IMG/VR virus record: IMGVR_UViG_2609459792_000013
Origin: a virus
Taxonomy: Duplodnaviria; Heunggongvirae; Uroviricota; Caudoviricetes
Length of the DNA: 36,682 nucleotides
Strand: one strand, 5' to 3'
Below the pieces are notes generated by a model that saw nothing but the letters and a program-made list of their open reading frames with translations, did no database searches and had not been told where the DNA came from. Positions 1 through 36,682 of the stretch are shown piece after piece. The position numbers and the translations under genes were made by a program. How positions within the stretch are numbered: position 1 is the first letter of the stretch; each line of letters starts with the position of its first letter.

Positions 1-1053
1 TTACGGGGTAATGCCAACCGCTGCCGCCACTTTGTCGCCACTTGGCAGCGTTGCCAGAGGATTGAAACGGAGCGCCGTTTCCAGATGATCCGGTGCCAGA
101 TGTGCGTAACGCATAGTCATTTTTATATCGTGGTGTCCGAGAATTTTTTGTAAGGCCAGAATGTTTCCACCCGACATCATGAAGTGCGCCGCAAACGTAT
201 GGCGCAGAACGTGTGTGAGTTGACCGCGAGGGAGCACGATAGACGTTTTTTCCATCACGGATAAAAATTGAAAATAGCAGTCTGTGAAGAAATTGAACCC
301 ATCAAGCGCCATGATCTCTTCGTAAAGCTCTTTACTGATAGGGATGCTTCTGTTTTTCTTCCCCTTCGTTCTTACAAAGGTAATTCGGTATTTGGTCACC
401 TGTGAACGAGTAAGATTTACGGCTTCTCGCCAGCGTGCGCCTGTGCTTAAGCATATCTTAACTACCAGTGCCAGAATTGGGTCCTGACGTTTGCAATCAG
501 CCAGTAATTCAACAATCTGCTCATGGGTAAGCCATGCCATCTCTTTTTCTGCGATGGTGAATTTTCGCATGTTCTCCAGTGGGTTCGGATACGACCATTC
601 GCCCAGGCGGGATAGTTCGCTAAAAACACTACTTAGATAGCTTTGCTCCAGGTTAATGGTGACCGGGCTTGCTCCTTTCTTCCATTTCTCGCTGAAGTAG
701 ATCTCACCTGTCAGGCGTTTATCTCGATAGTGGGCAAACATTTTAGAGGTTAGATCAGTTGCAAGGGGATTGCCCAGAGCGTCAACCATCAGCAGCAATT
801 TGTCATAGACATGCTGCCCAGCTGTCAGTGATTTACCATGTAGTTTGAACCATAGCTCAACCACGTCTTTCAGTGTTCGACGATCCACTGATTCTCCCAG
901 CCAGGGCTTTGCTTCGGTTTCTTCCATCGTATGGCGCTCAAAAGCCAGAGCTTCGCCTTTGGTGGCGAATTGTTTACGCACACGACGCCCACTACGTCCG
1001 GCGGGGTAACATTCGCAAAGCCATTTTCCTGTGGTGAGTTTTCGTACTGCCAT
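1..1053 (-). CDS. int: Tyrosine-type site-specific integrase (P2 Int-like)
   Basis: Track ORF 1..1131; start trimmed to ATG at 1053 (MAVRKLTTGKW..., GGAGGG RBS 8 nt upstream), which aligns with my recollection of the P2 Int N-terminus. C-terminal HxxR and RYAHLAP tyrosine motif. Confidence 0.9.
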   Translation of the reverse strand: MAVRKLTTGKWLCECYPAGRSGRRVRKQFATKGEALAFERHTMEETEAKPWLGESVDRRTLKDVVELWFKLHGKSLTAGQHVYDKLLLMVDALGNPLATDLTSKMFAHYRDKRLTGEIYFSEKWKKGASPVTINLEQSYLSSVFSELSRLGEWSYPNPLENMRKFTIAEKEMAWLTHEQIVELLADCKRQDPILALVVKICLSTGARWREAVNLTRSQVTKYRITFVRTKGKKNRSIPISKELYEEIMALDGFNFFTDCYFQFLSVMEKTSIVLPRGQLTHVLRHTFAAHFMMSGGNILALQKILGHHDIKMTMRYAHLAPDHLETALRFNPLATLPSGDKVAAAVGITP

Positions 1054-1239
1054 AAAAAATGCCCTCCAATAGAGAGCATTTTTACTGTATATATAAACAG
1101 TGTCAATGTATGAAATCCTGCGACCATACATCTCACTGAAGCCATAATGAAGTTGGCTATTTTTTGCTATGTGAGTATGTGACTTTTGCGGTTAGCCTGC
1201 GGCTCATTGTTATATTAGGCGCAGATATAAAAGCAAAAT

Positions 1240-1431
1240 TTATCGCGAGTTTTTAGTACAGATTTTTTTTGATTTACTAATAGTTCCATCATTGCAAACG
1301 AACTTTCCATCGGAGGTACAGTGAGAGACACCTCCCTTTTTCCCAGAACAAGGATAATTTTTAGCATAGGTAGTTAGTGGGTTTAATAACAAAGAGCATG
1401 ATAAAACCACAAAAAATACCTTACCAAGCAT
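1240..1431 (-). CDS. Small secreted Cys-rich protein (63 aa) inserted between cI and int; candidate lysogenic-conversion moron
   Basis: N-terminal signal-peptide-like segment [23 protein letters not shown], then a Lys/Cys-rich mature part with 4 Cys. GGGAGG RBS 7 nt upstream of the ATG, directly after the cI stop; region is AT-rich. Confidence 0.6.
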
Positions 1432-1446
1432 AGTTTCCTCCCGGTA

Positions 1447-2022
1447 TTACCTAACGTACTTAATTGTTAAACTTATAATTTTCCCAATTATTTCAACATC
1501 TTCTATCTTGCACTCGAAGGCTCTGTTTCCACCTTCAACGAAGATTCTTCCACCGGGTAAACGAGTAATGTCGCGGATTGTTATTTCGCCATCAATACTT
1601 ATTACCCATTTACCGTCACGTATATCATCAAATTCTTTATCACAAATAAATTCAGAATTGTTATCTGTGATGACAAAAGGTTTTTTAAACGTAGAGGGTA
1701 GAAATCCCTTATCAAAAATATAAAAACCGTCTTCACGCAAGGCACCATCAGATAATACATATTTAGCAACTTCCATAGTATTTGTATTACCTGAAGTTTG
1801 CTTTGAACCATGTCCGGTTGTGAGCCAATTAAGCGAGGTGCCCGTTTCAAGGGCGCACTGGATTACCCATTCTGCTGGGAATGAGTCACGCATGTAGCGT
1901 GTGGCGAGTGTACTTTTAGAGATTCCTAAATGATCGCACAACGCCTGTCGAGTTTTGAATCCATAAGCTTCTACCATGCGCTCTATAGCGCCTCGTCCGC
2001 CTTTCTCCAAATTCATGGTCAC
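1447..2022 (-). CDS. cI: Immunity repressor, phage 186 CI-like
   Basis: 191 aa, the size of 186 CI rather than 99-aa P2 C. N-terminal HTH-like region (EAYGF...CALETG...WLTTG) recalled as 186 CI-like. Divergent from the apl/cII operon. Confidence 0.75.
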   Translation of the reverse strand: MTMNLEKGGRGAIERMVEAYGFKTRQALCDHLGISKSTLATRYMRDSFPAEWVIQCALETGTSLNWLTTGHGSKQTSGNTNTMEVAKYVLSDGALREDGFYIFDKGFLPSTFKKPFVITDNNSEFICDKEFDDIRDGKWVISIDGEITIRDITRLPGGRIFVEGGNRAFECKIEDVEIIGKIISLTIKYVR

Positions 2023-2040
2023 TCCAAGTGAACTTTTATC

Positions 2041-2069
2041 TTGACGATTTCACTGTGCGATCGTATGTT
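2041..2069 (+). promoter_or_regulatory. Candidate early lytic promoter (pR-like)
   Basis: TTGACG (2041-2046), 17-bp spacer, TATGTT (2064-2069), about 75 bp upstream of the apl-like ATG. Nearby imperfect repeats GCGATCGTAT / ACGATCCGTAT could be operator half-sites. Confidence 0.3.
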
Positions 2070-2141
2070 TATGGTGTTCACAAAATACAAACGATCCGTA
2101 TTCGTCCTGATTAATCATCATTAAACGAGGAATGTTGCATC

Positions 2142-2363
2142 ATGAGACCTAACATTTCAATCACTCTTACCACGCCTCATGTGACTATTGAACGCTATAG
2201 CGAGCTGACAGGGCTGTCCATCGATACCATCAATGACATGTTGGCTGACGGACGCCTTATCCGTCACCGTCTGCGCAAAGATAAAAAACGTGAAAAAGTG
2301 ATGATCAACATAGCAGCCATGACCGTTGATGCGCTTTCAGAATGCAATCTAAACCTTAATTAG
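2142..2363 (+). CDS. Apl/Cox-like excisionase-regulator (73 aa)
   Basis: Small basic ORF that is first in the rightward early operon, divergent from cI; called by position and size as in P2 cox / 186 apl. Confidence 0.6.
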
Positions 2364-2395
2364 TTCGATTCTGAAATACATCAGAGGCATTGACC

Positions 2396-2905
2396 ATGTT
2401 TGATTACCAAGTTTCCAAACATCCACATTTTGATGAAGCCTGTCGTGCATTCGCATTGCGCCACAACCTAGTGCAACTGGCAGAACGTGCAGGCATGAAT
2501 GTGCAGATTCTGCGGAACAAGCTGAACCCAGCTCAACCTCATTTATTAACCGCACCAGAAATCTGGTTGCTTACCGATCTGACTGAAGATTCAACGCTGG
2601 TAGATGGCTTTCTGGCACAGATTCACTGCCTGCCATGTGTACCGATTAATGAGGTGGCAAAAGAGAAACTGCCGCATTACGTCATGAGTGCAACTGCAGA
2701 GATAGGGCGTGTCGCGGCAGGTGCGGTTTCTGGTGATGTAAAAACCAGTGCAGGCCGTCGTGATGCGATCAGCAGCATTAACTCTGTTACACGACTGATG
2801 GCGCTGGCTGCTGTTTCATTGCAGGCCCGTTTACAGGCTAATCCTGCGATGGCGAGTGCAGTTGATACCGTGACTGGCCTCGGTGCTTCATTCGGTTTGC
2901 TGTGA
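2396..2905 (+). CDS. cII: CII-like lysogeny establishment regulator (186 CII family)
   Basis: ATG at 2396 gives 169 aa starting [19 protein letters not shown]..., strongly matching my recollection of 186 CII (length and motifs [25 protein letters not shown]). Track start at 2390 is a TTG. Confidence 0.8.
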
Positions 2906-2912
2906 GGTGCTT

Positions 2913-3113
2913 ATGCTGACGAAAGAACCATCATTTGCATCGCTGCTGGTAAAACAAAGCCCGGCAATGCACTACGGTCACGGCTGGATCATGGGTGAGG
3001 ATGGTAAACGCTGGCATCCGTGCCGTTCACAAGATGAATTGCTGGCAGAACTATCTACGAAAAAACGGGGGAACAAATGGCTATTGAAGGCGCTGCGGCG
3101 ACTGTTCCATTAA
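2913..3113 (+). CDS. Hypothetical early protein (66 aa)
   Basis: ATG at 2913 with GAGGTG RBS; sits where 186 carries the small early gene fil. Function not determinable from sequence. Confidence 0.45.
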   Translation: MLTKEPSFASLLVKQSPAMHYGHGWIMGEDGKRWHPCRSQDELLAELSTKKRGNKWLLKALRRLFH

Positions 3114-3418
3114 GCCCCGGTGAACGCCTGAATGGACTTAATCACATAGCGGAATTAAGGGCGAAAGTTTTTGGCCTGAATATTGAGTCAGAGCTTGAGC
3201 GGTTTATTAAAGATATGCGTGATCCACGGGATATCAATAACGAACAAAATAAACGAGCACTGGCAGCCATATTCTTTATGGCAAAAATTCCGGCTGAACG
3301 TCATAGCATCAGCATTAATGAGCTGACCACTGACGAAAAGCGGGAGTTGATTAAAGCAATGAATCATTTTCGTGCAGTGGTGAGCTTATTTCCCAGACGG
3401 CTAACCATGCCGAATTAA
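3077..3418 (+). CDS. Hypothetical early protein (113 aa)
   Basis: Track ORF in the early operon; overlaps the previous ORF in another frame; no motif recognised. Confidence 0.45.
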   Translation: MAIEGAAATVPLSPGERLNGLNHIAELRAKVFGLNIESELERFIKDMRDPRDINNEQNKRALAAIFFMAKIPAERHSISINELTTDEKRELIKAMNHFRAVVSLFPRRLTMPN

Positions 3419-3485
3419 CCAACCAATGAAATTAATGGCGTAAACCCGCCGGGCATCCCTTTATCTAAATTCAGGAGAATTGATT

Positions 3486-3719
3486 ATGCGTAATATTGAA
3501 ACCCTCTCGACCAAAACCGGACCGGATGACGCAGGGCTTAATATTTTACTGACAGAGGCTCGTCTGGAAGAACGCCGGGCAAGGGCTGAAGCAATGGCAG
3601 CTCGCCTTGATAGCCTGGCGTGTCATATCACATCCCGCCAGCTAACCCACGTCGAAGCGGCAGAACTGCTTCGTGTGACTGCTGAAGCAATCCAGAACGA
3701 AGCGCAGGAGATCCACTAA
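3486..3719 (+). CDS. Hypothetical early protein (77 aa)
   Basis: ATG at 3486 with AGGAG RBS 8 nt upstream; its stop overlaps the next start (TAATG). Confidence 0.5.
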   Translation: MRNIETLSTKTGPDDAGLNILLTEARLEERRARAEAMAARLDSLACHITSRQLTHVEAAELLRVTAEAIQNEAQEIH

Positions 3720-3946
3720 TGGCTGATGCAATGGATCTCGTACAGCAGCGCGTTGAAGAAGAACGCCAACGCCATATCCGTGCTGCCCGTGCCAAAACGC
3801 CGGGCGTGTCCCGCGTGCTTTGCATTGAGTGTGAAGCGCCAATTCCGCCAGCACGCCGCCGTGCCATTCCGGGTGTGCAGCTTTGCATTACCTGTCAGGA
3901 AATCGCAGAGCTGAAAGGCAAACATTACAACGGAGGTGCTGTATGA
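3719..3946 (+). CDS. TraR/DksA-family C4 zinc-finger protein (75 aa)
   Basis: CIEC...x17...CITC four-Cys motif typical of phage TraR/DksA-like proteins; stop overlaps the Dam start (ATGA). Confidence 0.7.
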   Translation: MADAMDLVQQRVEEERQRHIRAARAKTPGVSRVLCIECEAPIPPARRRAIPGVQLCITCQEIAELKGKHYNGGAV

Positions 3947-4800
3947 GCACCATCCTGAAATGGGCGGGAAATAAAACTGCCATAATGTCCGAACTGAAAA
4001 AACATCTTCCTGCTGGCCCGCGACTGGTTGAACCTTTCGCGGGTTCCTGTGCTGTGATGATGGAGACGGATTATCCCAGCTATCTGGTTGCGGATATTAA
4101 TCCTGATTTAATCAACCTCTATAAAAAGGTTGCCGCTGATTGTGAATCGTTTATATCTCGCGCCAGAGTTTTATTTGAGATCGCAAACAGGGAGGTGGCT
4201 TATTACAACATAAGGCAGGAGTTTAATTACTCAACTGAAATTACTGATTTCATGAAAGCGGTATATTTCCTGTATCTCAATCGTCACGGTTACCGTGGTT
4301 TATGTCGCTATAACAAGAGCGGGCATTTCAACATTCCCTACGGTAATTATAAAAATCCGTATTTCCCTGAAAAAGAAATTCGCGCATTTGCAGAAAAGGC
4401 CCAGCGAGCAACGTTTATCTGCGCCAGCTTTGATGAAACGCTGGCGATGTTGAAGGCGGGGGATGTGGTGTATTGCGATCCGCCGTATGACGGTACGTTT
4501 TCCGGCTATCACACTGACGGCTTCACTGAAGATGACCAGTATCACCTGGCATCTGTTCTTGAACATCGGTCATCAGAAGGACATCCGGTCATTGTTTCTA
4601 ACAGTGACACATCCCTGATCCGTTCGCTGTATCGCAATTTTACTCACCACTACATCAAGGCAAAACGCAGCATCGGTGTGGCAGCTGGCGAGGGTAAATC
4701 AGCAACAGAAATCATTGCTGTTTCCGGGCCGCGCTGCTGGGTGGGATTTGATTATTCGCGTGGCGTGGATAGTTCTGCCGTGTACGGAGTACGTGCATGA
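3943..4800 (+). CDS. dam: DNA adenine methyltransferase (Dam-like, N6-adenine; probably GATC)
   Basis: ATG at 3943 ([11 protein letters not shown]). Motif [10 protein letters not shown] and motif IV DPPY; long collinear similarity to E. coli Dam as I recall it ([32 protein letters not shown]). Confidence 0.85.
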
Positions 4801-7211
4801 GTCATGCCGATATGAACAACTGCTGCGGCTTTAACGAAGCTGCCGCATCGTTCTCATGGAACAGCCCGAAAAAGGCCATTAACCCTTATCTGGACCCGGT
4901 GGAAGTTGCGCCGGTTTCTACGCTTTCAAACCTGATCACTCTGTATGCTGCCGATAACGAGCAGGAACAGCTGCGCCGTGAGGCGCTGAGTGATCAGGTC
5001 TGGGAGCGTTATTTCTTTAATGAATCCCGTGATCCTGTCCAGCGCGAAATGGAACAGGATAAGCTCATTAGTCGGGCAAAGCTGGCGCATGAGCAGCAGC
5101 GTTTTAATCCGGATATGGTCATTCTGGCGGACGTCAACGCCCAGCCTTCCCATATCAGCAAGCCGCTGATGCAACGTATTGAATACTTCAGCAGCCTGGG
5201 CAGGCCAAAGGCTTATTCCCGCTATTTACGTGAGACGATTAAGCCATGTTTGGAACGACTGGAGCATGTACGCGACAGTCAGCTATCTGCATCTTTTCGC
5301 TTTATGGCAAGCCATGAAGGGCTGGACGGCCTGCTGATCCTGCCTGAAATGAGTCAGGATCAGGTGAAACGCCTGTCCACCTTGGTAGCTGCGCATATGA
5401 GTATGTGCCTTGATGCCGCTTGTGGCGATTTGTATGCCACCGATGACGTTAAGCCAGAAGAAATCCGCAATACATGGGAAAGGGTGGCAGCGGAAACCCT
5501 GCGTCTGGATGTCATCCCGCCTGCGTTTGAGCAACTCCGTCGGAAAAGAAACCGCCGTAAACCCGTGCCCTATGAACTCATTCCGGGTTCGCTGGCGCGT
5601 ATGTTGTGCGCCGACTGGTGGTATCGGAAATTATGGAAGATGCGTTGCGAATGGCGGGAAGAGCAGTTGCGTGCAGTCTGCCTTGTCAGCAAAAAAGCAT
5701 CTCCTTATGTCAGCTATGAAGCCGTGATGCATAAACGTGAGCAGCGCCGTAAGTCGCTGGAGTTTTTCCGTTCTCATGAACTGGTGAACGAAGACGGCGA
5801 CACGCTGGACATGGAGGATGTGGTAAACGCCAGCAGCAGCAACCCAGCGCATCGCCGCAATGAGATGATGGCCTGTGTTAAAGGTCTGGAGCTTATCGCG
5901 GAAATGCGCGGTGACTGCGCCGTTTTCTACACCATCACCTGTCCGTCACGTTTCCATTCCACGCTAAACAACGGCAGGCCCAACCCAACCTGGACAAATG
6001 CGACGGTAAGACAAAGCAGTGATTATCTGGTCGGCATGTTTGCTGCATTTCGTAAGGCGATGCACAAAGCCGGATTGCGGTGGTATGGCGTGCGGGTGGC
6101 TGAGCCGCATCATGACGGTACAGTTCACTGGCACCTGTTGTGTTTTATGCGCAAAAAAGACCGCCGCACCATCACTGCATTACTGCGTAAGTTTGCCATC
6201 CGTGAAGACCGCGAGGAGCTGGGCAATAACACTGGGCCGCGCTTTAAGTCTGAGTTGATTAACCCGCGCAAAGGTACGCCAACAAGCTACATCGCGAAAT
6301 ACATCAGTAAGAACATTGACGGGCGTGGTCTGGCTGGCGAGATCAGCAAGGAAACGGGGAAATCCCTGCGTGATAATGCTGAATACGTTAATGCCTGGGC
6401 GTCTCTGCATCGTGTTCAGCAATTCCGCTTCTTTGGCATTCCGGGGCGTCAGGCTTACCGTGAACTGCGATTGCTGGCTGGTCAGGCGGCAAGGCAACAG
6501 GGGGACAAAAAAGCAGGTGCGCCGGTACTGGATAACCCGCGCCTTGATGCCATTCTGGCTGCTGCTGATGCTGGTTGTTTTGCCACCTACATCATGAAGC
6601 AGGGTGGCGTACTGGTTCCCCGCAAATATCACCTCATCAGAACTGCTTATGAAATCAACGAAGAGCCGACCGCCTATGGCGATCACGGCATTCGTATTTA
6701 TGGCATCTGGTCACCTATTGCAGAGGGCAAGATCTGCACTCATGCCGTGAAGTGGAAAATGGTTCGTAAGGCCGTTGACGTTCAGGAGGCGGCAGCCGAC
6801 CAGGGCGCTTGCGCCCCTTGGACTCGTGGCAATAACTGTCCCCTTGCTGAAAATTTGTACCAACAAGGGAAAGACAAATCAGCTGATGGAGATACCAGAA
6901 CGGATATCACCCGCATGGATGACAAGGAGTTGCACGATTACCTGCACAGTATGAGCAAAAAAGAGCGCCGGGAACTGGCAGCAAGGTTACGCCTGGTGAA
7001 ACCGAAACGGCGTAAAGACTACAAACAACGAATTACAGACCATCAGCGACTGCAGCTCGTGTATGAACTGAAGTCCAGGGGATTTGATGGCAGCGAGAAA
7101 GAGGTCGATTTACTGCTTCGCGGCGGCAGTATTCCGTCAGGAGCAGGCCTGCGTATCTTCTATCGGAACCAGCGTTTGCAGGAAGATGATAAGTGGCGAA
7201 ACCTGTATTAA
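4797..7211 (+). CDS. A: Rolling-circle replication initiator (P2 gpA-like)
   Basis: 804 aa; HUH-type motif [10 protein letters not shown] and Y-x3-Y active-site pair (YIAKY), as in P2 A. Start overlaps the Dam stop. Confidence 0.85.
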
Positions 7212-7303
7212 TTACGCGGGTTAACAATTCGTGCTCTTAATAATACCAGGCATATCAGGCTGATGAGCGTAAAAAAACGTTTTACATCAGTAAGATTATT
7301 ATA

Positions 7304-7323
7304 TACTGTAAATATAAACAGTG
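7304..7323 (+). promoter_or_regulatory. LexA (SOS) box overlapping a candidate promoter
   Basis: TACTGTAAATATAAACAGTG is a perfect CTGT-N8-ACAG with AT-rich spacer (CTGT 7306-7309, ACAG 7318-7321). -35 TTTACA (7281-7286) and, 17 bp later, -10 TACTGT (7304-7309) overlap it; AGGAGG RBS and ATG at 7364 follow. Confidence 0.65.
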
Positions 7324-7363
7324 GTTATGTATACAGTATTGCTTTGGTGTCATAGGAGGAAAG

Positions 7364-7552
7364 ATGCAGGACTATTTTTTGGAGTCTTTGAAGCTCCAGC
7401 GCATTGATTTTTTTCTTAAGCTTGTAGCGGCTAGTGAGTGTAGTGATGAAGAGAAGGGGCTGGCTCTGCAGTGGGTTTCAGAGCTGACTGATGAGTTGAT
7501 GGCGAAAATTCGTGCCCATGAATATAACCGTGTAATGGATCTTCCCGGTTAG
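7364..7552 (+). CDS. Small acidic protein (62 aa) under putative SOS control; Tum-like antirepressor position, function unknown
   Basis: Strong AGGAGG RBS; first gene after the LexA-box promoter; sits where 186 carries its LexA-controlled tum operon (A to cos). Confidence 0.6.
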   Translation: MQDYFLESLKLQRIDFFLKLVAASECSDEEKGLALQWVSELTDELMAKIRAHEYNRVMDLPG

Positions 7553-7563
7553 CAGCAGGGGCG

Positions 7564-7598
7564 TTGCTGGCGTGAGAACTAGATTCTCGCGTCAGCAA
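7564..7598 (+). other. 15-bp-stem hairpin between the 62-aa and 387-aa ORFs
   Basis: Arm 7564-7578 TTGCTGGCGTGAGAA pairs with arm 7584-7598 TTCTCGCGTCAGCAA (13 Watson-Crick + 2 G-U pairs), 5-nt loop; no following U-tract. Confidence 0.4.
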
Positions 7599-7722
7599 GG
7601 TCAACTAAGGATTGAAACAGAAAGCCCTTGAAAACAGTAGCAAGTTGCCTATTATCTACGCTGTATTTAATCGATGTCATTGGCTGTAATACCTTAAGTG
7701 ATATTGAAAGGCGGTGTGGGGA

Positions 7723-8883
7723 ATGGATCTGGCTAAAGTTGAAGAACGCGTCCGAAGAGTCATAGGGACAATGGAGTCTGCCGAGCTTGATGAATATTTT
7801 TGGGGTAAGCGCTCGGGTTTGGGAGACTCATTACCTCCGTATTATCTCGTTTATTTTCTTTTGGTAGATTTACTGAAATTTAAAAATCGTGGGGTTGATG
7901 AGAAGATTTCTTTTTCTATCCCAGTCCGGATTGATGGGACTGTCGTAATTATAGAACATCGTAAACTTGGTTTAGATATATTTATCAAGAGTGATGATGA
8001 TATAGAGCAAGCTAAAACTGTTTTGAGACATATTTGCGCAGGGGTTAAAGCTGCTACGAAATTTTTTGACTCGCTTGCAGACAATGCAGCAAAGACTTCA
8101 AATCTAAATGTTAATAACAATGCTAATTCTCTTTATGATAGGTTTTGCTATTTTTTAGAGCTATATAAACAGAAGCTTGATGAAGTTGCTGCTGGCCAAG
8201 AGTCTAAACTGGAAGTTGATAGTGAGTTTAAGTCTGATAATTTTTTCAGCCTGTTACAATCCACTTTTGAACAATCAAATAAGATAATTGAACTCCGAAG
8301 AGAGGCTATGTGGTTAGCAACGTCTGCAATTGAGTCATTTTTCAATTGGACCGAGCATGTTTTCATTCTTATTGCAATCTTGAAGGGTGAGATAAAAAAT
8401 GGGAATGATGTGGCTGATAAAGTTGGGAAAGAATGGGGGGAGAAATTCAAATTAGCCATTGATATTAACTCTTCCAGTCTAAAATCATTCTATGAACGTT
8501 TACTTATACTCAGAAAACAGGTGCGTAATTTTGTAGCCCATGGCGCCTTCGGTAAGGATGGGCAAGCATTGGAATTTCACTCAAGTGTAGGGGCTGTGCC
8601 ACTATTGCTGCCTCATCGAGAAAATAAAGAACGTTTCAAGTTTGGAAATGGTGTACATTTTTTGGCACCTGAAGCAATGCAATTAATTAACGATTTTCTT
8701 GAAAATTTGTGGCAGGGAGAACTGTCCCCAGCAAAAATTTATATTGAATCTGGATGTCCTTTAATACTATCTTACGTAACTAATGGAACCTATGCGGAGG
8801 CGATGAAATCAGAAAGGAATATGGACTTATTGGTTAATTACTTAACTCGTGAGATGGATAATGCCGCAAACATGGATTGGTAA
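7723..8883 (+). CDS. Cargo protein (387 aa), unknown function; candidate HEPN-like nuclease (R-N-x3-H motif)
   Basis: Long AT-rich ORF (ATG 7723; track start 7714 is a GTG) in the P2 tin/old slot. Motif LRKQVRNFVAHG matches the HEPN Rx4-6H signature; no Walker A motif seen. Confidence 0.75.
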   Translation: MDLAKVEERVRRVIGTMESAELDEYFWGKRSGLGDSLPPYYLVYFLLVDLLKFKNRGVDEKISFSIPVRIDGTVVIIEHRKLGLDIFIKSDDDIEQAKTVLRHICAGVKAATKFFDSLADNAAKTSNLNVNNNANSLYDRFCYFLELYKQKLDEVAAGQESKLEVDSEFKSDNFFSLLQSTFEQSNKIIELRREAMWLATSAIESFFNWTEHVFILIAILKGEIKNGNDVADKVGKEWGEKFKLAIDINSSSLKSFYERLLILRKQVRNFVAHGAFGKDGQALEFHSSVGAVPLLLPHRENKERFKFGNGVHFLAPEAMQLINDFLENLWQGELSPAKIYIESGCPLILSYVTNGTYAEAMKSERNMDLLVNYLTREMDNAANMDW

Positions 8884-9083
8884 ACTCTAGGTGCGGGTTA
8901 CAAACACACAAAAAATCTTCCTGAGTTAGGTGTTATCCCAACCCAAGGCTGTGTCAGGAAAACTTCATATGGCGCATGAGATCGCATGATAGTATGACGA
9001 TCGTTTTCGCTGATGCCAGCCTGAGCTGGCGGGCTGTTGCATATGTCATGCAGGCGCATGAAAACCACTGCATAAAGCGGGTA

Positions 9084-9102
9084 GGCGTGGCGGGGATACG
9101 AG
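9084..9102 (+). other. Putative cos (cohesive-end) site
   Basis: GGCGTGGCGGGGATACGAG: the first 13 nt match the 186/P2 cos 19-mer as I recall it (GGCGTGGCGGGGAAAGCAT / GGCGAGGCGGGGAAAGCAC). Lies in a GC-rich non-coding spacer upstream of the Q-P packaging genes. Confidence 0.5.
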
Positions 9103-9208
9103 CGCGCGGGATGACATAACAGATTGAATTGAAAAATATTGACTAAATGTAAAATGCGAAGGATATTTAGCCCCTCTATGAAGTTTTAGATATGGAAAAT
9201 GATAGGTT

Positions 9209-9499
9209 ATGAAAACGATATATAGCTATGATTACCAATACTTGCCTAAAGGGTCCACAAGACCAATTGATGACGGAGATATAGTAGGCTGTTCGTCAGA
9301 AGAAAATCCTTTTCTTCTACTTCCCAATGTAGGTGATTTTGTCTCTATATGTAATGACAATAGTCGGTCTTCGTTTAGTGGTATTGTTAAAACTAGATAT
9401 TTCACTTATACGAGAATAAGTGAGGAGTGCGTACAATGTTCAATTAATATTGTAGTTGCAGAATCTGATGTAGATTGGGGTACTCTTATTAAAGAATAA
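9209..9499 (+). CDS. Cargo protein (96 aa), cytoplasmic, unknown function
   Basis: AT-rich ORF between cos and Q; candidate promoter upstream (TTGACT at 9140-9145); no recognisable motif. Confidence 0.6.
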   Translation: MKTIYSYDYQYLPKGSTRPIDDGDIVGCSSEENPFLLLPNVGDFVSICNDNSRSSFSGIVKTRYFTYTRISEECVQCSINIVVAESDVDWGTLIKE

Positions 9500-9554
9500 T
9501 ATGGGGCGTCTGCGTAAGTGGGCGCTATTAAAATAAAATGGAATCTTGTAATGT

Positions 9555-10241
9555 ATGGTTAAATTTAATAATAACTTTGATTTTCCATTGGTAACAATAC
9601 TGACGGTGTTGCTATTTATATTGGCATATTTTTTTAAACTTGGTGAGGCCGTTTATTTTGGTTATCCAGCAATACTTATATCATTAGATTTAACGAGTGT
9701 TGCGAATATTTCTTTAAAGCTTTTTTTCTATTTTGGTAGTATTGTTATAGGTGTTTTTAATTTTATTTTGAATGATGGTGCGATTAAACTTAATAAAATT
9801 AAGTATGTTCTTTGGATTTTTATTGCCATAACAATATTTTCAGTTTTTTTAAGTTTTAAGAGGGGGGAGAAAGACTTAGTTAACTATCTTAATGGTGGTC
9901 TTTTTGGTATTTGTTCATGGTTGGTGGTAATGTCGTTGTTCAAAACATTTGAACGAAGTGGTGATTTGATTAATATAGATTTCGTATATGCCATATTAAC
10001 GGTTTTCTTTATGTCAGTTACTAGTTTTCTTGGAGGGATTAATTATCATAATCAGTTTGCATCTGTTCTATGGAAAACCTTGGATGGAAAAATAGTAGTT
10101 GGAGAATATAACGGCAGTTTTGTTTTAAAGAAATGCGTAGATGGCAAAGGGGTTTTTAGCTTTAGAGAGGTAAATGGTAGCGAATTTGTTGAGGTTGTAA
10201 ATTATGTGGAAGGGAAGTTTAATCCAAGGTGCAATAGATAA
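9555..10241 (+). CDS. Cargo membrane protein (228 aa), about five TM helices plus a roughly 60-aa C-terminal soluble domain
   Basis: Hydrophobic stretches LVTILTVLLFILAYFF, ISLKLFFYFGSIVIGVFNFIL, YVLWIFIAITIFSVFLSF, LFGICSWLVVMSLF, FVYAILTVFFMSVTSFLGGI; very AT-rich; ends 25 bp before the convergent Q stop. Confidence 0.7.
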   Translation: MVKFNNNFDFPLVTILTVLLFILAYFFKLGEAVYFGYPAILISLDLTSVANISLKLFFYFGSIVIGVFNFILNDGAIKLNKIKYVLWIFIAITIFSVFLSFKRGEKDLVNYLNGGLFGICSWLVVMSLFKTFERSGDLINIDFVYAILTVFFMSVTSFLGGINYHNQFASVLWKTLDGKIVVGEYNGSFVLKKCVDGKGVFSFREVNGSEFVEVVNYVEGKFNPRCNR

Positions 10242-10266
10242 AGGTGCCAGGGCACCTTTCAAATAA

Positions 10267-11298
10267 TTATTCAAGTTTGTAGGCGTCAAAACTGATAACA
10301 GTTTTACCTAACCATATATTCAATTCTTCAAATCTTTTTTGCAATGATGTTAGTTCATTTCTTACAAAAACATTACTCGCCTTCTCCACATCCCCAAACC
10401 CTCCAACATTATTAGGCATAATCCCCATCATTTGCGGCGGCACGCGGTGCGCAGCCATCATGTCATCCCGGCTCACGTTCTTGATATTCAAAAATTCATC
10501 CTTTGCCGCGACTTCTGACAGAGGAATAATCTGAAGCCCGTCCTTTTTGCCGTTAGGCGAGTACATAAACAGGTTGCGGAAGTTGCCTGGACCTTTGGCG
10601 CTTTTCATCGCGTTGCGGAGGTTGTTCACATCTTCCTGGTTCTGCGCGGCGTCGGTCATATACATGATGAAGCCAGCATGACTGCCGTTAATGTAATACT
10701 TTCGACGGAACAGCGTGGCGGACTCATTGAGCAGGGCGGACGGAATGGCAGAAAGATAGCCGGGCAAGCCGTAGATCTCCTGGTTAATGTCCGGTTCCAT
10801 CAGATGAAAAATGCTGCCTTTCGTGAACTGATATGGCTGGGTTGTCATACCGTATTGCACAAACCAGTAGGTATCCAAGTCTAACCCGCGTCGGGTGTAT
10901 TTTGCCAGCGCAGGCTCAAGGGCGATAACTTCACCGAAGCGGTTCGTGCGTTTCTCCAAGTAGGCGTTACCAAAAACCAAATAGTCCTGCACAAAACGCG
11001 AAAAAGCCTGCTGGCTGAGCAGCGGGTGAGGGATGTAGGTGCTGGTCAAAATATTGCATTTCACCGCAATCGGTGAGCTGTGATGCACGGCGGCGCGGAA
11101 GGTTCGTGCCAGCCCGTCAAAGCTGACGGGCGGCTCATACCAGCGATCCATCTGTACGCATTCCACATAGTCCAGCAGTTCGCGGCGGTCCAGAACAGGA
11201 ACGGGATCACCGAAGCTGAATGCTTCGGCTGAAGTCTGGCTTTTATGCTGGTTCTGGTTCGTCGACGCAGCGCGGTTCTTCTTACTCTTTCCCATCAA
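10267..11298 (-). CDS. Q: Portal protein (P2 gpQ-like)
   Basis: 343 aa, recalled P2 Q similarity; operon with P on the minus strand, start overlapping the P stop. Confidence 0.85.
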   Translation of the reverse strand: MMGKSKKNRAASTNQNQHKSQTSAEAFSFGDPVPVLDRRELLDYVECVQMDRWYEPPVSFDGLARTFRAAVHHSSPIAVKCNILTSTYIPHPLLSQQAFSRFVQDYLVFGNAYLEKRTNRFGEVIALEPALAKYTRRGLDLDTYWFVQYGMTTQPYQFTKGSIFHLMEPDINQEIYGLPGYLSAIPSALLNESATLFRRKYYINGSHAGFIMYMTDAAQNQEDVNNLRNAMKSAKGPGNFRNLFMYSPNGKKDGLQIIPLSEVAAKDEFLNIKNVSRDDMMAAHRVPPQMMGIMPNNVGGFGDVEKASNVFVRNELTSLQKRFEELNIWLGKTVISFDAYKLE

Positions 11299-13061
11299 AA
11301 AATCTCCACAATATTGCTGGCATTGGCGGACTCGCCCTGCAGCGGTTCGTTAAACAGTGCGTGCATTGTTGCCCAGGCCAGATCGGCATGGCTGGCTTCT
11401 TCGCTGCGGCTGGCTTCATAGGTCGGGCGGTTGCCGCTGGCGGTGGTGGCGCGACGGATTGCCATGAATGACTGCGCAATGTCGGTGTGTCCGGCGTCAA
11501 ATTCCAGGCGGCGGTGACTGATAATGTCGTAGGCCTTGAGTACCAGGGCGTTTTTAACGTTGGGGTTGTAGACAAACTCCCGGACGGCAGGAAAAAACGC
11601 TTTCACGTTCTCGTAAACCCCGTGACCGACGCCGGTCGAGTCGATGCCGATATAGGTCACGTTATACTGTTCGGTCAGTTTTTTGATGGCGTCAGCCTGG
11701 GCGCGGAAGTCCATTCCGCGCCACTGGTGACGCTCAAGAATGCGGAACTTACCGCCCTGCACGGCTGGCGGTGCCACCACCACGCATCCGGCGCTGTCGC
11801 CGTTCTGCGTACCTTTTGCCGGGTCATAACCGATCCACACTTCGCGCCAGCCAAACGGGCGCAGGGCCAGTGCATGAAAGTCGGTCCAGACTTCCCAGCT
11901 GTCCACCATGCACGCCTGCAGCTCGCTGAGCGGGAACACGGACGCGAGATCGTCCACGAATTCACACATCAGCAGGTTCTGGTATTCGTCCGGGCTGTAT
12001 TCCATGCGCAACTGGTCAAGGTCGAACAGGTTACAGCCGCCGCGCACCGCATCTTCCACGGTGACTATCTGGCGGTATTGCCCGTCTGCACACAGCAGGC
12101 CTGGAGCCAGATTGCTGTGGGACAGGTCGATGTCCACCTTGTCGGCTTTATTGCGCCCACGGTTGAATAGCGCACCGGACCAGAACGGATAAGCACTGTG
12201 TGTCAGGCTGGATGGCGTGGAAAAATAGGTTTGTCGCCATTTTTTGTGAATAGCCATACCGGAAGCCACTTTGCGCAGCTCCTGGAATTTCGGGATCCAG
12301 AAATATTCATCCAGATACAGGTTGCCGTGGTAACTCTGGGCCGTGCGGGCATTGGTGCCGAGGAAATACAGTGTGGCCCCGTTGGGAAGCACCATCGGAT
12401 CGCCTTTCAGCTCCACTTCCACTTCTTTGGCGAAGTCGATGATGTACTGCTTAAAGACGTGGGCCTGTGCCTTGCTGGCGGAAAGGAAAATCTGGTTACG
12501 TCCGGTAAGCAGAGCGTCAATCAGGGCTTCACGGGCAAAGTAAAAGGTCGCGCCGATCTGGCGTGACTTCAGCAGGTTGCGGATGCGGTTGGTTTTTCCG
12601 GCTTCCCACCAGTGGCGCTGGTAGTTGAACATGGAGGAATGGAAGATTTCTTCCAGCTTCTCAATCTGCTCATCGGTGAAAACATTCTTTTCCGGCTGAC
12701 GGCGCGGGCCTTTGTTGCGGTTGGCGACGTTAGGGTTTAAGTCGGCTTCGTTGCCGCCATTGTTAAACTTGCCGATCCGCGCGTGGCGTTCCGACTGGCG
12801 CGCCAGCAGGTCAATCTCTTTGAAATCTTTCCCTTCTTTGTGCTCCTTCATAATGAGCTGGCAGTAGCGTGCGGCGGTGGTGAGCTGCATCTGATCCAGC
12901 GGCCCATAGTCACCCCACTTGTCGCGTTTCTTCCAGCTGTGAACGGTTGCAACTTTCTCGCCCAGCATTTCAGCAATGCGGGCTACACGGTATCCCTGAA
13001 AGTACAGCAGCATGGCCTGCCGACGGGGATCGAGATCTGCGGGTGTCAGTGTGGTGTTCAT
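11295..13061 (-). CDS. P: Terminase large (ATPase) subunit (P2 gpP-like)
   Basis: 588 aa in the position and orientation of P2 P; an alternative start at 13013 is possible. Confidence 0.85.
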   Translation of the reverse strand: MNTTLTPADLDPRRQAMLLYFQGYRVARIAEMLGEKVATVHSWKKRDKWGDYGPLDQMQLTTAARYCQLIMKEHKEGKDFKEIDLLARQSERHARIGKFNNGGNEADLNPNVANRNKGPRRQPEKNVFTDEQIEKLEEIFHSSMFNYQRHWWEAGKTNRIRNLLKSRQIGATFYFAREALIDALLTGRNQIFLSASKAQAHVFKQYIIDFAKEVEVELKGDPMVLPNGATLYFLGTNARTAQSYHGNLYLDEYFWIPKFQELRKVASGMAIHKKWRQTYFSTPSSLTHSAYPFWSGALFNRGRNKADKVDIDLSHSNLAPGLLCADGQYRQIVTVEDAVRGGCNLFDLDQLRMEYSPDEYQNLLMCEFVDDLASVFPLSELQACMVDSWEVWTDFHALALRPFGWREVWIGYDPAKGTQNGDSAGCVVVAPPAVQGGKFRILERHQWRGMDFRAQADAIKKLTEQYNVTYIGIDSTGVGHGVYENVKAFFPAVREFVYNPNVKNALVLKAYDIISHRRLEFDAGHTDIAQSFMAIRRATTASGNRPTYEASRSEEASHADLAWATMHALFNEPLQGESANASNIVEIF

Positions 13062-13107
13062 GGCACAAACCTACAGCCTTGAATGAAGGCTTTCCCCGCC
13101 TGCGGTT

Positions 13108-13125
13108 TGTGTGGTAGTCGGTACA
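13108..13125. promoter_or_regulatory. Late-promoter activator dyad TGT-N12-ACA in the P/O divergent region
   Basis: TGTGTGGTAGTCGGTACA matches the dyad I recall as the Ogr/B-type late activator site (upstream of sigma70 late promoters). Centre is 87.5 bp from the O ATG and 55.5 bp from the P ATG. Confidence 0.55.
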
Positions 13126-13203
13126 AATACCGCGCATTGTTTCACTGCCCCCATCACCGCAACCATAAGGCTCCAGTAAGTTTTTTCTAACGGAGCACGG
13201 CTC

Positions 13204-14037
13204 ATGACAGTGAAAGCAAAGCGTTTTCGCATCGGGGTGGAAGGTGCCACCACCGACGGACGCGAAATCCAGCGTGAATGGCTGGAACAGATGGCAGCCA
13301 GCTACAACCCGGCGGTGTACACCGCGCTGATTAACCTTGAGCACATCAAGTCTTATCTGCCGGACAGCACCTTTAACCGCTACGGCAAGGTGACGGCGCT
13401 GTTTGCTGAAGAAATCACGGAAGGCCCGCTGGCGGGCAAGATGGCACTGTATGCCGACGTTGAGCCAACGGAGTCCCTGGTGGAACTGGTGAAAAAAGGC
13501 CAGAAATTATTCACCTCTATGGAAGTCAGCCCGAAGTTTGCAGATACGGGCAAAGCCTACCTGGTCGGCCTGGCTGCTACAGATGACCCTGCCAGTCTGG
13601 GCACTGAAATGCTGACATTCAGCGCCAGTGCAGCCCATAACCCGCTGGCAAACCGCAAGCAGAATCCTGCCAATCTTTTTACCGCTGCAGAGGAAACGGT
13701 GATCGAACTGGAAGAAGTCCAGGACGAAAAACCATCCCTGTTTGCCCGTGTCACGGCGCTGTTCACCAAAAAAGAGCAATCCGATGATGCCCGGTTCTCT
13801 GATGTGCATAAGGCCGTGGAGCTGGTCGCCACTGAGCAGCAAAACCTGAGTGCGCGCACCGAAAAATCCCTGTCTGAACAGGAAGAACGCCTGTCTGAGC
13901 TGGAGACAGCCCTGCAGGCACAGCTGACCGCCTTTAACGAACTGGTGGACAAGTTGAGCCATGAAGACAGCCGCCAGGACTACCGCCAGCGTGCAACAGG
14001 CGGTAACGCCCCCGCTGACACTCTGACCAATTGCTGA
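13204..14037 (+). CDS. O: Capsid scaffolding protein (gpO-like)
   Basis: 277 aa, first gene of the rightward late operon, acidic coiled-coil C-terminal half. Confidence 0.85.
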   Translation: MTVKAKRFRIGVEGATTDGREIQREWLEQMAASYNPAVYTALINLEHIKSYLPDSTFNRYGKVTALFAEEITEGPLAGKMALYADVEPTESLVELVKKGQKLFTSMEVSPKFADTGKAYLVGLAATDDPASLGTEMLTFSASAAHNPLANRKQNPANLFTAAEETVIELEEVQDEKPSLFARVTALFTKKEQSDDARFSDVHKAVELVATEQQNLSARTEKSLSEQEERLSELETALQAQLTAFNELVDKLSHEDSRQDYRQRATGGNAPADTLTNC

Positions 14038-14053
14038 TGGAGCACAAAACCTG

Positions 14054-15112
14054 ATGAAGAAGAATACCCGCTTTGCTTTTAACGCTTACCTGCAGCAGCT
14101 GGCGCGTCTGAACGGTGTGGCAGTTGAAGAACTGTCCAGCAAGTTCACCGTGGAGCCGTCTGTGCAGCAGACGCTGGAAGACCAGATCCAGCAGTCCGCC
14201 GCTTTCCTGACGCTGATTAACGTCACGCCAGTGACTGAGCAGTCCGGTCAGCTGCTGGGGCTGGGTGTTGGCAGCACCATTGCCGGAACCACTGACACCA
14301 CCGCGAAAGAGCGTGAACCTGTCGATCCGACGCTGATGGTCGATGTGGAATACAAATGCGAACAGACCAACTTTGACACGGTGCTGACCTACGCGAAGCT
14401 GGACCTGTGGGCGAAGTTTCAGGATTTCCAGGTGCGTATCCGTGACGCCATCGTGAAACGTCAGGCACTGGACCGCATCATGATCGGCTTTAACGGCGTG
14501 AAGCGTGCGAAAACCTCCAACCGTAGTGAAAACCCGCTGCTGCAGGATGTGAACAAAGGCTGGCTGCAGAAAATCCGTGAGGATGCACCGGATCACGTCA
14601 TGGGCAGCACCACCACGGGTGGTGAAACCACACCGGGCGCGGTGAAAGTCGGGAAAGGTGGCGAATATGCCAACCTAGACGCCGTGGTGATGGATGCTGT
14701 CAATGAGCTTATCGACGTGGTCTACCAGGACGATGACGATCTGGTGGTGATTTGCGGTCGTGAGCTGCTGTCTGACAAGTATTTCCCGCTGGTCAACAAA
14801 GAGCAGGAAAACAGTGAAAAACTGGCTGCCGATATGATCATCAGCCAGAAACGCATGGGGGGCCTGCAGGCCGTGCGTGCGCCGTTCTTCCCGCCGAATG
14901 CACTGCTGATTACCCGTCTGGATAACCTGTCCATTTACTGGCAGGAAGATACCCGCCGCCGTTCAGTTATCGACAACCCGAAACGTGACCGGATTGAAAA
15001 TTTTGAATCCGTTAATGAAGCCTACGTGGTTGAGGACTACCGCTGCGCCGCACTGGTGGAAAACATCCAGATTGGCGACTTCAGCGCCGCCGCAGCAGAA
15101 GCCGGAGCGTAA
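14054..15112 (+). CDS. N: Major capsid protein (gpN-like)
   Basis: 352 aa; N-terminus TRFAFNAYL...KFTVEPSV matches recalled P2 N. Confidence 0.9.
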   Translation: MKKNTRFAFNAYLQQLARLNGVAVEELSSKFTVEPSVQQTLEDQIQQSAAFLTLINVTPVTEQSGQLLGLGVGSTIAGTTDTTAKEREPVDPTLMVDVEYKCEQTNFDTVLTYAKLDLWAKFQDFQVRIRDAIVKRQALDRIMIGFNGVKRAKTSNRSENPLLQDVNKGWLQKIREDAPDHVMGSTTTGGETTPGAVKVGKGGEYANLDAVVMDAVNELIDVVYQDDDDLVVICGRELLSDKYFPLVNKEQENSEKLAADMIISQKRMGGLQAVRAPFFPPNALLITRLDNLSIYWQEDTRRRSVIDNPKRDRIENFESVNEAYVVEDYRCAALVENIQIGDFSAAAAEAGA

Positions 15113-15115
15113 CCC

Positions 15116-15766
15116 ATGAGCCTGAGTCCCGCACGGCAGCATCGCCTGCGCGTTCAGGCTGAACAGGCCGCCCGTGAGGGCGGCAGCGTTCGCCACGCGT
15201 CGGGCTATGACCTGATGCTGCTGCAACTGGCAGAAGACCGCCGCCGTCTCAAGGGCGTTCAGTCCACGGTCAAAAAAGCGGAAATAAAGGTGGAGCTGCT
15301 GCCGAAATATGCCGCCTGGGCGGAGGGCGTCCTGGCTGCCGGAGGCGCTCAACAGGATGACGTGCTGATGTATGTGATGCTGTGGCGCATTGATGCCGGA
15401 GATTATGCCGGGGCGCTGGAGATCGGGCGTCATGCCCTGCGTCATGGCTGGGTGATGCCGCTGGGTAACCGCAACGTGCAGACCGTGCTGGCAGAGGAAA
15501 TGGCAGATGCAGCGCAGAGCGCAATGCTTGCCGCCACCGGCTTTGATGCCGATCTGTTGCTGCAGACGCTGGAGCTGACAGACGGTCTGGATATGCCGGA
15601 CCAGTCACGGGCGCGTCTGCATAAAGCGATTGGCGCTGTCCTGAGTGAAAGCAATCCGGCTTCCGCCCTTAATCATCTCAACCATGCGTTACAGCTCGAT
15701 CCCCGCTGTGGCGTGAAAAAAGACAAACAGCAGCTGGAGCGCAGACTGCGCAATGACAGCCGCTGA
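15116..15766 (+). CDS. M: Terminase small (endonuclease) subunit (gpM-like)
   Basis: 216 aa; GAQDDVLMYVMLWRIDAGDYAGALEI matches recalled P2 M. Confidence 0.85.
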   Translation: MSLSPARQHRLRVQAEQAAREGGSVRHASGYDLMLLQLAEDRRRLKGVQSTVKKAEIKVELLPKYAAWAEGVLAAGGAQQDDVLMYVMLWRIDAGDYAGALEIGRHALRHGWVMPLGNRNVQTVLAEEMADAAQSAMLAATGFDADLLLQTLELTDGLDMPDQSRARLHKAIGAVLSESNPASALNHLNHALQLDPRCGVKKDKQQLERRLRNDSR

Positions 15767-15860
15767 CAGAACGTGCCCCGCGCACGGGCGGCACGGGGTG
15801 GCGAAAGGCACTGCCACATCAAAACCCCGTCCACCGCCCTTTATTTCAGGAGAAAGCAGC

Positions 15861-16325
15861 ATGAAGTTTGTTGCGCCAGAACAGGCACCGGAACAGGCGG
15901 AAATCATCAGAAATACGCCGTTCTGGCCTGATGTGGACCTGTCGGAGTTTCGCAGTGTCATGCGCACTGACGGCACGGTGACGCAGCCGCGTTTAAAGCA
16001 GGTTGCGCTGTCGGCAATTTCGGAGGTCAACGCAGAGCTGTATGAGTTTCGCAGACGTCAGCAGATGCTGGGATATGCCTCGCTGGCAGAGGTTCCGGCT
16101 GAACAGCTGGACGGCAAAAGTGAGCGCATTCATCACTATTTCAACGCGGTTTACTGCTGGGCACGCGCCATGCTCAACGAGCGTTATCAGGACTATGACG
16201 CCACGGCATCCGGTGTGAAGCGGGGCGAGGAACTGGCGGAATCCAGCGGTGATTTGTGGCGTGACGCCCGCTGGGCCATCAGCCGGGTGCAGGATGCGCC
16301 GCACTGCACAGTGGAGCTTATCTGA
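15861..16325 (+). CDS. L: Head completion/stabilisation protein (gpL-like)
   Basis: ATG at 15861 with AGGAGA RBS (track ORF starts earlier at 15753); 154 aa; position after M. Confidence 0.8.
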   Translation: MKFVAPEQAPEQAEIIRNTPFWPDVDLSEFRSVMRTDGTVTQPRLKQVALSAISEVNAELYEFRRRQQMLGYASLAEVPAEQLDGKSERIHHYFNAVYCWARAMLNERYQDYDATASGVKRGEELAESSGDLWRDARWAISRVQDAPHCTVELI

Positions 16326-16528
16326 TGAAAGTGCGTGCGCATCAGTATGACACGGTGGACGCGCTTTGCTGGCGTCAGTACGGGCGCACGCAGGGTGTCA
16401 CGGAGCAGGTACTGAAGGCAAATCCGGGGCTTGCCGAATATGGCCCCTTTTTACCTCACGGGCTGCAGGTGGAGCTGCCGGACATTCCGACCACCACCAC
16501 CGTGCAGACCGTCCAGCTATGGGACTGA
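16325..16528 (+). CDS. X: Tail protein X (gpX-like)
   Basis: 67 aa; start overlaps the L stop (ATGA); matches recalled P2 X. Confidence 0.8.
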   Translation: MKVRAHQYDTVDALCWRQYGRTQGVTEQVLKANPGLAEYGPFLPHGLQVELPDIPTTTTVQTVQLWD

Positions 16529-16531
16529 ATT

Positions 16532-16747
16532 ATGACGCTTGAGCGAATCAGCGCCTTTATCACGTACTGCATCGCCGTTGTGCTGGCCTGGCTGGGCGAT
16601 TTGTCCATCAAGGATGCCTCAACGCTGGGCGGCCTGATGATTGGTGTGCTGATGCTGGCTATCAACTGGTACTACAAACACAAAGCCTACCAGCTTCTGC
16701 GCGACGGGCAGATCTCGCGGGAGGACTATGAATCCATCAATCGTTAA
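16532..16747 (+). CDS. Holin, two TM domains (class II, pinholin-like)
   Basis: 71 aa with two hydrophobic helices and a charged C-terminus; immediately upstream of a SAR-type endolysin. Confidence 0.7.
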   Translation: MTLERISAFITYCIAVVLAWLGDLSIKDASTLGGLMIGVLMLAINWYYKHKAYQLLRDGQISREDYESINR

Positions 16748-17243
16748 ACGCTGCCTTGTCGGGGCCGTGCTGGCTATTGCTGCCACGCTGCCGGGTTTTC
16801 AGCAGCTTCACACCTCCGTGGAGGGGCTGAAACTGATTGCAGATTACGAAGGCTGTCGTCTGCAGCCGTATCAGTGCAGCGCGGGCGTCTGGACCGACGG
16901 CATTGGTAACACGTCAGGCGTCATTCCCGGCAAAACCATTACGGAACGACAGGCAGCTGAAGGGCTGATCTCCAACGTGCTACGAGTGGAGCGGGCGATG
17001 GAAAGGTGTGTGAAGCAACAGCCGCCGCAGAAGGTGTATGACGCTACGGTGTCGTTTGCCTTCAACGTGGGGACGGGCAATGCCTGCAGTTCCACACTGG
17101 TGAAATTACTCAATCAGCGGCGCTGGGCGGATGCGTGCCGACAGTTGCCGCGCTGGGTTTATGTAAAAGGTGTTTTTAATCAGGGGCTGGATAACCGCCG
17201 TGCGCGGGAGATGGCCTGGTGCCTTAAAGGAGCTGGACTATGA
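16728..17243 (+). CDS. Endolysin, lysozyme (GH24-like) with N-terminal SAR signal-anchor
   Basis: Weakly hydrophobic Gly/Ala-rich N-terminus (LVGAVLAIAATLPG), then catalytic-region motif EGLKLIADYEGCRLQPYQCSAGVWTDGIGNT typical of phage 21-type lysozymes. Confidence 0.85.
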   Translation: MNPSIVKRCLVGAVLAIAATLPGFQQLHTSVEGLKLIADYEGCRLQPYQCSAGVWTDGIGNTSGVIPGKTITERQAAEGLISNVLRVERAMERCVKQQPPQKVYDATVSFAFNVGTGNACSSTLVKLLNQRRWADACRQLPRWVYVKGVFNQGLDNRRAREMAWCLKGAGL

Positions 17244-17668
17244 CGCGTGCTCTGGCAGTAGTGGTGGCGCTGGCACTCGTTGCGCTGGGCTGGCAGTCGA
17301 GGCGGCTTAACAGCGCCAGCCACACCATCGAAACGCAGCGCGCGGCGCTGAAAAGTAAAGCGCAGGAACTAACGAAGAAAAATAGCCAGCTGATCGGTCT
17401 GTCCATTCTGGCTGAAACCAACAACCGGGAGCAGGCGCGGCTCTATGCCGACGCAGAACAGACCAGCGCACTGCTGAGACAACGACAACACCGGATTGAG
17501 GAACTGAAACGTGAGAACGAGGATTTACGCCGCTGGGCTGATACTCCTTTGCCTGCTGACATTATCCGGCTGCGGGAACGCCCCACGCTCACCGGAGGTG
17601 CAGCTTACCGTCAGTGGTTGTCCGCGAGTGACGCCGTGTCGGCTGGAGCAGGCAGCGCCGCGCACTAA
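17240..17668 (+). CDS. i-spanin (Rz/LysB-like)
   Basis: N-terminal TM anchor plus a charged coiled-coil periplasmic domain; directly after the endolysin. Confidence 0.75.
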   Translation: MTRALAVVVALALVALGWQSRRLNSASHTIETQRAALKSKAQELTKKNSQLIGLSILAETNNREQARLYADAEQTSALLRQRQHRIEELKRENEDLRRWADTPLPADIIRLRERPTLTGGAAYRQWLSASDAVSAGAGSAAH

Positions 17669-17801
17669 TGGTGATCTGAACGCGTTGCTGGATGAAACGG
17701 AGGCTGCCTGGGCGGTCTGTGCAGACAAAGTGGACATGATTATTGCGTGTCAGGAGCGAAACAGTGAACAAACCACAATCCCTGCGCCACGCCCTCAATA
17801 A
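17511..17801 (+). CDS. o-spanin (Rz1/LysC-like lipoprotein), overlapping the i-spanin in another frame
   Basis: Lipoprotein signal with lipobox LTLSGC and a Pro-rich mature part; starts inside the i-spanin gene and extends past its stop. Confidence 0.7.
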   Translation: MRTRIYAAGLILLCLLTLSGCGNAPRSPEVQLTVSGCPRVTPCRLEQAAPRTNGDLNALLDETEAAWAVCADKVDMIIACQERNSEQTTIPAPRPQ

Positions 17802-18195
17802 AGCGGTGCCTTATGTCCGCAATAACCCGGACAAACTGCATCTGTTTGTGGATAACGGTTCGCTGGTTGCCACGGGGGCCAGCTCCATGTCGTGGGAGTA
17901 CCGTTACACACTGAACGCGGTGATTGAGGATTTCAGCGGCGACCAGAATCTGCTGATGGCCCCGGTTTTGCTGTGGCTGAGGGATAACCAGCCCGATGCC
18001 ATCAATAACCCGGCGTTACGGGAAAAGCTATTCACCTTTGAGGTGGATATTCTGCGCAACGATGTCTGTGATATCAGCCTGAACCTGCAACTGACGGAAC
18101 GTGTGCTGGTCAGCACTGACGGCAGTGTGTCGAGCGTTGAAGCTATAGCGGAACCTGATGCATCTGAAGAAATGTGGGCGGTGAAACGTGGCTGA
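17764..18195 (+). CDS. R: Tail completion protein R (gpR-like)
   Basis: GTG at 17764 with AGGAG RBS (track ORF starts at a TTG at 17743); called from recalled P2 R similarity and position. Confidence 0.8.
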   Translation: MNKPQSLRHALNKAVPYVRNNPDKLHLFVDNGSLVATGASSMSWEYRYTLNAVIEDFSGDQNLLMAPVLLWLRDNQPDAINNPALREKLFTFEVDILRNDVCDISLNLQLTERVLVSTDGSVSSVEAIAEPDASEEMWAVKRG

Positions 18196-18631
18196 ACTGC
18201 AGAAGGTGGACGACTGGCTGAGTGCTTTGCTGGCGAATCTGGAGCCAGCCGCAAGAAGCCGCATGATGCGCCAGCTGGCGCAGGAACTGCGCCGGACACA
18301 GCAGCAGAACATCAGGATGCAGCGCAATCCAGATGGCAGCAGTTATGAACCGCGCAGGGCAACAGCACGCAGCAAAAAGGGGCACATCAAACGTCAGATG
18401 TTTACAAAGCTGCGCACCTCTAAATACCTTCAAACTACCGCCAGCGCCGATTCTGCCAGCGTGCAGTTTGAAGGTAAGGTGCAGCGCATTGCACGCGTTC
18501 ACCATTACGGCCTGCGTGATCGCGTCAGTCGTCATAGTTTTAAAGTGAAATATGCGCAACGGCGTCTTCTAGGCGTTAATAAAGACATAGAAATTTGGGT
18601 TCGAAACACACTGAAGCACTGGCTTGTTTAG
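18188..18631 (+). CDS. S: Tail completion protein S (gpS-like)
   Basis: 147 aa, GTG start overlapping the R stop; position as in P2. Confidence 0.8.
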   Translation: MAELQKVDDWLSALLANLEPAARSRMMRQLAQELRRTQQQNIRMQRNPDGSSYEPRRATARSKKGHIKRQMFTKLRTSKYLQTTASADSASVQFEGKVQRIARVHHYGLRDRVSRHSFKVKYAQRRLLGVNKDIEIWVRNTLKHWLV

Positions 18632-18645
18632 TGCTTCAGTGTGTT
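18605..18645. other. Perfect 16-bp inverted repeat (9-nt loop) at the convergent S / cargo-gene junction
   Basis: AACACACTGAAGCACT (18605-18620) and AGTGCTTCAGTGTGTT (18630-18645) are exact reverse complements; spans the S stop codon; no clear U-tract on either strand. Confidence 0.4.
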
Positions 18646-18656
18646 AAAACAGAAGA

Positions 18657-20408
18657 CTATTGGTTGAATATGAAGCTGATAATATTTTCAGGAGTGAGCT
18701 CTATGTTTTTTTTATTAAGTTTTTGAATGTACATTTTATATTTCATTTCAACGTTTCGGAAGCCTTGCGCAACAGAAAGTATTTCTACAGGATGAGATGA
18801 AAGTTTTATTAAGGAGTTAATGACTGTATCTAGGTAGATGTGAGCATGTTCAACTAAAACATTTGTTTTTGATGGGGTTTTTCCAGTGTGAACTATCAAG
18901 TTTCTAGTTCTATATATTCTCCTAATTTGCCAGTTGATTCTTTCTGCATGATTTTTAAGTGCCTGATACATAGTATCAGTTGAGGAAATTAAATTGCTAA
19001 TATATTCAAATCTCTCTTTCAATAACGGAAATTGTGATAGTTCTATCTTAAACTGATTGATGCTAGGGGCATGTTCTTGCGAAGCAACAAGAATTACAAA
19101 TGATTTGGCTGCATCGCTATCTCCAATTAGTCTTAGAAGTGACATGGTTCGAGGATGATTCCATCGTTGTAAGTCTTTTATAAGATTCCTTACTAGGTCT
19201 TCAATATAATTCAGGTTTAAAAATGGTGTTAATGAATTAACGATATGTTCTATCGTGGATTGTTCTTCTTTTTTTGATTCGTCGGGGATGAGTGATTCAA
19301 TAGCAATCCATAAATTTAAAAGCTGATTTTCTACAGCATTTGTCTGTAGTGCCATTGAATGTAATTGTACACTTCTTATGAATTTATTGAAAGAATCCTT
19401 GCGCATTCTGAAATTATTCATGAATTGTTCGAGTCTTCTGCTTGCGTGTTCCTGAACCAGATCCTTGCAGCGGTGCATTGGGTTTATGCTGCTTCTTATA
19501 TTGATTTTTTCACCATTTTCACTAACTACAATGTTCTCTGCAGACCATGATGCTTCTTGCTTATGATGATAGAGAGAAAGCAAAGTTGATGCGAGCTTTA
19601 AGTTTCTTTCAGCTACCCTTCTAGCCGTGAATGGATCAAGTGCTTTAACATGCTTAACTAAAATAGTTCGTTGTTCATGATTATCGAAGAAATCTGTTTC
19701 ATTAATATTTTCGGGGGTTTCAAGAACAACCTCAATTTCTAATTGTGATAAGCATGGAGTAATATAACTAAAAGATTTGTCAGCATTGAAATAAACTGAA
19801 TATTCTTGTGTCTCTGAGGGGATGTTCTCTAGGAATGTAATAATCTCTTCATTTGAACTGATCTCTCGTTCTCTTTGGAAGAAATGTTTTTTTAGACTTT
19901 CCATCAAATATTCTTGACTTAATCCTTTTGATATTAGATGGGTAATCAACAGTCTTGTAAACTTTCGAATTTTATTTGGGTTGTATTCTGAAGTTATTGT
20001 AGAGCAAAGTTCACTGATGAGTTTGCTTTCATAATTACCAACATTAAGTTGAACTCTCAGTAATTCAAGAGTTATTTTTAGATTTTTATTTCCTAACTGA
20101 TTGTTTTGGAGTTGATCTAAAAATGAACCTAAAGGGTTTTTTAGAAGACTGATTGCGATGTCATCATTCTTAATATTTTTAGTTAATTCGTCAATGACGT
20201 GGGATATATGTGCGGGGCTTATGTTGCCTTTTTCTATATCATCGATTGTTGATATTGCTTCTATACATAAACTTGGAGTGTTCATTATAGAAGGTTTATA
20301 TGTACTATGGGTGTAATCAAAGAGAAGTTCCTCCATTAACTCGGTGAAATAAATAAGCGCAGTGCATTGTTCAATATGATTCCAGTTGTGTAGTCTTCTA
20401 AATTTCAT
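18657..20408 (-). CDS. Cargo protein (583 aa) antisense to the late operon in the S-V moron slot; candidate HEPN-like abortive-infection protein
   Basis: Very AT-rich ORF; ATG at 20408 (MKFRRLHNWNH...). The track TTG start at 20528 would overlap gpV and is rejected. C-terminal motif IRRIYRTRNLIVHTGK matches R-N-x3-H-x-G; no Walker A motif. Confidence 0.8.
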   Translation of the reverse strand: MKFRRLHNWNHIEQCTALIYFTELMEELLFDYTHSTYKPSIMNTPSLCIEAISTIDDIEKGNISPAHISHVIDELTKNIKNDDIAISLLKNPLGSFLDQLQNNQLGNKNLKITLELLRVQLNVGNYESKLISELCSTITSEYNPNKIRKFTRLLITHLISKGLSQEYLMESLKKHFFQREREISSNEEIITFLENIPSETQEYSVYFNADKSFSYITPCLSQLEIEVVLETPENINETDFFDNHEQRTILVKHVKALDPFTARRVAERNLKLASTLLSLYHHKQEASWSAENIVVSENGEKINIRSSINPMHRCKDLVQEHASRRLEQFMNNFRMRKDSFNKFIRSVQLHSMALQTNAVENQLLNLWIAIESLIPDESKKEEQSTIEHIVNSLTPFLNLNYIEDLVRNLIKDLQRWNHPRTMSLLRLIGDSDAAKSFVILVASQEHAPSINQFKIELSQFPLLKERFEYISNLISSTDTMYQALKNHAERINWQIRRIYRTRNLIVHTGKTPSKTNVLVEHAHIYLDTVINSLIKLSSHPVEILSVAQGFRNVEMKYKMYIQKLNKKNIELTPENIISFIFNQ

Positions 20409-20452
20409 ATTAATACCTTGTTTTGTGAAGCTTGAATTTACCTTTAGCGCAT

Positions 20453-20470
20453 TGTTTGTTGCTTCATACA
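20453..20470. promoter_or_regulatory. TGT-N12-ACA dyad between the cargo gene and V (late-promoter activator site candidate)
   Basis: TGTTTGTTGCTTCATACA, with flanking extended symmetry TGTTTG...CAAACA. Centre is 55.5 bp from the V ATG (20517) and 53.5 bp from the cargo ATG (20408). Confidence 0.45.
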
Positions 20471-20516
20471 AACATGGTTTGTTTGTGATCTCAAGTGTTT
20501 GATTAAGAATTTGAGA

Positions 20517-21095
20517 ATGAACGTACAACTCACGGAAATCATGCGCCTTATCACCAATCTGATCCGCACAGGGGTAGTCACCGAAGTGGACCGGGAAAAC
20601 TGGCTTTGCAGGGTGAAAACGGGCGAGCTTGAAACCAACTGGATCAGCTGGCTGACGCTACGTGCCGGAAATGCCCGGACATGGTGGCGACCATCGGAAG
20701 GTGAGCAGGTGGTGCTGCTGAGTCTGGGCGGCAATCTGGAGACCGCCTTTGCGCTGCCCGCTGTCTATTCGAATCAGTTCGCACCACCGTCGACGTCGGC
20801 GGACGCCTGCGTGACAGAACATCCTGACGGTGGCTGGTTTGAATACGAACCCGCCACCGGGCGCTGGTATGTCAGGGGCATCAAATCAATGGTCATTGAG
20901 GCCGCTGACAACATCACCCTGAAAACCAGTGAGTTTGTACTGGAGGCTGACCGCACGCGCATTAACAGTGAAGTGGTGATCAATGGTGGAGTTACCCAGG
21001 GCGGCGGAGCGATGAGTTCTAACGGGATCGTGGTTGATGCGCATCAGCATACTGGCGTCCTGAAAGGCGGCGATACAACCGGAGGCCCGGTATGA
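20517..21095 (+). CDS. V: Baseplate spike protein (gpV-like)
   Basis: N-terminus MNVQLTEIMRLITNLIRTGVVTEVD resembles recalled P2 V; an alternative start at 20541 is possible. Confidence 0.8.
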   Translation: MNVQLTEIMRLITNLIRTGVVTEVDRENWLCRVKTGELETNWISWLTLRAGNARTWWRPSEGEQVVLLSLGGNLETAFALPAVYSNQFAPPSTSADACVTEHPDGGWFEYEPATGRWYVRGIKSMVIEAADNITLKTSEFVLEADRTRINSEVVINGGVTQGGGAMSSNGIVVDAHQHTGVLKGGDTTGGPV

Positions 21096-21451
21096 CGCTT
21101 TATAGTGGGATGAACAATACCAGCGGCAAAGCCATTACTGATATTGACCATCTGCGCCAGTCGGTGCGGGACATTCTGCTGACGCCGCAGGGTAGCCGCA
21201 TTGCTCGCCGTGAATATGGTTCCCTGCTGTCGGCACTGATAGACCAGCCACAAAATCCGGCGTTACGCCTGCAGGTCATGTCGACAGTGTATGTGGCGCT
21301 GAGTCGCTGGGAGCCACGGCTGACGCTGGACTCCATCACCATTAACAGCAATTTTGACGGTTCAATGGTGGTGGGACTGACTGGGCGGCGTAATAACGGT
21401 GTGCCTGTTTCCCTTTCCGTATCAACAGGAGCAGAGAATGGCAGTGATTGA
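21092..21451 (+). CDS. W: Baseplate wedge protein (gpW-like, gp25 family)
   Basis: 119 aa; start overlaps the V stop; position as in P2. Confidence 0.8.
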   Translation: MTLYSGMNNTSGKAITDIDHLRQSVRDILLTPQGSRIARREYGSLLSALIDQPQNPALRLQVMSTVYVALSRWEPRLTLDSITINSNFDGSMVVGLTGRRNNGVPVSLSVSTGAENGSD

Positions 21452-22346
21452 CCTTTCGCAGTTGCCTGCGCCGCAGATTGTCGATGTGCCGGACTTTGAG
21501 ACGTTGCTTGCCGAACGCAAGGCCGAATTTGTTGCGCTTCATCCGAAAGATGAGCAGGAAGCAGTGATCCGCACGCTTGAACTGGAATCTGAACCCGTCA
21601 CCAAATTGCTGCAGGAGAACGCTTACCGTGAGTTGCTTCTGCGCCAGCGCATTAACGAAGCCGCGCAGGCTGTGATGGTGGCTTACGCTATGGGCAGCGA
21701 TCTTGACCAGCTCGCTGCCAACTACAACGTGAAACGCCTGACGGTGACGCCTGCTGATAATGACGCTGTGCCGCCCGTTGCAGCTGTGATGGAAAGCGAT
21801 GAAGCGTTACGCCTGCGTGTGCCTGCAGCCTTTGAAGGGCTTTCAGTTGCGGGGCCAACTGCAGCTTATGAATTTCATGCCCGAAGCGCCGACGGTCGGG
21901 TGGCGGATGCCAGTGCAACCAGCCCGGCACCTGCAGAGGTGGTGCTGACTGTCCTTAGCCGCGAAGGCGATGGAACTGCAGAAAAAGATCTGCTGGACGT
22001 GGTGGAAAAAGCTCTGAACAGTGAGAACGTCCGCCCGGTGGCTGACCGTCTGACGGTTCGCAGCGCAGAAATCATCCCGTATCGCGTGGAAGCCACCATT
22101 TTTCTCTATCCGGGACCGGAAGCAGAGCCGGTAATGGCAGCGGCAAAAGCCAGCCTGCAGAAGTACATCGCCAGTCAGACGCGTCTTGGTCGGGATATTC
22201 GCCGTAGCGCCATCTTTGCCGCCCTGCATGTTGAGGGTGTGCAGCGTGTGGAGCTGGCTTCTCCTCTGGCGGATGTGGTCCTGAACAAAACACAGGCGGC
22301 ATCATGTACGCAGTGGAGCGTAACCAACGGAGGAACGGATGAATAG
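21438..22346 (+). CDS. J: Baseplate protein (gpJ-like)
   Basis: ATG at 21438 (MAVIDLSQLPAP...), about 302 aa; track ORF begins upstream at 21399. Confidence 0.8.
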   Translation: MAVIDLSQLPAPQIVDVPDFETLLAERKAEFVALHPKDEQEAVIRTLELESEPVTKLLQENAYRELLLRQRINEAAQAVMVAYAMGSDLDQLAANYNVKRLTVTPADNDAVPPVAAVMESDEALRLRVPAAFEGLSVAGPTAAYEFHARSADGRVADASATSPAPAEVVLTVLSREGDGTAEKDLLDVVEKALNSENVRPVADRLTVRSAEIIPYRVEATIFLYPGPEAEPVMAAAKASLQKYIASQTRLGRDIRRSAIFAALHVEGVQRVELASPLADVVLNKTQAASCTQWSVTNGGTDE

Positions 22347-22944
22347 TCTGCTGCCACCGGGTTCAACACCACTGGAGCGCCGACTGGCGCAAACCTGCAG
22401 CGGGATTTCTGATCTGCAGGTGCCGCTTCGTGACTTGTGGAATCCGGCAACCTGCCCGGTCAGTTTCCTGCCTTATCTCGCCTGGGCGTTCTCTGTGGAT
22501 CGCTGGGACGAGGGCTGGACAGAAAGCGTCAAGCGCCAGGTGGTGAAGGATGCTTTTTATATTCATCAGCATAAAGGGACCACCAGTGCCGTGCGTCGGG
22601 TGGTGGAGCCGTTCGGCTTTCTGATCCGCATTATTGAGTGGTGGCAGACCGGAGAGACACCGGGCACGTTTCGTCTGGATATCGGCGTGCAGGACCAGGG
22701 CATCACTGAAGATACCTATCTGGAACTTGAGCGACTGATAAGCGATGCCAAACCATGTAGCCGTCACATGATCGGCATGTCCATCAACCTGCAGACCAGC
22801 GGCCCGCATTGGGTGGGAGCCGCCAGCTATCTTGGCGAAGAAATCACGATCTATCCGTATATCAACGAAACAATTATTTCCGGCGGCACCGCGCATGAAG
22901 GCGGGGCGGTCCATGTTATTGACACAATGAGAGTGAATCCATGA
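22339..22944 (+). CDS. I: Baseplate protein (gpI-like)
   Basis: 201 aa; overlaps the J stop and the H start. Confidence 0.8.
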   Translation: MNSLLPPGSTPLERRLAQTCSGISDLQVPLRDLWNPATCPVSFLPYLAWAFSVDRWDEGWTESVKRQVVKDAFYIHQHKGTTSAVRRVVEPFGFLIRIIEWWQTGETPGTFRLDIGVQDQGITEDTYLELERLISDAKPCSRHMIGMSINLQTSGPHWVGAASYLGEEITIYPYINETIISGGTAHEGGAVHVIDTMRVNP

Positions 22945-24380
22945 GCACAAAATTTTATACCCTGCTGACGGATATTGGCGCGGCGAAACTTGCCAGCGCC
23001 GCCGCGCTCGGTGTGCCTTTAAAAATTACCCATATGGCGGTCGGCGATGGCGGCGGAACATTGCCAACGCCGGACGCAAAGCAGACAGCATTAGTAAATG
23101 AGAAACGCCGGGCTGCGCTGAATATGCTCTATATCGACCCGCAGAACAGCAGCCAGATTATTGCTGAACAGGTGATCCCTGAAAACGAGGGCGGTTGGTG
23201 GATACGTGAAGTGGGCCTGTTTGATGAGTCCGGGGCATTGATTGCCGTGGGCAACTGCCCGGAAAGCTATAAGCCGCAACTGGCTGAAGGCAGCGGGCGT
23301 ACCCAGACCGTGCGCATGGTGCTGATTACCAGCAGCACGGACAATATCACCCTGAAAATCGACCCTGCCGTAGTGCTGGCAACCCGCAAGTATGTGGATG
23401 ACAAGGTACTGGAGCTGAAGGTGTACGTAGATGACCTGATGGCAAAACATCTTGCTGCACAGGACCCACATTCACAGTACGCGCCAAAAGCCAGCCCGAC
23501 ATTTACCGGAACCCCCAAAGCGCCAACGCCAGCGGCGGGGAATAATACCACGCAGGTTGCGACCACTGCGTTTGTACAGGCGGCACTGACGGCCCTTATT
23601 AATGGTGCGCCAGCCACGCTGGACACGCTGAAAGAAATAGCCGCAGCCATTAACAATGATCCGAATTTCAGTACCACCATTAACAATGCGCTGGCACTAA
23701 AAGCACCGTTGTCGAGTCCGGCACTCACCGGAACGCCAACAGCCCCCACGGCGGCGCAGTCGGTCAACAATACACAGATTGCCACTACGGCTTTTGTGAA
23801 ATCGGCGATTGCAGGAATGGTGGGTTCTGCACCTGCTGCACTGGATACACTGAACGAACTGGCGGCGGCACTGGGGAATGATCCGAACTTTGCCACGACA
23901 ATGCTTAATGCGCTGGCAGGTAAACAACCGCTGGACAATACGCTTACCAATTTGAGTGGAAAGGATGTGGCTGGTCTTCTCGCATACCTTGGTTTGGGAG
24001 AAGCGGCAACGAGGAACGTCGGAACGGATACCGGGCAAGTACCAGATATGAGTAGTTTTACAACGGGGCACTCTGGAGCAGCAGACTGGCCGATTCCTAA
24101 ATCTGGATGGAGTAAGGGGCCGGAAGGGGTAATTACACAATGGGGTATTTTCGGTTTCCCCGTTGGACAGACAGGGACGAATGTTGTTTTCCCGCTACCT
24201 TTCCCCGCGCGGGTCGAATCAATTACACTGACAATGGCAGATATCCAGGAGTCTCTGCTTTCTCCAGCAACCATGCCTGCTTATGGAGTTAACTCAACTG
24301 GTACTTCAAGAACGGGTTTTACAGCCCGTATGTCAGGCGCCGGTGGGTTTAATCTTTGCTATATAGCGAAAGGGAGATAA
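22941..24380 (+). CDS. H: Tail fibre protein (gpH-like); C-terminal about 130 aa lie inside the invertible segment
   Basis: 479 aa with Ala/Thr-rich repeats (TAFVQAALTAL, TAFVKSAIAGM) typical of tail fibres. The hix-like crossover site falls at codons 350-354 (LGLGE). Confidence 0.8.
   Translation: MSTKFYTLLTDIGAAKLASAAALGVPLKITHMAVGDGGGTLPTPDAKQTALVNEKRRAALNMLYIDPQNSSQIIAEQVIPENEGGWWIREVGLFDESGALIAVGNCPESYKPQLAEGSGRTQTVRMVLITSSTDNITLKIDPAVVLATRKYVDDKVLELKVYVDDLMAKHLAAQDPHSQYAPKASPTFTGTPKAPTPAAGNNTTQVATTAFVQAALTALINGAPATLDTLKEIAAAINNDPNFSTTINNALALKAPLSSPALTGTPTAPTAAQSVNNTQIATTAFVKSAIAGMVGSAPAALDTLNELAAALGNDPNFATTMLNALAGKQPLDNTLTNLSGKDVAGLLAYLGLGEAATRNVGTDTGQVPDMSSFTTGHSGAADWPIPKSGWSKGPEGVITQWGIFGFPVGQTGTNVVFPLPFPARVESITLTMADIQESLLSPATMPAYGVNSTGTSRTGFTARMSGAGGFNLCYIAKGR
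23977..24002. other. Left recombination site of the invertible segment (hix/gix-like, inside H)
   Basis: TTCTCGCATACC TT GGTTTGGGAGAA. Its reverse complement shares 14 consecutive nt (TTCTCCCAAACCAA) with the right site; 15-bp identical core is 23989-24003. Confidence 0.6.
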
Positions 24381-24384
24381 CAGA

Positions 24385-24828
24385 ATGAATAAAGTTAAAA
24401 GTGTTTACAGCCCGTCCGAAAATGCAATCTACAACGCAGCGCTATATGAAAGTTATATCAAGGAGGGGACATGGCCGCAGGATGGTATTGAAATCAGCGA
24501 TGAGGATGCTGTCAGATTTAATGGGGGAAATAAGCCAACAGGAAAAATGCTGGGAATGGTTTCAGGGACCCTTGCATGGGTTGATGAGCCGCCGCTTTCA
24601 CCAGAACAGAAAATATCAGATGCAGAAAACATGAAAGCCACATTTCGTGCAAAAGCTGACAGTGAAATATCCTGGCGTCAGGATGCTGTTGATGCTGGTA
24701 TCGCAACTGATGAAGAAACTTCAACTCTCACCCAATGGAAGAAATACCGTGTGCTGCTGATGCGTGTTGATACATCAACAGCCCCCGATATTGAATGGCC
24801 TACACCTCCGGCAGTTCAGGCCAGATGA
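24385..24828 (+). CDS. G: Tail fibre assembly chaperone (gpG/Tfa-like)
   Basis: 147 aa directly after H; C-terminal DTSTAPDIEWP motif is shared with the minus-strand Tfa'. Confidence 0.75.
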   Translation: MNKVKSVYSPSENAIYNAALYESYIKEGTWPQDGIEISDEDAVRFNGGNKPTGKMLGMVSGTLAWVDEPPLSPEQKISDAENMKATFRAKADSEISWRQDAVDAGIATDEETSTLTQWKKYRVLLMRVDTSTAPDIEWPTPPAVQAR

Positions 24829-25402
24829 CATCCGGCGCGGTGCTGGTATCTGTTGCCGTCACCGCGTCAATGTAATCCAGCACGGCGTTAAGGCGGGTGG
24901 TTTCTGCCTGCGTCAGCCTCCGCCCGGCCTGTAATTTCAGCTGAATCAGACTGATGGAAGCCATTGCAGCATCAATCAGTGACTGGCGCTGTGCTTCTGC
25001 CGCGTCTACTGCGGCGCAATGCTGTGCCTCAGTATCGGTCACCCATTTCTCACCATCCCATTTATCGTATGGCGTTAACGGGGCGATAGTGGTTGTATTT
25101 TCGGGGTAATCACCCGGAGCTGTGATTTCTTTGGCGTCTCCCGTTTCGGTGTTATAGACGATTTCACCGCGATGGTCTGGCACATATTCCCATGAATTTA
25201 AATCCACAGAGCGACAAATTGCATAACCAGCCTTGTATATGCCAGGTGCCTCCAGACAGGAAAATGCCGGAATACCGACACCCACAGCAAGATATTCAGT
25301 TGATGTGGAAATATATTCCCGTATTTCGCCATCATAGTTATAGACGGTAATATTCCCCGCCTTTGTAGCAATAAACTCGCTATTTAATACAGCGTTATCC
25401 AT
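24800..25402 (-). CDS. Alternative tail fibre assembly chaperone (Tfa'), for the inverted orientation
   Basis: 200 aa; C-terminus DTSTAPDVIWPELP; its 3' end overlaps the plus-strand tfa 3' end by 29 bp (convergent). Confidence 0.75.
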   Translation of the reverse strand: MDNAVLNSEFIATKAGNITVYNYDGEIREYISTSTEYLAVGVGIPAFSCLEAPGIYKAGYAICRSVDLNSWEYVPDHRGEIVYNTETGDAKEITAPGDYPENTTTIAPLTPYDKWDGEKWVTDTEAQHCAAVDAAEAQRQSLIDAAMASISLIQLKLQAGRRLTQAETTRLNAVLDYIDAVTATDTSTAPDVIWPELPEV

Positions 25403-25893
25403 TATGCAGCCCTCACGATATAGTTAAATGCAATATTCCGTGGACGGGTTTCATTTATCCCATATGCTGTTGTTCTCTGATTCCCGACAAAATATCCATT
25501 TGGATTAGAAGATACAGAATAATCATCAAAATCAAGTGGGCTATCAGCACCCGGCGTCAGGCTTGCAATATATCCTCTTCCCATAACTTCTGATGCTGGT
25601 ATTTCTTTTGTACGATAATCACTAACTCTGAAGAGCTGCCCTTGGTGGGTGTGTGATTCCACTCCTCCATTCTGAAGACTTAGCAAGGCACGTACAGCAT
25701 CAATACCACGCCCGTCATCCCAGCCACGAATAAATTCACCGCGTAAATCAGGCAATTTATTTGTCGGGTAAGCCTTTGCCAGTTCCGGGTATTCTTCAGC
25801 AGAAAAAGCTGCACCGTTGCATTTCAGCCAGCCTGTTGGCGGTGTGGCTGAAGGCCATGGAACAGGCACACCAACAGGTAATGCAGAGCCTTC
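25402..25893 (-). CDS. Alternative tail fibre C-terminal (receptor-binding) module H', start-less; expressed only after inversion fuses it to the constant gpH N-terminus
   Basis: Open frame runs from the right hix-like site (codons GLGE in the same phase and with the same nucleotides as gpH 351-354) to the stop at 25402. The track ORF's first 17 codons lie at or beyond the crossover and are not a real start. Confidence 0.6.
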   Translation of the reverse strand, partial: EGSALPVGVPVPWPSATPPTGWLKCNGAAFSAEEYPELAKAYPTNKLPDLRGEFIRGWDDGRGIDAVRALLSLQNGGVESHTHQGQLFRVSDYRTKEIPASEVMGRGYIASLTPGADSPLDFDDYSVSSNPNGYFVGNQRTTAYGINETRPRNIAFNYIVRAA

Positions 25894-25916
25894 TCCCAAA
25901 CCAACGTTTATGAAAA
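25891..25916. other. Right recombination site of the invertible segment (hix/gix-like)
   Basis: TTCTCCCAAACC AA CGTTTATGAAAA resembles the hix/gix consensus TTATCAAAAACC AA GGTTTTTGATAA; about 55 bp upstream of the invertase start. Confidence 0.6.
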
Positions 25917-25971
25917 TGCAGAGATAATGACTAACTGGCATCATCTCCGGTTTTTATTCAGGGGGATGCTC

Positions 25972-26538
25972 ATGCTTATTGGCTATGTACGCGTGTCAAC
26001 AAATGACCAGAACACCGATTTGCAACGTAATGCACTGAACTGCGCGGGATGTGACCGGATTTTTGAGGACAAAATCAGTGGCACTAAGTCCGACAGACCG
26101 GGGCTTAAAAAACTGCTCAGGACACTATCGGCAGGAGACACGCTGGTTGTCTGGAAGCTGGACAGACTGGGTCGCAGTATGCGGCATCTTGTTACGCTGA
26201 TAGAAGAGTTGCGCCAGCGTGGTGTGAATTTCCGAAGCCTGACTGACAGTATTGATACCAGTACCCCAATGGGCCGTTTCTTTTTTCATGTCATGGGGGC
26301 TCTGGCTGAAATGGAACGCGAACTGATAGTTGAACGAACCAGGGCAGGGCTGGCTGCAGCTCGTGCCAAAGGCAGAGTAGGTGGACGCCGTCCTAAGTTG
26401 ACCACCGAACAGTGGGCACAGATTGGGCGTTTACTCGAGGCCGGAGAATCAAGACAGCGTATTGCACTGATTTTTGATGTGGGCGTTTCTACCATTTATA
26501 GAAAATTTCCGGCAAATAAGAGCAGTGAATCCCCCTGA
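25972..26538 (+). CDS. Serine site-specific DNA invertase (Gin/Hin/Pin/Cin family)
   Basis: ATG at 25972 gives MLIGYVRVSTNDQNTDLQRNAL..., near-collinear with Mu Gin as I recall it, including the catalytic Ser in YVRVS and a C-terminal HTH. Track ORF begins upstream at 25927. Confidence 0.9.
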   Translation: MLIGYVRVSTNDQNTDLQRNALNCAGCDRIFEDKISGTKSDRPGLKKLLRTLSAGDTLVVWKLDRLGRSMRHLVTLIEELRQRGVNFRSLTDSIDTSTPMGRFFFHVMGALAEMERELIVERTRAGLAAARAKGRVGGRRPKLTTEQWAQIGRLLEAGESRQRIALIFDVGVSTIYRKFPANKSSESP

Positions 26539-26585
26539 ATCAGCATAATTTTGATTATCCCTGCAAGTAGACAAATACCGTCATT

Positions 26586-26603
26586 TTGTGTGAATAACTG
26601 TAC
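26586..26603 (+). promoter_or_regulatory. Late-promoter activator dyad TGT-N12-ACA upstream of FI
   Basis: TGTGTGAATAACTGTACA; centre is 86.5 bp upstream of the FI ATG, the same geometry as the O site. Confidence 0.55.
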
Positions 26604-26680
26604 AACTACACTTAGCTGTTTGTCGGGCACAATCACTTCAACATAGGGCGAAGCCTAATCCAATCAGGAGGTTCGCCGCT

Positions 26681-27853
26681 ATGGCTCAGGATTACCACCA
26701 CGGGGTGCGCGTTGTTGAAATCAACGAAGGCACCCGATCCATTACCACGGTGAGCACCGCCATCGTGGGTATGGTCTGCACGGGCGATGATGCCGATGCA
26801 AAAATGTTTCCTCTTAATAAACCCGTGCTGATCACTGATGTGCTGACTGCCAGCGGTAAAGCGGGGGAGTCCGGTACGCTGGCCCGTTCGCTGGATGCCA
26901 TCGCTGACCAGGCAAAACCCGTGACCATTGTTGTGCGTGTGCCGCAGGGTGAAACGGAAGACGAAACCACGACCAATATCATCGGCGCAGTGACTGCTGA
27001 AGGTAAAAAAACAGGTATGAAAGCCCTGTTATCTGCCCAGTCACAGCTCGGCGTTAAACCGCGCATTCTCGGCGTGCCAGGCCACGACACCAAGGCGGTA
27101 GCTACTGAGTTGCTGAGCGTGGCGCAAAGCCTGCGTGGATTTGCTTACCTGTCAGCGTATGGCTGCAAGACAGTGCAGGAGGCGATCACTTACCGCGAAA
27201 ACTTCAGCCAGCGCGAAGGGATGCTGATCTGGCCTGACTTTACTGGCTGGGACACGGTGCTGAATGCCGAAGCAACGGCATATGCCACCGCCCGTGCGCT
27301 TGGTCTGCGCGCCAAAATTGACGAGCAGACCGGATGGCACAAAAGCCTGTCCAACGTGGGCGTGAACGGTGTCACCGGAATTTCTGCAGATGTGTTCTGG
27401 GATCTGCAGGACCCGGCAACCGATGCAGGTCTGCTGAACCAGAACGACGTCACCACGCTTGTGCGTAAAGACGGTTTCCGCTTCTGGGGTTCCCGCTGCC
27501 TGAGTGATGACCCGCTCTTTGCCTTCGAAAACTACACCCGCACGGCGCAGGTGCTGATGGACACGATGGCAGAAGCACACATGTGGGCGGTGGATAAACC
27601 GCTTAACCCGTCGCTGGCCCGCGACATTATCGAAGGTATCCGCGCCAAAATGCGCAGCCTGGTCAGTCAGGGCTATCTCATTGGTGGTGATTGCTGGCTG
27701 GATGAGTCGGTGAACGACAAAGACACGCTGAAAGCCGGAAAACTCACCATCGACTACGACTACACGCCAGTGCCGCCACTTGAAAACCTGATGCTGCGTC
27801 AGCGCATCACCGATCAGTACCTGGTGAATTTCGCCAGCCAGGTCAGCGCGTAA
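26681..27853 (+). CDS. FI: Tail sheath protein (gpFI-like)
   Basis: 390 aa; AGGAGG RBS; followed by tube, E/E' and tape measure as in P2. Confidence 0.9.
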
Positions 27854-27862
27854 GGGGACAAC

Positions 27863-28378
27863 ATGGCTTTACCACGCAAATTAAAACACCTGAACCTGTT
27901 TAACGACGGGAACAACTGGCAGGGGATCGTTGAGTCGCTGACGCTGCCGAAATTTACCCGCAAATATGAGAAGTATCGCGGCGGCGGAATGCCGGGTGCG
28001 GTGGATGTGGATCTGGGGCTTGATGACAGTGCACTGGACACAGAATTTTCCATTGGTGGTACTGAATTGCTGCTGTTTAAACAGATGGGTAAAGCCACGG
28101 TGGATGGCATCCAGCTGCGCTTTACCGGCTCTATTCAGCGTGACGATACCGGGGAAGTGCAGGCCGTGGAGCTTGTCGTGCGTGGACGTCACAAAGAAGT
28201 GGATTCCGGCGAGTGGAAGACGGGCGAAAGCAACACCACCAAAGTGACCAGTACCAACAGCTACGCGAAGCTGACCATCAATGGTGAGGTGCTCTATGAA
28301 GTGGACCTTATCAACATGGTGGAAATTGTGGACGGTGTGGACCTGATGGAAGCGCACCGCAACGCCCTCGGCCTCTGA
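27863..28378 (+). CDS. FII: Tail tube protein (gpFII-like)
   Basis: 171 aa directly after the sheath gene. Confidence 0.85.
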   Translation: MALPRKLKHLNLFNDGNNWQGIVESLTLPKFTRKYEKYRGGGMPGAVDVDLGLDDSALDTEFSIGGTELLLFKQMGKATVDGIQLRFTGSIQRDDTGEVQAVELVVRGRHKEVDSGEWKTGESNTTKVTSTNSYAKLTINGEVLYEVDLINMVEIVDGVDLMEAHRNALGL

Positions 28379-28432
28379 TATATCTGAACGGCGCGGGATA
28401 CCGCGCCAGAACCCAATTGACAGGACAGCAAA

Positions 28433-28735
28433 ATGAGCGATAAGCAGACTGAAAAGACCATTCAACTGGATACCCCCATCAAGCGCGGTAAAACAGAAAT
28501 CACCGAAATTGTGCTGCGTAAACCGCAGTCCGGTGCGCTGCGCGGTACACGCCTGCAGGCCATTATGGATATGGATGTAAACGCGATGATGACCGTGATC
28601 CCCCGCATCTCCAGTCCGGCACTGACTGCACAGGAAATTGCAGAGATGGACCCGGCAGATCTCACTGCCATGTCGGTTGAGGTTGTCACTTTTTTGTTGA
28701 AGAAGTCGGTGCTTGCCGGTTTACCGACAGCCTGA
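28433..28735 (+). CDS. E: Tail assembly chaperone gpE-like (zero-frame product)
   Basis: 100 aa; contains the slippery heptamer near its 3' end. Confidence 0.8.
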   Translation: MSDKQTEKTIQLDTPIKRGKTEITEIVLRKPQSGALRGTRLQAIMDMDVNAMMTVIPRISSPALTAQEIAEMDPADLTAMSVEVVTFLLKKSVLAGLPTA

Positions 28736-28869
28736 CGGTTGACGATCTGGTGGCAGATATCGCCACCATTTTTCACTGGCCGCCATTCGTTACTGACGTT
28801 ATGCCGCTGACCGAAGTGCTGGAATGGCGGTATAAAGCGATTCAGAGAAGCGGGGCCAACGATGAGTGA
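28690..28869 (+). other. Programmed -1 frameshift site and E' extension (E+E' = 28433..28696 then -1 frame to 28869)
   Basis: Slippery heptamer T_TTT_TTG at 28690-28696 in the E frame; the -1 frame is open for 58 codons to TGA at 28867-28869, overlapping the T start, as in P2 E/E'. Confidence 0.7.
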
Positions 28870-31800
28870 TAACAACCTGCGTCTGCAGGTCATTCTTAAT
28901 GCGGTTGACAAGCTCACCCGCCCATTTCGATCTGCGCAGGCCAGTTCAAGAGAACTGGCTGCTGCTGTCAAAAAATCCCGCGATGCAATAAAGCAGCTTG
29001 ATCAGGCCGGGAGCAGTCTGGACAGCTTCCGAAAGCTGCAGGCAGAAAATCAGAAATTAGGCGACAGGCTGAACTATGCCCGCCAGCGTGCAAATTTGCT
29101 CAGTCAGGAACTGGGAGCGATGGGGCCGCCTTCGCAACGTCAGGTTGTTGCTCTGGGCCGTCAACGGCTGGCTGTTCAGCGCCTGGAAGAACGCCAGAAA
29201 AAGCTGCAGCAGCAGACGGCGCTTGTGCGTGCTGAACTGTACCGGGCGGGAATTTCTGCGAAAGACGATGCGGGAGCAACTGCCCGTTTAGCCCGTGAAA
29301 CATCACGTTATAACCAGGAACTTTCGAAACAGGAGGCGCGGCTGAAGCGACTGGGGGAAGCTCAGCGCAGGATGAATGCAGCGCGTGCCAGTTATGCCCG
29401 TTCGCTGGAGGTGCGTGATCGTATTGCAGGTGCCGGAGCCACCACCACGGCTGCAGGGCTGGCAATGGGTGCGCCAGTGATGGCGGCAGTAAAAAGCTAT
29501 ACCAGCATGGAAGATGCCATGAAAGGTGTGGCAAAGCAGGTCAATGGTCTGCGTGACGATAATGGCAACCGCACTGCACGTTTTTATGAAATGCAGGATG
29601 CCATCAAGGCTGCCAGCGAACAGTTGCCGATGGAAAACGGTGCGGTGGACTTCGCTGCACTGGTTGAAGGTGGTGCGCGCATGAACGTCGCAAACCCTGA
29701 CGACAGCTGGGAAGATCAGAAACGTGACCTGCTGGCCTTCGCCAGTACGGCAGCAAAGGCGGCAACAGCCTTTGAGCTGCCAGCGGATGAACTGTCAGAA
29801 AGTCTGGGGAAAATCGCCCAGCTCTACAAAATCCCCACCCGCAATATTGAACAGCTCGGTGATGCGCTGAACTATCTGGATGATAACGCCATGTCGAAAG
29901 GGGCAGACATCATTGATGTGATGCAACGTCTGGGCGGTGTGGCTGACCGTCTGGATTATCGTAAAGCGGCGGCGCTGGGTTCCACCTTCCTGACACTGGG
30001 CGCTGCGCCAGAGGTTGCAGCCAGTGCAGCAAACGCGATGGTGCGTGAATTGTCCATTGCCACCATGCAAAGCAAGAGTTTCTTTGAAGGGATGAATCTG
30101 CTGAAACTCAATCCTGAAGTGATTGAAAAGCAGATGACGAAGGATGCGATGGGAACCATCCAGCGCGTGCTGGAGAAGGTAAACGCGCTGCCGCAGGACA
30201 AGCGCCTGTCTGCCATGACTATGTTGTTTGGTAAAGAGTTTGGCGATGACGCGGCGAAACTGGCAAACAACCTGCCGGAACTGCAGCGTCAGTTAAAACT
30301 GACAGCGGGCAATGATGCGCTCGGCTCCATGCAGAAAGAATCCGACATTAACAAGGATTCACTTTCTGCGCAGTGGTTGCTGGTCAAAACCGGAGCGCAG
30401 AACACCTTCAGCAGCCTGGGCGAAACGCTGCGCCAGCCGCTGATGGATATTCTGTACACGGTGAAAAGCGTCACGGGGGCGTTGCGTCGCTGGGTGGAAG
30501 CTAACCCGGAACTGACAGGCACACTGATGAAAGCATCGGCTGTTGTGGCTGCGGTTACCGTCGGCCTCGGCACCTTAGCGGTGGCGCTGGCTGCAGTGCT
30601 GGGGCCGCTGGCAGTGATCCGTCTGGGATTCTCTGTGTTGGGTATCAAAACGTTATCTTCCGTTACGGCAGCAGTAACTCGAACCAGCAGCGCGTTGTCC
30701 TGGCTGGCTGGCGCACCACTGGCACTGCTGCGACGCGGGCTTGCTTCATCGGGCAACGCCGCAGGTTTACTTACTGCGCCGTTGTCGTCTTTGCGCCGCA
30801 CGGCATCACTGACGGGAAATGTCCTGAAAACTGTAGCAGGTGCGCCGGTTGCACTTTTGCGGTCTGGATTATCCGGTTTACGTGCTGTTGCTGTGATGTT
30901 TATGAATCCTCTGGCGGTACTGCGCGGTGGACTGGCCGCCGCAGGCACGGTGCTGCGAGTACTGGCATCTGGTCCACTGGCGATGCTGCGCGTTGCCCTG
31001 TATGCCATATCTGGTCTGTTAGGTGCTCTGCTCAGTCCGATAGGTCTTGTGGTTACTGCACTGGCGGGCGTGGCGCTGGTTGTCTGGAAATACTGGCAAC
31101 CCATCACCGCATTTCTCGGTGGCGTGGTGGAAGGATTCAAAGCGGCGGCAGGTCCCATCAGTGCAGCGTTCGAACCGCTTAAGCCCGTGTTCCAGTGGAT
31201 TGGCGACAAAGTGCAGGCGCTGTGGGGCTGGTTTACTGATCTGCTGACGCCCGTTAAGTCGACCTCTGCCGAACTGCAGAGCGCAGCGGCAATGGGGCGA
31301 CGATTCGGGGAGGCACTGGCAGAAGGGCTGAATATGGTCATGCATCCGCTGGACTCCCTGAAATCCGGCGTTTCCTGGTTGCTGGAGAAACTCGGCATTG
31401 TCAGTAAAGAGGCTGCAAAGGCGAAACTGCCGGAAAGCGTGACGCGTCAGCAACCTGCGACGGTGAATGCAGACGGTAAAGTGATGATGCCATCGGGTGA
31501 TTTTCCGTCATGGGGATATGGCTTTGCGGGGATGTATGACAGCGGCGGCTATATCCCGCGCGGGCAGTTTGGCATCGTCGGTGAAAACGGGCCGGAAATT
31601 GTTAACGGCCCGGCAAACGTGACCAGCCGGAGAAATACAGCTGCACTGGCTGCCGTTGTCGCCGGAATGATGGGTGTTGCTGCCGCGCCAGCAGAGCTTC
31701 CACCGTTGCATCCTTTGGCGCTTCCCGCAAAAGGCGGTGAAGCGATGGTGAGTCGTGCAGCTACTGTGCCGCCCGTTCAACGGCTTGAGGCACCGACGCA

Positions 31801-31939
31801 GATCATCATTCAGACGCAGCCAGGACAAAGTGCGCAGGATATTGCGCGAGAGGTGGCCCGCCAGCTTGATGAACGTGAACGCAGGCTGAAGGCAAAAGCC
31901 AGGAGTAACTACAGCGATCAGGGGGGATACGACGCATGA
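28862..31939 (+). CDS. T: Tail tape measure protein (gpT-like)
   Basis: 1025 aa; coiled-coil N-terminal half and Ala/Gly/Leu-rich repeat region; position after E/E'. Confidence 0.9.
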   Translation: MSDNNLRLQVILNAVDKLTRPFRSAQASSRELAAAVKKSRDAIKQLDQAGSSLDSFRKLQAENQKLGDRLNYARQRANLLSQELGAMGPPSQRQVVALGRQRLAVQRLEERQKKLQQQTALVRAELYRAGISAKDDAGATARLARETSRYNQELSKQEARLKRLGEAQRRMNAARASYARSLEVRDRIAGAGATTTAAGLAMGAPVMAAVKSYTSMEDAMKGVAKQVNGLRDDNGNRTARFYEMQDAIKAASEQLPMENGAVDFAALVEGGARMNVANPDDSWEDQKRDLLAFASTAAKAATAFELPADELSESLGKIAQLYKIPTRNIEQLGDALNYLDDNAMSKGADIIDVMQRLGGVADRLDYRKAAALGSTFLTLGAAPEVAASAANAMVRELSIATMQSKSFFEGMNLLKLNPEVIEKQMTKDAMGTIQRVLEKVNALPQDKRLSAMTMLFGKEFGDDAAKLANNLPELQRQLKLTAGNDALGSMQKESDINKDSLSAQWLLVKTGAQNTFSSLGETLRQPLMDILYTVKSVTGALRRWVEANPELTGTLMKASAVVAAVTVGLGTLAVALAAVLGPLAVIRLGFSVLGIKTLSSVTAAVTRTSSALSWLAGAPLALLRRGLASSGNAAGLLTAPLSSLRRTASLTGNVLKTVAGAPVALLRSGLSGLRAVAVMFMNPLAVLRGGLAAAGTVLRVLASGPLAMLRVALYAISGLLGALLSPIGLVVTALAGVALVVWKYWQPITAFLGGVVEGFKAAAGPISAAFEPLKPVFQWIGDKVQALWGWFTDLLTPVKSTSAELQSAAAMGRRFGEALAEGLNMVMHPLDSLKSGVSWLLEKLGIVSKEAAKAKLPESVTRQQPATVNADGKVMMPSGDFPSWGYGFAGMYDSGGYIPRGQFGIVGENGPEIVNGPANVTSRRNTAALAAVVAGMMGVAAAPAELPPLHPLALPAKGGEAMVSRAATVPPVQRLEAPTQIIIQTQPGQSAQDIAREVARQLDERERRLKAKARSNYSDQGGYDA

Positions 31940-32421
31940 TGATGGTGCTGGGATTGTACGTGTTTATGCTGCGCACCGTGCCGTATCAGGAACTGCAGTA
32001 TCAACGCAGCTGGCGACATGCGGCTAACAGCCGGGTAAATCGTCGTCCGTCCACGCAGTTTCTGGGACCGGATAACGACATGCTGACGCTTTCCGGTGTT
32101 CTTATGCCGGAGATAACAGGCGGCAGGCTGTCGTTGCTGGCACTGGAGCAGATGGCAGAACAGGGGAAAGCATGGCCCCTGATTGAAGGCAGTGGCACGA
32201 TTTATGGCATGTATGTGATTGAGGGACTGAATCAGACTAAAACGGAGTTTTTCCGCGACGGTATGCCGCGCCGGATTGAGTTCACCCTGTCGCTCAAACG
32301 GGTGGATGAATCCCTGTCCGATATATTCGGTGATCTCAGTGCGCAACTGAATAATCTGCAGGACACAGCAACGTCTGCCTTAAGCGATATCAGTAAAACG
32401 GTGGGAGGGCTGCTGTCATGA
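31936..32421 (+). CDS. U: Tail protein U (gpU-like)
   Basis: 161 aa; start overlaps the T stop. Confidence 0.8.
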   Translation: MMMVLGLYVFMLRTVPYQELQYQRSWRHAANSRVNRRPSTQFLGPDNDMLTLSGVLMPEITGGRLSLLALEQMAEQGKAWPLIEGSGTIYGMYVIEGLNQTKTEFFRDGMPRRIEFTLSLKRVDESLSDIFGDLSAQLNNLQDTATSALSDISKTVGGLLS

Positions 32422-33518
32422 ATTTCAGCTCTGAACTGCTTAACAAAGGCAACAAAACTCCCGCATTCAGCATCAGTATTGAGGGCAGGGATATCACCAC
32501 TGTGCTGGATAACCGCCTGATGAGTTTGACGCTGACGGACAATCGGGGCTTTGAAGCGGACCAGCTTGATCTGGAGCTGGACGACGCCGACGGAAAAATC
32601 GTGCTGCCGCGCCGTGGTGCGGTTATTACGCTGGCGCTGGGCTGGAAGGGGCAGCCGCTTTTCCCGAAAGGGGCATTCACGGTGGACGAGATTGAACACA
32701 CTGGCGCACCGGACCGCCTGACTATCCGGGCGCGAAGTGCTGATTTTCGTGAAACGCTGAATACCCGCCGTGAAAAGTCGTGGCACAAGACCACCGTCGG
32801 GGAAGTGGTGAAGGAAATAGCTGTGCGGCACAAACTGAAGATGGCATTGGGTAAAGACCTGTCAGATAAACCCGTGGAACATATAGACCAGACCAATGAG
32901 AGTGACGGCAGTTTTCTGATGCGGCTGGCGCGCCAGTACGGTGCTATTGCGTCGGTGAAAAATGGCAATCTGTTATTCATCCGGCAGGGACAGGGTAAAA
33001 GCGCCAGCGGTAAACCACTACCGGTTATCACTATCACACGTAAGGACGGCGACAGTCACCGCTTTACCCTGGCAGATCGCGGAGCCTACACGGGCGTAAT
33101 TGCCAGCTGGTTGCATACCCGCGAACCCGCGAAGAATGAAAGCACCACGGTGAAGCGTAAGCGCAGGACTAAGAAGCAGAAGAAAGAGCCGGAAGCGAAG
33201 CAGGGCGATTACCTGGTGGGTACAGATGAAAACGTGCTGGTACTTAATCGCACCTATGCCAACCGGAGCAACGCCGAACGGGCGGCGAAAATGCAGTGGG
33301 AACGCCTGCAACGCGGCGTTGCGTCATTCTCGCTACAACTGGCAGAAGGTCGGGCAGATCTCTACACGGAAATGCCAGTGAAAGTCAGTGGCTTTAAACA
33401 GCCGATAGATGATGCGGAATGGACCATTACGACTCTGACGCATACCGTCAGCCCCGATAACGGTTTTACAACCAGTCTGGAGCTTGAAGTGAGGATTGAT
33501 GATTTCGAAATGGAATGA
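32418..33518 (+). CDS. D: Tail protein D (gpD-like, late control D family)
   Basis: 366 aa; last late structural gene before the ogr-like gene. Confidence 0.85.
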   Translation: MNFSSELLNKGNKTPAFSISIEGRDITTVLDNRLMSLTLTDNRGFEADQLDLELDDADGKIVLPRRGAVITLALGWKGQPLFPKGAFTVDEIEHTGAPDRLTIRARSADFRETLNTRREKSWHKTTVGEVVKEIAVRHKLKMALGKDLSDKPVEHIDQTNESDGSFLMRLARQYGAIASVKNGNLLFIRQGQGKSASGKPLPVITITRKDGDSHRFTLADRGAYTGVIASWLHTREPAKNESTTVKRKRRTKKQKKEPEAKQGDYLVGTDENVLVLNRTYANRSNAERAAKMQWERLQRGVASFSLQLAEGRADLYTEMPVKVSGFKQPIDDAEWTITTLTHTVSPDNGFTTSLELEVRIDDFEME

Positions 33519-33608
33519 TTCTTCGCAATGGAGAACTTTTAAGTTTGCAAAATGGAATAATGCGGTATCATTATTGTGAATTTAGCAAAAATGGGGAGAA
33601 CTCGAAAA

Positions 33609-33827
33609 ATGATGATTTGCCCACTGTGTGGAAGTGCCGCCCATACTCGCAGCAGTTTTCAGGTATCTTCATTGACCAAAGAGCGTTACAACCAGTGCCA
33701 GAACATTAACTGCAGCCATACTTTTGTTACCCATGAAACTTTTGTTCGTTCGATTGCAACGCCAAAAGAGTCAAATCCGGTTCAGCCGCATCCAATGAAA
33801 TCAGGACAGGTGGCGCTCTCTCTTTGA
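33609..33827 (+). CDS. ogr: Late-gene transcriptional activator, zinc finger (P2 Ogr / 186 B-like)
   Basis: ATG at 33609 gives MMICPLCGSAAHTR...QCQNINCSHTF (C-x2-C...C-x4-C), resembling recalled P2 Ogr; last phage gene before the host junction. Confidence 0.8.
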   Translation: MMICPLCGSAAHTRSSFQVSSLTKERYNQCQNINCSHTFVTHETFVRSIATPKESNPVQPHPMKSGQVALSL

Positions 33828-33907
33828 CGCTGCCGCCATTTTGTCGCCATCGTTAAAAAACAGTGTTTCTAACATCATGATTTTAAACAGCTTAAATTTC
33901 AGGCAAC

Positions 33908-33950
33908 AAAAAACCCATCAACCTTGAACCGAAATGGCGGGGTTGATGGG
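33908..33950 (-). terminator. Rho-independent terminator candidate for the minus strand (downstream of ybjL)
   Basis: Perfect 10-bp stem CCCATCAACC / GGTTGATGGG (33914-33923 and 33941-33950) with a 17-nt loop, followed on the minus strand by a run of six T (plus-strand AAAAAA at 33908-33913). Confidence 0.5.
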
Positions 33951-34062
33951 CTCCACAAAATGGGGACATCAAAGAAAAGCAGTGGCACTAATTAAGACTG
34001 ATGCCCTGCGGAAAAGTTCTGCGGTTGTGCAAAAAAATTTCATTTTCAGGGCAACTTCAGTT

Positions 34063-35748
34063 TTATCCTAATCCTGGCCATACCATGACGATGATTGTCC
34101 CTGCCAGCGTCAGCAGGACGTTGGCGATTGCGTAGGTGCCCGCATAGCCCAGCGCAGGGATGTTACTGCGAGCTGTATCACTGATGATCTCCATTGCCGG
34201 CGCGCAGGTGCGTGCGCCCATCATTGCGCCGAACAACAGTGCGCGGTTCATTCGCAATACATAAGCACCGAACAAGAAACAGATAACCACGGGCACAAGA
34301 CTGACAATTAATCCGGCAATCAACATCTGACCGCCAATCGCGCCCAGGCCGTTATTAATACCGCTACCGGCGCTCAGACCAACGCCTGCCATAAACACCA
34401 TCAAGCCGAACTCTTTCACCATGCTTAATGCACCTTGCGGAATGTAACCGAAGGTCGGGTGGTTAGCACGCATAAAGCCCAGCATAATTCCGGCGAATAA
34501 CAACCCGGCAGCGTTCCCCATGCCGAAACTGAATGTGCTGAACTGGAAGGTGATCATCCCGATCATCAGCCCAATAACAAAGAAGGCGCAAAATGCCAGC
34601 AGGTCAGTGACCTGGCTGTGAATCGAGATAAAGCCGATGCGATCGGCGATGGTTTTTACGCGACGGGCATCACCGCTGACTTGTAAAACGTCACCTTTGT
34701 TAAGCACGACGTTGTCATCTATCGGCATCTCAATCTGGCTACGAATGACGCGGTTAAGGAAGCAACCGTGATCGGTCAACTTCAGTTGTGCGAGACGTTT
34801 ACCTACAGCGTTATGGTTTTTAACGACCACTTCTTCAGTGACGATACGCATGTCGAGAAGGTCACGATCGAAAACTTCTTTACCGTTACGGAAGCTGGGA
34901 TCGAGTCGGGCATGGGCGTCGGGATAGCCTACCAACGCTATTTCATCGCCCATTTGTAGCACGGCATCACCGTCTGGATTTGCCAGAATCCCGTTACGTC
35001 GAATACGTTCAATGTAGCAGCCGGTTTGTCGATAAATACCCAGTTCACGCAGATTTTTGCCGTCGGTCCAGGCCACCAGCTCCGGGCCGACGCGATAGGC
35101 GCGGATCACCGGTAAATAAACCTTACGGTTGGCATCAGTGTCCAGGCCACGTTCGCGGGCGATTTGCTGGGCGCTGGTCTGTAAGTCCTGATGCTGCAAT
35201 TTCGGCAAGTAACGCGCACCAACAATCAAACTCACCAGACCGATTAAATAGGTTAAGGCATACCCGAGGCTCAGATTATCCAGTGCCAGTGAGAGCTGCC
35301 TGCTTTCCATGCCGAAATGACGCAGTGTATCGCCAGCACCGACCAGAACCGGTGTCGACGTCATAGAGCCTGCTAACATACCGGCCGTCAGGCCAATATC
35401 CCAGCCAAACAGCTTACCTAACCCTAAGGCGATCACCAGCGCACTGCCAACCATCACCAGTGCTAACATTAGGTAATTTTTCCCATCGCGAAAAAAAATG
35501 GAAAAAAAGTTCGGTCCGGCTTCGACCCCGACGCAGAAAATAAACAGCATAAAGCCAAGATTAAGCGCATCGGTGTTAATGCTGAAATGTTGTTGGCCTA
35601 ATAACAGCGATACGACTAAAACGCCAATGGAATTACCCAGTTGGATCGAACCAAGTCGTAACTTTCCGAGACATAGCCCAAGCGCGAGGACCACAAATAA
35701 TAACAGAATGTAATTCCCATTTAACAATTCGGCGACGTTTATATTCAC
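34063..35748 (-). CDS. ybjL: Putative transport protein YbjL-like (AAE-family membrane transporter), host gene
   Basis: 561 aa, multi-TM with a central soluble TrkA-C-like region; length and sequence match my recollection of E. coli YbjL. Confidence 0.8.
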
Positions 35749-36017
35749 GGAGGCTAACTTCTTGTTTACTAGTAAGCTGTTGAAAGAAATGGTAATTTAC
35801 GATAATGTTTTTTACCAGAATTCAGGGCGCAGATTCATTCAGCGCACCTAAACGATAGTAAAGTAACAATATATTTTACTAGTGTAATCACATTAGGTAT
35901 CAACGGCTATATGAATTGCGTTGGCCTATATTAGCATGGAATGCGAAGCGGCTTTATCTTACTGAACGCCACACTGGCGAAAAATGTGTTCGATAGACGC
36001 AGTGTCAGGAGGAACGA

Positions 36018-36395
36018 GTGAAACATAAACAACGTTGGGCGGGGGCAATCTGCTGTTTTGTCCTCTTCATTGTGGTGTGCCTTTTTCTGGCGACGCACAT
36101 GAAAGGCGCTTTTCGGGCTGCCGGGCATCCTGAAATCGGCTTGCTATTTTTCATTCTTCCTGGAGCAGTTGCCAGTTTCTTTTCACAGCGTAGAGAAGTC
36201 CTGAAACCTCTATTTGGCGCAATGCTGGCGGCACCCTGTTCAATGCTCATTATGCGGCTGTTTTTTTCACCGACGCGCTCATTCTGGCAAGAGCTGGCAT
36301 GGTTACTAAGCGCGGTGTTCTGGTGTGCGCTGGGGGCACTGTGTTTCTTATTTATCAGTAGTTTGTTTAAACCACAGCACAGAAAAAATCAGTAA
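36018..36395 (+). CDS. ybjM: Inner membrane protein YbjM-like, host gene
   Basis: 125 aa, GTG start with GGAGG RBS; four hydrophobic helices; adjacent to grxA as in E. coli. Confidence 0.75.
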   Translation: MKHKQRWAGAICCFVLFIVVCLFLATHMKGAFRAAGHPEIGLLFFILPGAVASFFSQRREVLKPLFGAMLAAPCSMLIMRLFFSPTRSFWQELAWLLSAVFWCALGALCFLFISSLFKPQHRKNQ

Positions 36396-36424
36396 AGCCC
36401 TCAACGCGAGGGCTTGTCAGACGA

Positions 36425-36682
36425 TCAGGCGTCCAGATTTTCTTTCACCCATGCAGCAAAATCGGTATAGCCGCCGATATGTTGCTGATCGACAAAAATC
36501 TGCGGCACGGTTTCTACGGGTTTACCTGCCTTTTGTTGTAGATCTTCTTTAGTGATCCCTTCCGCACGAATATCTACATACTGATACTGAAAATCATCGC
36601 GTTCATTGCTCAATTTCTCAGCCAGATCTTTTGCACGCACACAGTAAGGGCAACCCGAACGACCAAAAATAACGGTTTGCAT
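36425..36682 (-). CDS. grxA: Glutaredoxin 1
   Basis: 85 aa with the CPYC active site (MQTVIFGRSGCPYCVRAK...); window ends at its start codon. Confidence 0.9.
   Translation of the reverse strand: MQTVIFGRSGCPYCVRAKDLAEKLSNERDDFQYQYVDIRAEGITKEDLQQKAGKPVETVPQIFVDQQHIGGYTDFAAWVKENLDA

Follow-up and report, generated by a model that had tools for sequence, protein, structure and literature searches.

A Pin-type invertible tail-fibre segment in a P2-like prophage of Escherichia coli

Organization of the tail-fibre locus

The window, the 36,682-nucleotide stretch of viral DNA that was analysed, carries an E. coli P2-like prophage that looks complete, with an integrase, gpA, and capsid and tail genes all present. 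The P2-type baseplate genes V, W, J, and I lie upstream of the tail-fibre gene H, and the region to the right of them is organized as follows.

22941..24380, + strand: tail-fibre gene H of the present assembly, an open reading frame of 479 aa
22941-23988, + strand: constant part of H, codons 1-349 and the first part of codon 350
23977..24002: left crossover site (pixL-like), 26 bp, TTCTCGCATACC-TT-GGTTTGGGAGAA, inside gene H, central dinucleotide 23989-23990
23989..25904: invertible segment, 1,916 bp, counting both central dinucleotides
23989-24380, + strand: variable C-terminus of H in its present form, 129 aa, with a Gp53-like_C domain
24385..24828, + strand: Tfa, tail-fibre assembly chaperone of the present H C-terminus, 147 aa (PF02413 Caudo_TAP, E 9.8e-33)
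24800..25402, - strand: Tfa', TfaE-like chaperone of the alternative cassette, 200 aa (PF02413, E 2.2e-32)
25402..25904, - strand: H', alternative tail-fibre C-terminus, 166 aa past the crossover (PF07484 Collar, E 5.2e-16)
25891..25916: right crossover site (pixR), 26 bp, TTCTCCCAAACC-AA-CGTTTATGAAAA, central dinucleotide 25903-25904
25917..25971: spacer from the right site to the invertase start, 55 nt, with the invertase ribosome-binding site AGGGGGA and minus-strand ATGs at 25944/25941
25972..26538, + strand: serine DNA invertase of the Pin/Gin/Cin/Hin family, 188 aa, catalytic Ser9
25990..26061: probable recombinational enhancer (putative Fis-binding region) inside the invertase gene, coding nt 19-90

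The constant N-terminus of H is outside the segment and matches PF12571 Phage_tail_fib at residues 1-150 (E 2.8e-65), and the C-terminus matches PF21882 Gp53-like_C at residues 394-478. Inside the segment are two opposed C-termini that share one codon phase across the site, each followed by a Caudo_TAP chaperone gene of its own. Tfa and Tfa' are convergent and overlap by 29 bp, exactly as in e14. Tfa' shares 88% identity with e14 TfaE (PGAP names its relatives tfaE), and H' is 67% identical to e14 StfE. The GC content of the segment is 0.45-0.51, versus 0.55-0.58 for constant H. Because the crossover falls within codon 350 and leaves 129 variable residues in the present form (166 in the alternative), an earlier note made from the letters alone was right that about 130 aa of the gpH C-terminus would be exchanged. 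The fibre tips have different Pfam folds, Gp53-like_C and Collar, consistent with recognition of different receptors.

Crossover sites

The two inverted 26-bp hix/gix-like sites with a 15-bp core, reported in the earlier note, are found where it placed them. Their arms (23977-24003 and 25890-25916) form the longest inverted repeat between 22000 and 27500, 27 nt with 81% complementarity. The left site (TTCTCGCATACC TT GGTTTGGGAGAA) and the reverse-complemented right site (TTTTCATAAACG TT GGTTTGGGAGAA) agree at 21/26 positions, and their common identical core is 15 bp, TTGGTTTGGGAGAAG. Both sites are built from 12-bp imperfect inverted half-sites around the same 2-bp core, which appears as TT in the left site and AA in the right, and each has a single mismatch to the degenerate hix/gix/cix consensus TTNTCNNAAACCNNGGTTTNNGANAA. 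Dyad symmetry of the half-sites is 10/12 in the left site and 8/12 in the right, whose outer half is more diverged. The annotated P1 crossover is at site positions 13/14, the same as here. G-L-G-E is encoded in phase across the core on both strands, as the note had read it, in H as ...LAYLGLGEAATR and in H' as ...NVGLGEGSALPV.

The e14 right site (record L005, position 4606; also in L009, L010, and L012) is identical to the right site of the window (26/26), and the e14 left site (L005, 2779) matches at 23/26 positions. The 15-bp core is that of the e14 inverted repeats in experimental use, verified by qPCR and sequencing (PMC12529663). Judged by sequence, the crossover sites of the window are pix sites. 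The exact 14-mer core occurs only twice in the 36.7-kb window, both times at these sites, and the palindromised 26-mer had no match in 100 shuffles; a search across the window for further crossover sites, as in Min- or shufflon-like multiple inversion, found none beyond the two. Across Enterobacterales, the spacing from the right site to the downstream invertase start is conserved. A perfect 12-bp inverted repeat (25956-25967 and 26529-26540) that flanks the invertase gene is taken as a chance occurrence and not a conserved element, since close relatives retain it only in part, e14 lacks it, and a 5.5-kb stretch should contain about one such repeat by chance alone.

Serine invertase and candidate enhancer

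The gene starting 55 nt past the right site codes for the Gin-like serine invertase that the note had placed immediately right of the sites, with PF00239 Resolvase at residues 3-135 (E 3.3e-53) and PF02796 HTH_7 at 138-181. Ser9 is part of the motif MLIGYVRVSTNDQ. The protein aligns with residues 1-184 of Gin and has structure matches to Mu Gin 3uj3 (E 2.6e-92, residues 1-184) and 4m6f (E 6.5e-91). It is 86% identical to PinE, 79% to P1 Cin, 75% to Mu Gin, and 98% to the invertases of Klebsiella P2-like phages; the best identity among GTDB representatives is 89%. An NCBIfam search of the invertase gave no specific equivalog, with all matches below the cut-off, and on alignment the protein is a full-length Gin/Cin/Pin homologue. 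Residues unique to Fis/enhancer-dependent invertases are Q151, R154, and L155 of Hin plus basic residues at 47, 48, and 51 (PMC3798978), and the window invertase has them as Q150, R153, and L154 and K46, K47, and R50 (a -1 offset in numbering from Hin, taken from the 1hcr alignment).

An enhancer is probably contained within the 5' end of the invertase gene. The candidate region is at the same position as the enhancer annotated in the P1 record (cin nt 19-90), has 76% nucleotide identity to cin and 86% to pinE, and shows higher synonymous-codon identity than codons 31-130 in all six pairwise comparisons. It contains two 15-mers of the form G-N13-C, a weak motif, at nt 22-36 and 71-85 with centres 49 bp apart; the centres of the enhancer Fis sites of Hin are spaced by 48 bp. 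Between the candidate 15-mers are TAATG and ATTT-type A/T tracts, as noted for hin (PMC3798978). Neither the invertase gene nor the minus-strand leader ORF described below had a candidate promoter in a simple sigma-70 consensus scan.

A minus-strand start outside the segment

The statement in the note that H' has no start of its own holds inside the segment, but just outside it is an in-frame ATG pair at 25944/25941 (-), conserved with e14 stfE, that opens a 180-aa ORF (25402-25944) running through the right site into H'. The invertase-proximal cassette thus has a formal start outside the segment and none inside. The leader, MMPVSHYLCIFINVGLGE, is similar to that of e14 stfE, MMPFACYFFIFINVGLGE, and a GGAG is 0-3 nt from the ATGs. 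The equivalent e14 ORF is treated as expressed in a 2025 paper. As a family-wide feature the leader ATG is rejected: it is present in 16 of 46 loci, all in the e14-like subgroup, and in the wider family a stop codon directly follows the site.

Both orientations are present in public sequences

Inversion of 23989-25904 in silico keeps H open, extending it from 479 to 516 aa with Tfa' directly after it, so the claim that inversion would not break the frame is borne out. Both orientations of exactly this prophage exist in public assemblies, at loci reached via an exact-protein look-up. One contig (L087) matches the in-silico inverted window with 100.000% identity and 0 mismatches over 10,603 bp, another (L088) matches the native form with 100% identity over 6,398 bp, and a third (L089) also has the inverted form; in both inverted contigs the fused 516-aa H has been called as a gene. 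Among complete E. coli genomes with query coverage of at least 80%, the native arrangement is present in 7 and the inverted one in 11.

Precise, conservative inversion at the sites is also seen between near-isogenic E. coli strains. In the pairs SW071619 and SW071611, and ZH48 and ZH49, loci of ∼9.5 kb are identical except for one exact inversion, and the crossover is confined to zones of 15 bp in one pair and 7 bp in the other (TTGGTTT, ZH48/ZH49), both including the central TT. As these siblings differ by the inversion alone, they narrow the crossover to the 7-bp TTGGTTT.

The 1,916-bp segment is also found as a stand-alone contig in several read sets. Two Logan contigs (L091 and L092, the latter in 7 samples) correspond exactly to 23989-25904 and end at the core repeats, and 13 of 18 contigs with an identical Tfa' are shorter than 2 kb. 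Such stand-alone contigs indicate mixed-orientation populations, although the breaks could stem in part from paralogous prophage modules. The zero differences over 6-10 kb in both orientations, together with the separate unitig within single samples, point to inversion that is very recent or ongoing.

A switch of fibre tip and chaperone

The sites, the conserved frame, the homology, and the precise inversion of this exact element at its sites are all established in this analysis, and a Pin/Gin-family invertase very probably flips the 1,916-bp segment at the pix-type sites, swapping the tip of H together with Tfa and giving two kinds of virion. H would consist of a constant N-terminal part (codons 1-350) and either of two C-terminal receptor-binding tips, each with its own Tfa, from cassettes arranged head-to-head on the segment between the inverted sites. 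The invertase would bind both sites and cut at the central TT/AA dinucleotide, and strand exchange by subunit rotation would flip the segment. The invertase and host Fis probably come together on the candidate enhancer in the initial ∼90 bp of the invertase gene. The present orientation would give H with the Gp53-like tip and the 147-aa Tfa, and the inverted one H with a Collar-domain, StfE-like tip and the 200-aa TfaE-like chaperone. Because the segment flips between two tip/chaperone pairs, a lysogen population would release two kinds of virion with different adsorption specificity, the difference in host range being assumed by analogy with Mu and P1.

It is hardly credible that the orientation differences arose by RecA-dependent homologous recombination or by assembly error and not by the invertase. 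Inverted repeats can in principle recombine, and short-read assemblers mishandle such regions, in which many contigs break. However, with just 15 bp of identity, and 7 bp in ZH48/ZH49, the repeats are very short substrates for homologous recombination to be efficient; moreover, the breakpoints always include the central dinucleotide of a 26-bp hix-type site, the products are base-exact in complete long-range assemblies, and an intact invertase adjoins in every case. Loss of activity is a very improbable reading too, in which sites and cassettes remain as a fossil module and the invertase or sites of this copy no longer work. The imperfect half-site symmetry, above all in the right site, and the empty promoter scan would fit such decay, but the full-length invertase retains its catalytic and Fis-contact residues, an identical right site occurs in e14, which is active, and copies without a single difference over 6-10 kb in both orientations, with the segment a separate unitig in single samples, indicate otherwise.

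A further possibility, to which we give little credence, is that the lysogen is a further, or even the main, beneficiary of the switch. In that case the cassette next to the invertase would be translated from 25944/25941 (-), the free tip would block the receptors of superinfecting phages, and inversion would toggle the defence. Inversion of the e14 P segment is reported to yield StfE2, which blocks T2 adsorption (PMC12529663), and the in-frame ATG leader is similar to that of e14 stfE and conserved in the e14-like subgroup; PGAP calls such leader ORFs in relatives. The prophage looks complete, though, so that switching of virion host range suffices as an explanation. The restriction of the ATG to a minority of loci, with a stop codon directly past the site in the wider family, also argues against the defensive role, as do the position of GGAG merely 0-3 nt from the ATGs and the lack of a promoter in the sigma-70 scan, and conservation of the stretch may come from the leader of the invertase itself. 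As the sites are the same as those of e14, other resident Pin-family invertases such as PinE and PinQ could flip the segment in trans; by extension of the e14 analogy, a receptor-blocking protein combined with flipping in trans might make the module a shared cross-prophage defence toggle besides a host-range switch, but this too is unlikely.

Comparison with known inversion systems

The virion tip-and-chaperone switch is an ordinary DNA inversion system of the textbook type, for which Pin/e14, Mu G, and P1 C are the classic cases, and inversion in P2-like E. coli prophages has already been shown experimentally (PMC4272514). It holds no new biological principle and is one more well-supported case of host-range bet-hedging by a temperate phage. 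Its particular features are that an e14-type Pin module is carried by a complete P2-type backbone and that the two fibre tips form a mosaic pair. For annotation, genes named 'phage tail protein', 'tail fiber protein', or 'hypothetical protein' near such invertases are two states of one gene, and contig breaks or orphan contigs of ∼1.9 kb at these positions signal an active switch, not poor data.

The closest known system is the P segment of E. coli K-12 e14 (stfP-tfaP / tfaE-stfE / pinE), which has the gene order and tfa overlap of the window as well as the shared sites and the PinE, TfaE, and StfE similarities given above, with a reported size of 1,797 bp compared with 1,916 bp here. However, e14 is what remains of a lambdoid prophage, defective and with its fibre gene truncated, whereas this module is in an apparently complete P2-like prophage with a full P2-type H. 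The present cassette, with its Gp53-like tip and 147-aa Tfa, is unrelated to StfP and TfaP of e14 (27% and 42%, respectively), and the cassette pair is therefore a mosaic.

The G segment of Mu (Gin) and the C segment of P1 (Cin) are similarly organized, with a constant fibre N-terminus outside and alternative C-termini with chaperones (S-U / S'-U') inside, 26-bp sites with a 2-bp crossover core, and an enhancer in the invertase gene that is annotated in P1 and probable here. Both are known host-range switches, an effect that is presumed for the window by analogy. Their segments measure about 3 kb and 4.2 kb, respectively, more than that of the window, and their phage backbones differ; the central dinucleotide of Mu is TC/GA instead of TT/AA, and the P1 invertase is on the opposite side with respect to the fibre gene.

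Inversion has been demonstrated experimentally at the tail-fibre loci of P2-like prophages in EPEC E2348/69 (Goldberg et al. 2014, PMC4272514). Compared by description, these loci and the P2-like tailocin carotovoricin Er resemble the window in having a P2-type backbone with an invertase and inverted repeats in the tail-fibre gene, and sequencing and PCR have demonstrated coexisting variants of these P2-like loci; one of the EPEC loci contains three repeats and exists in four variants, in contrast to the two sites here. Hin, which acts on the H segment in Salmonella flagellar phase variation, belongs to the same recombinase family, has Fis-contact residues in common with the window invertase, and uses 26-bp sites of the same architecture with a central AA/TT, but it moves a promoter and turns flagellin genes on or off, whereas inversion in the window swaps coding C-termini and moves no promoter.

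Organization of the prophage

The window is an E. coli P2-like prophage, and its tail-fiber locus lies between the baseplate genes and the sheath, tube and tape-measure genes. Features are listed by coordinates, strand and identity.

1-1131, minus strand: integrase
4797-7211: gpA
before H: baseplate genes V, W, J and I
22941-24380: H, tail fiber, 479 aa, with P2-type N-terminal domain PF12571 and a Gp53-like C-terminal tip
24385-24828: Tfa, chaperone paired with H, Caudo_TAP
24800-25402, strand opposite to Tfa: Tfa', chaperone paired with H', Caudo_TAP
25402-25904, strand opposite to H and Tfa: H', alternative C terminus, Collar domain
25972-26538: invertase, 188 aa, Resolvase and HTH_7 domains
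downstream of the invertase: sheath, tube and tape-measure genes, then gpD and ogr
beyond gpD and ogr: host ybjL-ybjM-grxA, 100% identical to many E. coli genomes

A 623-aa ORF (18657-20528, minus strand) has tail-completion genes on one side and baseplate gene V on the other, with a G+C content of 0.32-0.35 compared with 0.55-0.58 in the adjoining genes. A Pfam search of this ORF returned no match, PADLOC gives a weak match to ApeA (E 2.9e-12, residues 60-574), and in relatives the same slot is occupied by a gene annotated as 'P-loop ATPase, Sll1717 family'. It has the appearance of anti-phage cargo carried at a variable hotspot of P2.

Crossover sites and predicted inversion

A single 15-bp inverted repeat within 36 kb is unremarkable alone. 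The longest inverted repeat found in a search of 22000-27500 has 27-nt arms (23977-24003 and 25890-25916) that are 81% complementary and separated by 1,886 nt. The left 26-bp site reads TTCTCGCATACC-TT-GGTTTGGGAGAA and the right site, reverse-complemented, reads TTTTCATAAACG-TT-GGTTTGGGAGAA, with central dinucleotides at 23989-23990 and 25903-25904, respectively; they match at 21 of 26 positions and share an identical 15-bp core. Across the whole 36.7-kb window, the 14-mer core is present at exactly two places, and the palindromized 26-mer has zero matches in shuffled sequence. Both strands encode G-L-G-E at the sites, in the same phase in the two fiber frames, and the invertase gene starts 55 nt from the right site. 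Chance is excluded by the combination of the 26-bp dyad architecture, the same-phase location in two fiber frames, and the nearby invertase gene. The repeat search, site alignment and reading frames thus agree with the earlier note, which had placed two inverted sites with a shared 15-bp core here, with G-L-G-E in one codon phase on both strands and an invertase gene to their right. It had also proposed that inversion preserves the fiber frame, and this holds: when 23989-25904 is reverse-complemented in silico, H remains open at 516 aa (...LAYLGLGEGSALPVG...RAA*), and its stop codon overlaps the ATG of Tfa', which follows directly.

Both orientations are present in sequenced genomes

Precise inversion of the element occurs, and three independent lines of evidence agree on this. 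An exact-sequence look-up with Tfa' returned 18 contigs, among which L087 (GCA_001285065.1) matches the in-silico inverted window at 100.000% identity, without a single mismatch or gap in 10,603 bp, and a further contig, L089, likewise has the inverted arrangement. Contig L088 (GCA_013092675.1) matches the native state, in which H and Tfa are expressed, at 100% identity over 6,398 bp. The same element is therefore found in both orientations, with junctions exactly as predicted. Complete E. coli genomes carry the native arrangement in 7 instances and the inverted one in 11 (at least 80% coverage of a 3.6-kb query). Two pairs, SW071619 and SW071611, and ZH48 and ZH49, each have a common source, near-equal chromosome lengths and the same prophage position, and their ~9.5-kb loci are identical apart from one exact inversion. 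The crossover zone spans 15 bp (TTGGTTTGGGAGAAG) in the SW071619/SW071611 pair and narrows to 7 bp (TTGGTTT) in ZH48/ZH49, each including the central TT; an identity of 7 bp favors site-specific over homologous recombination. The segment (23977-25972) that the earlier note described as a Gin/Hin-type invertible tail-fiber segment is thus borne out by the exact element in both orientations and by near-isogenic pairs that differ by its inversion.

Single samples also appear to hold both orientations, as judged from contig splits at the core edge. The inverted repeat is so short that an assembly graph is not expected to break from the repeat alone; where reads support both junctions, a break at the core's outer edge would be expected. 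Thirteen of the 18 Tfa' contigs are shorter than 2 kb, and two (L091 and L092, the latter found in 7 samples) cover exactly 23989-25904. Of 79 related loci in species-representative genomes, 23 lie on contigs that terminate no more than 300 bp upstream of the invertase, in most cases at the right site or within it. Assemblies frequently leave the invertible segment as an orphan contig of some 1.9 kb (GTDB representative loci L008-L086 and public contigs L090-L096), and such orphans, together with contig ends at the right site, provide a usable signature of active invertible segments in draft assemblies.

Probable Fis dependence of the invertase and a possible start for the alternative cassette

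In the P1 record, the Cin enhancer is placed at cin nt 19-90, and the homologous stretch of the window (25990-26061) shares 76% identity with cin and 86% with pinE. When the window gene, pinE, cin and gin are compared pairwise, synonymous-codon identity in this stretch exceeds that of codons 31-130 in every one of the six comparisons, and the stretch contains two G-N13-C 15-mers (nt 22-36 and 71-85). The window invertase also retains the residues that McLean et al. name as unique to Fis/enhancer-dependent invertases (PMC3798978; numbering via structure alignment). Because both the enhancer-like stretch and these residues are conserved, the invertase is likely to depend on Fis.

A perfect 12-bp inverted repeat (25956-25967 and 26529-26540; ATTCAGGGGGAT and ATCCCCCTGAAT) flanks the invertase gene. 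Its arms cover the ribosome-binding site and the stop codon, and their pairing in mRNA could mask the former; the repeat is imperfect in two close relatives and absent from e14, and is probably due to chance.

The earlier note held that H' has no start of its own, which is correct within the segment, but an in-frame ATG pair lies just outside it (25944/25941, minus strand). This pair opens a 180-aa ORF (25402-25944) and is a formal start for whichever cassette adjoins the invertase; its leader, MMPVSHYLCIFINVGLGE, is similar to the stfE leader of e14. The outside ATG is kept only in the e14-like subgroup (16 of 46 loci overall), and PGAP annotates equivalent ORFs in relatives. One study treats the e14 counterpart after inversion, StfE2, as functional and as a block to T2 adsorption (PMC12529663). 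A simple sigma-70 scan found no promoter for the minus-strand ORF, for which an additional StfE2-like role would be improbable.

Relationship to known invertible segments

Pin/e14, Gin/Mu, Cin/P1 and Hin are the classic systems of this kind. The window invertase aligns from end to end with Mu Gin (3uj3; E 2.6e-92). It shares 75% identity with Gin, 79% with P1 Cin, 86% with e14 PinE and 98% with invertases from P2-like phages of Klebsiella. The right site lies at a fixed distance from the invertase start throughout Enterobacterales (about 54 or 65 bp) and encodes N/K-V/L-G-L-G-x.

The closest parallel is the P segment (stfP-tfaP/tfaE-stfE/pinE) of e14, the cryptic prophage of E. coli K-12. Its right site (L005, the e14 sequence, 4606-4631) is identical to the window right site (25891-25916) at 26 of 26 positions, and the left sites match at 23 of 26; the core is the same as the e14 inverted repeats, 5'-TTGGTTTGGGAGAAGG-3', at which PinE- and PinQ-mediated inversion was measured (PMC12529663). 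Since the right sites are identical and PinQ is reported to flip the e14 segment in trans, Pin-family enzymes of other prophages resident in the same cell could act here, and the window invertase could act on e14. Tfa' shares 88% identity with TfaE, and H' shares 67% with StfE, whereas the tip and chaperone expressed in the present orientation are not related to StfP (27%) and TfaP (42%), and the cassette pair is therefore a mosaic. The G+C content of the segment (23989-25904; 0.45-0.51, versus about 0.55 in constant H, 22941-23988) and the different relatives of its cassettes, one e14-like and one not, indicate that fiber tips are exchanged as modules. The 3' ends of Tfa and Tfa' overlap by 29 bp (24800-24828), as do the convergent tfaP and tfaE of e14, with a conserved W-P near the chaperone C terminus on both strands (TGGCCT ... 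AGGCCA), and this overlap may be a junction for cassette exchange between phages. EPEC P2-like prophages carry invertible fiber loci with two or three repeats, as shown by sequencing and PCR (Goldberg et al. 2014, PMC4272514), and the locus described here is confirmed as a well-behaved, ordinary member of this already known class.
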